From an uncultured Nitrososphaerota archaeon (GTDB lineage: Archaea > Thermoproteota > Nitrososphaeria > Conexivisphaerales > DTJL01): a stretch of DNA of 64,000 bases. Position 1 is the stretch's first letter, and every line of letters begins with the position of its first letter. Shown here one piece after another: positions 1 to 64,000 of the stretch. The stretch covers positions 64,001 through 128,000 of the forward strand of contig CAWJIE010000005.1 of NCBI GenBank assembly GCA_963842885.1, read 5' to 3'. A model generated the notes under the pieces. It saw only the letters and a list, made by a program, of their open reading frames with translations. It ran no database searches and was not told the DNA's origin. The translations under genes and the position numbers were made by a program.

Positions 1-848
1 CGCCCCCATGGGGCGTGGAGAACGTCTTGTGGATGTTCAGGTGGACGACGTCGAAGCCCAGGTCCCCGGGCCTGACCCGGCCGATGATGGCGTTGAGGTT
101 GGCGCCGTCGTAATACATCAGGCCGCCGGCCTCGTGGACCAGCTTCGAGATGGTGAGGACGTCCTTCTCGAACAGCCCCAGCGTGTTGGGGACGGTCATC
201 ATCATGCCCGCCGTCCTCTCTCCGAGGAGCTTCTTCAGCTCCTCCAGGTCGACCAGGCCCCTCGAGTCGGTCGACACTTTTACGACCTTGAAGCCGGCCA
301 TCTGGGCGCTGGCCGGGTTGGTGCCATGGGCGGAGTCCGGTACTATCATTTCGTCTCTCTTGGCGTCTCCCCTGACTGCGTGGTACTTCCTGATCATGAG
401 CGCGCCGAGGAACTCGGCATGGGCTCCGGCAGCCGGCAGGGTCGTCACAGAGTCGGTGCCGGTTATGCTGGCCAGCATGGTGGAGAGGTCGTAGAGCATG
501 CTGAGCAGGCCCTGGACCGTCTCGTGGAGCTGGTACGGATGGGCGTTGACGACCTTGGGGTGCGAAGCGATCCTGTCGTTGAGCTTCGGGTTGTACTTCA
601 TGGTGCAGCTGCCGAGGGGATAGAATCCCGTGTCGACGGAGAAGTTCATCTGGGAAAGGCGCACGAAATGCCGGACCACCTGAAGCTCGCTCAGGCCCGG
701 GAGTTCGACCTCCTCCCTGAGGAGGTCCTTCAGGCAGGTCGACTTCGACGGTCCCGTCGATTGGGGGCGGCGGAACGAATCCTATCCTCCCCTTGCGACC
801 CAGCTCCACCAGGAGCTTCTCCTCCCATCTGGCCTGTCTGTAGCCCAT
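1..848 (-). CDS. gcvPB: glycine dehydrogenase (decarboxylating) subunit 2, N-terminal part (runs off the left edge)
   Basis: Minus-strand ATG at 848 reads [23 protein letters not shown]..., later [13 protein letters not shown]; directly downstream of gcvPA. Confidence 0.9.
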
Positions 849-852
849 GCTC

Positions 853-2236
853 CTAAAGCACCTTCCCCAGGGCGCCGACGAGGCGATCCACGTCCGGCTT
901 CATGTGCACCTCCGTGACGGAAATGAGCGCCTCCCTGGACATCTCCGGGTAGAACCATCTGAGAGGCAGGCGCGGCCAGGACTCCCTGCGCGCTGACCCT
1001 CCGGAAGAGGTCGGCTCCCGTCAGGTCCTGAGAGATGTGCGCGATCGCGAACTCGTTGTAGAACTTGGACTCGAAGGCGGGGACCGAGTAGCTCTTCAGC
1101 TCGGCCACCCTCTTCGCCGCATAGTGGGCGTTGGAGTAGATCGTCCTGCTGAGGGCCTTCAGCCCGTCACCTCCCAACAGCGAAAGATACGCCGCGGCCG
1201 CCACCGCCATCAGGGCCTGGTTGGTGCAGATGTTCGACGTGGCCCTCTCCCGGCGGATGTGCTGCTCCCGAGATTGAAGGACGAGCACGTAGCCACGCTT
1301 CCCTCCGTCCTTCTCGGTGGTCTCGCCGACTATCCGCCCCGGCATCTGCCTGATGAAGGCCAGGTCCCCCCTGGCGGCGAAGATGCCGAGGAGAGGCCCG
1401 CCGTAGCTGAGGGGAAGGCCGAGGGGCTGACCCTCGCCGACGACTATGTCGGCGCCGTACTCGCCCGGGGCCTTCAACAGCCCGAGGCTCGTCGGCTCCG
1501 CCCCCACGATGAACAGCGCCTTCTTCCGGTGGGCAAGCTCCGCCATCTCCCGGACGGCCTCCTCGACGCAGCCGAGGAAGTTCGGCTGCTCCACGTACAC
1601 CGCCGCCGTGTCGTCGGCGGATACCTTCAGGGAGCTCAGATTGGTGAGCCCTGAGCGGCGTTCGAAATCGGCCTCCTCTACGTGCCCTCCGGCCGCCTCA
1701 ACGTATGTCCTGATGGCGTTGCGTCGGTCGTAGCCCGACGCCCGGCTGACGACTATGCCCTTCCTACCGGTGACCCGGATGGCCATGAGGGCGGCCTCAG
1801 CAGCCGCTGTCGCCCAATCGTACATGGAGGCGTTGGCGGCGTCCATCTTCGTGAGGTCACAGATCAGGCTCTGGTATTCGAAGAGGGCCTGCAGCATCCC
1901 CTGGCTGGCCTCGGGCTGGTAGGGGGTGTACGAAGTGTAGAACTCTGAGCGGGAGCAGATGAGCTGGACGGCCGGCGGGATATAATGGGGCCAGGCACCT
2001 CCTCCCAGGAAGCAGGAGGAGGGAGGCATCGTCTTGTCGCCAGAGAGCTTCTGCTCCACGATGCGCTCGATCTCCATCTCGGTGTAGGGGCCGGGTATGT
2101 CGATGGGCCGCTTGGCGAAGGCCTCTGCCGGGACGTCCGCGTAGAGCTCGTCGATGCCCTTGACGCCCAGCGCCTTCAGCATCCACTCCCTGTCATTCTC
2201 GTCGGAGTTGGGAAGGAGATGGGAATACGGCTTCAA
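853..2236 (-). CDS. gcvPA: glycine dehydrogenase (decarboxylating) subunit 1, with a frameshift near 965
   Basis: FYTSYTPYQPEASQGMLQALFEYQ and REQHIRRERATSNICTNQAL motifs; probable TTG start 2236 below TATA-like TTTAAAG; C-terminus (..LISVTEVH..LGKVL*) lies in another frame ending at 853. Confidence 0.92.
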
Positions 2237-2289
2237 TTCGTCGCTAGCTGGATTCTGGTTTTCTTTAAACTTACCCCTAGAGGTGGCCT

Positions 2290-2381
2290 GTCGCCGCCTG
2301 GCCGATGCTCTACCGCTGGGTTCTTCGCCCGGGGATCGCACGCGGTGACGGTCTGCCGGTGACCAGTCGGATGAGGCCGGC
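2290..2381 (+). ncRNA. candidate small structured RNA (two hairpins, possible K-turn)
   Basis: GTCGCCGC/GCGGTGAC and GCCGGT/GCCGGC stems that pair with G-U only on +; TGA...GATGA inside the second hairpin; intergenic between divergent genes. Confidence 0.3.
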
Positions 2382-2459
2382 CCCTCCCCCTCGAATCTCG
2401 GCCCATCTCGTCCAAAAGGATAAATAACGACCATAGTTGACGATGGTCGAGAATTAGCT

Positions 2460-4604
2460 TTGAATCACAGGCTCCTAGCCCTGTTGCTGGTGCTGTCTCT
2501 TGTGCTCCCCTTCGCGTCGGTGGCCACTCACGCGGACGGGACGCCCACCACGCTCATCTACGTAGCCAACCAAGTCAACATCGACTATTTCGGGGGCGTG
2601 GCGATCTCCACGACCGTGACCGTTGTGAACAACGGCACCTCAGGCACGGGTCCCCTGTCGGTGAACGTGACATACGGAGGCGTTCTCACCCCATATATCA
2701 CGAGCTTGGCATCCAACTACAACGTGACGAACATGGACAGGGGCGGATACCACGTCCTACATGTTCAACTTGGCCAGCCTGGGAGCCGGCAACTACTCAC
2801 AGATAACGCTCAACCTGCAGCTGACGGGGATTGTGCAGGAGACCTCCCCTGGCGTCAGGACCTACAACCTGACCAGCTTTCCCTTCGTTGATGTCACCGG
2901 CGGCGTGCTCACTAACGCCACCGCCTCCCTCGGCCTCCCGGCGGGCGTCAACGTGACCACCGACTTCACCCAGTACGGCTTCACCCAAGCCTTGGCCGGC
3001 ACCCCGTCGTATACCTTGGTGTTCACCAACAACACGGTCCCCCAGGTGAGCTTCGTCCCGGTGAGCTACGTCCAGCCTGACATACTGTTCTCGGTGAACA
3101 ACAAGGTTGCGATCGACAACTTCGGCTGGGTCTACACGGACACCACCGTGACCGTGAACAACACCGGACAGGCGGCTACGGGGAATCTTGACGCCAACCT
3201 GACCTACTTCGGGCTGTACGTCCCCTATACCTGGAACCAGAGCTCCAGCTCCACGCTGATCTCCACTCAGGAGACCAACACCACGACATCCTACATGCTG
3301 AGCCTTCCAAGCATCGCGGCGGGCGGGAGCGCCCAGCTCCTCCTGCACTTGAAGACGTGGGGGATGATCAACGAGTTCACTGCGGGGACATACACGTACA
3401 ACCTGACGAACTTCCCGATCGTGGGTATCCCTGGAGGTGGCCTGTACAACGCCACCTCCCTGATTTCCCTGCCGGTGGCGACCACGGTGAGCTCCGACCT
3501 CACCCAGTACGGCTTCGTCCAGCAGCCGCCGGCCAACCCGACCTATGAGCAGTTCTTTACGGAATACACCGAGCCCGTCCCCACCGTCTACTCCGTGAAC
3601 TTCACTGCGACATCGTCGGACAACTTCGGGCTGTTCCAGATCGACAGCGTCCAGAGGACGGTCGGTATGGCGGGTGACGGATCCGTCCTGGTGACCGACA
3701 CCGTCTCCATAACCAATTTCGATACCCAGGACCTGTCCACCTTCAACCTGACCCTGCCCATCTCGGGCCAGTACAGTCTGAAGATGGGATGGGTCGACGG
3801 CGGATACATCACCTTGAGCGACGGGCTGATCACGCTTCCCGTCCCCATCTCTGCCTCAAGCCTGCAGAACCTGGTGATTCAATACACGCTGCCGAGCAGC
3901 GCCGTGAAGGACAATTCGGGGACGATTACCATTGACCTCGGCGCAGGAGCGCTGAACTATACCAACCTCGTGCAATCCTACTCCGTCATCTTCAGCTTCC
4001 CGTCGGGCACCGTGGCACAGGCCTCTACGCCAACATCATTCGTGAACCAGTCGGTAATGCCGGAGGTCGTGCTTACGGCGAAGGTTCCGCTGGGGTGGAA
4101 CCTCTACCTGGCGGCACCGGCCATCGTGGGGCTTCTCATAGCAGCCGTCTTCATATTCTTCCTGTACAGGCGCGCCAACCTTGAGCCCTTCGAGGAGGAC
4201 GGCGTCTCCATTATCCAGGCGAAGGCCGACGTGATCACCTCCCTGCTGGAGCAGTACAGGCTCCGCGGCGAGGGATTCTCATCGTTCGACGACTACTCGG
4301 CCAAACGCAGGTCTCTGGAAGAGGAGAAGACGAAGGTCGACGCTCGCCTACAGGAGTACAAGGTTAAGGGCGCTGAAGGACAAGGCTCAGAAGTCCCTCT
4401 ACGAGAAGATGGCCGTGGAGGACGCCCGCCTGGAGCAACTTTACAGGGAGGGCAAGGTCTCCCTGGAGGAGTGCCTGGCGACCAGGCTGTCTCAGAAGGA
4501 CTTCGACGCCAAGATTCGAGAAGCTCGAGTTGGCGGCCCAGCCCACGGACCTCTTCAAGAAGGCTGAGCAGAAGCAGGCACAGGCAAAGCCTGCTAAACA
4601 ATAG
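2460..4604 (+). CDS. secreted single-pass membrane glycoprotein with ribophorin I-like architecture (frameshifts near 2750, 4370, 4520)
   Basis: Signal peptide; repeated beta-rich domains (V.N.V.ID.FG....TTVTVNN; IDSVQRTV...GSVLVTDTVSITN); many NxS/T sequons; TM helix AAPAIVGLLIAAVFIFFLY; charged helical tail ending ..AKPAKQ* at 4604. Confidence 0.6.
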
Positions 4605-5379
4605 AGTCCTTGAGAGCTTCGCTGCAGCGGCAGCCCCTAGCCTTGGGCAGGGCGGGGATGAGCGCGGACAGGAGCCGTTGCACCTTCTCCACGTTGTGCT
4701 GAAGGGTCTCCACGACCTCTTGGGCGCTGACGGGCCTGTCGGCCCAGACGTCGTAGTCGGTCACCATGGCCACCGTCATGTAGCACATCCCCTTCTCTCT
4801 GGCCAGGTTCACCTCGGGCACCAAGGTCATCCCTATCACATGGGCACCCCAGGCCTTGAACAGCGCCGACTCCGCCCTGGTGCTGAAACGGGGCCCTTCG
4901 ATGCAGACGTAGGTCCCCCTCCCATGGAAAGCCAGAGAGAGAGCCCTGCACTGGGCATGGGCCACCTCGCTCATCTCCGGGCAGAAGGGGTCCGCGAGCG
5001 AAACGTGGGCGACCTGGCCTCCATCGTAGAAGGTGCTCTCTCGCTTCTTGGTCATGTCTATGAACTGGTCGGGGAAGACGATCTGGCCCGGCTCTATTTC
5101 GGGCTGCAGGCTGCCTACGGCCGAGGGGGCGATGATGCGGGAGACGCCCAGCTCCTTCAGGGCCCAGATGTTTGCCCGGTAGTTGACCCTGTGCGGTGGG
5201 ATCCTGTGGCCCTTCCCGTGCCTGGGTATGAAGGCCACCTTCCTGCCTTTGAAGTCGCCCAGGGTCACCCTGTCCGACGTGTCGCCGAAGGGCGTGTACA
5301 CCTTGATCTCCTCGGCGTCCCTGAGCATGGAGATGTCGTAGACGCCGGAGCCTCCGATGATGCCTATCTCCGCTTCCAA
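4594..5379 (-). CDS. mtnP: S-methyl-5'-thioadenosine (or -inosine) phosphorylase
   Basis: IGIIGGSG, PRHG..H..PPH.VNYRANIWAL, EGPRFSTRAES, GMT..PE, VTDYD motifs. Confidence 0.93.
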   Translation of the reverse strand: MEAEIGIIGGSGVYDISMLRDAEEIKVYTPFGDTSDRVTLGDFKGRKVAFIPRHGKGHRIPPHRVNYRANIWALKELGVSRIIAPSAVGSLQPEIEPGQIVFPDQFIDMTKKRESTFYDGGQVAHVSLADPFCPEMSEVAHAQCRALSLAFHGRGTYVCIEGPRFSTRAESALFKAWGAHVIGMTLVPEVNLAREKGMCYMTVAMVTDYDVWADRPVSAQEVVETLQHNVEKVQRLLSALIPALPKARGCRCSEALKDSIV

Positions 5380-5479
5380 CCGAAATCCGAAGCCTCTTGC
5401 TCCGCGGCGCTATTTATCCATGACTCGCCCGAGGCCTTCGGGCTAGCCTTTTTAACCCGTCCGTCGAGATAGGACAATC

Positions 5480-6775
5480 GTGGCAGCCCTTCGCTACAGG
5501 TCAAAGTACCTCCTCCCGTCCGCCGGCGAGGGCCTTGTGGAGGGAGGCTGCGTAGTCGTGGACGGCGGGAAGCTTTCGTACGCGGGCCCCTTTGGAGCAT
5601 CGGGCGATTCCGGTCCTTTCGAGGACACGATCGACCTGGGCGATGCGGTAATGATTCCCGGGTTCGTCAACACCCATTGCCACTCCGCGATGAGCATCCT
5701 CAGGGGGGTGGGGAACGGCCTCTCCCTCGATGACTGGCTCCGGAAGAAGGTCTGGCCTCTGGAGGATCACATCCGCGAAGAGGAGATGGTTTCAGGCAAC
5801 CTGCTCTCCATGATCGAGTACGCCAGGAGCGGAATCACCTCCTTCATCGACTTCTACAACGTGAGGCCACTGCTGAAGGCGCTCTCCAAGATTAGGATGA
5901 GGTGCACCCTCTCCCTCGCGTTCATGGACCTCGTGCCGGCCATGAAGGAGGAGAGCTGGAAGCGCCTCGGCCAGGTCGACCGATATCGCCGAGAAGTGGA
6001 GGACGGAAAGGGCATGCGCTCTCTGGCGTTGGCCGTCCACTCCTCCTACGCTTGCTCCGAGGAGATGCTGAGGGGCGTGGCGGACGCCGCCTCGACCAAC
6101 GGCCTGATGGTGACAGGGCACCTCCTGGAGGCGCCCACGGAGGCAGGGCTGGTGAAGGCGAGCTGTGGCGTCTCTCCCGTGACTCTGTTGGAGAGGACGG
6201 GCATCATCGGTCCCAGGTTCCTCGCCGCCCACTGCGTCCATCTTGACCGGCGGGGCATAGGCCGCCTGGCCAAGGCGAAGTCGTCGGTGGCCCACTGCCC
6301 CAGGTCGAACTCACGCCTTGGGGTGGGGGTAGCCCCAGTCAAGGAGATGATGGAGAGCGGGCTCAACGTAGCCCTGGGGACGGACGGCGTGGGAAGCGCT
6401 GACTCGGTGGACTTCTTCGAGGAGATGAGGACGGCGGCATACCTCCAGCGGTCGTTGAACGCCGACGCCACCCTTCTCCAGCCTAGGGAGCTCCTGGCCA
6501 TGGCCACCGGCAACGGCGCCAAGGCCCTCGGCAACTCGGGCATCGGCCGCTTGGAGAGTGGACGGATGGCTGACTTCACCGCGGTGAGGCTGGATCGGGC
6601 GCACCTTAACCCCATGCTGGACCTGGTGGGCAACTTGGTCTTCTGCGCCCGGCCAGAGGACGTGTGTCTGACCGTGTCAGGCGGGAATGTCATTCAGGCC
6701 GAAGGGGAGGTGCCGGGCGTGGACGCCTCTTCGATCGTGCGGAAGGTTAGGGAGATTTCGAGCGGGCTCGGCTAG
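5480..6775 (+). CDS. mtaD: amidohydrolase, 5-methylthioadenosine/S-adenosylhomocysteine deaminase-like
   Basis: PGFVNTHCH, H..E, AHCVH, HCP.SN, LGTDG; lies between mtnP and ahcY. Confidence 0.8.
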   Translation: MAALRYRSKYLLPSAGEGLVEGGCVVVDGGKLSYAGPFGASGDSGPFEDTIDLGDAVMIPGFVNTHCHSAMSILRGVGNGLSLDDWLRKKVWPLEDHIREEEMVSGNLLSMIEYARSGITSFIDFYNVRPLLKALSKIRMRCTLSLAFMDLVPAMKEESWKRLGQVDRYRREVEDGKGMRSLALAVHSSYACSEEMLRGVADAASTNGLMVTGHLLEAPTEAGLVKASCGVSPVTLLERTGIIGPRFLAAHCVHLDRRGIGRLAKAKSSVAHCPRSNSRLGVGVAPVKEMMESGLNVALGTDGVGSADSVDFFEEMRTAAYLQRSLNADATLLQPRELLAMATGNGAKALGNSGIGRLESGRMADFTAVRLDRAHLNPMLDLVGNLVFCARPEDVCLTVSGGNVIQAEGEVPGVDASSIVRKVREISSGLG

Positions 6776-6784
6776 CCTGCCTCC

Positions 6785-8018
6785 TCAGCGGTCCAGGTAC
6801 TCCTTCTGAGCCCTGCTGAGGCTGTCGATTGAGACGCCTTCGTCCTTCAGCTTCAGTCGCGCCACTTCGAGGTCGGCGTCGGCGGGGACCGCCAGCACCT
6901 TACTCGGGAGGCGCCCCCTGCTCTTGACCAGATGTAGGACGGACAGCAGCTGAAGCGAGAAGCTCATGTCCATTATCTCGATGGGATGGCCGTCGGCTGC
7001 GGCTATGTTCACCAGGCGCCCTTCGGCCAGAAGGAGGAGCCTCTTTCCGCCCTTCAGGGTGAACTGGGTCACGTTGGGCCTGACCTCATCCTGCCTCAGG
7101 GCGACCTCCTTGAGCGCCTTGACGTTGACCTCGACGTCGAAGTGACCGGCGTTGGCCAGGATTACGCCGTCCTTCATGCAGGCCGAAGTGCCTCTTGCCA
7201 ACGATGTCGTCGCCGCCGGTGCAGCTCACGATTACATCGGCGACGCGCGCCGCCTCCTTCATGGGCATGACATCGTACCCTTCAAAGTGGGCCTCCAGCG
7301 CCCGGAAGGGGTCAACTTCGCACACCGCGACCCGGGCCCCCATCCCTCGCAGCCTCTCGGCGACCCCTCTGCCCACCCAGCCGAAGCCTGCTACGACGCA
7401 ACGGCGGCCTGCCAGGATCATGTTGGTGGACCTCATCAGGCCGTCCACTACGCTCTGGCCGCTGCCGAACCTGTTGTCGAAGAGGTGCTTGCTGTAGGCG
7501 TCGTTGACCGCTATCACCGGGAACTTGAGGGCCTTGTCCCTTTGGAGGTTCTTGAACCGCCTGACACCCGTCGTCGTCTCCTCTGTCACGCCGATGATGC
7601 CCTTGGCCATCCCTCTCTCCATGGCCATGACCGAAAGGTCGGCTCCGTCGTCAACGAGCACCGTGGGCTTCGAATCGAGGACCAGCCCCAGGTTGCGAGA
7701 GTACTCCTCCGCCGTCTCGCCTCTCCAGGCGAAGACATGGCTGACCTTCCTCGTAAGAGCCGCGGCGACGTCATCCTGCGTCGTCAGCGGATTGGAACCG
7801 GTCACGGAGACCTCGGCGCCCAGCTCCTGCATGATGGCACAGAGCACCGCCGTCTTCGCCTCTAGGTGAAGGCAGGCGCCCACCCGAATCCCCTTGAGCG
7901 GCTTCTCTTTCGCAAACCTCGATTCCAAGGCGTTGATGACGGGCATCCTTGCCCTGGCCCACTCCATCTTCTTGGCCCCGGCGGGAGCCAGAGAGACGTC
8001 CTTGACCGAATGCTTCAT
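6785..8018 (-). CDS. ahcY: adenosylhomocysteinase (frameshift near 7190)
   Basis: CLHLEAKTA, SNPLTTQD, EETTTG, KHLFDNRFG, GFGWVGRG, then NAGHFDVE and EGRLVN..AADGHP.EIMDMSF in a second frame. Confidence 0.95.
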
Positions 8019-8106
8019 GACATGGTGATATCTGGTTCAACCTTCAAAAGCGTTTCTTCAACACTGCGCTTATCTAGACGGGCGCTGCAATTAGAGTGAT
8101 ATTCCC

Positions 8107-8199
8107 ATGTCGGAGGATGACCTCTCCAAGGCTCAGCTGAGAAAGAAGAAGGCCAGGCGGAGGACCCGGGGCCCCTACAGGAAGTCGGCCGTCGCCTAG
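8107..8199 (+). CDS. 30-aa basic microprotein MSEDDLSKAQLRKKKARRRTRGPYRKSAVA
   Basis: ATG..TAG ORF with host-like GC3 codon use that fills the intergenic gap; below the ORF-track cutoff. Confidence 0.6.
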   Translation: MSEDDLSKAQLRKKKARRRTRGPYRKSAVA

Positions 8200-8201
8200 C
8201 G

Positions 8202-8528
8202 CTAGAACTTGACGTAGACGTCGTCGCCGCGGACTGACGTTTCATATGAGGGAGCCTGCTCGATGGAGGAGGGGTCGCCATCGTCCGGGCCCAAGAGCAC
8301 CTTTCCGCTCCTCACGTCGAACTCTGCACCGTGCTCGGGACACGTCAGAAGGTACTCTTTCAGGGTGCCCGCGGAGAGGTCTCCCTGCGCATGGGTGCAC
8401 CAGTTGTAGATGGCGTAGAAATTGCCTTCTACGTTGATGAGGACGATCTCCTTTCCATTTACGTTGAAGTACTTCTTCCCGCCCATCGGGACTTCCGCCG
8501 TTGAGCACACCTTCTCATATCCGGCCAA
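8202..8528 (-). CDS. Rieske-type [2Fe-2S] ferredoxin
   Basis: CTH...CPEHG motifs and FDVRSG; likely TTG start at 8528. Confidence 0.9.
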   Translation of the reverse strand: MAGYEKVCSTAEVPMGGKKYFNVNGKEIVLINVEGNFYAIYNWCTHAQGDLSAGTLKEYLLTCPEHGAEFDVRSGKVLLGPDDGDPSSIEQAPSYETSVRGDDVYVKF

Positions 8529-8638
8529 GCGATTTCGCCTTCGAAGGAACGGACTGGGACCGCTTATACGCATTACCGCTGTCGCCCCCAGCAAATTGGG
8601 GTCCACCTTTATACCGGAAGGCGTCTCGTGATTTGACC

Positions 8639-8935
8639 ATGGAAAGATGGAAGCTCGAATGCCCCAAGTGTGGCGAGAAGGCGATGGTGGAGCTCGGCTC
8701 CTATTCGAGTGACCAGTCCTACAGCGACCTGAACGAAGACTTCGCCCTGTTCAGGGTCTTCACTTGCCCCGTGCACAGGGGATGGGTCCACCGGAACATC
8801 AGCGATAGGGCGTTCGACGGTTCCTGCGGCATGGACGGAGGGAAGTTGCAGGACTTCGATATGAGGTCCGGGAGATGCCCGAGATGTGGCGCTGCGATTT
8901 TAAGCACGAAACTCGAGGACCAGCAGGTGGAGTGA
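8639..8935 (+). CDS. small zinc-ribbon/CxxC protein
   Basis: CPKC, CPVH, CPRC motifs; TTTATA upstream; abuts aconitase. Confidence 0.7.
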   Translation: MERWKLECPKCGEKAMVELGSYSSDQSYSDLNEDFALFRVFTCPVHRGWVHRNISDRAFDGSCGMDGGKLQDFDMRSGRCPRCGAAILSTKLEDQQVE

Positions 8936-10870
8936 ATGGGAAAACCTCTCGCCCGCAAGATAATCGAAAGCCATCTGGCTGACGGCAGGCCAGAGGCCGG
9001 CAGCGAGATTGGGATCAAGGTGGACAGGGCGTTGATGCAGGACGCCACAGGCACCATGGCCTGCCTCCAGTTCGAGGCGCTGGACATACCGAGGGTTCGA
9101 AACGAGCTTTCCATCATCTACGTAGACCACAACACATTGCAGGTGGGCTACGAGAACCCGGACGACCACAAGTTCCTCGAGACCTTCGGGGCGAAGTACG
9201 GCATCTACTTCTCCAAGCCCGGCAACGGCATCTGCCACCAGGTGAACCTGGAGCGGTTCTCGGTGCCAGGGAAGACGCTCCTGGGCTCCGACAGTCACAC
9301 CCCAACATCCGGAGGCGCCGGGATGCTGGCCATCGGCGTAGGCGGCCTGGATGTCGCCGTCGCCATGGGCGGGGCCCCCTTCTACTTCAAGATGCCAAAG
9401 GTCGTCGGCGTCAAGCTGACGGGGAGCCTGAAGCCCTGGGTCTCCACCAAGGACGTCATACTTGAGATGCTGCGTCGCCTCACTGTAAAGGGCGGGCTCG
9501 GAAGGATCTTCGAGTACTACGGGCCCGGGGTGTCCACGATCCCCGTGCCCGCAAGGTCAACCGTCACGAACATGGGAGCGGAGCTGGGAGCCACCACCTC
9601 CATCTTCCCGTCGGACGAGGTGACGCTGGATTACTTCAGGCGTCAAGGGAGGGAGGGAGACTGGGTTCCAATGCTGCCCGACCAGGACGCCGTCTACGAC
9701 GAGAACATCGAGATAGACCTCGGCTCCTTGGAGCCCATGATCGCGTGCCCAGGGGCCCCCGACAACGTCAAGAAGGTTTCAGAGGTGGAGGGCACGAAGG
9801 CGCAGCAGGTGCTCATCGGCTCGTGCACCAACTCCAGCTTCCAAGACCTCATGGTCGTCGCCGCCGCTTTGAAAGGCAGGAAGGTCGACCCCCACGTGAC
9901 CATGGCCGTCAACCCCGGCTCCCGCCAGGTCCTCACCACGGTCGAGGAGCACGGAGGGCTCTCCAGCATAGTGCTCTCCGGCGCCCGACTTCTCGAGAAC
10001 GCCTGCAACGGCTGCATCGGCATGGGCTCTGCGCCGGGCACCGACTGGGTGACCGTCCGGTCGTTCAACAGGAACTGGCCCGGAAGGAGCGGAACGGTCG
10101 ACGACAAGGTCTATCTCACCAGCCCCGAGGTCTGCGTCGCGACGGCGCTCTACGGCGAGATCACGGACCCGAGGAAGCTGGGCGAGTACCCACGCATCGA
10201 ATGGCCCGAGCACTTCGTGATCGATGACTCCATGGTCCTCCCGCCGGCGCCACCGAACTCCGAGGTCTCGGTCATCAGGGGCCCCAACATCAAGCCGCTC
10301 CCCCGAAGGGGACCACTCGAGCATTCACTTCAGGGAGAGGTGCTCATCAAGGTGGGCGACAACATCAGCACCGACGCCATCATGCCTGCCGGCGCCAAGA
10401 TCCTCCCCCTCCGCAGCAACATCCCCGCCATAAGCGAATACGTGTTCGCTTGGATCGACCCGGGCTTCGTCAAGAGGGCGCAGGAGAAGCACGGCGGCTT
10501 CATCGTAGGCGGTGGCAATTACGGTCAGGGCTCCAGCCGGGAGCACGCCGCGCTCGCGCCCATGTATCTCGGCGTCAAGGCGGTCATCGCTAAGTCGTTC
10601 GCGAGGATTCACAGGGCGAACCTGATCAACTTCGGCATCCTCCCGCTCGATTTCGTCGACCAGTCGGACTACGACAATCTGACCATGGGCTCAGTCCTGA
10701 GCATCGAGGGAGTCCCGGAGGCGCTGGCTCGCGGCGACAGGGTCCTGAGCGTCGTGCACCCCGGAGGTCGCTTCGACGTCAAGGCCGACTTCACATCCAG
10801 GGACAGGGAGATCCTCGTCGACGGGGGCCTGCTCAACTACACCAAGGGGAAGTTCTCCGCCGCTCAGTGA
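8936..10870 (+). CDS. acnA: aconitate hydratase
   Basis: QDATGTMA, DHN, GNGICHQV, DSHT, IGSCTN, CNGCIG, NYGQGSSREHA motifs. Confidence 0.93.
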   Translation: MGKPLARKIIESHLADGRPEAGSEIGIKVDRALMQDATGTMACLQFEALDIPRVRNELSIIYVDHNTLQVGYENPDDHKFLETFGAKYGIYFSKPGNGICHQVNLERFSVPGKTLLGSDSHTPTSGGAGMLAIGVGGLDVAVAMGGAPFYFKMPKVVGVKLTGSLKPWVSTKDVILEMLRRLTVKGGLGRIFEYYGPGVSTIPVPARSTVTNMGAELGATTSIFPSDEVTLDYFRRQGREGDWVPMLPDQDAVYDENIEIDLGSLEPMIACPGAPDNVKKVSEVEGTKAQQVLIGSCTNSSFQDLMVVAAALKGRKVDPHVTMAVNPGSRQVLTTVEEHGGLSSIVLSGARLLENACNGCIGMGSAPGTDWVTVRSFNRNWPGRSGTVDDKVYLTSPEVCVATALYGEITDPRKLGEYPRIEWPEHFVIDDSMVLPPAPPNSEVSVIRGPNIKPLPRRGPLEHSLQGEVLIKVGDNISTDAIMPAGAKILPLRSNIPAISEYVFAWIDPGFVKRAQEKHGGFIVGGGNYGQGSSREHAALAPMYLGVKAVIAKSFARIHRANLINFGILPLDFVDQSDYDNLTMGSVLSIEGVPEALARGDRVLSVVHPGGRFDVKADFTSRDREILVDGGLLNYTKGKFSAAQ

Positions 10871-11017
10871 GGACCCGTGTGGCGATGACCTGTGAAGCCT
10901 TGAATCTCCCAGGGGTCTCCTTCTTCGTACAGAAGCTGTGGCGAACGCAGCCTTGCAATCGCGGCTCGCCTAGAAACCTTTCGTGAGGCAAGAGCGCTTT
11001 AATACGGGGCGGCCTCC

Positions 11018-12137
11018 ATGGCGGCAGGGTTTAGCTTGAAAGCCGTCGTCCTTGGCGCCGGCAGCATAGGGGGCGTCATAGCGAGAGACTTCGCTTGGGG
11101 GATGCCGTCGTGGGAGGTAGTGTCCGCCGACCTCGACATCGCCAGGGCCAAGTGGGTCGTGTCACGGTACCGAGGCGAGAACCTCTCCCCCGCTCGGTTG
11201 GATGTCGGGCGCAGAGAGGAGTTGGCTTCCTTCGTACGAGGCTTCGACTTGGTCATAGGCGCCCTGCCCGGAAGCGAAGGTTTCGCCGCGGCTCGGGCGT
11301 GCGTCGATGCCGGAAGGGACTTGGTCGACGTCTCCTTCTCCCCTGAGGATCCCTTCCTCCTCAAGGAGGAAGCCGCCAGGAAGGGCGTTATGATAGTCCC
11401 AGACTGCGGCGTGGCGCCCGGGCTGAGCAACATCCTCGTGGGTCACGCCGTCTCCCAGCTCGACGTCGTCGAGAGCGTCCATGTCATGGTGGGGGGACTC
11501 CCCGTCAAGCCCGTCCCGCCGCTGGGCTACGTCATCACATGGTCCGTGGAGGGGCTCATCGACGAGTACACCAGGAAGGCGCGCATCATCGAAGACGGCG
11601 TGAACAAAGAGGTGGACGCCCTGACGGGGGTCGAGAGGATCGACTTCCCCGGTGTCGGCCCGCTCGACGCCTTCTACACCGACGGCGCGAGGACGCTGTT
11701 CCGGACGGTGGGGCCGGTGAAGAGCATGTGGGAGAAGACCCTCCGCTATCCCGGGCATGTGGACGCCGTGAAGATGATGAGAGACATAGGTCTGTTCGAC
11801 TCGGCGCCGCTTGACCTGGAGGGTGTCAACGTCGCCCCTCGCCAGGTCGCCGCCAGGCTTCTCGAAAGCCTTCTCAGGGTGCCCGGAGCCGAAGATCTCG
11901 TCGCCATGAAGGTTATTGTGGAGGGCGTCAAGTCTGGGAAAGGAGTGCGGCTTGCCTATTCGCTTCTTGACTACTACGACAGGAGCACGGGCACGACCGC
12001 GATGGCCAGGACGACGGCCTATACCGCCTCCGTGGTCGCCCAATTGGTGGCGGGCGGGTTCATCACAGGAGAAGGGTCTGGTGACCCCCGAAGAGCTCGG
12101 GCATGAAACCGAGGGTATTCGACCGCCTCCTTCTTGA
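11018..12137 (+). CDS. saccharopine/lysine dehydrogenase family oxidoreductase (frameshift near 12075; end uncertain)
   Basis: GAGSIG Rossmann motif, DCGVAPGLSN, TLRYPGH, TAMARTTAY. Confidence 0.85.
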
Positions 12138-12263
12138 CCTGAAGGCCACGGCTAACAATCGACTGAAACATCGTGACCCGCCAGCCGGCCGTCGGCTCGG
12201 CGTCTGAGCAGGGCTCGACTCCGCAGACTGGTCCGTGGGGAGGTCGATAGAAGAGGGCTCGCG

Positions 12264-12503
12264 ATGCATCTTGTGGCCTACATCAAGTGCCGTGAATGTG
12301 GAGAATACGTTTCGGTGAGACCGCAGCTCTACAACCCGCACGTCGACAACGACGTCAACACCCTGCTCTTCAGGAGTTTTCATCGCCATTGTATCGACAG
12401 GCGTCATCTCCTGGGCGAGGGGGACTCCTCATATCTCATCGAGTTCGCTGACTACAGGCTGGAAGCCCTGCCGCCTGAGGCGACGATGCTTGACAGAGAC
12501 TGA
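12264..12503 (+). CDS. small hypothetical protein with CxxC and His cluster
   Basis: 79-aa ORF with KCRECG and FHRHC; host-like codons. Confidence 0.55.
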   Translation: MHLVAYIKCRECGEYVSVRPQLYNPHVDNDVNTLLFRSFHRHCIDRRHLLGEGDSSYLIEFADYRLEALPPEATMLDRD

Positions 12504-12996
12504 TGCGATCAAGTCGTCGTCGTTCCTTGGGAGGTCGCTTTGCCGGTTGGGGCCTCCAGGCGGACCGCCTCGGCTGAATGCGTAGGCTCCGATCAGGAGG
12601 AGGCCCGCGACGGCGGCCACGTAGAGTCCCGAATCGAAACTGATATCCATGACTGCGGATGGGCTGAGGAACAGGGCCAGCCATATGCCCACGGTCGATC
12701 ATCACAAGGCACCCTGCAATCAAGGAGAGCCAGCGTCGCCACCAGGAGATGATTGACAGGACCATCCCTGAGAGGTAGGTTACGACGGAGAGCAGGCTCC
12801 CGGTGAACAACAGGTAGCTCGTTACGTTCACCGGGGCGTGCGCGAAAGGGAGATTGGCCAGGAGCACCATCCAATAGAGAGGGGAGTTCTCGTAGGTGGC
12901 ACCGCCTGACATGCCTGAGACCCAGTCGAAAACCAACGCTATCTCCATCAGGACGAACCCGAATACCACGAAGGTGTCGCTGAGCTCCTTATTCAA
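12429..12996 (-). CDS. hypothetical membrane protein (frameshift near 12700; end uncertain)
   Basis: Hydrophobic helices continue across two overlapping ORFs. Confidence 0.55.
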
Positions 12997-13166
12997 CGTC
13001 GCAAGATGGAAAGGTCGAAGTTATCAACGCTTGCACAGAAGTGGTCGACGAGCATGTACGTCGTGGCGGCTTCTGAGCATCTGTCAACGGGGACCCAGAA
13101 CCAGGCGAAGTCGAGGGGTTTATATTTTCGCAGAATGGTTGCAACAATCCTCCGAGAGACCATTTC

Positions 13167-14087
13167 TTGAGCCGAGAAGCCTTGCTCGCCATCATCATAG
13201 CAGGGCTCATCCTGCTCAACGGGCTCACCTTCATAATGGCCTATCCTGAGACGTTGGTCGTGGACGGAGGTTGCTGCTCGAGCCGGCCCCTGGCGAAGGA
13301 CTTCTCGGCCTACTACGTCGGGGCCTGGAGGCTGCTCAACGACCCAGCCCAGCTCTACACCAAGGGGGCCGTGAACGACGGCGGCCCCGTGATCCTTCCC
13401 GCCCCAGAATCCTACAAGTACACGCCCTCCTTCCTGTTGCTCGTTTCGCCGCTGCTGCTGGCAGGATACCAGGAGGCGCTCCTGGTCTTCGACCTCCTCC
13501 AGTTCCTCCTTCTCCCCTTGATCGCCCTCCTCCTCTATTGGCTGCTCAAGGGCGAGAGCACCCTGGTGGTCGGGTTCGTCATGGTGCTGGTCCTGTTGCA
13601 GCCGTCGCCGCTTCCCCACTGGGGGCTGTCGGTCAGCTACTACTGGCAGTGGGCCGAGGGTCAGGCCAAGGTCCTGGAGACCTTCCTCCTGCTGCTCTCC
13701 TTCTTCCTAGGCAGAGCCGGGAGGCCGAAGCTCTCCGGCGCCGTCTTAGCCCTCGGGGCATTCGATCCCCGTTTTGCGGCCCTCGGCATCCCGCTCTTCC
13801 TGCTCTTCAACAGGAGCCGCCTCTCGGCGTCGTCTCTGGCTGCCTGTGCTTCCTTTGTGGTGCTGAACGTTCCGCTGCTGTATCCTCCCGTGGGCGCCGG
13901 GTTCGTCGCGATGATATTCACATCTGGCGTCTCCACGCCGCTCTACTACTACTCCCTGATCCCCCTGGCAGCCCTCCTGTCCCTATACGCCGTGAACAGG
14001 AAGGAGCTGGTTTCAGTTGTCAGGTCCTGGCTCAGGGCCAAGCCTAAGGAGCCCGTCACCCCGCATGGAGCATCCGCTCCCCGTTAG
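13167..14087 (+). CDS. GT87/DUF2029-like polytopic membrane glycosyltransferase
   Basis: KDFSAYYVGA, Y.Y.P and EGQ motifs with many TM segments. Confidence 0.7.
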   Translation: MSREALLAIIIAGLILLNGLTFIMAYPETLVVDGGCCSSRPLAKDFSAYYVGAWRLLNDPAQLYTKGAVNDGGPVILPAPESYKYTPSFLLLVSPLLLAGYQEALLVFDLLQFLLLPLIALLLYWLLKGESTLVVGFVMVLVLLQPSPLPHWGLSVSYYWQWAEGQAKVLETFLLLLSFFLGRAGRPKLSGAVLALGAFDPRFAALGIPLFLLFNRSRLSASSLAACASFVVLNVPLLYPPVGAGFVAMIFTSGVSTPLYYYSLIPLAALLSLYAVNRKELVSVVRSWLRAKPKEPVTPHGASAPR

Positions 14088-14179
14088 TCGACGATCGAGT
14101 TCCTCAGACTCCCTTGGGGGCCAGTCTCCGTTGAAAGGATATTAGCCCCCTCCGGGGTTGCCCATGATGGTGCGTTAGG

Positions 14180-15157
14180 ACGAACTATCGTAGATTGGGC
14201 AGCGCGGGTATCAAGCTGAGCGAGTTGTCACTGGGCGCGTGGGTGACTTATGGAGGTCAGGTCGGAGAGGAGGTCGCCCTGAAGTGCATGTCGGCGGCAC
14301 ACGATGCGGGTGTCAACTTCTTCGACAACGCTGAGGCGTATGCCCACGGCAATGCGGAGGTGGTCATGGGAAAAGTCTTGAAGAAGCTGGGCTGGCCGAG
14401 GGAGAGCTTCGTCGTCTCCAGCAAAGTGTTCTGGGGAGGGGACGGCCCAAACGACAGGGGCCTATCCCACAAGCACATCTTCGAAGCCTGCAACAGGTCT
14501 CTCAAGCGACTTCAGGTGGACTACCTGGACCTGTTCTACTGCCACCGGCCTGACCCGAACACCCCCATCGAGGAGACGGTCAGGGCCATGGACAACCTCG
14601 TTCACCAGGGGAAGATACTCTACTGGGGGACTTCCGAATGGACAGCCCCCGACATCATGCGAGCCTACGGCCTTGCCCGCGAGCTTGGCCTCACACCTCC
14701 TCAGATGGAGCAGCCGCAGTACAACATGGTCCACCGCGACAGGGTGGAGGTGGAGTACCTCCCTCTCTACCGGGAAATCGGGCTGGGAACAACCATCTGG
14801 AGCCCACTGGCGTCGGGGCTGCTCAGCGGGAAGTACAATGAAGGCGTGCCCGCCGGGTCGAGGGCGACGCTAGAAGGGTACGAATGGCTCAAGGAACGCA
14901 TCCTCTCCCCCCAGAGGATCGAGAAGGTCTTGCAGCTGAAGCCGATCGCGGAGGAGCTGGACTGCACTCTCGCCCAGCTGGCCATCGCCTGGTGCCTGAA
15001 GAACCCGAACGTCAGCTCCGTGATCACCGGCGCCAGCAAGCCGGAGCAGGTCGTCGAGAACATGAAGGCCGTGGAGGTCGCGCCCAAGCTCACTGCAGGA
15101 GTGGTGGAGCGCATAGACACGATCCTGGGTAACAAGCCCCAACCCCTCGGCGGCTAG
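14180..15157 (+). CDS. aldo/keto reductase (Kv-beta-like family)
   Basis: [41 protein letters not shown]; N-terminal (M)NYRRLG would begin at ACG 14180. Confidence 0.92.
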
Positions 15158-15358
15158 GTGCCGACCGCATCGCTTCCGATGAATCACGAGGGCACTCGTC
15201 AAGAGCCAGTCCTAGGGACGGAAGGTTTCGATTCCGCGTAGATCAACGGAGCGAAGGCCAACGACCGGACATCGACGCAGGATCGCCTTAGCAACTTGGC
15301 CCGCATAGCCGTGAAGAACGTCGACCGAACCGCTCCATCCAGACATCCGCCCGGCAGC

Positions 15359-15733
15359 TCACTGCGGGGCCACGACGCTCCTTTTCAGGTCGGATATGGT
15401 CACGAGTTCCTTCAGGGAGCTGAGGAGAGAGCCGTCGTCGGACTGTTCCCTATCCTCCCATTCAAAGACGACCAAGCCATATACGTAGAACGGCTGCATC
15501 GCGGCCGGAACCGCGCCTCTCGTCCGCTTTATTTCGGCCCTGAAGAGGGAAATCAGCCTGCTCGGATCAATCTTGTCGTCAGCTCTGACGGTAAGCCTGC
15601 AGCCGCCCACAGAGGTGTCCGTGTATTCCGTCTCTTCCTCATCGAGTTCCTCACCCATTGTCTGAGCCTTCAGGTGCTCCAGCTTCAGAAGGACCCAGAG
15701 TCCGTCGCGTGATTGGGCCTCGACCTGATTCAT
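15359..15733 (-). CDS. hypothetical protein
   Basis: Open frame with protein-like composition; no recognised motif. Confidence 0.45.
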   Translation of the reverse strand: MNQVEAQSRDGLWVLLKLEHLKAQTMGEELDEEETEYTDTSVGGCRLTVRADDKIDPSRLISLFRAEIKRTRGAVPAAMQPFYVYGLVVFEWEDREQSDDGSLLSSLKELVTISDLKRSVVAPQ

Positions 15734-15875
15734 TTGGCCATCCCGTAGGCCTCCAGTGCATTTAAGCGTTAGAAACAGCCTGACCGTTATGGGATACGTT
15801 TTCGGGAACACTACGACACAAGAGGACCCCCCAGTCTGATGACCTGGCCACGCGGCAAGGGAGTAGGGCACGCCA

Positions 15876-16493
15876 ATGCGCTTTATGCGGCCGCAGGAAC
15901 AGTTGACGTTCCAGGGTCAACCTACGCCGACTGCCAGTCTAGCCAGGGAGAAGAAGCCTAGACGCTTGGAGGCCACAGCCAATGTCAGAGATGTGTTCCC
16001 CCACCAGGTTCTTGAGTTCCAAGTGGATGCCGCACGAGTGGAAGTAACCTTTGGCGAGTTCCGGAGGAAGGTCGATTTGAGGATGATGCAGAACAAGCCA
16101 GGCGTGACTTACGATGAGCTGATGAATGTGTTGGGGAGAGCCTTTGCGCTGATAACACAGAAGCACGGCCGGGTGGTCGAGCCGGCGGAGTTCAATGTCG
16201 TCGGCCTCCATCTTAGCATAGACTTCTTGCACCTCAAGCTGGAAGGCCTCAAGGCTGTCACGCTGCAGGATATGGAGCCATGGCTGCTGCGCCTATACAA
16301 TAAAGGAGATACCCTCCGAAGTGAAGTGGTGCTCAAGGGAGGGGCAGCTCCGCTAGACAAGGCCATAGCACTCATGGGCCAAAGCTTCCAGAACCGCAGA
16401 ATTCTAGGGGAAATCCTTGAGCGCGTAAAAAGCATAGGGCCGATGCAAGAGCGACCTGTTCGTGTCGACGAGGTTAAACCCGAACCGCATTAA
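15876..16493 (+). CDS. putative Rep_trans-like replication protein (possibly truncated)
   Basis: HLSIDF ... LLRLYNK.DTLRSEV matches the order of the D-x-x-x-D, R-x-Y-x-K and R-x-E motifs of Rep_trans initiators. Confidence 0.4.
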   Translation: MRFMRPQEQLTFQGQPTPTASLAREKKPRRLEATANVRDVFPHQVLEFQVDAARVEVTFGEFRRKVDLRMMQNKPGVTYDELMNVLGRAFALITQKHGRVVEPAEFNVVGLHLSIDFLHLKLEGLKAVTLQDMEPWLLRLYNKGDTLRSEVVLKGGAAPLDKAIALMGQSFQNRRILGEILERVKSIGPMQERPVRVDEVKPEPH

Positions 16494-16512
16494 ACCAGAA
16501 CAGCTGACGTTC
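15897..16512 (+). repeat. 15-bp direct repeat pair GAACAG(T/C)TGACGTTC (15897-15911 and 16498-16512)
   Basis: 14/15 identical; each copy is a GAAC-N7-GTTC imperfect palindrome. Confidence 0.7.
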
Positions 16513-17935
16513 AGAAAGCTGTCGCAAAGACCCGATGACACGCCGAACAGTTGCCCGAGAGGCGTCGAGTTGGGTGTCGGTCCTTGGGCAGGCTGGGTGT
16601 CGCCTGGGTGTCGGAGGGTTTCGCTGTGGTTTCCTTGCTTGACTCTTGGGTTGCTGGCGTGGAGGGGGTGTGGAAGGTGTGGAAGGTTGTGTGCGAGACT
16701 GTGCAGGGGGTGTGCGGGGTGTGATTTCCTGTGATTTCTGCACAGGGCCTTGTGTGGGGTTCACCTTGTAGCCACCGAGCATTACCACTTGAAGGGATGA
16801 TATAGGGCCGTCTGTGATGGTCCAGCGTGTCGCACACTTTTTCACTGTGCGCCGCACGTTTTATCACACACAAACAACACTTTGACTCCACATGGTAGGC
16901 TGCTGGCGTGCAAGGGCCGTGCAGAAAACAGGCTAATGACGAGCAGAAGAATTGGTCTGCTGGTGGTCTGGTGGGCCTCCAGCCGTGTCAAAAGTGGTGG
17001 AAGAGCGTGGAAGAACGTGCGAGCTTTGTGGAAGAGCGATCCCACATCTCAGACATAGGGAGCTTCTGCCTCGACAACTACACCACCATCGGCAGAAAAT
17101 TGAGGTCGACGACATTCTTGCGACGAAGAAGGCTGCTGAGGAGGGCCTTTCCGAGGTGATTCACACCAGGAACTTGGTCGACGCAGCGATTATCTCTGGA
17201 ACCGACAGAATGGAAGCTCTAAGCGCCAAGTTGCGAGCCACGGAAGACGCTGCTCGCTGCCACGAACAACACCCTCTGGGTTGTGACGATCAAGTGGCCT
17301 CCTCTGGCCTGCACCTGTCCTGGTATGAGCATAGAAAGCTCGCTATATGACGCCCATGTGAACACGGTCTCACCAGGCTGCCACATCACTGATAGTCCCC
17401 GGGGGTAAGCCAAGCCGTGTGAATTAGCCTCCAAATCAATATTAAACGGTTTGCGTCGGCGTCGTCTGGATACCCCTCCCTGCCTGTCAACGGGCGTTCT
17501 CCCAAAGTGCGCTGGGCGTGCATGTGGCAGTCATCTAAGCCGCTGGCGTTTGGTCCTTGGCTGGTGAACTTGATGGGTAAAGGAGGACGTGGTCACCGAG
17601 GTCATCACCCGAGCCCGAACGATCAGCGTTCAAGTGCGAAGAACCCGACGAGCCATGAACACACAGCTACGGTGGACAACAGAAGCGCCCAGCTCAATCC
17701 GACGAGTCCAGAATACAAAGGACCAGCTCCAAGCAAGGGCAACGACCAAGGAAGCAGCGACGACTGACTTTGGGATTATCTCCGCTCTATCACGCAAGGT
17801 CTTTTTTGTAATTGCAACTCCCAGTCTGGCCAAGCCGACGTCGTCTTGACCAGTCGGACCAGTCTTTATTGGGTTGTCGTCGTGCCATTCTCCTTATAAT
17901 CGCTCCAATCAGTAGACAAGCTAGGGTAGTCACCC

Positions 17936-18619
17936 ATGGCCGGATACAAACGTGTCTCGGACTACGCAGAGTTCAAAGGGAGGTCAGAGAGGTATCATGA
18001 AATCGTCCCCTTGGAATACACCGAACGGTACTGTTCCGTCTACAGGGCACTCCATCGAAATGGGAGACGGCCCTTGGACATGAAGGAAGTGGTCCTCCTC
18101 TTGGACGATTATCTGATTAGATGGGGTGGAATGACCAGAGTCTTTGGCAGCCACAGCAGCGACGAGTTGCGGTCCAACCTGCTGAGAACGCTTGCAGGAC
18201 AGACTCAAAGAATGACTTCGCTCGAGGAGAAATCCATTGATCGGGTAAGCTTCACCGACCTAGCGAACATCGAGGAGTTGTTCGACATCGTGGCGAATGT
18301 CAGATTCAAGTCGAAATCTGGGCTGCGGACAAGACGGTTGGCAGCTACGGCAACGGGCAAGATGCTTCATATGCTTATTCCCGAATGCTGCGTAATCTGG
18401 GACCAGAAAGTGGTTAGGGATGTCCAGGGCTACGATGACGATGCCAAAGGTTATCGCCAATACATCGAGGACAAGAGGTCGGAGCTTCTGGCAGTTACTA
18501 GGAACAAGAGCATCGCGAAGATTGAGGCGGAACATGCGGGCTACCTCAGGTCGGTGGGGATCACGAAACCCTACGAACCTATAACTAAGATGCTAGATGA
18601 AGTGAACTATCAGGTCTGA
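17936..18619 (+). CDS. hypothetical protein, HhH/DNA-glycosylase-like (DUF6308-like motif)
   Basis: ATATGKMLHML.P..CVIWD motif; lower-GC codon use; CTTATAA TATA upstream. Confidence 0.5.
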   Translation: MAGYKRVSDYAEFKGRSERYHEIVPLEYTERYCSVYRALHRNGRRPLDMKEVVLLLDDYLIRWGGMTRVFGSHSSDELRSNLLRTLAGQTQRMTSLEEKSIDRVSFTDLANIEELFDIVANVRFKSKSGLRTRRLAATATGKMLHMLIPECCVIWDQKVVRDVQGYDDDAKGYRQYIEDKRSELLAVTRNKSIAKIEAEHAGYLRSVGITKPYEPITKMLDEVNYQV

Positions 18620-18799
18620 TTCCGGGCGAGCAAGCTGACCGTCTAGCAGCGCCTTGTCCAAGTAGCGTGCACGAGCCGAGTCCTCTTTCAGAATCAGATT
18701 TGGTTCTTATCCTGCTGGCGGTGAGTCAACCTTGTAAGGAGCACAGGACCTGAACCCTACGGGGTATGAACTCCTTCGGGCCCGCCAGCGCAGCCTGTG

Positions 18800-19210
18800 C
18801 TAGACCTTCTCCGACTTTTCTGAGAGAGCGCCCTTGACCTGTCGGGCCGCATCTTCCCTGTCAATGTAGGTGAGGACACTGATAGAAGGCGTGCCGGCGA
18901 TGAGGCCGGACACCCTTGAGTCGGGGCGCCTGAGACAGATGACCTTCTTCCCCTTCATGACGGCGAACTCGAGCTCCATCCCCACGCCGTGGCTGGGGGT
19001 CGATATCTCGGCCACTATGGCGTCAGATGCCTCCAGGGCGTCAAAATCGCGCTTGGCGACCTGCTCAACGGGGAGGCCCCAGCTCGGGTCCCTGTCGAGG
19101 ACCCATTTCGAAGTGATTTGATGGCCTAATTCCTCTATGGCACCGGCCACCGCGCCGGCCAGCGACTGCTCCCTGTTGTACGTAAGCGGGACCGCGAGGT
19201 AGATCAGCAT
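18800..19210 (-). CDS. nucleoside 2-deoxyribosyltransferase / DNPH1(Rcl)-like N-hydrolase
   Basis: IYLA.P, D...LEASDAIVAEISTPSHGVGMEL. Confidence 0.85.
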   Translation of the reverse strand: MLIYLAVPLTYNREQSLAGAVAGAIEELGHQITSKWVLDRDPSWGLPVEQVAKRDFDALEASDAIVAEISTPSHGVGMELEFAVMKGKKVICLRRPDSRVSGLIAGTPSISVLTYIDREDAARQVKGALSEKSEKV

Positions 19211-19370
19211 CGCCTGTCCTCCGAGAAGCCTATCTCTTCCCGATATAAAGGGGACATGGGGAGCTGCGTTCAGAGCAGGGACTCCCTGCGATAGAACCTC
19301 AATACCCGCTTGGCGAAAGGATGCTCCGTGCGTCGCCGATGGCCTCGCACTTCCCCAGCCAACTGCATTT

Positions 19371-19411
19371 TTGGATATCTGTGGCTGCTGGAAAAGGAAT
19401 CAATATCATCA
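19371..19411 (+). repeat. partial copy of the dispersed non-coding repeat (TTGGATATC..GCTGCTG core)
   Basis: ttggatatctgtggctgctggaaaaggaatcaatatcatca aligns without gaps to 34431-34471. Confidence 0.75.
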
Positions 19412-19554
19412 GAACGGCGCAGCAAGTCTCACCCGAATGCGCAGGGATTGCATGGAACGCCCCACATCAGCGAAAGGCGTAGTAAGCTAAGCTATTTACG
19501 CATACTTATTCAACATACGAAGCGTTAATATGTCTCCATAGTTCGTAAGCAGTC

Positions 19555-20229
19555 TTGATTACCTTGAAATCTCGACGTGCCGTTTCAAAAACTGTAATGC
19601 TGGCGGTGTTCCTCATCGTCGGCCTAGCCATCGGGTTCTCAGGAGGCTGGCTGCTCCAGGAGCAGACCATCATCAGCCTGACGAATGCCCGGAATAGCCA
19701 GGCGATATACGTCGACTCCGCTAACCACGAGGTCGTCGTCCAAGCCACGGCCATCCCTGCCGCGTTCGTCAATGCGACTATGCATGGCTTGAACTGGGAG
19801 GGCGGCAGCCTGGCAGCCGAGGCGGCATTCACGACCGTGGCGACTCCTACCGAGCTCTATGACGCGCTGGTGAGCTTGGGCGCCGTGCCGTCCAACAATG
19901 TCCATCTCGATTCGGCGGCTGGCACGCTGACGACCGGAACCCACATCACCATCTACGTGACTTGGACCGGAGCCCCCAAGAAGTACCTGCTGACTGACCT
20001 GCTCAACAACTACAATCTCACTTCAGGGGCTGGCACATTCGGTTTCGGCGGGAACCTGGCCACCAACACCCAGATAGGGACGGGATGCATGGCCTGCTTC
20101 TTCTCCTGTGCCATAGGGATAGTCAGCAGCAACGTCAACGGTTGGGAATCGCCCATGATGTGGACCCTGAACTCGGCCCTAATACAGCCAGGGCAGAACG
20201 TAACCTTCATCTATCAAATAGCGTCTTAG
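19555..20229 (+). CDS. YdjY-domain membrane-anchored protein
   Basis: N-terminal TM; LYDAL..LGA.P.NN, F.FGGN and TGCMACFFSC..GI.S motifs typical of YdjY. Confidence 0.75.
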   Translation: MITLKSRRAVSKTVMLAVFLIVGLAIGFSGGWLLQEQTIISLTNARNSQAIYVDSANHEVVVQATAIPAAFVNATMHGLNWEGGSLAAEAAFTTVATPTELYDALVSLGAVPSNNVHLDSAAGTLTTGTHITIYVTWTGAPKKYLLTDLLNNYNLTSGAGTFGFGGNLATNTQIGTGCMACFFSCAIGIVSSNVNGWESPMMWTLNSALIQPGQNVTFIYQIAS

Positions 20230-20244
20230 GTCCTGTGAATCCGA

Positions 20245-20904
20245 TTGGATGCGCTGATTGCGGGGTTGTCGGGGGGACTTTCTTTGGTCGTCCTCCCGAG
20301 CCTACCCCTTCTGATTCTTTTCAACGTCGCAGATGACCTAGGGAGGAAGAGGATCCTATCGAGGCTGGTCCTTTTCCCGGCCGGAGTGGTCTTCATCTTC
20401 GGAGTCAGCATCGTGCTCATTCGCGCCTTTCCTGCGGTCTTCCTCCTGAATGCTCACTATCTGGACATCATTTGGGGCCTTCTCATAGTCTGGCTGGGTT
20501 ATGCAGTGGCCCGAAGGGAGGGTGCTTTCGTGATTCGCGCAGCGAGGGAGAACTTCCTCGCTTGGTGCTACGGGACATTCGTGATGGGCATACTCTTCGG
20601 AGCCCTCTGGATGAACTACCTTTCGACCAGAGACACAGCGGTACTACAGATCTACAGCAATGTCCTTTCCGCCACGCTTCCTTCTCTCACCTACGACGCC
20701 GTTGCCTACGCGTTAGGACTCGGACTGACCGTCTCAGTGGCCGCCCTTTTGTTGTACCTCCTGGCGGTTCCCGCAGCAGGACTCCTCAGACGTCACCGGG
20801 CTCAGGTCAAGTGGGTCGTTGGCCCCGTCCTCGCTCTCATCGGGGCCTATTTTATATTCAACGATGTTTGGGCGCTCCTGAGAGTGGCAGGCCTGGTGTT
20901 GTAG
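20245..20904 (+). CDS. CcdA/DsbD-like 6-TM membrane protein lacking the usual PC cysteines
   Basis: AGLSGGLS..LP.LPL, F.MG.LFG..W and YALGLG pattern. Confidence 0.55.
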   Translation: MDALIAGLSGGLSLVVLPSLPLLILFNVADDLGRKRILSRLVLFPAGVVFIFGVSIVLIRAFPAVFLLNAHYLDIIWGLLIVWLGYAVARREGAFVIRAARENFLAWCYGTFVMGILFGALWMNYLSTRDTAVLQIYSNVLSATLPSLTYDAVAYALGLGLTVSVAALLLYLLAVPAAGLLRRHRAQVKWVVGPVLALIGAYFIFNDVWALLRVAGLVL

Positions 20905-20905
20905 A

Positions 20906-22045
20906 ATGAATCCCAGCAAGGGGGAAGTGATCAAAGAGTTCGAGAAGTGCACCGACTGTTTCGCTTGCCTCAGGCACTGCCCCTCCTACCAGGGGTTCGA
21001 GAAGGGGTTCCTCAAGGGGCTGTCGAAGTCCCTCAAGGAGGGCACGGTGGACGTGGACGACGCCATCGTGGCCTACAGGTGTACGTTCTGCGGCTTCTGT
21101 GAAACGCAGTGCCCCTACGAAGTCAGCGTCAAGGACCTGATGCTGGCCGTGCGCGAGTCATACGTCGCCAGCGGGCAGGGGCCTCTGGCCGCACACACAC
21201 CACTGTACGTGAACAGGAAGGTGAACTTCTTCAGCCTCCTCGACGGCTCGGCTCATGTGAAAATCGAGCATCCCGAGCACGCCGACAGGGTGTTCTTCCC
21301 TGGGTGCTCCCTGAGGGGATATAGGCCGGAACTGATGGAGAAGGTAGGCCATCTCCTGGGAGACCCATATATCATGAAATACGAGTGCTGCGGGAAGCCC
21401 CTCAAGATAATCGGGGCGAGGAAGGAGTACGAGGAGCACCACAAGTCCGTGGTGAAACTCCTCGAGCGGCTCCAGCCCAGCGAGATCATCACCGCCTGCC
21501 CCAATTGCTATAACAACTTCAAGCCCGACATCGGGTTTGCCAAAGTGACCTTCGCGGCCGAGGCGCTTCTCGACACGTTGACACCTTCCAAACCTGATAG
21601 CCGAACGGACCTGGGAACAGTGGCCATTCACGACTCCTGCCCCTACAGGCAGAACCCGGAGCTCTTCGACATCTCCAGGAAGTTCGTGGATACATTCTAC
21701 GGGGGGAAGCGGGTCGAGATGAAATACTCCCGGGACTCGCTCCTGTGCTGCGGGGCGGGAGGGGCGGTGAGCTATGCCAACGAAGGCCTCGCCAAGGATG
21801 GAGCGAGGGTGAGGACAGCGGACGCCAAGGAGCATGGCGCGGACACCATCGTCACCTTCTGCAACTCGTGCGGCGTCCAGCTCGGCGCCGTCACCAGGGA
21901 ATCAGGAGTCAGGGTCGTTCATGCCTTTGACCTTCTCGAACAGGGGAGTTTGCCCGACTACGAATCCATCTACAGGCGCAGCAAGTCGCAGTTCAGTGGC
22001 CTCTGCCTAGTGGAGAACCTCGTGAGGTTGTCCATCCAGGTATGA
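20906..22045 (+). CDS. (Fe-S)-binding protein with two 4Fe-4S motifs and two CCG domains
   Basis: CTDCFACLRHCP, CTFCGFCETQCP, FPGC, CCG, ACPNC, HDSC, CCGAGG, FCNSC. Confidence 0.9.
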   Translation: MNPSKGEVIKEFEKCTDCFACLRHCPSYQGFEKGFLKGLSKSLKEGTVDVDDAIVAYRCTFCGFCETQCPYEVSVKDLMLAVRESYVASGQGPLAAHTPLYVNRKVNFFSLLDGSAHVKIEHPEHADRVFFPGCSLRGYRPELMEKVGHLLGDPYIMKYECCGKPLKIIGARKEYEEHHKSVVKLLERLQPSEIITACPNCYNNFKPDIGFAKVTFAAEALLDTLTPSKPDSRTDLGTVAIHDSCPYRQNPELFDISRKFVDTFYGGKRVEMKYSRDSLLCCGAGGAVSYANEGLAKDGARVRTADAKEHGADTIVTFCNSCGVQLGAVTRESGVRVVHAFDLLEQGSLPDYESIYRRSKSQFSGLCLVENLVRLSIQV

Positions 22046-23394
22046 TCGAAAACCCCGTGCTGAGACCGCACGCACAGGGCAGGACCGAAACCAACAGTGT
22101 TTGCCCCGTCTGCCTGAAGCCGGTATCGGCGACGCTGACCGAGGAGGGCGCCAGGATCTACATGGAGAAGGCCTGCGACGAACACGGGTCCTTCCGGGCT
22201 CTGGTCTGGAGCGACAGCGGGATGTACTCGTCTTACGAAGAGATGTTCCACTTTGACCAAGCGGGAGAGATGAAGGATGCGTGTCCTTTCGAATGCGGCC
22301 TATGTGAGTCGCATGAGCAGGGGACATGCGTGGCCATCGTCGAAGTGACGAACAGGTGCAACCTAAGATGCAAGGTGTGCTTCGCCGCCTCGAATGAAGG
22401 CAGGAGAACGGAGCCTTCGCTGGAATCCCTGGCCGAAGCATTCAAGACCATCATCGAGAACGGCGGGGCGACTCGCCCTGTCCAGCTGTCAGGAGGGGAG
22501 CCGACGACCCGGAGAGACCTCACGGAGATCGTCCGCATGGGCAGGGACATGGGCCTGCGTCACATTGAGATCGACACGAACGGAGTGGCCCTGGGCAACA
22601 ACCCATTGGTGGCCGATAGGCTGGCTGAGGCCGGCGTCAGCGCCATATACCTGCAGTTCGACGGCCTCGACGACAGCGTGTACAGGACGCTGAGAGGCGT
22701 CAACCTCCTCGACGTCAAGATGAAGGCCCTCGAGAATTGCAGGAGGAGCCATCTGGCCGTCGTGCTGGTGCCGGCGGTGGTCAAGGGAGTCAACGATGGC
22801 CAGATCGGCGACCTCATAAGGCTGGCCGCCTCAAGGGAGGAAATCAAGGGAATCAACTTCCAGCCAGCGACATTTCTTGGCAGGTTTCCCAGCGACCTGA
22901 AGAACTCCGAGGACAGGACCACCATCCCCGACGTCGTCCGAGCCATCGAGGCCCAGACAGGAGGTGAGGTGGCAGCCAGGGACTTCTTTCCCATACCATC
23001 GCTACACTATTCCTGCTCGGCCGTGACCCTCGCCCTGGCAGGGGAGGAGGGGCTCATGCCCCTTTCAAGGGTCATCGACGCCGTGGACGTCGTGAACCGC
23101 CTCGAGAATCCGTGCTGCACGGTCACCAAGGCCATCCCCAAGCTCTGGGACGTCTCAAATGAAAGGGAGACGTTCGACAGGCTCCGGAGCTATCTTGCGG
23201 GCTTGGGCCTGGAGATCGAAGGCGCTGAATCGAAGAAGATACTCTCAATCTCCATGATGGCCTTTCAAGACAGCTGGACGCTCGACGTCGAAAGGATGAG
23301 GAGGTGCCGCGTCCACGTTGTGAGGCCCGGGGGACAACTGGTCCCCTTCTGCGCGTATTACCTTGCCGATGCCAACGGCAGACGGATCTACTAG
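22042..23394 (+). CDS. radical SAM protein of the MJ0619/Tes/TrsS superfamily (TrsS-like)
   Basis: SVCPVC..K.C.EHG, CPFECGLC..H..TC, CNLRCKVC, SGGEPT, YLQFDG, AFQD.WTLD.ER..C.VH, PFCAY. Confidence 0.88.
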   Translation: MIENPVLRPHAQGRTETNSVCPVCLKPVSATLTEEGARIYMEKACDEHGSFRALVWSDSGMYSSYEEMFHFDQAGEMKDACPFECGLCESHEQGTCVAIVEVTNRCNLRCKVCFAASNEGRRTEPSLESLAEAFKTIIENGGATRPVQLSGGEPTTRRDLTEIVRMGRDMGLRHIEIDTNGVALGNNPLVADRLAEAGVSAIYLQFDGLDDSVYRTLRGVNLLDVKMKALENCRRSHLAVVLVPAVVKGVNDGQIGDLIRLAASREEIKGINFQPATFLGRFPSDLKNSEDRTTIPDVVRAIEAQTGGEVAARDFFPIPSLHYSCSAVTLALAGEEGLMPLSRVIDAVDVVNRLENPCCTVTKAIPKLWDVSNERETFDRLRSYLAGLGLEIEGAESKKILSISMMAFQDSWTLDVERMRRCRVHVVRPGGQLVPFCAYYLADANGRRIY

Positions 23395-23409
23395 GCGGCG
23401 GACGTTGCA

Positions 23410-24150
23410 TTGTCTTCTTCCAATGAGCCTTCGGCTGCTTTAGACAAGGCCGCCGTGAAAGAAGGATACGACACACTGATGAGCCAGGTTTACGACTTCA
23501 TCACATGTTGGTTCCTGGGACCCTTGATAGCCAGGTCCCACACGACCCTGCTGAGGGCTCTGGGGGCGCCGGAGCAGTCTAGGTTGCTCGATGTGGGCTG
23601 CGGCACTGGCACGCTTCTGCGGATGGCTGGTGAAGGTCATCCCGAGTTGGCGGTGGGGCTGGACCTCTCCATCGGGATGCTCACTAGGGCGAAGCGAAAG
23701 CTTGACCGGGCTGGCTTGGAGGTGGTAAGCGGATTCGTGCTGGGCGACGCTGAAGCGATGCCTTTCAGAGATTCGAGCTTCGAGGTCTGCACGTGCACGG
23801 GGACCTTGAGGTTCCTCCCTGACCCGGCCTTGGCTCTTCATGAGACTTGCCGGGTTCTCGAAGCAGGCGGCCTCCTAGGGTTAAGGGAGATGGCGGGCGG
23901 CGATGAACCGAGGAGGATCCGGCACATCCCTCTTCCTTTCAAGAGAAGTTTCGTCGTGTGGAGGCTGCTCCCCGACCGATGGGTGGAGATACTCCTCAGG
24001 GCAGCGGGCTTCGAAGGAGTGAGGTCGTATCAAGGAGGGAGCGTCCCACAGTTCATCATAGCGATGGGGCCGCCGCTCAGGAAGTACGTCTTCTTCTTCG
24101 GAATCAAGGCCGCACTCCAACCGAGTTACGCTGGGGTACATACCTACTGA
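23410..24150 (+). CDS. class I SAM-dependent methyltransferase
   Basis: LLDVGCGTG, GLDLS..ML, GDAEAMPF. Confidence 0.88.
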   Translation: MSSSNEPSAALDKAAVKEGYDTLMSQVYDFITCWFLGPLIARSHTTLLRALGAPEQSRLLDVGCGTGTLLRMAGEGHPELAVGLDLSIGMLTRAKRKLDRAGLEVVSGFVLGDAEAMPFRDSSFEVCTCTGTLRFLPDPALALHETCRVLEAGGLLGLREMAGGDEPRRIRHIPLPFKRSFVVWRLLPDRWVEILLRAAGFEGVRSYQGGSVPQFIIAMGPPLRKYVFFFGIKAALQPSYAGVHTY

Positions 24151-24421
24151 CATCGTCACCATGCAGGCGTTCAATGGAGGGCAAAGCCTGCCTGCGGAAG
24201 TCAACGCCGACTCTAACCCCTCTGGTTACCGCCAACGATCAAGTCCAACGAGTCAATCTCCTCCTCGCCTAGCTGGTATCTCCCGAGCATTGTGCGGGAC
24301 TCCTGTGTGACACCAATAGGAGGTTGACTTCCCCCACCGGCTCTGGCCGGCTACAGGTCCGGCCTCTGAGTCATGGCGCTGGGATGGAACCTCGTTATCC
24401 TAGCGGTAGTCATATGAACCA

Positions 24422-25153
24422 GTGCGGCTAGGAGGAAACGGGTCGAAAGAGGATTTGCCCGAGCGGGCGGAGAATGAAATCAAGATAGCCGTCAGGAAGA
24501 GATATGCGGCTGCCAGCCAGGGGACGGCCTGCTGCTGCGGGGACGCTACAACGGGAGGGTCGCAGGGGTCGGGCGTCGTGTCCCTCGGCTGCGGGTCTCC
24601 CGTCAAGTTCGCTGACCTAAAGCCAGGCATGACGGTCCTGGACCTGGGAAGCGGAGGGGGCGTAGACGTCTTCGCAGCGTCTAGGAGGATGTTCGGGGAG
24701 GGGAGGGTTCTGGGCGTCGATTCAACTCCGGAGATGGTGCTTCTGGCGAAGGAGACGGCTTCGAAGCGCGGCATGACGAATGTGGAGTTCCGCCTCGGTG
24801 AGATTGAGAACCTTCCCGTCGAAAGCGAGACCGTGGACGTCATCCTAAGCAACTGCGTCATCAATCTAGTCCCCGACAAGAAGAGGGCTTTCGAGGAGGC
24901 GTATCGCGTGCTTAAACATGGTGGTTCATTGACGATTTCGGACATAGTGGCCGAGAAGCCCCTCCCCGCCCTTGTAAGGGGAGATTTGGAGAAGTGGTGT
25001 GAGTGCGAAGCGGGATGTCTCACGAAGGAGGAGCTCCGCGCCTTCCTCCATGGGGCAGGCTTCGTGGACTTCAAGACCCTTGACGAAAGCCTATGGTCTG
25101 AGGCAGGCGATGTGAAGCTGGCTTCACTCACGTTCTATGCCAAGAAGCAGTAG
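24422..25153 (+). CDS. arsM: arsenite methyltransferase-like protein
   Basis: CCC N-terminus, SLGCGSP, VLDLGSGGG.D, GEIENLP, SNCVINLVPDK, W.EC.AG. Confidence 0.82.
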   Translation: MRLGGNGSKEDLPERAENEIKIAVRKRYAAASQGTACCCGDATTGGSQGSGVVSLGCGSPVKFADLKPGMTVLDLGSGGGVDVFAASRRMFGEGRVLGVDSTPEMVLLAKETASKRGMTNVEFRLGEIENLPVESETVDVILSNCVINLVPDKKRAFEEAYRVLKHGGSLTISDIVAEKPLPALVRGDLEKWCECEAGCLTKEELRAFLHGAGFVDFKTLDESLWSEAGDVKLASLTFYAKKQ

Positions 25154-25372
25154 CGAGGCTGAAATGCCCACTTGTAGATCATCGAGGCATCTGCGAGGAG
25201 GCTTCTTCCGGGTTGCGTTTGACCGAGGCCGAGTTCAGTTGCCCGCGGACATTTACACAGGAAACTGGTCGTTCATCCAACGCTTGTGCTGGGCTGCTAT
25301 GCGGGGTGCATCTAGGCATGAAGGTGGCATACCCCTAGCTGCGGGTTCGGGATATCATCTCAGACTTGGACG

Positions 25373-25400
25373 CATGATCTTGGATATCTGTTGATGCTGA
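25373..25400 (+). repeat. short copy of the dispersed repeat core
   Basis: catgatcttggatatctgttgatgctg resembles catgattttggatatctattgctgctg at 28728. Confidence 0.65.
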
Positions 25401-25458
25401 TATTGCTCTCCACTCACATCCAGCTGCTCTGTCGATGGCTTTGACGGTCTGATTTCAT

Positions 25459-26601
25459 CTAGTATGTTGCCGCGGGATTGTAAGGTGCGTATTCCGCGAT
25501 CCAGATATGCCAAAAGCCGGAGGAGTTAGAGCTCAAGGCCAGGAACGTCCCGTTGGTGGGGTCCCAACTGGGCTGCGTCGATTGTGCCTCCGGCGGACCC
25601 ATCCGCATTATAGTGTTGTTGCTCACGCTCCAGACGTAAACCCCCAGACCGGAAGACGAACCGTTGAGCACGCACGCCACGAGGCCGCCAACGGGGCTCC
25701 AACGTAGCGGGTCCGCGGAGATGACCTCCCCCGGACGCTCCTTGGTAGTATGACCGATGAGCAAGTAAAGGTACGACGCATGGTAACTACTCAGGCCTTC
25801 GGTCCAGACGTTAAACTCGGTTATGTTCAGCCGGTTGACCCAGACGTTAACGCCTCCAGGAGGAGGTTGCTGCGGCACCAACCCCGTCCAGTTTGAATAG
25901 TAGGCTATCATGGTGCCGTCTGAGCTTATCGCTCCCGCCCAGTAGTTGGCTCCGCCTTCGCTCAGGATCCCTGTCTCGCCCGAAGTCAGGTTCGTCCACT
26001 TGATCATGTAGAGCCCGCCCTCTGTATCAGTGTAGACCACCCGGTCGTTCCCGGCCCAGATGGGATTGAAGTCGGGGCTGTTCACCGCCGCCACAACGCG
26101 CTCCGAGTGTGTGCTCATGTCCACGCACATGAGCTGCAATGTCGGCGCCTCCACGTAGAAGAGGAGGTGCGAACCGTCCGGGCTCCACCCGGGGGTCATG
26201 TTGACGGCGCTATCGACGCCGCTCACGGTGATAGTGGAGAGGCTCGAAAGGGTGACCACCCTAATCGAAGCGTTGTTTCCCTCCAGGCTCCAGTAGGCGA
26301 TGCGCGACGAGTCGGGGCTCCAAGAGGGATTCATCGCCACCATGCCCGACGGGGTGAGCTGCTTCTCCCCCGTGCCCTGGGGGGTGATGACGTAGATCCC
26401 CCATCCTCCGTTGCGGTCAGAGGAGAACGCTATCCGCGTCCCGTCCGGGCTCCAGGCGGGGGACGTGTCGTTCCATGAGCCGGACGTAAGGACCCCGTAG
26501 TTCAACGGCCTAGTGTTCTTGAACCCAGGAGATGGTAGGCTCACCGTCACCAGAACGGGGACAACGCAAAGGCAGAGCGCCAGAGTGACCGCCCCTGCCA
26601 T
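25459..26601 (-). CDS. TolB-like (PD40) beta-propeller membrane-anchored protein, copy 1
   Basis: N-terminal TM; repeated P.WSPDG; AFSSDRNGGW. Confidence 0.85.
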   Translation of the reverse strand: MAGAVTLALCLCVVPVLVTVSLPSPGFKNTRPLNYGVLTSGSWNDTSPAWSPDGTRIAFSSDRNGGWGIYVITPQGTGEKQLTPSGMVAMNPSWSPDSSRIAYWSLEGNNASIRVVTLSSLSTITVSGVDSAVNMTPGWSPDGSHLLFYVEAPTLQLMCVDMSTHSERVVAAVNSPDFNPIWAGNDRVVYTDTEGGLYMIKWTNLTSGETGILSEGGANYWAGAISSDGTMIAYYSNWTGLVPQQPPPGGVNVWVNRLNITEFNVWTEGLSSYHASYLYLLIGHTTKERPGEVISADPLRWSPVGGLVACVLNGSSSGLGVYVWSVSNNTIMRMGPPEAQSTQPSWDPTNGTFLALSSNSSGFWHIWIAEYAPYNPAATY

Positions 26602-26901
26602 CGTTGCACGGGAGGACCGCACGGGACCGTTAATGGTATTCACATACTTAAATCTGTATATACGCGTATGCACAAACCAATATCAGCATACGCCGGAAAC
26701 CTCAGAGGTCGCCCGGTCCACCTCGGGCTTGCAGCCGGGCTGCTGATAGGGTGGCAGAGGTTGCGCTCCCCGGGACCATACGCCAGCGCAGACCGTTCCC
26801 TTCTGATTTCAACCACATAGGCAGCATTCCTTTCCTAGGACAGCGGCATCCCAAATTCCGGGGGGATGAGGCCGGCCGCCACTCATCCACGTGGACTGGA
26901 G

Positions 26902-28261
26902 TCACAGATGAAAGATTTGTCTCCAGCTCGAGGCGAAAATGCCTGCGAGGGCCGCCATGACGCCGACTATAATCAGGGCTATCCCGTCTTCGATGTACGG
27001 AAAGAACGTCTGACCATTGGTCATCAGGTTAAATACGAAGAAGATGTTCGCGGTCGTGCACACGACATAGCCGACGGTCAGCGACAGGCCAGCCAACGCG
27101 CCAATCTTGCCTCTCACCCCGAACATCACGGCCACAAGCATGAAGAGTAAGACCGCGGTCAGAGTCACGAGGGCATGTTCAATTCCCACCTGGAAGGTAT
27201 CGAGGTAGTAGATCGCGAAGGATTGGTTCGTGAAGCCTTTGAGGTGCGCAAACACGTAGACTGCGGGAAGCGTAACGGCGAAGTCTCCCCAGTAGAGTAG
27301 GAAGAGCAATCCGAAAGCGAGGGACTCCTTCATAGCGCCGATCGGTCCCCTTATGTGGAGCCTCTTAACCTCCTCCGCCATCACCGCACACATCACGAAC
27401 AGGGACGCCTGCATCGGGATGCCAGAGACGATAAAGAACTCGCCAGTGATTGTTGTGATGGTGGGCATCGCAGCGAGCGCGAAAAGTGCCACGGCCGGTG
27501 TGCCAATGAGCACCCCGTAAAGACCTATCTTCACAAGGAGGCCAGGCGCCCCAAGATACTGGTCGGCTCTGAACCACTTCACTATGAGTAAGACGATGGC
27601 TGCGTCGATGAATGCCATGATGAGCCCCTCATGCACAGCTTCCAATGAGGGGAGCGCGCCTAACAGCGCCGGGTGGAACCACAGGCTGTCCCCCAACGCC
27701 GCGTAGGAGCCTGCCGCCACGGAGGCCAGGGCCGCAGCGACCACAACCCACATCGCCAGCTGAGTCAGGTCAAACCCCAGTAATCGCATCGAAGCCGAGG
27801 AGGCCCTGCGGGGCCAGAGAGACAAGAAGAGGGCCGCAGCGGCGCCTGCCGCCAGTCCCATTCCAATGACCATGACGGCATATGCCAAGATGCTGTCGCT
27901 AATCAGAGGGATGAAAACCATCGCGCCCGATGACATCAAGCAGCCTGCTGTAATGGCGTGTTTGATGGCGTAACGCCTCCTTTTCGTTAATGTCGAAGAC
28001 ACTAACCGTGACAAGCACAAGCACTCCGGCCAAGGGCAATGCGAGGGAGTGGACGAAGAGGGGATTGAGGGAGACGATCCTGTACAGTAGGGACTGGGGA
28101 AGGCCGATGGCTTCGTACGCATTCCCCCCAGCGGGAGAGAAGATCATCCAGAGGAAAACGAGCAGGACTTCCCAGACGACGAGCGTGAAGACCTCCAGCG
28201 AAGAGGCGAACCTGAAGGGCCTTTCTTCGTAAGATGAATCAGACCCGCCAGAAGCAGTCAT
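26902..28261 (-). CDS. polytopic membrane protein with conserved His motifs, copy 1 (frameshift near 27980)
   Basis: Joined ORFs align with 32952-34355 (HSLA.PLA, HE.L, KWF.A..Y.G.PGL, ESL.FG, G.EHALVTL). Confidence 0.8.
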
Positions 28262-28389
28262 AGGCCGACATATCAAGTGGTCGTATTATCTTATTTAAAT
28301 ATATAGTTCCCTGCTTTCCGGTCAAGGTGGTTCGAAGCGAGCCACTCGCCAATCAAGACCATGACGACTCGTCGAAGTTCGGGGGACGA

Positions 28390-28623
28390 TTAGCCAAGAA
28401 AACGGCTGCAATCGAGTGTGAAGCGAGGAACCAGAATGAGATAGAACTTGGGCGGTATGTCCATTCCACCAAATCCCAAGTAGTAGCAGCTCAGGGAGAC
28501 ATGCCTATGGAAAGATACGTTGTCATAAGGGACGACAGGAACGAATGCCGCCACCATCAACACCGCCACGGCTACGGTTGTTCCGGCGATGAGGGTTTTC
28601 CTTGACCTTTTCGACCCACTCAT
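28390..28623 (-). CDS. small secreted/membrane hypothetical protein
   Basis: Basic N-terminus plus hydrophobic stretch; ends of the ORF may be degraded. Confidence 0.4.
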   Translation of the reverse strand: MSGSKRSRKTLIAGTTVAVAVLMVAAFVPVVPYDNVSFHRHVSLSCYYLGFGGMDIPPKFYLILVPRFTLDCSRFLG

Positions 28624-28727
28624 ATGTTTGAAACAGCGCTTTCTTCCGTTTGCGCCTTGTAAGTAGCCACGGCTTTCCAGTCCTGTGCGGCTCTGAGGCT
28701 TGAAGGTGAGGGGGCCGCTGTTCTCGT

Positions 28728-28896
28728 CATGATTTTGGATATCTATTGCTGCTGGAAAGAATTACGATACCCTCGGTCAGACCGACGACAATGGCTCTCA
28801 TCTAATGCCTTTGTCTCTATAACGCGTGGGCAAAAGCCCCTTGTGGCTCTGAAGTCTGGAGGCGAAGGTACTCATACCCAATTAGGTTCAAGCCCC
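28728..28896 (+). repeat. ~170-nt non-coding repeat, full copy A
   Basis: Colinear with 34421-34594 (shared blocks ttggatatc, ttgctgctg, gaccgacga, taatgcct, ttgtctc, agccccttg.ggctct, tggaggcga, tcatacc, ggttcaagcccc). Confidence 0.85.
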
Positions 28897-29096
28897 TTCT
28901 CTTTGAGCTTAAGACATAATATCTGATTCAGCACTCGACCCGGTTCCATGATTGAACGCATTCCCTTGAATACCGTTCCACAAGCGATCTGTAGGCTTAA
29001 CGCGTGCGAAGTTGCAGGCGTGCCTATTGCTTTTTGGGTTCTAGTCCCTACCAGAGTCGGAGCCGACCCTACGGAATCGAAGGCACAAGTGTAGCT

Positions 29097-29561
29097 CTAG
29101 ACAGACAGCTGCTTTGAGAGCGCCAAGACGAGCGACTGAATTTCGCCCGCGATCCTTCTGACTTCAGTTAGGTCCTTTCCCTTCGGGTCGTCTAAGTTCC
29201 AATCTATCAGCTTCTTCTGCATCTTTGCGAGAATCGGTCTTGGACAGACCTTCTCGACGGAACAACCCATGGTCACGACCAGGTCTGCCTTTTCGATCAT
29301 GGCCTTAGTCAGCAGTTTGGGGACAGCGCCGGCCAGGTCCAACCCTTTCTCATGCATTACTTCTGCAACAACAGGGTCCACCTTCGATGCGGGCAGCGTA
29401 CCCGCACTGGCAGCGATGAACCCATTCTGCCTGGCTAGAACTTCAGCCATTTGACTCCTTCCAGCGTTCTCGACGCAGACAAAGAGCAACTTGGGAAGTT
29501 CCCTTTGCGATCGTGATTTCGATTCTCCTTTCCCCTTGTGGATTTCTTCGTCCAGAGCCAT
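29097..29561 (-). CDS. arsC: arsenate reductase (LMW-PTP fold)
   Basis: LFVCVENAGRSQMAE, SAGT, TMGC...CP, W.LDDP. Confidence 0.88.
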   Translation of the reverse strand: MALDEEIHKGKGESKSRSQRELPKLLFVCVENAGRSQMAEVLARQNGFIAASAGTLPASKVDPVVAEVMHEKGLDLAGAVPKLLTKAMIEKADLVVTMGCSVEKVCPRPILAKMQKKLIDWNLDDPKGKDLTEVRRIAGEIQSLVLALSKQLSV

Positions 29562-29578
29562 GTTGATCTGCGAATACT

Positions 29579-29597
29579 CATATCAAAGTATTTAAAT
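29579..29597. promoter_or_regulatory. putative ArsR operator/TATA between arsC and acr3
   Basis: CATATCAAAGTATTTAAAT is 17/19 identical to the reverse complement of 32681-32699 upstream of arsR. Confidence 0.6.
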
Positions 29598-29627
29598 ATG
29601 TTTTCATGATTGTTTCGCTGATGGTCC

Positions 29628-30734
29628 TTGAGCGAACCAGTACTCCAAGATGCTCCGAAGCGCCTGTCGTTCCTAACAAGGTTCCTGACCGTCTGGATTT
29701 TTCTGGCGATGGGTGCGGGGATCGGTCTTGGCGCCCTATTCCCAGGTTTCGCCACATTCCTCAAGGGCTTGAGCGTGGGCACAACCTCGATACCTATAGC
29801 TATAGGCCTTCTCTGGATGATGTACCCCCCATTGGCGGGGGTCCGCTACGAAGAGCTTTCGAAACTCAGGAACATGAAGAAGATGTTCTCTGCATCACTC
29901 ATCTTGAACTGGGCGGTGGGCCCTGTCTTGATGTTCGCTCTGGCCTGGGTGTTCCTTCCAGATCTTCCCGAATACAGGATAGGTCTGATCCTGATAGGCC
30001 TCGCACGCTGCATCGCCATGGTCATCGTATGGAACCGATTAGCCGGAGGGGATAATGAGTATGCCGCAATCTTGGTAGCCCTGAACTCCATCTTCCAGGT
30101 AGTCTTCTACTCTGTCTACGCCTACGCCTTCGTGACCGTCCTCTCAACCTGGATCACCCCAGGAGGGGGGGCCATAGTCAACGTCTCCATCATTGAAGTA
30201 GCTGAGACTGTCCTGATTTTCCTCGGGATGCCATTCTTCGGAGGAGTCCTCACGCGACTAATCTTGCTGCCGCGGAAAGGAGCAGACTGGTACAACCATA
30301 GGTTCCTAAGGTACCTAAACCCTGTTTCGTTAATCGGGCTCCTATTCACCATTGTGGTCATGTTTTCGCTGAAGGGCGAATACATCCTCGCTTTGCCCTT
30401 GGACGTCCTCCGAGTTGCCATCCCGCTCGCAGCCTACTTCGTCATCATGTTCACCCTCTCCTTCGCCCTGTCGAAGGCGTTGCATTTCGACTATCCATCT
30501 TCGGCCACGATGTCCTTCACGGCGGCGAGCAACAACTTCGAGCTGGCCATAGCGGTGGCTGTCGGCGTTTTCGGCATAAACTCGGGCGTGGCCTTCGCCA
30601 CGGTCATAGGTCCCCTTATCGAAGTGCCTGTCATGATAGGCTTGGTGAACGTATCACTCTGGGCTAAGAAGAAGTGGTATCGCTCGGAAAGCCTTACTAG
30701 AGAGACTGTCGTGGCGAAGGAACCAGTTGCCTAG
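29628..30734 (+). CDS. acr3: ACR3 family arsenite efflux transporter
   Basis: [42 protein letters not shown]. Confidence 0.95.
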
Positions 30735-30911
30735 ACGACATAGGACAGGGTTCCTATCAGAACCAGAACAAGGGTCCCCGAGAATTCGGCGAGCATCCTC
30801 CTTCGAAGGGACAGCTGCCTCTTCATCTGACTCCGCCCGGATTTCTCGACGCATGCGAAGAGGAAGTGGTCGTCCCTTCTCACATCAAAGACTCCCCTTT
30901 CCGCATCGCCA

Positions 30912-32141
30912 TTAGAACCCTATCGGCATGGGTTGGATGCCGTTCGTTGTGTCCAATATGAAGATGTGGTAATACCCCCCCACAGTCGCTGCAAATGCGA
31001 GATATATGCTGTCGGGGCTCCAAGACGGCTCGGTCGAATTGGCGTTTATAGGCCCCAACTGGTTGGCGGCCCAGGAGGTGACGTCCCATAGGAAGAGAGA
31101 CGTTCCGACGGCCTGGTTCTGTGCTATGTATGCTACGATGCTGCCGTTGGGGCTCCAGGCCAAGCTTTGGCTAGGGTCTATGGTTCCCGGCGTATATGGC
31201 GCGTCGAAGTAGGTGCGGACGTCGACGGCTATGGGCTCGGGTCCGTACTGGAACGTGGCGTTGGTGCCGTCAAGCCCGCTCACCCACAGATTGAAGTCCC
31301 CCGGGCTGTAGGTGCCGTAGTAATGCCTACCTGGGTGCTGGTTCTCAGGGACCAAGTCAGAGATATAGACAAGTCTCGAAGTGCTGAGCGATACCAAGGG
31401 CGCGGTGTAGTTCGCGTCGCCGCCCAGGACTACGCTCGAAGTTCCACTATTCAGGTCGTAGCTGAGGACTTCGTAGCTGCCCGCCGACTCGGTGGAATAA
31501 TAGATTTCATTCGGAGAGACCCAGGTCGCAGAGGAGTCATTTCCCTCCACCGCAGCGATTACTCTTACAGCCAAGGTCCTGGTGCTCACCGATACCAACT
31601 CAACGTTGCCCGCTGACATGTAGAAGAGCAGCTGCGTCCCGTCAGGGCTCCACTTTGGTTGCGTTTGAAGGACCGAATAGTTCCCCGAAGTCACGGTTGT
31701 GATGCTGGAGTTGGAAACAAAGACTATCCTTATGTCAGTTCGTGAGCCCACCTGGCTCCAGAAGGCCACACGAGATGAATCGGGGCTCCATGAAGGATCT
31801 GTCGCCGCCATGTTCGATGGCGTGAGCGCCTTCTCCCATGAGGCATCGAGCGCCATCGCCCATACCTGCCAGCCTCCGTTACGGTCCGAAACGAAAGCTA
31901 TCGTGCTTCCGTCAGGGCTCCAGACTGGAGACTTGTCGTTCCAAGCGCCGGAGGTGATGGCTACATACGCTACTTCGCCAACCAACGCGGCGGGAGGCGG
32001 AAGGCGAACGACGATTGCGGCCGGGACAATAAGGACGCACGCCGCAATGGCAAGGGCGACCAGAGCGCGAATGCTCTTCCTTCTCGAACTGGTCGCCGGT
32101 CGGCTACCAGACGTGGCTAACTTCAAACCCCCTGGAGGCAA
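30912..32141 (-). CDS. TolB-like (PD40) beta-propeller protein, copy 2
   Basis: TSGAWNDKSPVWSPDG..IAFVSDRNGGW, paralogous to 25459-26601. Confidence 0.85.
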   Translation of the reverse strand: MPPGGLKLATSGSRPATSSRRKSIRALVALAIAACVLIVPAAIVVRLPPPAALVGEVAYVAITSGAWNDKSPVWSPDGSTIAFVSDRNGGWQVWAMALDASWEKALTPSNMAATDPSWSPDSSRVAFWSQVGSRTDIRIVFVSNSSITTVTSGNYSVLQTQPKWSPDGTQLLFYMSAGNVELVSVSTRTLAVRVIAAVEGNDSSATWVSPNEIYYSTESAGSYEVLSYDLNSGTSSVVLGGDANYTAPLVSLSTSRLVYISDLVPENQHPGRHYYGTYSPGDFNLWVSGLDGTNATFQYGPEPIAVDVRTYFDAPYTPGTIDPSQSLAWSPNGSIVAYIAQNQAVGTSLFLWDVTSWAANQLGPINANSTEPSWSPDSIYLAFAATVGGYYHIFILDTTNGIQPMPIGF

Positions 32142-32201
32142 AAGAAGGCCACCAAAGGCCTCGCTCAGGGAAACCTGTTACGACCATCATGTCCAGCGGC
32201 A

Positions 32202-32567
32202 TCAACCTGTTCTCTGGGCCTGGAGGTCTGGGCTCCGTCCGTTGACACGCGACGGTGCACTGCCGAGAAGCTTGCCCACGCTGGCCTCGGACGCCTTGTA
32301 GAAGGCCCATTTCCCGCGCTTCGTCTTGGTTATCAAGCCAGCCCTCTCAAGGATGGAAAGATGATGGGAGGCCGTCGGCTGGGTCAGACCCAGAGCCACA
32401 ATGATCTCGCACTCACACATCTCCCTCGTCAGGAGCAGGTACACCATCTTGAGGCGCAACTCCTCCGACAGGGCGTTGAACACTTCGGCTCTGTGCTTCA
32501 GGTCCACCTCGCCCGAGGCGCGAGAAGCCAGGTCTGTTAGCTCAGTCCGATACTTCCTGGAGTTCAC
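32202..32567 (-). CDS. arsR: ArsR/SmtB transcriptional regulator with As(III)-type Cys motif
   Basis: F.ALS...RL, EMCECE, QPTASHHL..L..AGL, RGKW. Confidence 0.88.
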   Translation of the reverse strand: MNSRKYRTELTDLASRASGEVDLKHRAEVFNALSEELRLKMVYLLLTREMCECEIIVALGLTQPTASHHLSILERAGLITKTKRGKWAFYKASEASVGKLLGSAPSRVNGRSPDLQAQRTG

Positions 32568-32680
32568 CGCTTCACATCTACCGGACTGGACCAGCCGGGC
32601 GAGGCTCGATTCAACGCCAGGACTCGCCCGCACCTGTGAGGATTGCCGCTTCACACCAGTGAAGATTGTCGTAACCAGAA

Positions 32681-32699
32681 ATTTAAATATTCTGATATG
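32681..32699 (-). promoter_or_regulatory. putative ArsR operator/TATA upstream of arsR
   Basis: Reverse complement CATATCAGAATATTTAAAT matches 29579-29597. Confidence 0.6.
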
Positions 32700-32951
32700 A
32701 TTCCCTGTCCCGTCTTGCGCGTCGCAGCCGCTCCCGCGAATCCATCTGCTGGTGGCCCCGAAAAACATTCAGGTGGCGGAAGGATGGGTCGACTTTCTGC
32801 GCGGCTCTCGTCATTCCGTATTGGAGGACATGAAGATCAGCTGGCCTGCCGGTGGGTTCTGCCACGTATTCATCATCGACCCGACCGGCATGGCATCATC
32901 CGTCCTCTGCCGGCTGGTTCGAGGGATTGTTAGTGGTATGATGTGTAGGTC

Positions 32952-34355
32952 ATGTCTGTCTTGCCGGGGAGGGGTGGCGTGAAGTCCCGCTTGTCCCATC
33001 TGCTGTCGTCCTCCGACGTCGAAGGCGAAACTCAAGATGACCCCAATCCCTTCATGCACCTCAAGCCGTTGGTGCTCCTGACAGTCCTATGGGAGTTCCT
33101 GCTGGTCCTTGCGGCTTCACTCTTCTCGCCACCGATGGGGGAGATTGCAAGCGCCTTCGGCGTTTCCACATCCCTGATGGTCAACTTTCCAATCCTGGAC
33201 AGCCTCTTCTTCCATTCTCTCGCTATGCCCCTAGCGGCCGTCCTTATGCTTGTCACGCTGGGCGCCTTCGGGATACATGGGAGGATAAGGAGCTTCGTCA
33301 TGTACGCCGGCACATTCGGCTGCATCCTGACATCTGGATCGATGGCCTACATCCTGCTGTCGGGCGGAGATACACTGTCATACCTCCTCATGTACGCGGG
33401 GATGGCCCTCGGTGCTGGCGCAGCAGTGTCCCTCCTGTTGGCCCTGTGGCCTCATCGCGCTCCCGACGTTCCGATGAAGCTGGCGGGGCGGAGCCTGGCC
33501 GGATTGACAATGTGGGTCACCGTCGCAGCAGCCTTGGTCGCCGTCACCCTGGGCTCCTACGCCGCTTTGGGGAATGCACAATGGAATCCATCGACTACCA
33601 TCGGACTGATGCCCGGGCTACAAGCGGCACATGAGAACCTGGTGATAACCGTCGTCGGGGCGGCCATCGTCGTGCTGGCGGCCAAATGGTTCAAGGCTGA
33701 GGAGTACACCGGGACTCCAGGCCTGTTCGCAAAGGTGGGTCTCTACGGCACGTTGGTCGGGATCCCCATTGTGGTCGCCTCCATGCTGGTCGCCGCCCCC
33801 ACGGCCACCGGCCCCACAGGCGATCTGACGATATTTTCAGGCATCCTTCTCCAAGCTTCCCTTTTCATCATGTTCGCCGTGATGTATGAAGAGGCCCGGC
33901 GCCTCCATGTCAGGGGGCCTCTGGGCGTCCTCCGTGAATCACTCACCTTCGGCATGCTCTTCGTCCTCTTCTGGGTGAACATCGCCGTCACCCTCCCCGG
34001 CATCTATGTGGCGGTGAACCTCGCGCGTTTCAACGGCCAGGTCTTGGGCGGCTACTATCAACAGGTGTTCGCGATAGGCCATGAACATGCCCTGGTCACG
34101 CTCATGGCCATCTCCCTGATGATGCTGGTGGCTTTGATGTTCGGAGTGAAGGGAGTCGTTGGGGCCCTAGCTGGCGTGACCATGACCGTGGGCTACGTCG
34201 TATGCACTACGGCGAACGTGTTCTACATCTTCTTCCTCATGCCCAACGGCCCGACCTTTATATCCTACATGAGCGACGGCATCGCGCTCATGTTCGTCGG
34301 CGTCCTGCTGGCCTTGATGGGCATCACCATTTCGCGACGTCCGCCGGCAGGATAA
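32952..34355 (+). CDS. polytopic membrane protein with conserved His motifs, copy 2
   Basis: About 12 hydrophobic segments; FFHSLAMPLA, AAHENL, GHEHALVTL. Confidence 0.85.
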   Translation: MSVLPGRGGVKSRLSHLLSSSDVEGETQDDPNPFMHLKPLVLLTVLWEFLLVLAASLFSPPMGEIASAFGVSTSLMVNFPILDSLFFHSLAMPLAAVLMLVTLGAFGIHGRIRSFVMYAGTFGCILTSGSMAYILLSGGDTLSYLLMYAGMALGAGAAVSLLLALWPHRAPDVPMKLAGRSLAGLTMWVTVAAALVAVTLGSYAALGNAQWNPSTTIGLMPGLQAAHENLVITVVGAAIVVLAAKWFKAEEYTGTPGLFAKVGLYGTLVGIPIVVASMLVAAPTATGPTGDLTIFSGILLQASLFIMFAVMYEEARRLHVRGPLGVLRESLTFGMLFVLFWVNIAVTLPGIYVAVNLARFNGQVLGGYYQQVFAIGHEHALVTLMAISLMMLVALMFGVKGVVGALAGVTMTVGYVVCTTANVFYIFFLMPNGPTFISYMSDGIALMFVGVLLALMGITISRRPPAG

Positions 34356-34420
34356 GAACCAAGTCCGACGCCGATTGAGGACTTGGCCGTTGGGAGCGGT
34401 GGGGCCTCTACCCCCTTGCC

Positions 34421-34594
34421 CATGATACTCTTGGATATCCATTGCTGCTGAAGAAGACATCAATAACATCAACCTGACCGACGATGACGGCTTTCGCTTA
34501 ATGCCTGTTGTCTCCACAAACTCACTGGGGAAGAGCCCCTTGCGGCTCTAAGGCTTGGAGGCGAGGTGTTCATACCGAACCGGGTTCAAGCCCC
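34421..34594 (+). repeat. ~170-nt non-coding repeat, full copy B
   Basis: Aligns with 28728-28896, with small indels that do not preserve a reading frame. Confidence 0.85.
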
Positions 34595-34780
34595 GTTTGT
34601 CTGACCTGGAGTGATTCGTGGTCTCTGGTTAATCATAGCCACCAGGAATCGGATTCCCGCAAACTAACTGGGAGGGCACGTTGAAGGGTTCGCAAGACTC
34701 ATCTGCGGTTGCTGAAGACCATGAAACAAGCTTCGATTGATAGCACAAGAGAAGCATAGTACGGTTTAACCAAAGTGAGA

Positions 34781-34800
34781 TAGCCCGGGAAGGAATCGAA
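34781..34800 (-). mobile_element. att-like duplication of the tRNA-Gln 3' end
   Basis: tagcccgggaaggaatcgaa is 19/20 identical to 47821-47840. Confidence 0.8.
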
Positions 34801-35080
34801 ACAAGAAGCTCGATTATGCTGTGTCTATCCCGACGTCCAGTGAGTATCAACAGGCAGTGGACTGAACTATCTGGGTAGAGAGGCTTGCCTTGCTCGGTCG
34901 TGCAGCGTCGCGGCTATGGGCAACAGAAGCGCGAACGCCCCCCCGCCATGAAGAAGACACTCCTGATGCCCACCACCTGCGTTAGGAACCCGCGAAGCCG
35001 TCTAACGTCCTGGTTCTGACCAAATTCCCCGTCGAAGCGGAGAAACAGTCAAAGGTGGCTGTGGCGTAGGCAAAGGCATC

Positions 35081-35494
35081 GTGAGGACCGTGGAAGCGAC
35101 GGTGAAAGACGGCAAAAGGAAGGCGGAAGAGGAGCTTTACAGGCTTCAGGCTGAGTTCTGCAAGGGGATGGCACACCCGAAGAGGGTTCTGATCCTCGAC
35201 ATGTTGAAGGAAGGTGAGAGGACCGTGAACGAGTTGGCCGAGATGACGAATATCCCTCAGGCCAACCTGTCACAGCACCTGAGCCTCCTGCGACGGCTGG
35301 GCCTGCTGGAGACGCGCAGAAGCGGGGTGAACATCTATTACAGCATCGCCGACAAGAGGATCGTTGAGGCCTGCTCGCTCGTCCGGGAGGCCATAGGCGA
35401 GAGGCTGCGCAAGGACAGGCGGATGCTTGAGGCCACCAGCTTGGGCGTCAAAGGTCGAAGTGAGAGAGCTGCTCACTCTGAGAAGCGTTCGTGA
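35081..35494 (+). CDS. ArsR/SmtB family regulator (BigR/SqrR-like)
   Basis: AEFCKGMAHPKR..IL, QANLSQHL, YSI....VEAC. Confidence 0.88.
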   Translation: MRTVEATVKDGKRKAEEELYRLQAEFCKGMAHPKRVLILDMLKEGERTVNELAEMTNIPQANLSQHLSLLRRLGLLETRRSGVNIYYSIADKRIVEACSLVREAIGERLRKDRRMLEATSLGVKGRSERAAHSEKRS

Positions 35495-35649
35495 TAGTGC
35501 TCCGCAGGCATCAGCGAACCGAAGGCCCTCTGCACCACTTCGCTCAGCGACGGGTGTATGTGCATGGCGTCGTTTATCGGTTCGAAGCCGCCGTCGCCCG
35601 TGTTCATCGCGGAGCCCGTGCCGATGACGACAAGGTCATACTGTTTCAT
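35473..35649 (-). pseudogene. internally deleted dihydrolipoyl dehydrogenase-family flavoprotein (N- and C-termini fused in frame)
   Basis: MKQYDLVVIGTGSAMN joined directly to TGDGGFEPINDAMHIHPSLSEVVQRAF...; 58 aa. Confidence 0.8.
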
Positions 35650-35832
35650 CTCAGACTAGGAACCTTGCAAGCTATCAGAAAAGGTTTGTCGGGGAGATCC
35701 GAAGTGTCGTGGAGGCCACCTTCAGCTCACAAGTGGGACTTGACAAATCTAGAATTCAAAGGTCTGACAGTCGCTTGGCATTATTGATCTTTGGCCCCGC
35801 CCCGACGAGCGAAATGCCAGCCGGCAGTCCTA

Positions 35833-37263
35833 TCACTTGGGACCGACGATGATGGGGGTAGGCTTCCTCCTCTTTAGGACGAAGAACGCCGCGCCCGCCA
35901 CGGCAACCACGGCGACGACGACAGCACCGCCTACCAAGGCAGTAGTCGAAGAGGAGGGAGGAGGCACGAAGGTCACCTGGACGGACTCGCTGCTGATACT
36001 GCCAGAGGTGGCGGAAACGCTCACGGTCGTGGACGAGGTGATCGACCCAGAGAGGGTCAGGGTGGATGTGGCCTGGCCGTTGGAGGCCGTCGTGACCGTT
36101 GATGGTGACAGGACGCCAGGGCCAGATGCCGTGAGGGTGATGTTGACGCCGGCCATGGGGGTGCCGTTCTGGTCAAGGGCCGTCACCGTTACGGTGGAGC
36201 CCGATGACGAAGAAGTGCGAGTCACAGTCGTAGGGCTGGCGGAGACCTTTAGAGAGGCAAGCGCCGGCGGAGGAGGCCCTGTCGATATGACAGACACGGT
36301 GCCCGAATAATAGTTGGCGACGTAGAGGCAGCCGTTGGCGGGGTCGTAGGCTATCCCATACGGCTCAACGCCCACGGTTATCGCGCCCCCCATTACCGCG
36401 TTCGTGGTCCCGTTGATGACCGACACGGTGCTTGAACCAAGGTTGATGACGTAGAGGTAACCGTTTGCGAGGTCGTAGGCTATGCCAATCGGCCCAGAGC
36501 CCACCGTTATGGGGCTCCCCACCACCGCGTTCGTGGTCCCGTTGATGACCGACACGGTGTTTGGACCGAAGTTGGCGACGTAGAGGTAACCGTTGGCGGG
36601 GTCGTAGGCTATAGCAGCCGGATAGGTGCTCACTGTTATGGCTCCCGCCACGGAGTTTGTGGCTCCATCGATGAATGACACGGTGCCTGAGCCCACGTTG
36701 GCGACATAGAGGTAGCCGTTGGAGGGGTCGAAGGCTATTCCAACCGGATAAGTGCCCACCGCTATGGTGTCCACACCCGTGTTCGTGGCCCCGTCGATGA
36801 CCGACGTTGTGTTTGAACCATAGTTGGTGACGTAGAGGTAGCCGTTGGCGGGGTCGTAGGCTATCCCAGCCGGCGCAACGCCCACCGTTATCGCGCCCCC
36901 CACTACCGCGTTCGTGGAGCCGTCGATGACCGAAGTTGTGTTCGAACCGAAGTTGGCGACATAGAGGTAGCCGTTGGAGGGGTCGAAGGCTATCCCAATC
37001 GGCTCAACACCCACCGTTATGGGGCTCCCCACCACCGCGTTCGTGGTCCCGTTGACGACAGACACGGTGCCTGAACCAAAGTTGGTGACGTAGAGGTAGC
37101 CGTTGGCGGGGTCGTAGGCTACATCATGCGGTTGAGTGCCAACAGTTATGGTGCCCACTAAGGCGCCCACTGCTCCCCCCGCCCATGCCGGACTTGAGAC
37201 AATAGAACAAGCGGCGATTACGAAAGCCGCAATGACGAGTGCCGCCATCACTTGCTGGTTCAT
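35833..37263 (-). CDS. YVTN/YncE beta-propeller surface protein with Ig-like domain and C-terminal TM anchor
   Basis: Seven ~43-aa repeats (IAYDPANGYLYV.N.GS.TVSVI), Ser/Thr-rich Ig-like region, TM followed by KRRK. Confidence 0.9.
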   Translation of the reverse strand: MNQQVMAALVIAAFVIAACSIVSSPAWAGGAVGALVGTITVGTQPHDVAYDPANGYLYVTNFGSGTVSVVNGTTNAVVGSPITVGVEPIGIAFDPSNGYLYVANFGSNTTSVIDGSTNAVVGGAITVGVAPAGIAYDPANGYLYVTNYGSNTTSVIDGATNTGVDTIAVGTYPVGIAFDPSNGYLYVANVGSGTVSFIDGATNSVAGAITVSTYPAAIAYDPANGYLYVANFGPNTVSVINGTTNAVVGSPITVGSGPIGIAYDLANGYLYVINLGSSTVSVINGTTNAVMGGAITVGVEPYGIAYDPANGCLYVANYYSGTVSVISTGPPPPALASLKVSASPTTVTRTSSSSGSTVTVTALDQNGTPMAGVNITLTASGPGVLSPSTVTTASNGQATSTLTLSGSITSSTTVSVSATSGSISSESVQVTFVPPPSSSTTALVGGAVVVAVVAVAGAAFFVLKRRKPTPIIVGPK

Positions 37264-37544
37264 AGATACCGCAGCCAAGACTGCCACATTGGCTGAAGTG
37301 ATAAGGATTTGCTCTCTGAATCGTTCTCTCTGGCCGGGATAGGAACTCACAATGGTATGCTCAAACCGGACTCGGCTGACGTCCAAGTCTGCGTTCGATG
37401 AGCCTGTCATCTAGGGGCCTGCCGCTTCGGCTCTGGTTGATGGGGCTTCCCAATAGTGCAGTTGCGTCGAGCCGCGTCGGTGAGGACCCGGCAGCCCTCC
37501 TTCTCTCCGCCACCGTTAATAGCTCCCTCCGGTCATGAAGGGTT

Positions 37545-38258
37545 GTGACCAAGCAGTCGGAGAGGAAGATCGTCGTAGCAAGGAACGGCCCCTTCACAGT
37601 CTCAGGGAACGTCCCGCTCGCCATATGGAGCATTATCCCCGGCAGGGACGGGATTTCGTGGGAATGGAAGGAGGGGAGGTCGTTTGACACCGAAGAGGAG
37701 TACGACCTCTGCCGGTGCGGCGGCTCGAAGGAGAAGCCCTTCTGCGACGGCACCCACGCCAAGATCAAGTTCAACGGGAAGGAGACGGCCAGCCGGCTCC
37801 CCTTCGCCGACCAGGCGAGAATCTTCGACGGGCCGACACTGACCCTGAGCGACGCGGAGGAGCTCTGCGCCCTAGCCCGCTTCTGCGACGCGAAAGGGGG
37901 GATCTGGAGGCTGACCAAAAAGACCGACGACCCGAAGGCCCGCGACCTCGTCATCCGCGAGGCGAACTACTGCCCGGCGGGCCGGCTGGTCGTGCAAGAC
38001 AGGAAGACCGGGAAGGAGATCGAGGAGGCGCTCCCTCCCTCCATTGGCGTGATCGAGGACCCGGGGCTCAGCTTCAGCGGCCCCCTGTGGGTACGCGGCG
38101 GGATAAGGATCGAGTCCGATGATGGAAAGCCCTACGAGGTGCGGAACCGGGTGACGCTCTGCCGCTGCGGGGCCTCCATGAACAAGCCCCTTTGCGACCG
38201 CGCCCACGTGGACATCGAGTTCCGGGACGGGCTCGTCGAATTCGAGGAAACTAAGTAG
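37545..38258 (+). CDS. CDGSH iron-sulfur domain protein
   Basis: LCRCGGS.EKPFCDGTH, central C..ARFC..CPAGRL, second LCRCG.S.NKPLCD.AH. Confidence 0.92.
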   Translation: MTKQSERKIVVARNGPFTVSGNVPLAIWSIIPGRDGISWEWKEGRSFDTEEEYDLCRCGGSKEKPFCDGTHAKIKFNGKETASRLPFADQARIFDGPTLTLSDAEELCALARFCDAKGGIWRLTKKTDDPKARDLVIREANYCPAGRLVVQDRKTGKEIEEALPPSIGVIEDPGLSFSGPLWVRGGIRIESDDGKPYEVRNRVTLCRCGASMNKPLCDRAHVDIEFRDGLVEFEETK

Positions 38259-38333
38259 GATGAAAAAAGAAGGGCGTCCCCTCCACTTCCTCCTGTCCAG
38301 ATTTGGGCCCGGCCGACGCGAGATGAAGCATTC

Positions 38334-38359
38334 GTAGCCTCGGCAGGATTCGAACCCTC
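38334..38359 (-). mobile_element. att-like duplication of the tRNA-Gln 3' end
   Basis: gtagcctcggcaggattcgaaccctc is 23/26 identical to 47820-47845. Confidence 0.8.
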
Positions 38360-38707
38360 CGTTTTGCTTGATATCGCGACCAAAATCGGGGTTCACCGAA
38401 GCCCGTAGGCTCCCCACAGGGTGCTGTCTTGCAACCCAAGTTCCGCGCTGGACTCAAGATCGGTGCACCGAGCATGCCGAGCTCGTCTCCGATGCAGTTC
38501 TGCAGAAATGCATTACTGCAGACAAGACGTCCTGAGCAGGCTTCTCCAGTCGGTGGCACCATGGGTCTTCAGGGTGCGAATGTACCTTGATCGTCTTATG
38601 ACACCTGCCATAACAGCCTCAGGATGCGAGTATTAATCCGAAGCATCTCGTCCGACTTCAAACCCCCCGCACCACGACTCAACCGTACGATTCAAGACAA
38701 GAAGTGC

Positions 38708-39787
38708 TTACTCCGCAGATCGGAACAGGACGATCTCATGTAGGGCTGTTCCCTTTTCCTTGTTGGTAATCCCGTTGCGAGTCACGCCTATCTCGAAATC
38801 TGATTCGAGCCTGAAATATCCCGGTCGTAGACGCAACAAATGTTTTGCGATGAGCCTGAGCGGCATACTGAAGTTCTCAAGCATATCCTGACCCTCAAGG
38901 ACCTTTCTCACATCGAGGCCTATCTCAAGCTCGTTCGGGACCGAGATTGTGATCCTCCTAGGATAGCTGTGCTTGGCCTTCTGGTTATACTCAAAGTTCT
39001 CCTTTCCGAATTCGAACTCCCCTGTGCTGAGCATTACCTCTCTCCCGTCGGCCATCATCAAGACCTTGACCGCATGGTTACCCACCTTGTCATTGCACTG
39101 AATGAAAGCATAGGATACGGTGTAATGCTGCGAATAGATCCGTCCCCACATCCAATAGTCGATGATGCTCTGGAAGGGGAAATCTAACCAGTTGTGATCG
39201 TGATAGCCGACGCCCTTGACCTGCAAAACACGATCCCCATCGGCGATCGTTCCTTCGACCGAAGCTCTCGCAAAGGGGACCACCCAGGCAAAAGTGCCCA
39301 TCTTCCCGAACTGGGAAACACCAGTTCCAGGTTTCCAGCCGTTCACCTCGGCCTTAAAAATCAGATGGCAACCTAGGTCCTGTTCCTTTATATGGACCTC
39401 GTAGATAGGCAGTTCTCCGGGTGATTGTCTGGCCTTCAGATAGTTCTCTCCGATCTTGACGTCCGCCCCAGCACGGGAAGCGGTGAAGTCCGATTTGCTG
39501 CATGGCACGAACCTTTGGGTCTTCCTACCGTCTGGTCTGAGGAGGACGATCTCGATACCAGGCTTTCCTCCTGCGCCCGGGTTGGGGTTCGCTGCGTAGA
39601 AGAATATCACGATCGTGTGGCCAGTTTCCATATGCGCGTCAAAGTACCACCACTCATACATCCCTTTCTTGTGCATGTCGATATGGATGCCATCTTCTTC
39701 AGGCACGAGCGGTATTACGGTAGCATCACGTCTGCCAGGTCCGGTCCATCCTTCTTTGACCAAAGGTTCATTCATGTTATCAACCAC
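38708..39787 (-). CDS. CrtC/AttH-like lipocalin-fold protein (hydroxyneurosporene synthase-like)
   Basis: YEWWYFDA, G.GYHDHNW and W.WGR motifs. Confidence 0.75.
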   Translation of the reverse strand: MVDNMNEPLVKEGWTGPGRRDATVIPLVPEEDGIHIDMHKKGMYEWWYFDAHMETGHTIVIFFYAANPNPGAGGKPGIEIVLLRPDGRKTQRFVPCSKSDFTASRAGADVKIGENYLKARQSPGELPIYEVHIKEQDLGCHLIFKAEVNGWKPGTGVSQFGKMGTFAWVVPFARASVEGTIADGDRVLQVKGVGYHDHNWLDFPFQSIIDYWMWGRIYSQHYTVSYAFIQCNDKVGNHAVKVLMMADGREVMLSTGEFEFGKENFEYNQKAKHSYPRRITISVPNELEIGLDVRKVLEGQDMLENFSMPLRLIAKHLLRLRPGYFRLESDFEIGVTRNGITNKEKGTALHEIVLFRSAE

Positions 39788-41486
39788 CCTCAGGCTCGGC
39801 GTAGAAGAAGGGATCAGACGCGGTATTCGGATCCAATGCCTTCTTTATCTTGCTCATGTACTTAGGATAGTCATGGCAAGCTGGGCCGAAGCGCTTGTTC
39901 ATTTCACAACCGAACGCAGCGATCGGGATCCCCATAGCCTCCTCGATTGCCGCTTTGCATCCATCCTCGATGATCTCCCCGGAAGCTCTTACCGCCTCGG
40001 GATCTCCAGAGGCATACAGGAAGATACCTTCCATATATCCAAGATGAGAGTTTTCGAACGTGCCACCGCACCCCAGATCACCGCCATCGTCTAGGAAGGT
40101 CCCCTTTTCGATATACTTCTTCTTCGCCCGAGCGACCCATTCCGATTGCGTGATACCCATATCCCAAGTATCGAACGAACCTAACATCGTCGACATCCCC
40201 TGGGAAGGACGGAAGGTCGCCTGTGTGTTGACGGCGTTCCTAATCAACAGCCAGAATAACCGGGAGTCTAGCTGTAACTTCTGACGCTTTCCTAGGGGAA
40301 TGCTGTGGATCACGTCCTGCAGGCGAGGGAAGCGGCGTAGGATTGTGAGCGGGTCTTTGATGTGTTTCAATACAGGCTTCATGATACGGAACATTCGAGG
40401 CGTCATTTTGATGTTCATGGGCACTTTTACGCCGCCCGTCTCCCGCATTATCTGTTTCATCGCGGCCATTTTCCACTTGAATTCGCCATCCGAGTGGCCG
40501 ATCACCGCATTGACCAGCACATGGTGCATTGATTTGTCAAAGAAACCGCTCTCCATCGCAACCTTCAGCTCCTCATTGTTCTCGGTCATTCCGAGAGCGG
40601 ATAAGAACGATGGCGTACGGAAGCAAGCGAAGTCTATCTCAGCCTCTCCGAGCTTGTAGCCGGCATCTGCCATGGCCTTGGCGGAGGGGAAGGCATGCAC
40701 GTTCATCGTCATTCTTTCAGGTAATTTATCAAGAACGTAGACCGGGGATTTTCCTTGGACCTTCCACTGCGCGGGTCCATTCCACTTATAGAGTTTCACC
40801 GCGCACTTTGTGAACACACCGAGTCCTCCGAAGGTCCCTTGAAAACCACGCATGATGCCACGCAGCGAAGGCCCCGGACCGTCGGCTGTGAACCAACCTG
40901 TGCCGACACCGCCGCTGCCAAGGGTCAGGACCTCGCCGTTGGGCAATACCCATTCCACGCCGAGCAGATTACGACCGCTGTAGCTGGTCGCGGGTCCGCT
41001 CGAACCGTATCCCCATGCGGCCGCAGTGGACGCCAGAAGGGAATGATTGGAACCTGCGGAGACCGTGTGGACCGTCAGCCCCAACTTGAAGATCTCTGTC
41101 TGCAGGTCGATGGCGCGGACATAGGGTTCTACGATCGCGACTTGGTTTTTGGCGTCGATGTCAATGATTCTGTTCATACGCTTGAGGTCGAGGATTATCA
41201 CCCGGTCCCTTGAGGCAGCGCAGACTGCGTGGAATCCTGTCGAAAGCGGCTTGGTCATGAGGTGATTCTTGTTGCAGAACCGCATGATCTCTTGGATCTC
41301 CTGTGTGCTCTTGGGCAGCACAACGGCGACTGGACGAGGGAGCCACTTCGACCCATCCTTCACGACGGTCTCCGGATTCATGTAGAGCGAATACGTGTCC
41401 ATCATGCAGGGGGAGGTCGATACCCACTCTTGACCGACAATGTCCTGAAGTCCTTTGGTCTCTTCCTCGGTGATCAATGACAGCAC
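39780..41486 (-). CDS. FAD-binding oxidoreductase (GlcD/VAO family)
   Basis: P.AVVLPKST.EIQ, LDLKRMNRI, GVEWVLPNGE..LGS, GPSL.G..RG..G.LGVFTK, K.ALDPN. Confidence 0.88.
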   Translation of the reverse strand: MLSLITEEETKGLQDIVGQEWVSTSPCMMDTYSLYMNPETVVKDGSKWLPRPVAVVLPKSTQEIQEIMRFCNKNHLMTKPLSTGFHAVCAASRDRVIILDLKRMNRIIDIDAKNQVAIVEPYVRAIDLQTEIFKLGLTVHTVSAGSNHSLLASTAAAWGYGSSGPATSYSGRNLLGVEWVLPNGEVLTLGSGGVGTGWFTADGPGPSLRGIMRGFQGTFGGLGVFTKCAVKLYKWNGPAQWKVQGKSPVYVLDKLPERMTMNVHAFPSAKAMADAGYKLGEAEIDFACFRTPSFLSALGMTENNEELKVAMESGFFDKSMHHVLVNAVIGHSDGEFKWKMAAMKQIMRETGGVKVPMNIKMTPRMFRIMKPVLKHIKDPLTILRRFPRLQDVIHSIPLGKRQKLQLDSRLFWLLIRNAVNTQATFRPSQGMSTMLGSFDTWDMGITQSEWVARAKKKYIEKGTFLDDGGDLGCGGTFENSHLGYMEGIFLYASGDPEAVRASGEIIEDGCKAAIEEAMGIPIAAFGCEMNKRFGPACHDYPKYMSKIKKALDPNTASDPFFYAEPEGG

Positions 41487-41522
41487 CTTCCTCCTAGCTC
41501 CAATTTCCGTGGAGAGACCATA

Positions 41523-43001
41523 TCAAAGCCCCCATTTGCCCCGGTTCAATACCCTATGAGGATCGAATATCCCCTTCATTTTCTTCAACACCTCGTAGCT
41601 CAGCGGGTTTTGCCCGAACACCACGTCGCCGGCTGATCCGTATGGCCTGCTGAAAAAGGCCTCCTTCTGAGCCAGTTTCATCACCGCTTCCTTCTCAAGC
41701 CTGCGCATTAGCTCGACCTCGCTTGGCGTCCCGGGATCGAAGGGGCACATGAGCTCCACGTGGCAGGCATGGTTCTGAATGACAGGTTGTATGTAAACTC
41801 CGACAGACTCCTTCTCAATGGCATTTTTGCCGGCCAGATCAATGAAGACATCTACGAGTCCGGGCGCCCTATCAAGGGTCGTCAGGAAGAACAGGGAAAG
41901 GCAATGTCCTTTCAAACGATGACGCCAGTCAGTTTCGCCGCACGGACGTGTCGCCATATCCAGCAGAACCCTAGCTTGGATATTTCCCTGAGATGTCGTC
42001 ATGCTGAGCCTGTTCCCATTGGCGATGGATTCTATGTCCTTGCGCTGATACTCGACCCTTGACTTGGGCATCCTTTCAAATCCCGCGACGTTCACCAGGC
42101 AGACATAACTGGGAAGTGAGCTCCTTATTGCTTCGAATTGCCCTCCGCCCTGCGCGCTCACGAGCATGGCCGCCGCGGTGCGATCGAGAACAAAGAAATG
42201 CTCCCCTAACCATTGCCTTTGGACGTCGTAGATGAACGGGATCAACGCCAGGAGCGAATCCGCACCGAGAAGGAAAGGATGCTCGAGGGACGGTTTGAGC
42301 TCCGTGCGCATCGTGATCCATGTCACTATGCCCATAGTGCCCTGGGAACCTTGGATGACGCGGTGAAAATCCGTCTGAGATGGGCCCTGAGAGGATTTCT
42401 GGGCACCTCCCACAGCACGCTGCTGCTCAAGCGTCCCGGGACCGCCTGCCGCGCCGGTGCGGAACATCTCTCCGTTCCCGAAAATGAACTCCGTGCTCCC
42501 TACTGGGTCACTGATGTCCCACTGTCTATTTGGCCATATGGTGGGCTCTCGGTCCATCACCGATGCAACGACGCTCTTGCCGATGCGAGGCGAGAGCGGC
42601 ATCGGAACGGTCATTCCATACGGCTCAAGGGCCTTCAGCAATTCTCCGTAGGTAACGCCGGGCTCGATCAGGCAGACACGGTTTCGCCTGTTAATCCAAG
42701 GGATCTGCCTCCATTGGGACAGGTCTATCAAGATGTTCTCTTCCTTTGCCGCAAACCCGCCCTTGCCATGGACGCCCGTGGAGGAGGACACCGTCAGATC
42801 CAGACCGATTTCATTGGCAAGCCGCAACAATCCCTGTAATTCGTCCACTTTGGAAGGGCGGAGTATATAGGAAGGCTTCACCGCCCAATCTATGATAGGA
42901 TTCGATTGTTGAAAAGTGCCGATGTCGTCGGGATCACTGCTGACGGTACCCTCATGCAGAACCGAGCGCAGGCGTTCTCCAAGTTCAGGACCCGAGATCA
43001 C
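41523..43001 (-). CDS. FAD-binding oxidoreductase (GlcD/VAO family), second subunit
   Basis: IEPGVTYG, G.QGTMGIVT, K..FDP.RVLN.G. Confidence 0.88.
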   Translation of the reverse strand: MISGPELGERLRSVLHEGTVSSDPDDIGTFQQSNPIIDWAVKPSYILRPSKVDELQGLLRLANEIGLDLTVSSSTGVHGKGGFAAKEENILIDLSQWRQIPWINRRNRVCLIEPGVTYGELLKALEPYGMTVPMPLSPRIGKSVVASVMDREPTIWPNRQWDISDPVGSTEFIFGNGEMFRTGAAGGPGTLEQQRAVGGAQKSSQGPSQTDFHRVIQGSQGTMGIVTWITMRTELKPSLEHPFLLGADSLLALIPFIYDVQRQWLGEHFFVLDRTAAAMLVSAQGGGQFEAIRSSLPSYVCLVNVAGFERMPKSRVEYQRKDIESIANGNRLSMTTSQGNIQARVLLDMATRPCGETDWRHRLKGHCLSLFFLTTLDRAPGLVDVFIDLAGKNAIEKESVGVYIQPVIQNHACHVELMCPFDPGTPSEVELMRRLEKEAVMKLAQKEAFFSRPYGSAGDVVFGQNPLSYEVLKKMKGIFDPHRVLNRGKWGL

Positions 43002-44305
43002 ATTCGCTCACCTCGGTCGATCTCTGCGGCCTCGTAAACAAGATCGACGATATCGACAACCGGAAGCAGTGGTTTCTCCAAGGATTGTTGGGACTCGGAC
43101 AGGTTCGCTCTGCAGTGATGACATGCTGTGACCAGACACTCAGCTCCCACATCCACCGCTTCTTCCAAACGGTCAAGAGCCGTTGAGCGCGCTAGATCCG
43201 GATATGCCAAGGGGACCCCGCCACCTCCTCCGCAACAATACGAGTATTCACGAATCCGATGCATCTCGATGAAATCGAGCCCTCTAATCGCACGTAGAAT
43301 CTGACGCGGTGGATCATAGACACCATTCACCCCTCGGTTGATCTCTTTGGGGGGTTCGGTGTAGGTCATGCAACCCCGGGTGACTTTTTGCTCCCCTTTC
43401 CATGTGAGGGGCGGTTCGCTCTGACGTCCAAGGTAACATGGATCGTGATAGGTCACCTTTCGCCTGATAGGATTGGGCAAGCGCAGACGGTTATCAGCTA
43501 TCAACTGCGCCAAGAACTCGGTAATATGCAGGACTTTGGCCTTGGGCGCCCTCGCATACTCAGGATACTTGGAACGGAAAGCTCCCAGGCACGACCCGGA
43601 CAGGACAACGACCGTCCCGATCTTCATATCGTCGAGCATATCCACCAGATGGTTTGCTGTGTTCGCAAAGACATCTCTGTGTCCTGTCCAGTAAGCTGGC
43701 AGCCCGCAGCTCGTTTCATTCTCTCGCAGGATGCCGAAATCCACCTCTGCTTGCTTCAGAAGGATGGCGCACTTTCGGGCTACTTCTGTGGCTCCTGGGT
43801 CGCATCGCATGCAACCCGTAAATAGGAGAATCGGCGCTTCTTGGTTCGGCAATATCTTCAATCCCAGGTCTTCTGCCCAACTCAGACCTTGATCCTCTGT
43901 CCTTCCCTCTGGATTTCCATATTCTTGAAGATTCTTTATCATGGACCGATGGGCAGGCAAAGCAAATCCTTCGTCCACAATGTGCTCTCTGAGCGCCATG
44001 TTCACTGCGTGGCGTTCCGCATCCATGATGAATTTGCAGGAAACATCACAGAGTCCGCATGCAGTGCAGGCGAACGTGATATCAGCAAGCGCTTGATCGA
44101 CCTGGATGCGGCCATTGACCAATGAGAGTGCCATGATGCTCTTGCCTGACCCTGAATATCCATGGAAATGGTACAGGTGGCTGGCTGGGCAACCATCAGC
44201 ATATTTCGGGTTCAGTACCGTTGGTAGTGGCACCATTTTGCACAAAGAGCATCTGATGCACTTCTGCATCTCCGGTTCCAGATCTTTGAGTCTAGACAAG
44301 GACAT
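42998..44305 (-). CDS. (Fe-S)-binding CCG-domain protein (GlcF/HdrD-like)
   Basis: CIRCSLC, CTACGLCDVSC, TYHDPCYLGR, CCGGGGG, TACHHC. Confidence 0.9.
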   Translation of the reverse strand: MSLSRLKDLEPEMQKCIRCSLCKMVPLPTVLNPKYADGCPASHLYHFHGYSGSGKSIMALSLVNGRIQVDQALADITFACTACGLCDVSCKFIMDAERHAVNMALREHIVDEGFALPAHRSMIKNLQEYGNPEGRTEDQGLSWAEDLGLKILPNQEAPILLFTGCMRCDPGATEVARKCAILLKQAEVDFGILRENETSCGLPAYWTGHRDVFANTANHLVDMLDDMKIGTVVVLSGSCLGAFRSKYPEYARAPKAKVLHITEFLAQLIADNRLRLPNPIRRKVTYHDPCYLGRQSEPPLTWKGEQKVTRGCMTYTEPPKEINRGVNGVYDPPRQILRAIRGLDFIEMHRIREYSYCCGGGGGVPLAYPDLARSTALDRLEEAVDVGAECLVTACHHCRANLSESQQSLEKPLLPVVDIVDLVYEAAEIDRGERM

Positions 44306-44595
44306 GCCGTTGCACGTTCCTCTGCTAATGAGCAACTGGCGCCTAAAAGGATATTGGACTCCGCCAGAACGATATTCTTTGGCCGCATTGTGATCGTTTT
44401 AAAGCCTTCCTAAGCCGCTTCACTCTATTCATCATTTGCACCGTTTTGCAAAATAGCGGAAATCTAGAAAGAGGAAAAAGTATGTTACATTTTTTCAATG
44501 CTTTCCGACACGGCGGTTATTGGGTGAGCGGTGGCGACCCGATTTCCCCCGGGGCAGTCAAGAGTCCTTCAGGCCGATCTGTTCTCGGGCGAGAC

Positions 44596-44872
44596 TTCAG
44601 GTGCAGATTGCCTGCGCCATCGGTGTGGCGGAGCCCATCTCCGTCTTCGTGACGACCTTCGGCACCGGGAGAATCCCCGACGATAAGATAATGGAGCTGG
44701 TCAAGAAGGACTTCGACCTGCGCCCCGGCATGATCATCAAGCGCTTGGACCTTCTGAGGCCCATCTACAGGAAGACGGCCTGCTCGGGCACTTCGGGAGG
44801 AACGAGCCCGAGTTCACCTGGGAGAGGACAGACGTGGCCGATCATCTGCGGCAGCTGGCTGGACTGAAGTAG
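44596..44872 (+). pseudogene. metK: C-terminal fragment of bacterial/eukaryote-type S-adenosylmethionine synthetase
   Basis: [37 protein letters not shown], then (frameshifted) GHFGR....FTWE.TD. Confidence 0.85.
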
Positions 44873-44933
44873 CACACGGATTCAGCGTAGCTCAGTTCAC
44901 TCCGGGCTGGCCATTAGCGCTGTCGGCGAGCCT

Positions 44934-45929
44934 TCAGAGGTAACCATTATCGCGGTACCATTCTAAGGTCTCGCTTAGTCCATCTCTCAGCCCGAAAGAT
45001 GGCCGATACCCCAGCTCCCTCGTCGCCTTCGCCGAGGAGAAGGCCCGGTCGCAAGTCACCGAGTCCACCGTGCCCGTGCGCCACATGAAGCTCTCCCTCC
45101 CCGCTACAGCGTTGAAGGCCTCGACGGGGGCCATCATCGCCTTCGCCAAGGCCTTGGGAAGGTGCCTGACGGGAGGCTTTCGTCCGCAGAGCTCGGCCAT
45201 TATGGAGTACAGGTCCGTGTACGTCCAAGCATGGTCATCGGTTATGATGTACGTCTGGCCATTGGCCGCCTCGGGGTTTTCTAGGGCTAGGGCGAAGGCG
45301 CTGACCACGTCTCGAACGTGGACGAACTGCACCAGGTTCCTCCCGCTGCCTACGATGAATTTCGTGGCCAAAGAGCCCTTGGCGAAGGATGTGATGAACC
45401 AGTAGGCGACGTCGTCGACGTTCTTGGGGCCGTATACGCCAGACGGACGGATGATGGTCCAGTCGATGCCGTCCGCCGTTGACTCCCTGACCGCCTTCTC
45501 CGCCGCCACCTTGGACCGTCCGTATTCGTAGGAGGGCCTCAGAGGCGTATCCTCGTCGGCCGGGGGCGATTCCACGGGGCCGATGGCCTCCGTGCTGCTG
45601 CAATAGATGAACCTCCTGACGCCGTTGGCGACGCAGGCCCGGAGGAGGGAACGCGTCCCTTCCACGTTCACCTCGTCGTAGAGCTCCCTTTTCCCGAAGA
45701 AGGTGTAGTAGGCGGCAAGGTGGATAACCGCCTCCATACCTTCGGTCGCCACAATGAGGCTCTTTGCATCCGTAAGGTCAGCGATCCTAATCTGCGCGCC
45801 GGCCACGCCATCCGTTGTCGCCTTGCGTGCCATACCGGTTACCTCATGCCCCCGGCGGACCAACTCTTCGACAATGTACCCTCCAATGAAGCCGGTCGCG
45901 CCCGTCACCAATACCTTCGTCGGGCTCAC
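44934..45929 (-). CDS. NAD-dependent epimerase/dehydratase
   Basis: VLVTGATGFIG, HLAA, YGRSK, RP..VYGP, FVHVRD. Confidence 0.92.
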   Translation of the reverse strand: MSPTKVLVTGATGFIGGYIVEELVRRGHEVTGMARKATTDGVAGAQIRIADLTDAKSLIVATEGMEAVIHLAAYYTFFGKRELYDEVNVEGTRSLLRACVANGVRRFIYCSSTEAIGPVESPPADEDTPLRPSYEYGRSKVAAEKAVRESTADGIDWTIIRPSGVYGPKNVDDVAYWFITSFAKGSLATKFIVGSGRNLVQFVHVRDVVSAFALALENPEAANGQTYIITDDHAWTYTDLYSIMAELCGRKPPVRHLPKALAKAMMAPVEAFNAVAGRESFMWRTGTVDSVTCDRAFSSAKATRELGYRPSFGLRDGLSETLEWYRDNGYL

Positions 45930-46255
45930 CCCAGGAGGACGCGGCCTTCTCGGCTGTGGACGGCGTAAGTAAGGGACAGAGCTAGGTTCACACCATCAAA
46001 CGGCTCGGCGGAGCTCCTCATGTACATGTCCTCGACCGGCGTGACCCGGTAGACGCCTGCTACCCCGCCTTCAAGCATTTCGTCGGGATCGAAGCTCGGC
46101 TGCACGATGCATTGATGCACAACTTGAGTATTAAGCGTGATGGACAGGAGGCCCATTCGCAGGTCCAAGCCGACGTCCCTGACCTCCAACGCTTCGGTAC
46201 CAAGACACGTAAGAACGAAGAGTATCAAAGATATGAAGGAAGGAGAGTTGGGAGG

Positions 46256-46345
46256 ATGTGGTACACGAAGACAAGACTGCTCATAGTCATAATCATAATA
46301 GTGGTGGTCACCGCGGCCATTGCCCTATTGAAAAGGTCCGTCTGA
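46256..46345 (+). CDS. 29-aa single-TM peptide MWYTKTRLLIVIIIIVVVTAAIALLKRSV
   Basis: Purine-rich GGAGG upstream; clean hydrophobic helix flanked by basic residues; lies between repeats 1 and 2. Confidence 0.5.
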   Translation: MWYTKTRLLIVIIIIVVVTAAIALLKRSV

Positions 46346-46522
46346 AGAGATAGCACCAGATTCAGACATCGATGCTTCGCAGGTCCAAGCCGAGGCGTCA
46401 CCCGTCAGCGGAGGAATCCCGTCGTTCTTGAACTCGACTGGCCCAATACCTCAATCGATATTAGGAAGGCTGACAACGATTCGGTCAGCAGGTAGATCTC
46501 CTTGGTTGACAGGCCAGCATCC

Positions 46523-47101
46523 ATGAAGTCTAGATACGGCTTGGGCGCGGCGGGAGCACTCTTGCTCTTGGCCGGGACCGTTAACGTCATCTTCAACATG
46601 GTCTCTGAAGGGACATATCCTGGTTACAACCTCGGCACCAACGCTCTGAGCGACATGGGCGCAATCGGCTCGCCAACGTTTCTCCTCTGGAATGGTCAGT
46701 TGCTGGTCACTGGGATCCTCTCATTCATAGGGGTCGTAATATTCCTGCGAAGCTCGGCTCTCCCAATTCCTAACATCAGAACTGCTTGGGTCTTGTATGT
46801 CTTGCCGCCGTTGGGATCAATCATCGTTTCTCTCTTTCCTGAGAATTCGGTTTTGGCCATTCACGCAGTAGGTGCCTTTATGGTCTTTATTTTTGGAGGT
46901 CTTGGGTCTATCTACGCATATAGGTTCACGAAGTCCCCGTTCAGGTATCTATCGGTACTCTTGGGAGCGGTGTCTCTGCTGGCCATATCCCTCTTCGGCA
47001 TTCCGTCGGTCGTCGGCTTTGGCGTCGCAGAGCGCCTGGTCGTGTACTCGTTCAACATCTGGACCATTTGTTTTGCAGGATACCTGATGTCAAGAGAATG
47101 A
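46523..47101 (+). CDS. DUF998 family membrane protein
   Basis: E..YPGY....NALSDMG, SLFPE, H..GA...F, G.AERL. Confidence 0.8.
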   Translation: MKSRYGLGAAGALLLLAGTVNVIFNMVSEGTYPGYNLGTNALSDMGAIGSPTFLLWNGQLLVTGILSFIGVVIFLRSSALPIPNIRTAWVLYVLPPLGSIIVSLFPENSVLAIHAVGAFMVFIFGGLGSIYAYRFTKSPFRYLSVLLGAVSLLAISLFGIPSVVGFGVAERLVVYSFNIWTICFAGYLMSRE

Positions 47102-47250
47102 ACAGCTCCACCAGAGGACGATAGGTCTGAATGCGAATTGGGCTACATCGAAATCTTGCCACGAAATCAGCCCATTTTTCGCAGGTCCAAGCCCACGCCT
47201 TGGGATACCTATTGAAATACTGGTCAGCCTTACAATACTGGGGCGAGTTC

Positions 47251-47670
47251 ATGAGTAGAGCCGGTGACTACAACGCGCAGAACATTGCGGAGTTCCGCAG
47301 GAATCACGGAAAAGTCGGAGGCTACTTCGAGGGAGCTCCGTTGCTGCTGCTCCACACCGTCGGGAGACGCAGCGGCAAACCTCGCACCAACCCGATGATG
47401 TACCTCAAAGACGGGGAGCGTTACGTGGTGTTCGCGTCCAAAGGTGGTGCGGATACCCATCCGGACTGGTACTACAACCTCATGGCCCACGCTGACGTCC
47501 AGATCGAGGTCGGCGACGAGACGATTGACGTGCATGCTGAAGAGATCACCGGCCTTGAACACGACAGAATCTACAGGCGCCAAGCCACCCTCTATCCCCA
47601 GTTCGCCGACTACCAACGCAAGACCAAGAGAATCATCCCAGTCGTCGCTCTCACCAAGAAGAAGAAATAG
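47251..47670 (+). CDS. deazaflavin (F420)-dependent nitroreductase family protein (Ddn-like)
   Basis: N...IAEFR.N.G, LLLHT.GRRSGKPR..P, ASKGG...HPDWY.NL, YQ.KT.R.IPVV. Confidence 0.92.
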   Translation: MSRAGDYNAQNIAEFRRNHGKVGGYFEGAPLLLLHTVGRRSGKPRTNPMMYLKDGERYVVFASKGGADTHPDWYYNLMAHADVQIEVGDETIDVHAEEITGLEHDRIYRRQATLYPQFADYQRKTKRIIPVVALTKKKK

Positions 47671-47699
47671 AGAGGAAGTTTGTTGAAGTCCCGCCTTGA

Positions 47700-47750
47700 T
47701 TCAATTAACTTATTGACTTCAATAACATAAAGATGATTAACCTATTGAGA
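47700..47750. promoter_or_regulatory. AT-rich inverted-repeat cluster next to the tRNA 3' end
   Basis: TTATTGA-CT-TCAATAA perfect inverted repeat; TTAAC(T/C)TATTGA occurs twice. Confidence 0.45.
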
Positions 47751-47817
47751 GTCCTCTGTTCGGGCCTAAGCGCTGCACGTCGACCTAATTCATACCTCCG
47801 GATACGAATAGTTCAAT

Positions 47818-47967
47818 TGGTAGCCCGGGAAGGATTCGAACCCTCGTCACCAGGGGTCTCCTCCCAACAGCGCCAAGGAGTCTTGTTCTAGCCCACGGCT
47901 GTCAGGATCCAGAGCCTGGTATCCTTGGCCGCTAGACTCGGCGGCGCACCTGCGCCTCGACCGGGCT
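47818..47967 (-). tRNA. tRNA-Gln(CUG) with two introns (10/11: 47937-47957; 37/38: 47856-47908) and encoded CCA
   Basis: Spliced sequence AGCCCGGTCGTCTAGCGGCCAAGGATACCAGGCTCTGGCCCTGGTGACGAGGGTTCGAATCCTTCCCGGGCTACCA folds as a cloverleaf; both junctions form 4-bp helix/3-nt bulge motifs. Confidence 0.93.
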
Positions 47968-48035
47968 TCAGGGCTACCGTATGAACAGGCTTTTTGTAGG
48001 TATAAGTCCTTTTCTGAACGGAAGGTCACCCAAGT

Positions 48036-49166
48036 CTACTGAGACAACTTCATGTATTCGGACACTGCCTTGCCGGTGTCGAACCCTGGAAGTTCAGCCG
48101 TGACCCCTTCGCCGAAGGCGGCCAAGGCGAGGAGGAGTTGGTCCTTTGTGACGTTCCCCATGTGACCCACTCGAATCATGTCGTCCTTGTGCGTGTCAAC
48201 CCCCCTTGCGACCAAGATGTTGTGCCTGGCGAGTATGGACTGGTGTATCTTCGCCGCGTCCTTGACTTTGATCGTCGTTACGGTGGGGCTGGGGTCCCTG
48301 GCCCAGAGCTGGACGCCGCCTTTGACGAGAGCCTCCCTGAAGGCGGAGGACAGGATTGTGTGCCTCTTCCAACGGCTTTCTAGCCCCTCCTCCTTGACCA
48401 TCTCCAATGCCACACGCAGTGCTCGCAGGATCGGCACGGTGGGGGTGGTGACATAGATTTGAGGGTCCTTCATCACCTCTAACCAGTTCTGCAGGTTGAA
48501 ATAGTACGATGGGATCGGTGTCTTCCTCTTCTGGACGAGGTCCACCGCCCGCGTGGACAGGGCCATCAGCATCGCGCCGGGTGGCGCGGCCAGGGCCTTC
48601 TGAGATCCGGCGAAGGCGACGTCCAAGTCCCAGTCGTCGAACCTGAGCTCGGCGCCTCCCAGACCGCAGACGGCGTCGACCAGGGACAGGGCCCCGTGGC
48701 GGCGCGCGACCGAAGCCAGGTCCTTTACGTTGTTGATCACGCCCATGCTCGTCTCGATGTGGGTGATCAGGACAGCCTTGTACGCGTCCTTCGAAAGCAT
48801 TTCGTCGAGGACCTTTGGGTCGGCAGCTTGGCCCTCGGGGGGACTGTAGACGGTGGTCTCCGCTCCGTATATCCTCGAGACGTTCGTGTAGCGCTTGCCA
48901 AAATAACCCAGCTCGATGGAAAGTACCCTGTCACCCTTCTCAAACAGGCTGGCTGCAGAAGATTCTATCCCGAAGGTCCCAGAGCCGGAGAATACGATGA
49001 CGTCCCCCTTGGCCTGAAAGACGTACCTCGTCAGGTCTAGGATCTGCAGGAATTCGTTCTCGAACTCCTTCGATGTGTGCCCCACCATGGGGAGGGACAT
49101 CGCCTGAAGGACGCGAGGATGGAGGTTCGTCGGGCCCGGAATCATGACAAGAGTGGGATCTGCCAT
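48036..49166 (-). CDS. class V PLP aminotransferase (alanine-glyoxylate/serine-pyruvate type)
   Basis: MIPGPT, GSGT, THIETS.GV, VDAV, GSQKAL.APPG, IRVGHMG. Confidence 0.92.
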   Translation of the reverse strand: MADPTLVMIPGPTNLHPRVLQAMSLPMVGHTSKEFENEFLQILDLTRYVFQAKGDVIVFSGSGTFGIESSAASLFEKGDRVLSIELGYFGKRYTNVSRIYGAETTVYSPPEGQAADPKVLDEMLSKDAYKAVLITHIETSMGVINNVKDLASVARRHGALSLVDAVCGLGGAELRFDDWDLDVAFAGSQKALAAPPGAMLMALSTRAVDLVQKRKTPIPSYYFNLQNWLEVMKDPQIYVTTPTVPILRALRVALEMVKEEGLESRWKRHTILSSAFREALVKGGVQLWARDPSPTVTTIKVKDAAKIHQSILARHNILVARGVDTHKDDMIRVGHMGNVTKDQLLLALAAFGEGVTAELPGFDTGKAVSEYMKLSQ

Positions 49167-49207
49167 GTCAGTTGGCACTCAGCCAAGGGTCAGGCTGAGC
49201 CACGGCT

Positions 49208-50173
49208 TTAAGTATTCTCGAGCAGTCGTGGGCGCGCCAAGTCGACCATCCTTTCGACGACCTCCTTGATCCGGACCCCTGGGCCCCCTCCCATGGCGAA
49301 GTTCGGCTCGCCTCCGCCCTTCCCTCCCTGCTCCTCGAGCACGTCGCTGAGCAGCTTGCCGCAATCAAGGTTCACGCCCGGGCTCCTTGCTATCAGCACG
49401 AACGGAGTCCCCTTTTCACTGTACCCCAGGACGAAGAGATTCCTTCCAGATGTGATCGCCCGGCCCACTTCGAAGAGCAGCACCTTGCCCGCCACCGGCC
49501 CAAGATCATAGGCGTAGATCTCCGTCCCTCCGATGGAGCTCGAAGGGTGCAGACTCCGGAACACCCGCGAAGTCAGCTCGCCCACGACCCCCTTCAAGCT
49601 CGAAAGCTCAGCTTCGGCCCGTGCCGATGCCTCCGCGATGAAGTTGTGCCTGCAGTGGAGATGTCGCGCCGCCTCGACCTCGCTGAGGATCGTGCTCCCG
49701 ACCAGCCGCATCGCCTCGCGGCCAGTGACGAACGAGAACTCATAGGAAGAGCCTGCAAGGCTGCGGAAGTCCTCAACGACGAAGAGGGAGGCTGTCGCGG
49801 TGCTTCTCGCGTGGCTGTGGGCGCATGTGGCGGCGTCATATTCGCCAATCTGCACCACCCTGACCTTTCCCTCGAGCCGCTCCTCCCTGGTCCTCAGCCT
49901 GGGAAACGTCCTTCGGGCCTCCTCCACTGATGAGAAGGAAAGCTCCTTGACCGGGAGGTCTGCGGCGATCATCCTGTTCGCCGCCTCCATCGAGTCGACC
50001 AGGGCCTTCCAGTCTAGGCGTGACGCCTTCAGCTTCACCTTGCCGCGGAGCCCCTCCTGTTCCACGACATGGACGGTGAGGTCCACTCCTAGGTCCTGGA
50101 GGCTTCTTATGAACAGGTGTTCAGCTGTGTGTGCAGCCGCCTCCGCTTCGGCATTCGTTCCGGTTTCCATCAC
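49208..50173 (-). CDS. AlaX-like alanyl-tRNA editing protein with C-terminal DHHA1 domain
   Basis: HTAEHL, VRVV.IG.YD...CAHSH, GGKGGG...FAMGG. Confidence 0.75.
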   Translation of the reverse strand: MMETGTNAEAEAAAHTAEHLFIRSLQDLGVDLTVHVVEQEGLRGKVKLKASRLDWKALVDSMEAANRMIAADLPVKELSFSSVEEARRTFPRLRTREERLEGKVRVVQIGEYDAATCAHSHARSTATASLFVVEDFRSLAGSSYEFSFVTGREAMRLVGSTILSEVEAARHLHCRHNFIAEASARAEAELSSLKGVVGELTSRVFRSLHPSSSIGGTEIYAYDLGPVAGKVLLFEVGRAITSGRNLFVLGYSEKGTPFVLIARSPGVNLDCGKLLSDVLEEQGGKGGGEPNFAMGGGPGVRIKEVVERMVDLARPRLLENT

Positions 50174-50231
50174 GGTGATGGGGGAACGGGGGGTAATATG
50201 AGCTACGCTCGCCAGTCGCAGAGATGTATAC

Positions 50232-52118
50232 TCAGGAAAACTGGGACGGTTTCACGTAGTCCCCGAACTTGGAGCGTGTTTCACGGAGCCTGGCGCGTTG
50301 CATTCCCAGGACATCGTAGAGCCTCTGTGGCACGTGCTCCATTCCCCTATAGGTTTTCTCCACCCTGTCCAGCTTGGCCAGGCGCTCGGGAATCCTGAGA
50401 GTGAACTGCTCGTCGTAGGCCTCCTGGGTGTAGGGCCTCCCTAAGACCTCGGAGAAGAGCCTCTTCAGGTCGGAGTATATCGGTATCCTGCCAGTGGGAG
50501 TCTCTATGGCCTGGACATCTCCGTGGGTCCGGAGCTCCATCCACTTGAACCAGACGCGCTTGTCCGTCTTGTCGTTGAGGAACCTCCCCTCCTTGTTGCG
50601 AAGAAAGTAATTCACACCGAAGATCTTCGGCTGGTGCTCTAGTTCCTCTCCGAAACGCAAGTTGTCCTCAACATAACGACCGACCGGGATGGAGAGGAAG
50701 TCGAGGTTCGACATTGGATTGAACTCCCTGACCCCCTCCTTGCCCAGCGTGGCCGCCGTCGTCTCAGACTCTAGGCAGGCGCCGAACGTGACGATCCCGT
50801 GCTCCCAGCCGATGGACTCTTCGACAGGCACGCATGTGTCTGAATCTCTTCCGCCGTACACGATGGCGCCCACCTCCACACCCGCAGGGTCTTCGATGAC
50901 CGGGTCCAGGTTGCTGAACAGGTCGAGCGAGACCGTGAAGCGAGCGTTCAGGTGAGAAACGGGCACATCCTTGCCTTTCTCGTCCTTCTTCCCCTGCCAC
51001 CACTTCCCGCTGTGATTGATCCCAGCAGCAGGCATTGCGACGTCCGCTCCGTCCCAGAAGACCCCCCCGTCGCTGGTCACGAGCACATTGGAGAAGATGA
51101 TCTCGCCGGGGCTGTGGAGGACCTTCCACTGAATGGAGTCGTCCCTGGAGTTGATTCCCTGGATGATACCGAAGACGCCCTTCTCCACGTTCACCGAGCG
51201 AACGCTTCCGTTCACTTTGCGCAAGTAGGCTATGTCGTCGCCAACTATCCTCTCCCCTTCGAGCATGGCGGTGGAGGTCTTCCCGCACATCGACGGAAAC
51301 GCCCCCGTGAAGTACGTCCTCCTCCCGCCGGGGCCGTTGACCCCCATAACCAGCATGTGCTCCGTGAGCCAGCCTTCTCTGGATGCCCTGACGATGGCGA
51401 GCCTCATGGCGAGCTTCTTCAGCCCGATGGAGTTCCCGCCGTACTGGGTGTTGACGCTGTAGACCGTCTCCCCGTCCAGGTCGATGTAGATCCTTCTCAT
51501 GCCCAGGTTCTTTGACGTCCTCCGCTCGTCCAGCTCCCCCTCAGAATGGACGAACTTGAACGGCCTGGCGCTGGCTCCCTGGCGAATGAACTCCTCGTAC
51601 CCCTGGCGGTAAAGTATGTCTTCGCTGTGGGCGACGTAGCTGGAGTCGGTTATCTGGACGCAGGGGATGGAGAAAATGGAGCCCACGGGACCGAGACAAT
51701 AGAACGACACGAACATGCGGCGGCCCGCCATGATGCCCTTCAAAAGAGACCTCACTTCCTCAAGCCTCTCCTGCCTTTCGCCCGTCCTGATGCCAGGTCC
51801 CAGATTCACTCCGGCCGGGAGAAGGATCTGGGTGTGCTCCCTGTCCCTTCCCTGATCATAGTAGTTCTCAAAGTGGGCGGTGTGGCCTTCGGTCGAAAGG
51901 CGGGACTCTTCGCCGTCGGCGACCGCGGCCTCTCGGATGAAAATGAAGTCCTTGGGAGTGCTGGCGGAGACGTAGACGCTCAATGGATCGCAGAGCTCGA
52001 CGTATTCCGCAACGAACCTGAGCACGTCATCGCTTCGAATCGCTTCAAGGCGACCAAAGTCCTTCGGTGACAATCGGCCCTTCAGAAAGACCGACGCGCT
52101 GGTCTCAGTAGCTGTCAT
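50232..52118 (-). CDS. pckG: phosphoenolpyruvate carboxykinase (GTP)
   Basis: QITDS.YV.H, YGGNS.GLKK, WLTEHM, GAFPS.CGKTST, VGDDIA, NARF, GVNYF. Confidence 0.95.
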   Translation of the reverse strand: MTATETSASVFLKGRLSPKDFGRLEAIRSDDVLRFVAEYVELCDPLSVYVSASTPKDFIFIREAAVADGEESRLSTEGHTAHFENYYDQGRDREHTQILLPAGVNLGPGIRTGERQERLEEVRSLLKGIMAGRRMFVSFYCLGPVGSIFSIPCVQITDSSYVAHSEDILYRQGYEEFIRQGASARPFKFVHSEGELDERRTSKNLGMRRIYIDLDGETVYSVNTQYGGNSIGLKKLAMRLAIVRASREGWLTEHMLVMGVNGPGGRRTYFTGAFPSMCGKTSTAMLEGERIVGDDIAYLRKVNGSVRSVNVEKGVFGIIQGINSRDDSIQWKVLHSPGEIIFSNVLVTSDGGVFWDGADVAMPAAGINHSGKWWQGKKDEKGKDVPVSHLNARFTVSLDLFSNLDPVIEDPAGVEVGAIVYGGRDSDTCVPVEESIGWEHGIVTFGACLESETTAATLGKEGVREFNPMSNLDFLSIPVGRYVEDNLRFGEELEHQPKIFGVNYFLRNKEGRFLNDKTDKRVWFKWMELRTHGDVQAIETPTGRIPIYSDLKRLFSEVLGRPYTQEAYDEQFTLRIPERLAKLDRVEKTYRGMEHVPQRLYDVLGMQRARLRETRSKFGDYVKPSQFS

Positions 52119-52235
52119 CTGGTTCCCTGAAACTGCACAAACGGTCTGCGAACTATTTTAGTCTTTGTTCGGCAGGAAGTTGCAAGAAAAAGGGAACGAT
52201 CCCGACCCGTCGTCCCTCAGATAGACGTCGACATC

Positions 52236-53528
52236 CTACCTGAAGGTGGAGGTGCCCCACTTCTTCAGGGCCTCTTTCAGTTCCTTGCTCTTGGCCGCAT
52301 ACTCCTGTAAGGGCGTCCCCTGCTGGTAGGCGTCAATGGCATCCCGGAGCGCCTTGGCTCCGGCCCTCCCGCCAGCTGGATGACCCCAGATGCCTCCCCC
52401 GAGCTGCACCACGATGTCGGTGCCAAGGATGTCGAACAGCTGCGGAAGGAGGCCGACGTGAAGGCCACCGGAGCAGACGGGGAAGACAGGCTTCATTCCG
52501 TGCCAATCGGTACCCAGAAGGTGACCACGGCTGTCCGTGCTGGGCGAGGTGATCTTGTCTTCCAGCGTCCGCACCTCGGCCCTCGACGCTTCGAGCTTCC
52601 CCACGACAGTGCCGATGTGAAGCTGGTCGACGCCTATGAGCCGGCATGTCTCGGCGACGACCGCCATGCTCATCCCATGGTTGGGGCTTCTGGTGAAGGC
52701 GGCATGGAAGGCTCTATGGGCATGTATCGCCAGCCCGAGATCACCGGCCGCCTCCCTGAGCGTCTGCAAGGCAGCCCAGCCAGCGGTAATTACATCGATC
52801 ATGATGTACTCCCCGCCCAAGTCCTTCACCAGCTTCGCACGCCGCACCATCTCGTTAGTCTCGGCCGTGATGTTTATCAGGTAGCTCTTGCGCTCGCCCG
52901 TCTCCTTCTCGGCCATGTCCCTGTACCGGAAGGTCTCCCTGGCCCTAGCCTCGAACGGGTTGAAGCCCTGGCTGGTGAGGTTCTCGTCGTCCTTCAGGAG
53001 GTCCAGGCCGCCCAGCCATGCTTCGTAGCCGTAGAGGGCGTGCTCCTTGTATGTGAGGCCTAGCTTAGGCTTAGGAACGGAGGCGGTGAGTGGGCGCTTC
53101 GGGACCTTCATGAAACTCCTTATCCCCTGCCTGCCGAAGCCCGGCCCGCTAAAAGAGCGCACCAACTCCTCGGGCCAGAAGACGTCCACCAGCCTCAGAC
53201 TCCTGAGGGCCTTCATGCCGAAGACGTTCCCCGCTATGCTGCTCATTACCTGGGGCATGTTCCCAGGCTCAAAGAGCTCCAGGGGGTAGGACACGAAGAC
53301 ATATTCGCCATCTAGTCTGTAGGCGTGGGCCATGATGTCCCTCACTTCTTTCGTGAGGGTGGTGAGGGTGGTCCATGTTCCCACGCTGCTCTCAGAGGCG
53401 ACGCGCCCGGCCGCCTCCTCCATGGAGAAGCCCCTTGATGGCCTGACCTTGAATGCCGCCACCAGCTCGCCCTCCGAAGGCTCGTGCTTGAAGTCGAGAA
53501 AATCGGAATACCATTCGATCTTCTTCAT
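52236..53528 (-). CDS. rbcL: RuBisCO large subunit, form III
   Basis: ESSVGTWT, IAGNVFGMK, PKPKLG, GGLDLLKDDENL, HAHRA.H, H.GT.VGKL, SGGLH, GGG..GHP. Confidence 0.95.
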   Translation of the reverse strand: MKKIEWYSDFLDFKHEPSEGELVAAFKVRPSRGFSMEEAAGRVASESSVGTWTTLTTLTKEVRDIMAHAYRLDGEYVFVSYPLELFEPGNMPQVMSSIAGNVFGMKALRSLRLVDVFWPEELVRSFSGPGFGRQGIRSFMKVPKRPLTASVPKPKLGLTYKEHALYGYEAWLGGLDLLKDDENLTSQGFNPFEARARETFRYRDMAEKETGERKSYLINITAETNEMVRRAKLVKDLGGEYIMIDVITAGWAALQTLREAAGDLGLAIHAHRAFHAAFTRSPNHGMSMAVVAETCRLIGVDQLHIGTVVGKLEASRAEVRTLEDKITSPSTDSRGHLLGTDWHGMKPVFPVCSGGLHVGLLPQLFDILGTDIVVQLGGGIWGHPAGGRAGAKALRDAIDAYQQGTPLQEYAAKSKELKEALKKWGTSTFR

Positions 53529-53736
53529 GTCTGCTTTTCCGAGATGTTACAGTGCCTCATACCCATATATGTCTGCGGCCAAAAGCGTCGGGGGAAATGC
53601 AGCGCCCTCCTTGGGGACGGCCGAGAAGAGGGCGGCTGAAGTTGCGCTATCCGTCGCCAAGTCTGCTGATTGCGAGGCTGGCCGTCCCGAATTAGCCAAG
53701 ACCATTTTTTATATTCGTGGAGTCCGCACATCACCC

Positions 53737-55065
53737 ATGAGCCAGCCTAGGAGGGCAGTGATCCTTGGAGCTGCTGGGCGAGACTTCCACAATTTCAACG
53801 TCTTCTTCCGAGAGAATCCCGCCTATGAAGTGGCGGCCTTCACGGCCACGCAGATACCTTACATATCGAACCGGACGTACCCGCGCTCCCTGGCTGGGCC
53901 CAGGTACCCTTCGGGCATCCCGATAGTCCCCGAGTCCGAGCTGTCTTCTCTCATCGAAAAGCAGGGGGTCGACGACGTCTTCTTCTCCTACAGCGACGTC
54001 ACCCACGAGCAGGTCATGCATCTGGCCTCCATGGTCTTGGCTGGGGGAGCCTCCTTTCACCTTCTCGGGCCCAAGGACACCATGATTCCCTCACGTAGAC
54101 CTGTCGTGGCAGTCGTAGGGAGCAGGACGGGAGTGGGCAAGTCCACCATTTCCAGGCACGTCTTCAGGACGCTCTCTGACCTGGGCTGGAAGCCGGTGGT
54201 GGTTAGACATCCGATGCCCTATGGGAACTTCGACCGGGCTGTCGAGAGATATGCCACTGTCGACGACGTCGTGAAGTCGGGCATAACGGTGGAGGAGATG
54301 GAGGAGTACGAGCAGCACGTCGAGCAGGGAGGGGTCATTTACTCTGGAATCGACTACGGAGAGATCCTGAAGCAGGCAGAGAAGGAGGGGGACTTGGTGC
54401 TGTGGGACGGAGGCAACAACGACATGTCGTTCTACAAACCCAACCTGACGATAACGGTGCTGGACCCCACGAGGCCGGGACAGGAGGCGAAGTACCACCC
54501 TGGAGAGGCGAACGTCAGGATGGCTGACATCATAGTGGTCAACAAGGTCAACGTGGCGGCGAAGCAGGAAACGGAAAGGACCATGGCCGCGGCCAGGGAG
54601 CTCAACCCGAAGGCCGAAATCGCCCTCACCGAGTCGGTCGAAACAATCGACAAGCCGGAGCTGGTCAAGGGCAAGGATGTGCTGGTCGTGGAGGACGGGC
54701 CGTCGGTGACCCATGGGGGGCTTTCAGAAGCCGTGGGCGCCAGGGCGGCGCGGCTCTACGGCGCCAGGCTGGTAGACCCGAGGAGCTACGCCGTTGGCTC
54801 GATAAAGGAGGCATATTCGAAGTTCAAGCAGATGGGGCTCGTGATGCCGTCATTGGGGTACAGCAAGGAGCAGCTCAAGGACCTCGAAGATTCCATCAAT
54901 GGAGTCCCGTGCGACGCCGTGCTCCTGGGCACGCCGGCCAACCTGGCGCTCGTGCTCCATATTGTGAAACCCGTGGCGAGAGTCAAGTTCGCGGCCAAAG
55001 ACGCTTCCACCCCGTCGCTTTCGGAGCTCCTCAAGCTGCACGCGGGCGGCTTCAGGCGCGAGTGA
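53737..55065 (+). CDS. cDPGS-family P-loop enzyme, arginine synthetase (ArcE)-like
   Basis: GAAGRDFHNFN, FTATQIP.I, RTG.GKS, RHPMPYG, WDGGNND, VEDGP..THGG. Confidence 0.8.
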   Translation: MSQPRRAVILGAAGRDFHNFNVFFRENPAYEVAAFTATQIPYISNRTYPRSLAGPRYPSGIPIVPESELSSLIEKQGVDDVFFSYSDVTHEQVMHLASMVLAGGASFHLLGPKDTMIPSRRPVVAVVGSRTGVGKSTISRHVFRTLSDLGWKPVVVRHPMPYGNFDRAVERYATVDDVVKSGITVEEMEEYEQHVEQGGVIYSGIDYGEILKQAEKEGDLVLWDGGNNDMSFYKPNLTITVLDPTRPGQEAKYHPGEANVRMADIIVVNKVNVAAKQETERTMAAARELNPKAEIALTESVETIDKPELVKGKDVLVVEDGPSVTHGGLSEAVGARAARLYGARLVDPRSYAVGSIKEAYSKFKQMGLVMPSLGYSKEQLKDLEDSINGVPCDAVLLGTPANLALVLHIVKPVARVKFAAKDASTPSLSELLKLHAGGFRRE

Positions 55066-55176
55066 AGGCCGTCCTAGCCCACGTCTTCGTTGGCTCTTCG
55101 AACCCCTCCCGAGAGGGCTGCAGCGGTGCGCCGAACGAGATACGTTTAAGAGCGAACTTGAGCAAGGATTCGTTCG

Positions 55177-56871
55177 ATGTCGCTGCCGGGTAACATCGAC
55201 AAGGCCCTCGACATAGCCAGGAGACGGGGCTTTTTCTGGCCGGCATACGAGACCTACGGCGGCTCCGCCGGCCTTTTCGTGTTCGGCGATAACGGAGTGA
55301 AGACTCGCGAAAACATCGCGTCGGTGTGGAGGGAGATATTCGTAAAACCGCACGAATTCTTCGAAATAGATGGCCCCGAGTTAGTGCCTGAGCAGATTCT
55401 CGAGGCATCCGGACACGTGGCCAATTTCAAGGACCCGATGGCTGAGTGTCTTGCCTGCCACAGGAAGTTCAGGGCCGACCATCTCCTCGCGGACGTCGGG
55501 ATACTGGTGGGAGAAGGAGCACCTTTGGAGACGATCGAAGCCAGGCTGGCAGAGGGAAAGGTGAGGTGTCCGGAATGCAAGGAGCAGAAGTGGAGCGTTC
55601 GACCCTTCCTCACCATGTTCAAGACAGGCCTGGGCCCGTACAGCGAGGCTGCGGGTTACCTCCGGCCCGAAACCGCGCAGAACATGTTCGTCGAGTTCAA
55701 GCGCATCTTTGAGGTCGGCCGGGGGAGGATCCCCTTCGGAGCGGCACAAGTGGGTAGGGGCTTCAGGAACGAGATTTCACCTCGCCAGTCGCTGGTGCGG
55801 ATGAGGGAGTTCCACATGGCCGAGGTCGAGCTCTTCTTCGATCCGGACGAGCCAGCGTGTGACTTCCTTAGGTTCGTCGAAGACGAGGTCCTGAACCTGC
55901 TCACCGAGGAGGAGGTGGAGGCGCAGAAGGAGGAGGTTCTGTCTGAAAGCGTCAAGGTGGCCCTGGCCAGGGGCCACATCAAGACGCCCTGGCTTGGGTA
56001 CTTCATGGCCCTGTCGAAGCTGTTCCTTGGTAGGCTCGGGATCCCGGCTGACAAACAGAGGTTTAGGGCCAAGGTGAAGGGCGAGAGGGCCCACTATTCC
56101 GTGCAGACGTACGACCATGAAGTCCTCCTGGACGGATGGGGCTGGATTGAGGTGGCCGGACACGCCTACAGGACGGACTACGATCTGAGGTCCCACATGA
56201 AGAAGACGGGCGCCGACTACTCTGTCTCGATTCAGCTCGCGAGCCCCAAGAGGATGACGAAGAGGATCTGGAGCCTGGACGTGTCAGCGGTCAAGGCGAA
56301 GTACAAGGAGGACTGGAAGGACCTCTTGAAGGCGTATGCCTCCCTGAAGGAGGACGCCAGAGAGATGGACGTTCCCAGGGAGCTGGGCGGGATCGCTCTG
56401 GACCCCTCTGTCGTCCAGACGTCGACCAAGGAGGAGGTCATCGCCTCCAAGAAGCTGATCCCGCATGTCGTCGAGCCGAGCTTCGGTCTGGACAGGATCG
56501 TCCTCGCGACGATGGTTCTGGACCTCTACCGCAAGGAAGACCGCGACATACTGAAGTTACCCAGTCGCATAGCGCCCGTTCAGGTGGGGGTGCTCCCGCT
56601 GCTCTCGAAGGACGACATGATAGCGGAAGCCTTGGCGATTCAGACCAGCCTCGAGGCCGCGGGAGTAAGCACGTTCTACGACGAGTCGGGCTCGATAGGG
56701 AAGAGATACGCGCGCCTTGACGAGATCGGGGCTCCCCTGGCGGTGACCGTTGACTATGACACGATTTCGAAGGGGCTGGTGACCATCAGGGAGAGAGATA
56801 CGTGGGAGCAGGTGTCCGTCAGCAGAGACGACCTCCTGTCGAAGATTAAGGGGCTGCTGGGTCGTCCTTAG
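55177..56871 (+). CDS. glyS: glycine--tRNA ligase (archaeal/eukaryotic alpha2 type)
   Basis: RRGF, SGHV.NF.DP, YLRPETAQ, FRNEISPRQ...RMREF, VVEPSFGLDR, SIGKRYAR.DEIG. Confidence 0.96.
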   Translation: MSLPGNIDKALDIARRRGFFWPAYETYGGSAGLFVFGDNGVKTRENIASVWREIFVKPHEFFEIDGPELVPEQILEASGHVANFKDPMAECLACHRKFRADHLLADVGILVGEGAPLETIEARLAEGKVRCPECKEQKWSVRPFLTMFKTGLGPYSEAAGYLRPETAQNMFVEFKRIFEVGRGRIPFGAAQVGRGFRNEISPRQSLVRMREFHMAEVELFFDPDEPACDFLRFVEDEVLNLLTEEEVEAQKEEVLSESVKVALARGHIKTPWLGYFMALSKLFLGRLGIPADKQRFRAKVKGERAHYSVQTYDHEVLLDGWGWIEVAGHAYRTDYDLRSHMKKTGADYSVSIQLASPKRMTKRIWSLDVSAVKAKYKEDWKDLLKAYASLKEDAREMDVPRELGGIALDPSVVQTSTKEEVIASKKLIPHVVEPSFGLDRIVLATMVLDLYRKEDRDILKLPSRIAPVQVGVLPLLSKDDMIAEALAIQTSLEAAGVSTFYDESGSIGKRYARLDEIGAPLAVTVDYDTISKGLVTIRERDTWEQVSVSRDDLLSKIKGLLGRP

Positions 56872-56903
56872 ATACGCTTCAATATCGATTATCGATTTCT
56901 GGA

Positions 56904-57217
56904 GTGGGTGTGACGCGACTGACCCTCCTGCTGGAGCGAGGGCTCTTTGGGGTCTACGTCTTTTGGAGCTGTCACAAGGAGACGATGTGCGGTGACGACT
57001 TCATCACCCCCGAGTTGAAACATGGCCACGAGCTGAGCGCCGGGAGGTTATACCCCGTCCTGGCGGAGCTAGCCGATGCCGGCTACCTTCTGGTCGAGGA
57101 GAGGAACGAGCACAGCAAGCTCCACAAGTAATATCGCACGACTGAGCTCGGAATGAGCAAGCTTTCGGCCATAAGGAGGGACTTGGGGCTCCGATGAAAG
57201 AGTTCCTCATCGATTGA
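56904..57217 (+). pseudogene. PadR-family regulator pseudogene
   Basis: HGHELSAG.LYP.L..L...GYL...E, in-frame TAA at 57129-57131, then Y.TTELG; ATCGAT-T-ATCGAT palindrome upstream (56884-56896). Confidence 0.7.
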
Positions 57218-57264
57218 CTTCACGATTGACAGATTCCATTCCATAGAACGGGTGCTTTCGAGGC

Positions 57265-57450
57265 GTGGTGGCGGACCTGAAATCGGAGAAGAATAAGGGG
57301 TACCTGAGGAGGAGCGGCTACCTAAGGTACTTTGGGCCCGCCCTGATGGTCAGCGTGGCGTGCTTTGATCCTGTCAACTTCGGGGTCGACATGGCTGGAG
57401 GAGCGGCGTTCAACGTGTACCTCCTGATCGGGTCCCTCTGGGTCCAGATG
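57265..57450 (+). pseudogene. N-terminal fragment of an MntH/Nramp transporter
   Basis: YFGPA.MVSVA..DP.NF..D..GGA.F motif, truncated by the convergent gene. Confidence 0.7.
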
Positions 57451-57451
57451 G

Positions 57452-58186
57452 CTAGGAGGGGTTCAAAAGATGTTTCAGCAGGTCGCTATGCTTCTTTTCA
57501 TCTGCTTCTATTGACGCCAGTAGAGCCGTAATGATCCTGTCCGGGAAGAACTGCTTTACGGCGTCAAGGTTGTGGACGTGCGCCGTCTCCTCGTAGGAAA
57601 GCAGCTTCTGCAGCTGCTCGTCGTCCGGGAGGTCGGCCTCAGTCGGCTCGTCCCTCTCTATGTTGCCTATGATGGTCATCACTATGTCGGCATGTCTTAT
57701 GCTGTCGCTGGCCACACCTCTGAAGAGCAACCTCGTCAGGTCGTTCCGCAGGTTGACCGCGACCCCCATGAACAGCTCGGCGGCCTCCTGCTCGGCCTGG
57801 AGCCTCCCTCTGAGGGTGGTCAGAAGCTTCTCCCTGCCCTGCCTCTGGAAGGAATCCGCCTCCGTCTTCGCCACGGCCTTCCTTTGAAGCAACCCGGATA
57901 CTTCATAGATCAGCTCGAAGAACTCGGCCTGGAACATCCTGCCTTCTCGCAAGGCGATCCTGTCGCAGAGGTCGTCCACCAGTTGCAGCACGTCGGGGCG
58001 AGACAGCACCTTGACCTGCGCTGCGGCCCTTTCGCCCTTCATGTACTGGGTGACCGCCGACGGACTCAGCCCCAAGGCCTCCGCAGCGACCTTCCTCCTC
58101 AGCCCTCGCCTTTCGACAAGCCTCCTCACAAGAAGCGCCCTCAGCCCTGGAACGAGCTTCTCAGCTGTAAGCTGCTCAGTGCGCAT
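57452..58186 (-). CDS. HTH regulator fused to a ferritin-like domain
   Basis: LVP.LRALL...L...A..LGLSPSAVTQY..G.R HTH; C-terminal E..A..., DS.RH, EE.A and DEKKH diiron-type pattern. Confidence 0.75.
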   Translation of the reverse strand: MRTEQLTAEKLVPGLRALLVRRLVERRGLRRKVAAEALGLSPSAVTQYMKGERAAAQVKVLSRPDVLQLVDDLCDRIALREGRMFQAEFFELIYEVSGLLQRKAVAKTEADSFQRQGREKLLTTLRGRLQAEQEAAELFMGVAVNLRNDLTRLLFRGVASDSIRHADIVMTIIGNIERDEPTEADLPDDEQLQKLLSYEETAHVHNLDAVKQFFPDRIITALLASIEADEKKHSDLLKHLLNPS

Positions 58187-58409
58187 GAGCCATGCGATGT
58201 TCTGCCCGTCAAATAAAGGTTCCACACTGTGAAAGTCTGTTTGACGACGGGCAGGGAAACGTAAATTCACATCGTCAACTATTCGTTTTACACCAAAAAC
58301 CTCATATCACGCGGATTCGCAGCATGCACAGATAAGCATGGGCCCCCCGGGTAGCGAGCCACCCCATCGAATGCGTCATGCCCATGGGAATCGTGGTCGA
58401 TAGGTCCCG

Positions 58410-59603
58410 ATGAACGTCAGCGGCGCGTCGATCAGGAACTGGGCTCGAATCTTCGGCCCGGCGTGGCTTGTCATGATGGCTGACATCGACATCGCTTCAA
58501 TCATCACCGGGCTCCAGGCGGGGGCGACCTGGGGTTATCGCATGGTCTTCGTGATGCTGGTGCTGACCGTTCCCCTCTTCTTCATCCAGGACGCCGCCGG
58601 GAGGCTGGGCACGGCAGGAGGCATGGGGCTCGGCGAGGCCATCGCATCGTCCTTCGGTCGGAGGACCGCGATCTTGGCTGCAATTCCCATGGCCGCATCC
58701 GATTTCCTTGAGTACGTCGCAGAGTACGCGGGAATAGCCATCGGCCTCTACCTCATCGGGCTTCCCGTCCTGATCGGCCTGGTGGCGGCCTACCTCGTCA
58801 CTACCTCCATAGTGGTGGGCAGGAAATACAGGCAGGCCGAGATGGTACTCCTCCCCCTGAGCTTCCTGGTGGTCGCCAGCATCGCTGTGTCCGCCTTGCT
58901 ATTCCCTGTCGATTTGAGTAAGCTGGTGTCGGTCGGGCTGTCCCCGCTACAGCCTTACGGAGATTCCTCCTTCGACTTCCTCATGGCAGCCAGCATAGGG
59001 GCAGTCGTGATGCCTTGGATGCTCTATTTCCATTCGGGGGCGGATTCCAGGAAGAAGCTGAAGGCGGCCGACCTCAGGTTTGAAAGGCTCGAAACACTCG
59101 TCGGCGCCGTGGTGTCCGAGGTCCTAATGGCCGTCATCGTGGTCGACGGGGCGCACCTCCCCAGCTCCGGCAATTTCCTGAGCACCTCCGAACTGTCTGC
59201 GGCCCTCTCTCCGCTGGGGGCATACGCGCCGGCCCTTCTGGGGATCGGGCTCGTCTGTGCGGGATTCCTGGCCCTGGTCGTGATCTCGTTGGGCTCGGCG
59301 TGGGGGGCGCTGGAGGCTCTCGGGAAGCGCTCCAGGAAGGCCTTCCTGTGGGTGTATGGGCTTGAGAGCATCCCCGCGTTGGCAGTCGTGCTCCTAGTCG
59401 GCAACTATGTCCACCTCCTCCTGAGCCTGATGGTGACCTTCACAATCATAATCATCCCCTCTCTGTACTTCCTTGGGAAGCTCGTTGCCGACAGGAAGGT
59501 CATGAATGGCAGGCATTATGGCAGGCGCGAGATGGCCGTCTACTGGTTGATGTCCCTGGGGATCGTCGTTGGAGGGATCCTGGGGCTGGCTTCCGTCTTC
59601 TAG
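58410..59603 (+). CDS. Nramp-family divalent metal transporter (non-canonical motif)
   Basis: FGPAWLVMMADID..S, G...GY, Q..A.RLG..G.GL, GAVVMPWML. Confidence 0.85.
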   Translation: MNVSGASIRNWARIFGPAWLVMMADIDIASIITGLQAGATWGYRMVFVMLVLTVPLFFIQDAAGRLGTAGGMGLGEAIASSFGRRTAILAAIPMAASDFLEYVAEYAGIAIGLYLIGLPVLIGLVAAYLVTTSIVVGRKYRQAEMVLLPLSFLVVASIAVSALLFPVDLSKLVSVGLSPLQPYGDSSFDFLMAASIGAVVMPWMLYFHSGADSRKKLKAADLRFERLETLVGAVVSEVLMAVIVVDGAHLPSSGNFLSTSELSAALSPLGAYAPALLGIGLVCAGFLALVVISLGSAWGALEALGKRSRKAFLWVYGLESIPALAVVLLVGNYVHLLLSLMVTFTIIIIPSLYFLGKLVADRKVMNGRHYGRREMAVYWLMSLGIVVGGILGLASVF

Positions 59604-59670
59604 GGGCACGGGGGCCGGCTGGGAGAGGCCTCGACCATCCGCGCGAAACCTGGGCACGACCGAGTGGAAC

Positions 59671-60472
59671 CTAGGCGTAGAATGCTAAGAGAGCGAACGC
59701 CACGGCCACGACGTCGGAGATGAGGTTGACTTCGTTGTTGCCGACGGCCTTCCATCCCTTGACCCACTTCGTCGGCTGACCACAATGAACCCTCTTCTCG
59801 GTCATCATGCCGCACGAGCCGCACGTGTAGAGGACCTGGACTAGCGCTTCCAAGGAGGCTGTCGACGTTGCAGCCCACGAAACCCGCCAGAGCGGCGATG
59901 AGGATGTAGGCGAGCGGAGAGGCCAGCACACCCAGTGCGGCAGCGAAGAGAGCCATGATGAGCGAGCCAAGGAGGGCCGCCATCTCTCCCAGTAGGGTCA
60001 CACCGCCGCTAATCCCCGGGGGCGTAACAGAGCTCGGCCGGTTGATTAGGATAGGCCTCTTGTCGCTCAGAAGGCCGATTTCGGTGGCGAGCGTGTCGGC
60101 CGCAGCGGAGGCTATGGCAGCGACAAAGAGGACCGTGAAGACGGGACTGGGCTCGAAATGGTTGATTATGGAGATGGAGGCAGCGACGGCCCCGTTGGCG
60201 ACGACGTTACGGATGCCCCGGGCTCCCCTCTTCTCTTCGGCTGCATGGATGGAGAGCTTGAACTGATAGCGGTACCTCGTCGCGCCCGAACCCAGGACCA
60301 GGAAGGCGATAAGCACTGATACCCAGGCCCAGCCGGAAGTAGCAGCGATGAGCAGGCCCAAGCTGAAGCCAGAGACGCTCCCCCAGACGTCCGTCGCGCC
60401 AAGGCGATATGCCGCGACCGATATCCCGAGAAGGGCGAGCGTCCCCAGGATGTTGACGAGTACACCCTCCAC
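59671..60472 (-). CDS. DUF92/TMEM19 family membrane protein (frameshift near 59850)
   Basis: R...NVVANG, ADTLATEIG, G.SGGVT.LG, DSLLG, then Q..Y.C..CG...E...HC and NNEVN in a second frame. Confidence 0.88.
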
Positions 60473-60497
60473 AACAGGAGAGGTCTTCTGATAATTC

Positions 60498-61206
60498 TTA
60501 AGCCTTTGTGCGGCCTAAGGAGGCGAGCTTCTCCACGATCTCCTTCACGGACCCCTTATAGGAGACCGCCAGCACTAGATGCTCCTTCTCCGCCAGCTGG
60601 ACCGCAAGGGGGTCGAGCTCGTGGAGGCCGTGTATGACCACGACCCGAGGCTTGAGCTGGGAAACGCGAATGGCCACCATGGGGCTGCGTCCCAAGCCCA
60701 CCTGTGTGAATACGACGATGCGCTCCGTGCTCTTGCCATATATCTTGTAGAATTCGACGCCAGAAAGAGAGTAAATCGTCCTGATGCTGTCCAGGACGGT
60801 GTAGCCGAAGACGAGCCTTTCGAGCTGATCCTGCCCCGCGAGAACCTGGGCGCCCAGCTCGCTGAGGACTTTCCCGACGGTCACGGGCTCGGCAGTATTC
60901 GCCGATGCCGAGGATGGCGCTGGAGTCCATCTGGGCAGGCTTGCTGGTGAGGAGGCGGTTCCCCTCCTTGTCAAGGGAGATCAGGGCGTCGACGAATCTC
61001 TTGAGGAACATCGCGCCAGGGGAATGCCTGCGGCCGTTTTCATAGTCGCTGAGGACGGAAGGCGAAACCCCCATCGCCCTTGCCAGCTGGGCCTGACTGA
61101 TCCTGCCCTTCTCCCGCCAGAGCTTCATCGACCTCCCGGGGCTGGCACTGACCGTCAACTCCCCGGCGATGCTGATGGCGAGGTCGTCGGTTGATTCTCC
61201 CAACAT
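60498..61206 (-). CDS. archaeal XRE-HTH transcriptional regulator, COG1709-like (frameshift near 60890)
   Basis: IAGE...S..PG..MK.WR, SQ..LA..MGVSPSVLSDYE.GRR.SPG; GYTVLDS, FT.V..GRSPMVAIRV. Confidence 0.85.
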
Positions 61207-61301
61207 GCCTCGAGCGGCCGGTTTTGTATATAACATTTGCCTGAAGAACGTTGGACATCTGACGATTTCGGCGGCGATGAGCTGGCAGTTGTTCCCTCGC
61301 A

Positions 61302-62786
61302 TCAGCTTCCTTGCTTCACCGTCTTCCTTTCGACCGCCTCCTGTGCCGAGAAGAAGAGCCGGGTGAAGCCCAGCGTCTGGAACCCCGCGTCGCGCACCCG
61401 GAGGACGACGGGGAGGTCGCCGACGGCCTTCCCCAGCATCAGGCAGTGGCGTGGAGGGAGGGACCTCACGATGCTCTTCACAGTCTCGGCGTCGGTCATC
61501 GAGGCCTGGGCCACCGTCTCAAGGTCGCGGTCGTTGGTGAAGTTGTAGAGGAACACGTTGTCGGCCTGCCTGTAGACGCCGGCGCCCAGGGCGTCGGGCT
61601 GGTTGGTGACGAAGACAGTGAAGACCCCGTAGTGGCGCATCCTCGTGATCAGATCCTCCCAGTAGGTCTGCCTTAGGTAGAGGTGGGCCTCCTCCGCGAA
61701 GAGGAACATGGGCGGCAGCATGCGCTGCTCTAGGGTCTCCACCACCTTGGCGAGGAGGGCCTCGACTATCATCCGCCTCGCCAGCGGGTTGACGCCGGCC
61801 ATCGATACGATGACGGCTCCTCCCCCTGCCTGGCTGGAGTAGAGGTCCTCCAACCGCACTTCGTACCTCTCGGAGTCGGTGAAGAGGCCGGAGGAAAGAA
61901 GGCTGTAGTATCTCGACAGGAGAGCGTCCCTCACTAGCTCATTGCAATGCCAATGCTGGATGACCTCCTCCATGTCCTTGAGCGTGATTCTTCCGGAGCT
62001 CTCGAGGTAGTCCCAGACACGAAGGAACTCTCTCAGGGTGGCCCCAGGGACCTCCAGCACGTTCTGGAAGATGTCCAGCATTATCCGCCTGCCGAGGTAC
62101 CTTATCGTGAACTTCAGGTTATGCCCGGGCTGGAGGACCTTGACCTTGTCCGCGTATCGGCTGGCGGAGCCGTCGCGGGAGAACGAAAGCCCGCCGTATT
62201 CGTTGTTAAGGTCGAAGACCAGGATATAGGCCCCGAAGTCCAGGAGGCCCGCGGCGAGCAGCTTCGCGATGTGAGACTTGCCCGCTTCCTTCCTGCCGGT
62301 TATTATTGTGAGCCTGCCGTCCAAGTCCTCCGCGTTGATGGAGAACTCCTCGCCGGAGAGGGTGCTTCCCAGCCGGATTGGCCTCCCGCCTCGCCGACCC
62401 ATGAGCGAATAGAGCTCGTCAAGGGGAAGCCTTGCGATGCGGCTGTTGCTCCTGCTCGGGAGCCAGCCCATGTCGGGGAGGGCCACCCCGCGGTCCACCA
62501 CGCACCGTATCTTGCATTTGAGGACCTTCGCGTCCTTGATCATGTATGAGATGCTGTTCAGCTGGAGGGGGTCGCTGTGGACAAGCTCGGATGTCGCGAA
62601 GAGCTCGTCCCTGAGCATCTCCTCTTGGATTCCCATGGAGTCGAGGTAGGTATCATCGTAGACTTGGACGATGAGAGAGCGCCCCTCCTTGTCGTCCGAA
62701 ATCTTGACGTAGTCGCCCTTCTTGAAGTCCTCCTCGGGCATGGTGAGGATGCGGATCTCGTCCCCCTGCTTCTCGAGTATCTTCAG
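61302..62786 (-). CDS. herA: HerA-like (DUF87) ATPase
   Basis: ITGRKEAGKS, VFDLNNEY, FAEEAH, RMRHYG, TNQP; frame extends to CTG at 62786, overlapping the nurA stop. Confidence 0.8.
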   Translation of the reverse strand: MKILEKQGDEIRILTMPEEDFKKGDYVKISDDKEGRSLIVQVYDDTYLDSMGIQEEMLRDELFATSELVHSDPLQLNSISYMIKDAKVLKCKIRCVVDRGVALPDMGWLPSRSNSRIARLPLDELYSLMGRRGGRPIRLGSTLSGEEFSINAEDLDGRLTIITGRKEAGKSHIAKLLAAGLLDFGAYILVFDLNNEYGGLSFSRDGSASRYADKVKVLQPGHNLKFTIRYLGRRIMLDIFQNVLEVPGATLREFLRVWDYLESSGRITLKDMEEVIQHWHCNELVRDALLSRYYSLLSSGLFTDSERYEVRLEDLYSSQAGGGAVIVSMAGVNPLARRMIVEALLAKVVETLEQRMLPPMFLFAEEAHLYLRQTYWEDLITRMRHYGVFTVFVTNQPDALGAGVYRQADNVFLYNFTNDRDLETVAQASMTDAETVKSIVRSLPPRHCLMLGKAVGDLPVVLRVRDAGFQTLGFTRLFFSAQEAVERKTVKQGS

Positions 62787-63805
62787 CTCGCCCCGCGCCT
62801 CCTAGACATGGTCAGGGGGCCGAGGACGGTCTTTCGCAGGCTGTCAGAGGGGAGGACCGTGACCTTGGCCTTCCTGGTGAGCTGGCTCTTGACCACCGCC
62901 TCCTCGAGGTCGGAGAATATCGAAAGGAAGTGCGCCGCCCTCAACGTCTCCGGGTATCCCCTCACCAGCAGGTCGCTTTCGCCGACGGTGGAGAGGACCT
63001 CGTCGGGGTCCTCCGACCTCGTCAGGTCGACGCGGAAGGGCATGCCGTCGGACGTCAGCTTCGAAAGGTAAGACTTCCCGAGGAGGTCGGCCACGAAGAG
63101 CCTGACGTGCTGCGTGATGTCGACGTAGGAGGGAGGGAGCCCGTCCTCGAACAACTGGCTCTCTATCCCCTGCAGCACCTTTAGCTTCGTGCTCTTGGCG
63201 ATGCCCGCAAGGAGGGTGAGCTCGCCGTCGCACCTGTCGACAAGGGACTTCAGGGTGCTCCCCCTGGGTTCGAACACCGAGGGTTTCAGGGAGCCGTCTA
63301 GAAGCAACAACCCTTGCTCGAGGCTGGTGGAGACTTCATGCGCAAGCACTCTCTCCATCAGGACCCGGATAAGCCTCATGGCCATCCCGGAGTCCGAAAG
63401 GATGAGTCGCCTGGGCACAGGCTTCTCCAGCAGCCCGAGCAGGGTTTGGACACTGTCGTCGCCCACGTAGATTACACTGGGGCCGACCACAACGGAGTTC
63501 TTCGCGCCGCCTATGTTGAAGGCCAGTGAGGCCTTGGCAGCGTACACAGCGCCGTCGTCCGTCTCCGCGATCTGGATGACGCTCGAGTCCAACGCGGCGA
63601 CGTCTCTCCTCCTGCCCTTCGGCTGGATGGGGTGAATCTCGACCGCGTCCCCGGCGCTCCTCCAGCCCTTGATGGGCTCCAGGTCTTCGCCCCTCCTAAC
63701 CAGAACAAGCTTCTTGCCGTCCAGCTCGGAGAAGCTGTTGGCTGAGAGCTCCCCGAACCTGCTGACGGCGGGCGAAGAGAGGATAACGTTTAATTGCTTG
63801 TTCAA
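62783..63805 (-). CDS. nurA: NurA-domain nuclease (start uncertain)
   Basis: VAALDSS, R..MER, LLLDGSL, GIAKST, GYPETL..AH.LS. Confidence 0.8.
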   Translation of the reverse strand: MNKQLNVILSSPAVSRFGELSANSFSELDGKKLVLVRRGEDLEPIKGWRSAGDAVEIHPIQPKGRRRDVAALDSSVIQIAETDDGAVYAAKASLAFNIGGAKNSVVVGPSVIYVGDDSVQTLLGLLEKPVPRRLILSDSGMAMRLIRVLMERVLAHEVSTSLEQGLLLLDGSLKPSVFEPRGSTLKSLVDRCDGELTLLAGIAKSTKLKVLQGIESQLFEDGLPPSYVDITQHVRLFVADLLGKSYLSKLTSDGMPFRVDLTRSEDPDEVLSTVGESDLLVRGYPETLRAAHFLSIFSDLEEAVVKSQLTRKAKVTVLPSDSLRKTVLGPLTMSRRRGAS

Positions 63806-63886
63806 CTTGACCAACAACAGTACAGGCTGGTAGGCTAAATAAATGTTGCGCAACTTGATTGTGTTCAACAATAAGGGGACTCGACG

Positions 63887-64000
63887 TTGAGCTCCACCGT
63901 CATACACATCAAGCTCAAGCGAGGCGGATGGGAGGTCGAGCTGGACGTCCCCGAAGACCGCGTGTCGGAGGTCATAGCGAAGGTCCTAGCCGGGCTGAGC
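63887..64000 (+). CDS. partial hypothetical protein (runs off the right edge)
   Basis: TTG SSTVIHIKLKRGGWEVELDVPEDRVSEVIAKVL..., open to the end with host-like codons. Confidence 0.55.
   Translation, partial: MSSTVIHIKLKRGGWEVELDVPEDRVSEVIAKVLAGLS

Follow-up and report, generated by a model that had tools for sequence, protein, structure and literature searches.

A short asymmetric site borders exchangeable gene cassettes in the co-oriented arrays of one Conexivisphaerales genus

How does the same short sequence come to stand in front of several unrelated genes? The question is raised by a stretch of 64,000 nucleotides of archaeal DNA (the window), in which the 16-mer TTCGCAGGTCCAAGCC, hereafter M, occurs in three exact copies. 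These start at 46156, 46376 and 47178, all on the + strand, as the first-pass annotation had described. That annotation had read them as an integron-like array tied to a tRNA attachment site, in which single genes accumulate by site-specific recombination with a recombinase acting in trans. The window has a fourth match to M at 24635 (− strand), with three mismatches; the chance expectation for up to three mismatches is 0.73.

The array in the window

M copy 1 (46151–46178, + strand) consists of GCCCA, TTCGCAGGTCCAAGCC (46156–46171) and GACGTCC. It is followed by cassette 1 (46172–46375, + strand), with a 29-aa hydrophobic ORF (46256–46345) of no Pfam family. M copy 2 (46376–46391, + strand) is the core alone, devoid of the upstream GCCCA and the downstream YACG, and precedes cassette 2 (46392–47177, + strand), which encodes a DUF998 membrane protein (46523–47101, or from a TTG start at 46502; Pfam E-value 1.8e-13). 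M copy 3 (47167–47199, + strand) is made of TCAGCCCA, a T-tract, the core (47178–47193) and CACGCC. The flanks common to copies 1 and 3, i.e., GCCCA upstream and (G/C)ACG downstream, had already been noticed. Cassette 3 (47194–47699, + strand) carries a gene for an F420H2-dependent quinone reductase (Ddn-like, 47251–47670, E-value 8.7e-41). In the window each unit does hold one + strand gene, from unrelated families, but elsewhere a unit frequently contains more than one gene, and these can lie on either strand. Copies of M had been called intergenic. This stands for 62 of the 66 copies genome-wide, which fall outside the ORFs called by our own ad hoc codon-usage caller (used for all genes beyond the window, and not a validated predictor). 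The sole overlap of copy 1 is with an ORF of 100 aa on the minus strand, for which Pfam gave no match.

To the left lies a gene for a NAD-dependent epimerase (44934–45929, − strand), and homology to relatives ends around 45933–45975, before M copy 1. At the right end is a terminal variant of a repeat that we call module A (47700–47748, + strand). It contains a 13-bp direct repeat with 12 of 13 bases alike (ATTAACTTATTGA at 47704–47716 and ATTAACCTATTGA at 47736–47748). The AT-rich inverted-repeat cluster described at this place is a dispersed element, with a direct and not an inverted repeat; the same variant closes other arrays in this genome (G000) and in the strain variant L244.

Beyond it lies a probable tRNA-Gln(CUG) with two inserts (47818–47967, − strand), from which point the right flank is syntenic in the relatives G002, G003 and G004. 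Neither ARAGORN nor Rfam at its gathering score detected a tRNA at the array edge. The Rfam tRNA model gave a match at an E-value threshold (47829–47938, − strand, 22.1 bits, E-value 0.16), with 56 nt inserted into the anticodon loop behind CU-CUG, and its final 34 nt at the 3' end exactly match a tRNA-Gln(UUG) at another place on this contig. Together, the match with its insert and the 3' identity point to an intron-bearing tRNA-Gln(CUG), so that the tRNA-Gln of the first-pass annotation is likely real. Its role as the anchor of a single array did not hold up. There are M arrays at at least eight loci per genome and most do not adjoin a tRNA; the tRNA-Gln of relatives has no array in G002 and G004, and an array of opposite orientation in G003. 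None of the further places in the genome that match the 3' end of this tRNA involves M.

The window does resemble the islands of tRNA-targeting tandem integrative elements, such as the tycheposons of Prochlorococcus, in which cargo units lie between direct repeats and many lack an integrase. The likeness lies in the position next to a tRNA gene and in the direct repeats that separate cargo units. However, M does not derive from a tRNA 3' end, most M arrays are away from tRNAs, and the tRNA-targeting integrases of this genus (the second of its integrase families) use the tRNA 3' end as junction and not M.

A conserved, unfolded site in one genus

The 2.03-Mb genome contains 41 exact copies of M and 66 with up to two mismatches, compared with one for a reversed-pattern control. 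A BLAST search of the genome with the extended M matched only M copies. Among 247 distinct copies, TTCGCAGGTCCAAGCC is the invariant core of an asymmetric DNA site of about 20–22 bp, formed by the 16-mer and a following YACG. Conservation has sharp edges at these limits, and none was found 5' of the core. At 14 orthologous positions M was only about twice as conserved as the adjoining, mostly coding, DNA (our tally). The site has no dyad symmetry and no common hairpin: the folds of the three window copies were either no better than those of shuffled sequences or specific to one copy. No Rfam model matched at M, either at the gathering score or at E ≤ 5 across 45900–48050.

Of 36 genomes examined from the order, four contain exact M (41, 12, 39 and 22 copies), and these four belong to a single genus of archaea from soil and peat. 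Overall, the four species have around 25–60 copies of M per genome. Among the matches listed in a GTDB-wide scan, multiple copies with the extended consensus occurred only in records of Conexivisphaerales or of Nitrososphaerota archaea. Viral contigs gave 21 matches, each single and without the extended consensus, two of them with YAYG after the core. All genomes are metagenome-assembled, and arrays often stop at contig ends.

As in integrons and CALINs, the arrays contain at least two co-oriented sites less than 4 kb apart. M copies are spaced by 151–5951 bp (medians of 709–1058 bp) with genes inside, and the units between them hold zero to six ORFs each. Co-orientation is almost complete: 224 of 228 adjacent pairs point the same way, irrespective of the strand of the genes between them. 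For adjacent copies within 6 kb, the figures are 42 of 44 pairs in G000, 63 of 65 in the loci of G002 and G003, and all 119 pairs in 80 metagenome loci. We read M as the mark of the upstream border of each unit. Long, gene-bearing intervals differ from the short uniform spacers of CRISPR arrays, which had rightly been set aside, as had attC.

The attC sites of integrons form an imperfect single-strand hairpin, some 55–140 nt long, that is enclosed by RYYYAAC and GTTRRRY ends. Integron cassettes are mostly single ORFs in one orientation, and CALINs are clusters of attC sites without integrase. M arrays resemble both: small, unrelated and exchangeable units are co-oriented with a recurring site between them, most arrays have no adjoining recombinase, and content differs between close relatives. 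Canonical attC sites with IntI are also reported by Ghaly et al. (2022, PMC9668308) from 75 archaeal MAGs in nine phyla. We nevertheless give almost no credence to a true integron or CALIN, in which an integron integrase would recombine attC sites. M is a conserved, unfolded sequence of 20–22 bp, whereas attC is structured and variable in sequence; M has no RYYYAAC/GTTRRRY ends, nothing conserved 5' of the core and no common fold. Units have their conserved part at the beginning and contain zero to six genes on either strand, and arrays are many per genome with no IntI. The last point alone does not exclude a CALIN, which by definition has no IntI. The intact tyrosine recombinases of the genome, four in number, score far below the integron integrase cut-offs (at most 29 bits against 265 for TIGR02249, and 20.8 against 435 for PRK15417).

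M keeps a strict polarity for tens of kb at a time; a convergent switch occurs at C2:103.9/104.6 kb. Such polarity, and the short asymmetric sequence, would suit a directional protein-binding site, architectural or regulatory (e.g., a fork barrier, a domain boundary or transcript punctuation), that is enriched in flexible islands. We consider this very improbable: M is unrelated both to GC skew and to the strand bias of genes, the orientation of adjoining genes is unbiased (21, 19, 15 and 9 cases in the four combinations of flanking strands), the spacing is variable, the sites are confined to variable islands, and homology between species breaks at M.

Other roles were rejected. A promoter or 5' leader does not agree with genes following M on either strand; among the 13 cases where module A precedes M, the next gene is on the same strand in six, on the opposite strand in five and unassigned in two (read from maps). 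A coding role was dismissed on the spacer before the core, which varies from 0 to 4 nt, and on the reverse-strand frames, which differ between copies. Replication polarity was dismissed on the absence of a relation to GC skew.

Units are shuffled between species and strains

The proposal that units are exchangeable cassettes is borne out. All three cassettes of the window were found elsewhere flanked by M, with other neighbours. The full M-to-M unit of cassette 1 recurs in metagenome locus L252 at 84% identity, with the 29-aa ORF kept, modules A and M before it and a different unit after it. Homologues of cassette 2 are flanked by M in L017, L243 and L192 (in L017 with module B and a truncated M in front), and the gene of cassette 3 has an M copy on each side in L024, L206 and L236. 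Homologous units have M on both sides in both species; for instance, G000 C2:26692–28864 corresponds to L023 and C8:5500–6108 to L024. Their neighbours differ: in L022 a unit from G000 C2 is followed by one from G000 C8. Gene order in relatives is clearly not invariant. Alignments between species ended within 40 nt of M in both genomes in 14 of 88 cases, and several M-flanked units of relatives lie in G000 without M close by.

Strain variants at 96–100% identity show replacement, deletion and re-ordering, with breaks at M or at the modules A and B. A replacement adjoins M in L244, and the order of cassettes is swapped with a junction at M in L237. Junctions also fall at module A (L237, L209), and a 420-bp deletion in L260 lies between two B-containing repeats of about 90 nt.

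Because rearrangements also break at A and B, plain homologous recombination has to be weighed as the main rival. Here M, A, B and a further module, C, would serve as short homologies for the general host machinery, and Campbell-type insertion or deletion at any repeat would produce co-oriented arrays without a dedicated recombinase. The breaks between A copies or B copies (L260, L237, L209) suit this well, as do the decay of M to copies with one to three mismatches and the lack of a recombinase linked to M. Yet M junctions share no more than some 20–35 nt, with unrelated DNA on both sides. The conservation of M is sharp-edged, and the same 16-mer is kept across four species in which cassette DNA is 70–90% identical. 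Arrays in G001 and G003 have M and almost no A or C. The origin of M beside so many unrelated genes would also be left unexplained. We regard this alternative as rather unlikely.

To our preferred reading, recombination between M sites that moves cassettes by a putative trans-acting enzyme, we give about an even chance. Two direct M sites would recombine, and the DNA between them would be excised as a circle with one M, which could then insert at any chromosomal M. Such an exchange would keep the direct orientation and ignore the strand and number of genes in the unit, and it would leave shuffled neighbourhoods between species and strains. The reaction would be site-specific, with the putative recombinase encoded elsewhere. 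The site itself, its copy number, its restriction to one genus, the co-orientation, the modularity of the units and the breakpoints at M are observed; from them we infer the circular intermediates, the crossover between M sites and the dedicated enzyme.

Contigs from public sequencing runs (Logan) added little. Runs X1 and X2 each gave one contig that spans 45000–47833 in the order of the window. Apparent joints in such contigs had sides of at most 26 nt, except for two in X3 near 48012–48378, outside the array. The joints that map to the array trace to further M or A copies; no excision joint was seen in these contigs, which speak neither for nor against excision.

No recombinase in the arrays

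The genome has five PF00589 hits, one serine recombinase, one Y1 transposase and TnpB genes. All of these lie outside the M arrays, and the arrays also lack the Zn-ribbon integrases, the second integrase family and the IS110 transposase. A tblastn search with four integrases and the IS110 transposase found no match in 378 kb of M-bearing metagenome DNA, and none of the candidates, among them the two integrase families and the IS110 gene, follows the distribution of M across species. The search for a recombinase linked to other M copies, which had been suggested as a check, thus had a negative outcome in the arrays of G000 and in this metagenome DNA. Of the suggestion that a recombinase acts in trans, the part that stands is its absence in cis; site-specific recombination itself is our interpretation. 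In G003, the 12.8-kb interval between two M copies at L037 contains a tyrosine integrase and a DUF3987 protein; this integrase is found in full only in that genome.

The lack of dyad and hairpin is unusual for the core sites of tyrosine or serine recombinases. It counts against site-specific recombination at M, as do the absence of a linked recombinase, the breaks at A and B, the units that lie in G000 without M close by and the only twofold conservation of M at orthologous positions. The pdif modules of Acinetobacter plasmids, which are bounded by XerC/XerD sites, are also reshuffled between replicons by an enzyme encoded elsewhere, and there too discrete gene modules lie between short conserved sites. 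These sites are 11-6-11 dyads in alternating orientation, whereas M lacks such a dyad and its copies run in the same direction. We advance, tentatively and as something short of an even prospect, an integron-independent archaeal cassette system, in which cassettes of any content move between many arrays through an asymmetric, unstructured site of 20–22 bp and a putative trans-acting recombinase of unrecognised kind. Its enzyme could belong to a new protein family or be RNA-guided, and may be encoded on an unbinned extrachromosomal element. No description of the M repeat appears in the titles and abstract openings of the literature matches listed.

If M is a true recombination site, it would represent a second, mechanistically different way to build cassette arrays, in a barely studied order of peat and soil archaea. 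A defined short DNA site would then be at hand as bait for a new recombinase, and the organisation of the flexible genome in these archaea, including transporters, surface proteins and redox enzymes, would be explained. Even if homologous recombination suffices, M belongs to a new repeat system, specific to the genus, by which genomic islands are structured and MAG assemblies broken, and with which comes an IS110-family element targeting a companion repeat.

Companion modules and an IS110-family element

BLAST searches of G000 (E ≤ 1) gave 62 matches for M, 31 for A, 18 for B and 39 for C. Module B forms a hairpin with an 11-bp stem (by eye). Mosaics of M with the modules, among them the recurrent orders A-M, B-M, C-M and M-C, are confined to G000 and G002, since G001 and G003 gave few or no matches to A and C. 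M is present in G001 with neither of these two modules and in G003 with almost none of them, which makes it the common element of the arrays.

Short genus-specific intergenic repeats in mosaic combinations are also known from Neisseria (the dRS3/RS intergenic mosaic elements) and enterobacteria (REP/BIME). They lie beside variable genes, often for surface proteins, and are landing sites of IS110-type (DEDD) recombinases. M resembles them in being genus-specific, high-copy, extragenic and, in G000 and G002, part of mosaics. Unlike them, it is not palindromic, keeps a strict polarity through long arrays and encloses whole genes as units. In another reading, M would be the conserved terminus of a small mobile repeat, non-autonomous and of the MITE, REP or NIME type, that inserted into intergenic DNA, and the cassette pattern would be secondary. 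The high copy number, the intergenic location, the mosaics and the insertion of an IS110-family element in module C speak for this, and yet it seems improbable to us. M copies show neither terminal inverted repeats nor a hairpin or a duplicated target, and a mobile repeat does not account for the co-orientation of adjacent copies whatever the strand of the genes. No pair of filled and empty orthologous sites was found, although the M-free G004 shares too little array DNA for a fair test (seven and three short matches to 18 and 20 kb of arrays). REP-type repeats have a cognate Y1 transposase (RAYT). The sole Y1 transposase gene (C5:213342–213695) adjoins a TnpB gene (C5:212311) in an ordinary IS200/IS605 layout, with no M near.

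Relatives of IS110 elsewhere insert in REP-type repeats. Here, the IS110-family element has module C as its insertion site, which differs from M being the target of such an element and its bridge RNA. The element has a leader of about 190 nt. Two of its three copies (C3:1.4–2.7k and C7) interrupt module C with both halves present, and at the junction of the third (C3:189–191k) module C is represented by its left half alone. The adjoining copies of M stay intact.

The M site and its arrays

The 16-bp site M, TTCGCAGGTCCAAGCC, has exact matches in the window at 46156, 46376 and 47178, every one on the + strand, as stated in the first-pass annotation. The three intervals carry a 29-aa hydrophobic ORF, a DUF998 gene and a gene for an F420H2-dependent quinone reductase (Ddn-like), respectively. 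The genome to which the window belongs (G000; 2.03 Mb in 11 contigs, 87% complete; window at C5:64001-128000) contains M 41 times exactly and 66 times at up to two mismatches, against a single match for the reversed pattern. The repeat is real and far above chance. Its copies cluster at C2:15-49 kb, C2:95-111 kb, C3:0-26 kb, C3:174-191 kb, C4:335-341 kb, C5:110-111 kb (the window array), C5:162 kb, C8:4-6 kb and C10:18-22 kb. Neighbouring copies no more than 6 kb apart were nearly always co-oriented: 42 of 44 pairs in G000, 63 of 65 in loci of two other species (G002 and G003), and 119 of 119 in metagenome loci. The median M-to-M spacing was 709-1058 bp (range 151-5951 bp).

Among 247 distinct copies, conservation begins abruptly at the first T of the 16-mer, extends through YACG(yC) and ends there. 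Around half of the copies in G000, G002 and the metagenome loci have the element (GT)CAGCCCA 0-4 nt upstream of the core, after which comes a T/C-rich spacer of variable length. This element is rare in G001 (5 of 21 copies) and G003 (4 of 29). We found no stable single-strand fold common to the three window copies, and inspection by eye revealed no dyad symmetry in M. Copies decay, e.g., G001 has a copy with three mismatches at an orthologous position. A MITE- or REP-like origin of M seems unlikely to us.

Most copies in G000 (62 of 66) lie outside the ORFs called by our own ad hoc caller. Genes flanking M were found in all four orientation combinations (21, 19, 15 and 9 cases). In the window each copy is followed by exactly one + strand gene, as first described, but this does not extend to the genome, where the units between M copies have ORFs on either strand and contain none (5 units), one (20), two (10) or three to six (7). 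Given these neighbours on either strand and this variable number of ORFs, M can be ruled out as a promoter, leader or terminator of particular genes. We give still less credit to M being an architectural site. The cargo, identified by reading the sequences and for a few by Pfam, includes ABC transporters, HTH-membrane proteins, secreted repeat proteins, an MFS-type transporter, a helicase, xanthine-dehydrogenase-type subunits and many proteins without known family. Among the 120 matches listed for the Ddn-like window protein are relatives 73-96% identical to it, including two NCBI-named Thaumarchaeota and Nitrososphaerales MAG proteins; hence, cassette genes are not obviously foreign. The region heading the largest array (C2:1-13000) has few good ORFs and low G+C (0.47 in the first 20 kb vs 0.58 genome-wide), and may be foreign DNA or a mis-join. 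A tandem repeat at window 36287-37121 (129 nt x 6.5 copies, 78% matches) looks like a putative repeat-protein gene and resembles repeats in relatives' arrays and on C7.

Taxonomic range and companion repeats

At up to one mismatch, M is present in 58 copies in G000, in 24, 60 and 44 copies in three other species of the genus, and once each in a fifth species (G004) and in one genome of another family; it is absent from the remaining 35 of the 41 genomes searched. Exact copies occur in four of the 36 genomes of the order that were searched, all four in the same genus. A scan of 185,579 species genomes gave at least 106 stretches with M, of which 80 were listed. Among the matches listed, multiple copies with the extended consensus were restricted to records titled Conexivisphaerales or Nitrososphaerota archaeon, and bacterial matches were single copies. 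All 21 matches in viral contigs were single, and none had more of the extended consensus than a YAYG following the core, which two of them carried. Scanning metagenome contigs with a 20-mer gave 91 stretches, and the 80 loci analysed (378 kb) contained 200 copies at up to two mismatches.

M is accompanied by three intergenic repeat modules. BLAST searches of G000 (E<=1) matched A, which is AT-rich, 31 times, B, a hairpin with an 11-bp stem, 18 times, and C 39 times. Recurrent orders include A-M, B-M, C-M and M-C, and all follow the orientation of M. The AT-rich cluster reported at the end of the window array does exist; it is a terminal variant of A, i.e., a dispersed module. Searches allowing up to 2 or 3 mismatches found the A and C cores 20 and 18 times in G000, 15 and 13 times in G002, and three times and once in G003; neither was found in G001 or G004. 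Since these cores are rare or missing in G003 and G001, M is the element common to the genus, to which some lineages have added A and C.

Exchange of units between species and strains

The data show that M is a polar boundary site, cutting the flexible genome into units that are inserted, lost, replaced and re-ordered. When M-rich contigs of G002 and G003 were aligned to G000, homologous stretches were dispersed over several G000 contigs and often began and ended exactly at M in both species (C2:26692-28864 matches L023:2221-4391, C8:5500-6108 matches L024:6348-6950, and C8:4315-4848 matches L022:302-824). In L022 a unit from G000 C2 is followed by one from C8. Immediately beyond M the flanking DNA is unrelated between the aligned genomes. 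Alignments ended within 40 nt of M in both genomes in 14 of 88 cases, and in G000 in 17 of 88; by our estimate such zones make up about 0.3% of the G000 genome. Some M-flanked units of relatives have no nearby M in G000 (e.g., L029, matching C3:389.6-394.0 kb), and the counterpart of L036:619-1357 (C5:416.3-417.0 kb) has at most a decayed relic.

The proposed exchangeability of cassettes held for all three window units, which recur elsewhere flanked by M or with changed neighbours. The peptide unit lies between M copies in L252, preceded by A and M and followed by a different unit, and its 29-aa ORF is retained with conservative changes only. The DUF998 unit has different left neighbours in L243 and L017 and a different right neighbour in L192. 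The Ddn unit is enclosed by two M copies in L024, L206 and L236, where its neighbours differ from those in the window.

Rearrangements were also found between strains, using metagenome contigs 96-100% identical to G000. In L244 the stretch from M to the terminal A variant is replaced (about 100 nt vs 646 nt and a small gene in G000). Two adjacent units have changed places in L237, and the junctions fall at an A module and M. L209 is 100% identical up to an A module that runs into M, where G000 runs into an A variant and B. In L210 an M array adjoins a tRNA-Arg, which has no array in G000. L260, a 98%-identical strain, misses 420 bp between two B-containing repeats of about 90 nt and lacks the 88-aa gene that G000 encodes between these direct repeats (C8:6168-6712); this difference is a repeat-mediated deletion or insertion. 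Since breaks also fall at A and B, repeats other than M recombine too. Recombination of M with M through circular intermediates would explain the direct orientation of the sites, their indifference to gene content and the shuffled neighbourhoods.

Recombinases and mobile elements

The first-pass annotation had proposed a recombinase acting in trans, and we found none in cis: none of those examined lies inside the G000 arrays or is linked to M in the 378 kb of metagenome DNA. The five PF00589 matches of G000 are all outside arrays, as are its single serine recombinase, its Y1 transposase and its six TnpB genes. Searching the metagenome loci by tblastn with four integrases and an IS110 transposase gave no matches, and their recurrent ORF families are cargo-like. 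This lack of linkage, together with the breaks at A and B, speaks for homologous recombination between dispersed repeats, a strong rival that we regard as possible. We favour, with about even confidence, a site-specific enzyme acting on M in trans, because the site is short, sharply bounded, kept across species and sufficient without A and C. That M arrays are true integrons is very improbable: no G000 tyrosine integrase examined reached the integron-integrase cut-offs. The system works like integrons and like pdif modules, but lacks the defining features of both, and we file it with cassette arrays bounded by a short site. Our literature search, mainly of titles and opening lines of abstracts, found no description of the M repeat.

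An IS110-family transposase gene (PF01548 DEDD_Tnp_IS110 and PF02371 Transposase_20) lies beside M three times in G000, outside the window (C3:189186-190640, C3:1400-2700 and C7:19000-20300). Alignment of the copies showed that M is uninterrupted at all three. The C7 copy and the frameshifted or truncated copy at C3:1400-2700 interrupt module C, with its left half on one side and its right half on the other; at C3:189186-190640 the left half stands alone at the junction. Searches of G001 and G003 did not find the gene, which is therefore not the M enzyme. The element's leader of about 190 nt has stretches matching module C and the element's own end, and may be a bridge RNA, a reading that draws in part on the abstract of PMC11208160.

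In G003, 12.8 kb between two M copies (L037, C35, 216-13015) encode a tyrosine integrase that was found full-length in this genome only, a DUF3987 protein, zinc-ribbon proteins and an adenylate cyclase-TPR protein. This interval may be an element integrated within the array. A second tyrosine integrase family has several copies in G002, always at contig ends (L281 on C132, L283 on C75, L282 on C105 and L284 on C90). In two of them the common DNA starts within a tRNA 3' end (GTCGTGGGTTCGAATCCCACCGGGCCCGCCA), which identifies these as classical tRNA-att integrative elements. A family of Zn-ribbon integrases has a sporadic distribution in the family of genomes. G000 has isolated fragments of it at C3:20563-20871 (C-terminal) and C9:16774-17214 (N-terminal), which could, we presume, be halves split by SSV-type integration.

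The tRNA-Gln flank of the window array

The sequence at window 47818-47967 (-) is probably a tRNA-Gln(CUG) whose anticodon loop carries a 56-nt insert and whose acceptor and D arms are about 23 nt apart. It was missed by ARAGORN and at Rfam gathering thresholds, and is kept beside an aminotransferase gene in G002, G003 and G004. The suggested tie of the array to a tRNA att site did not stand: the locus has no array in G002 or G004, and in G003 M lies at 141 nt and points away from the tRNA, the reverse of G000. In a comparison of window 43000-46000, G000 and G001 have an epimerase gene after a 5.6-kb block (C5:102.7-108.4 kb), whereas in G003 and G004 the gene comes before the block. Hence, rearrangement between species extends to the left flank of the window array.
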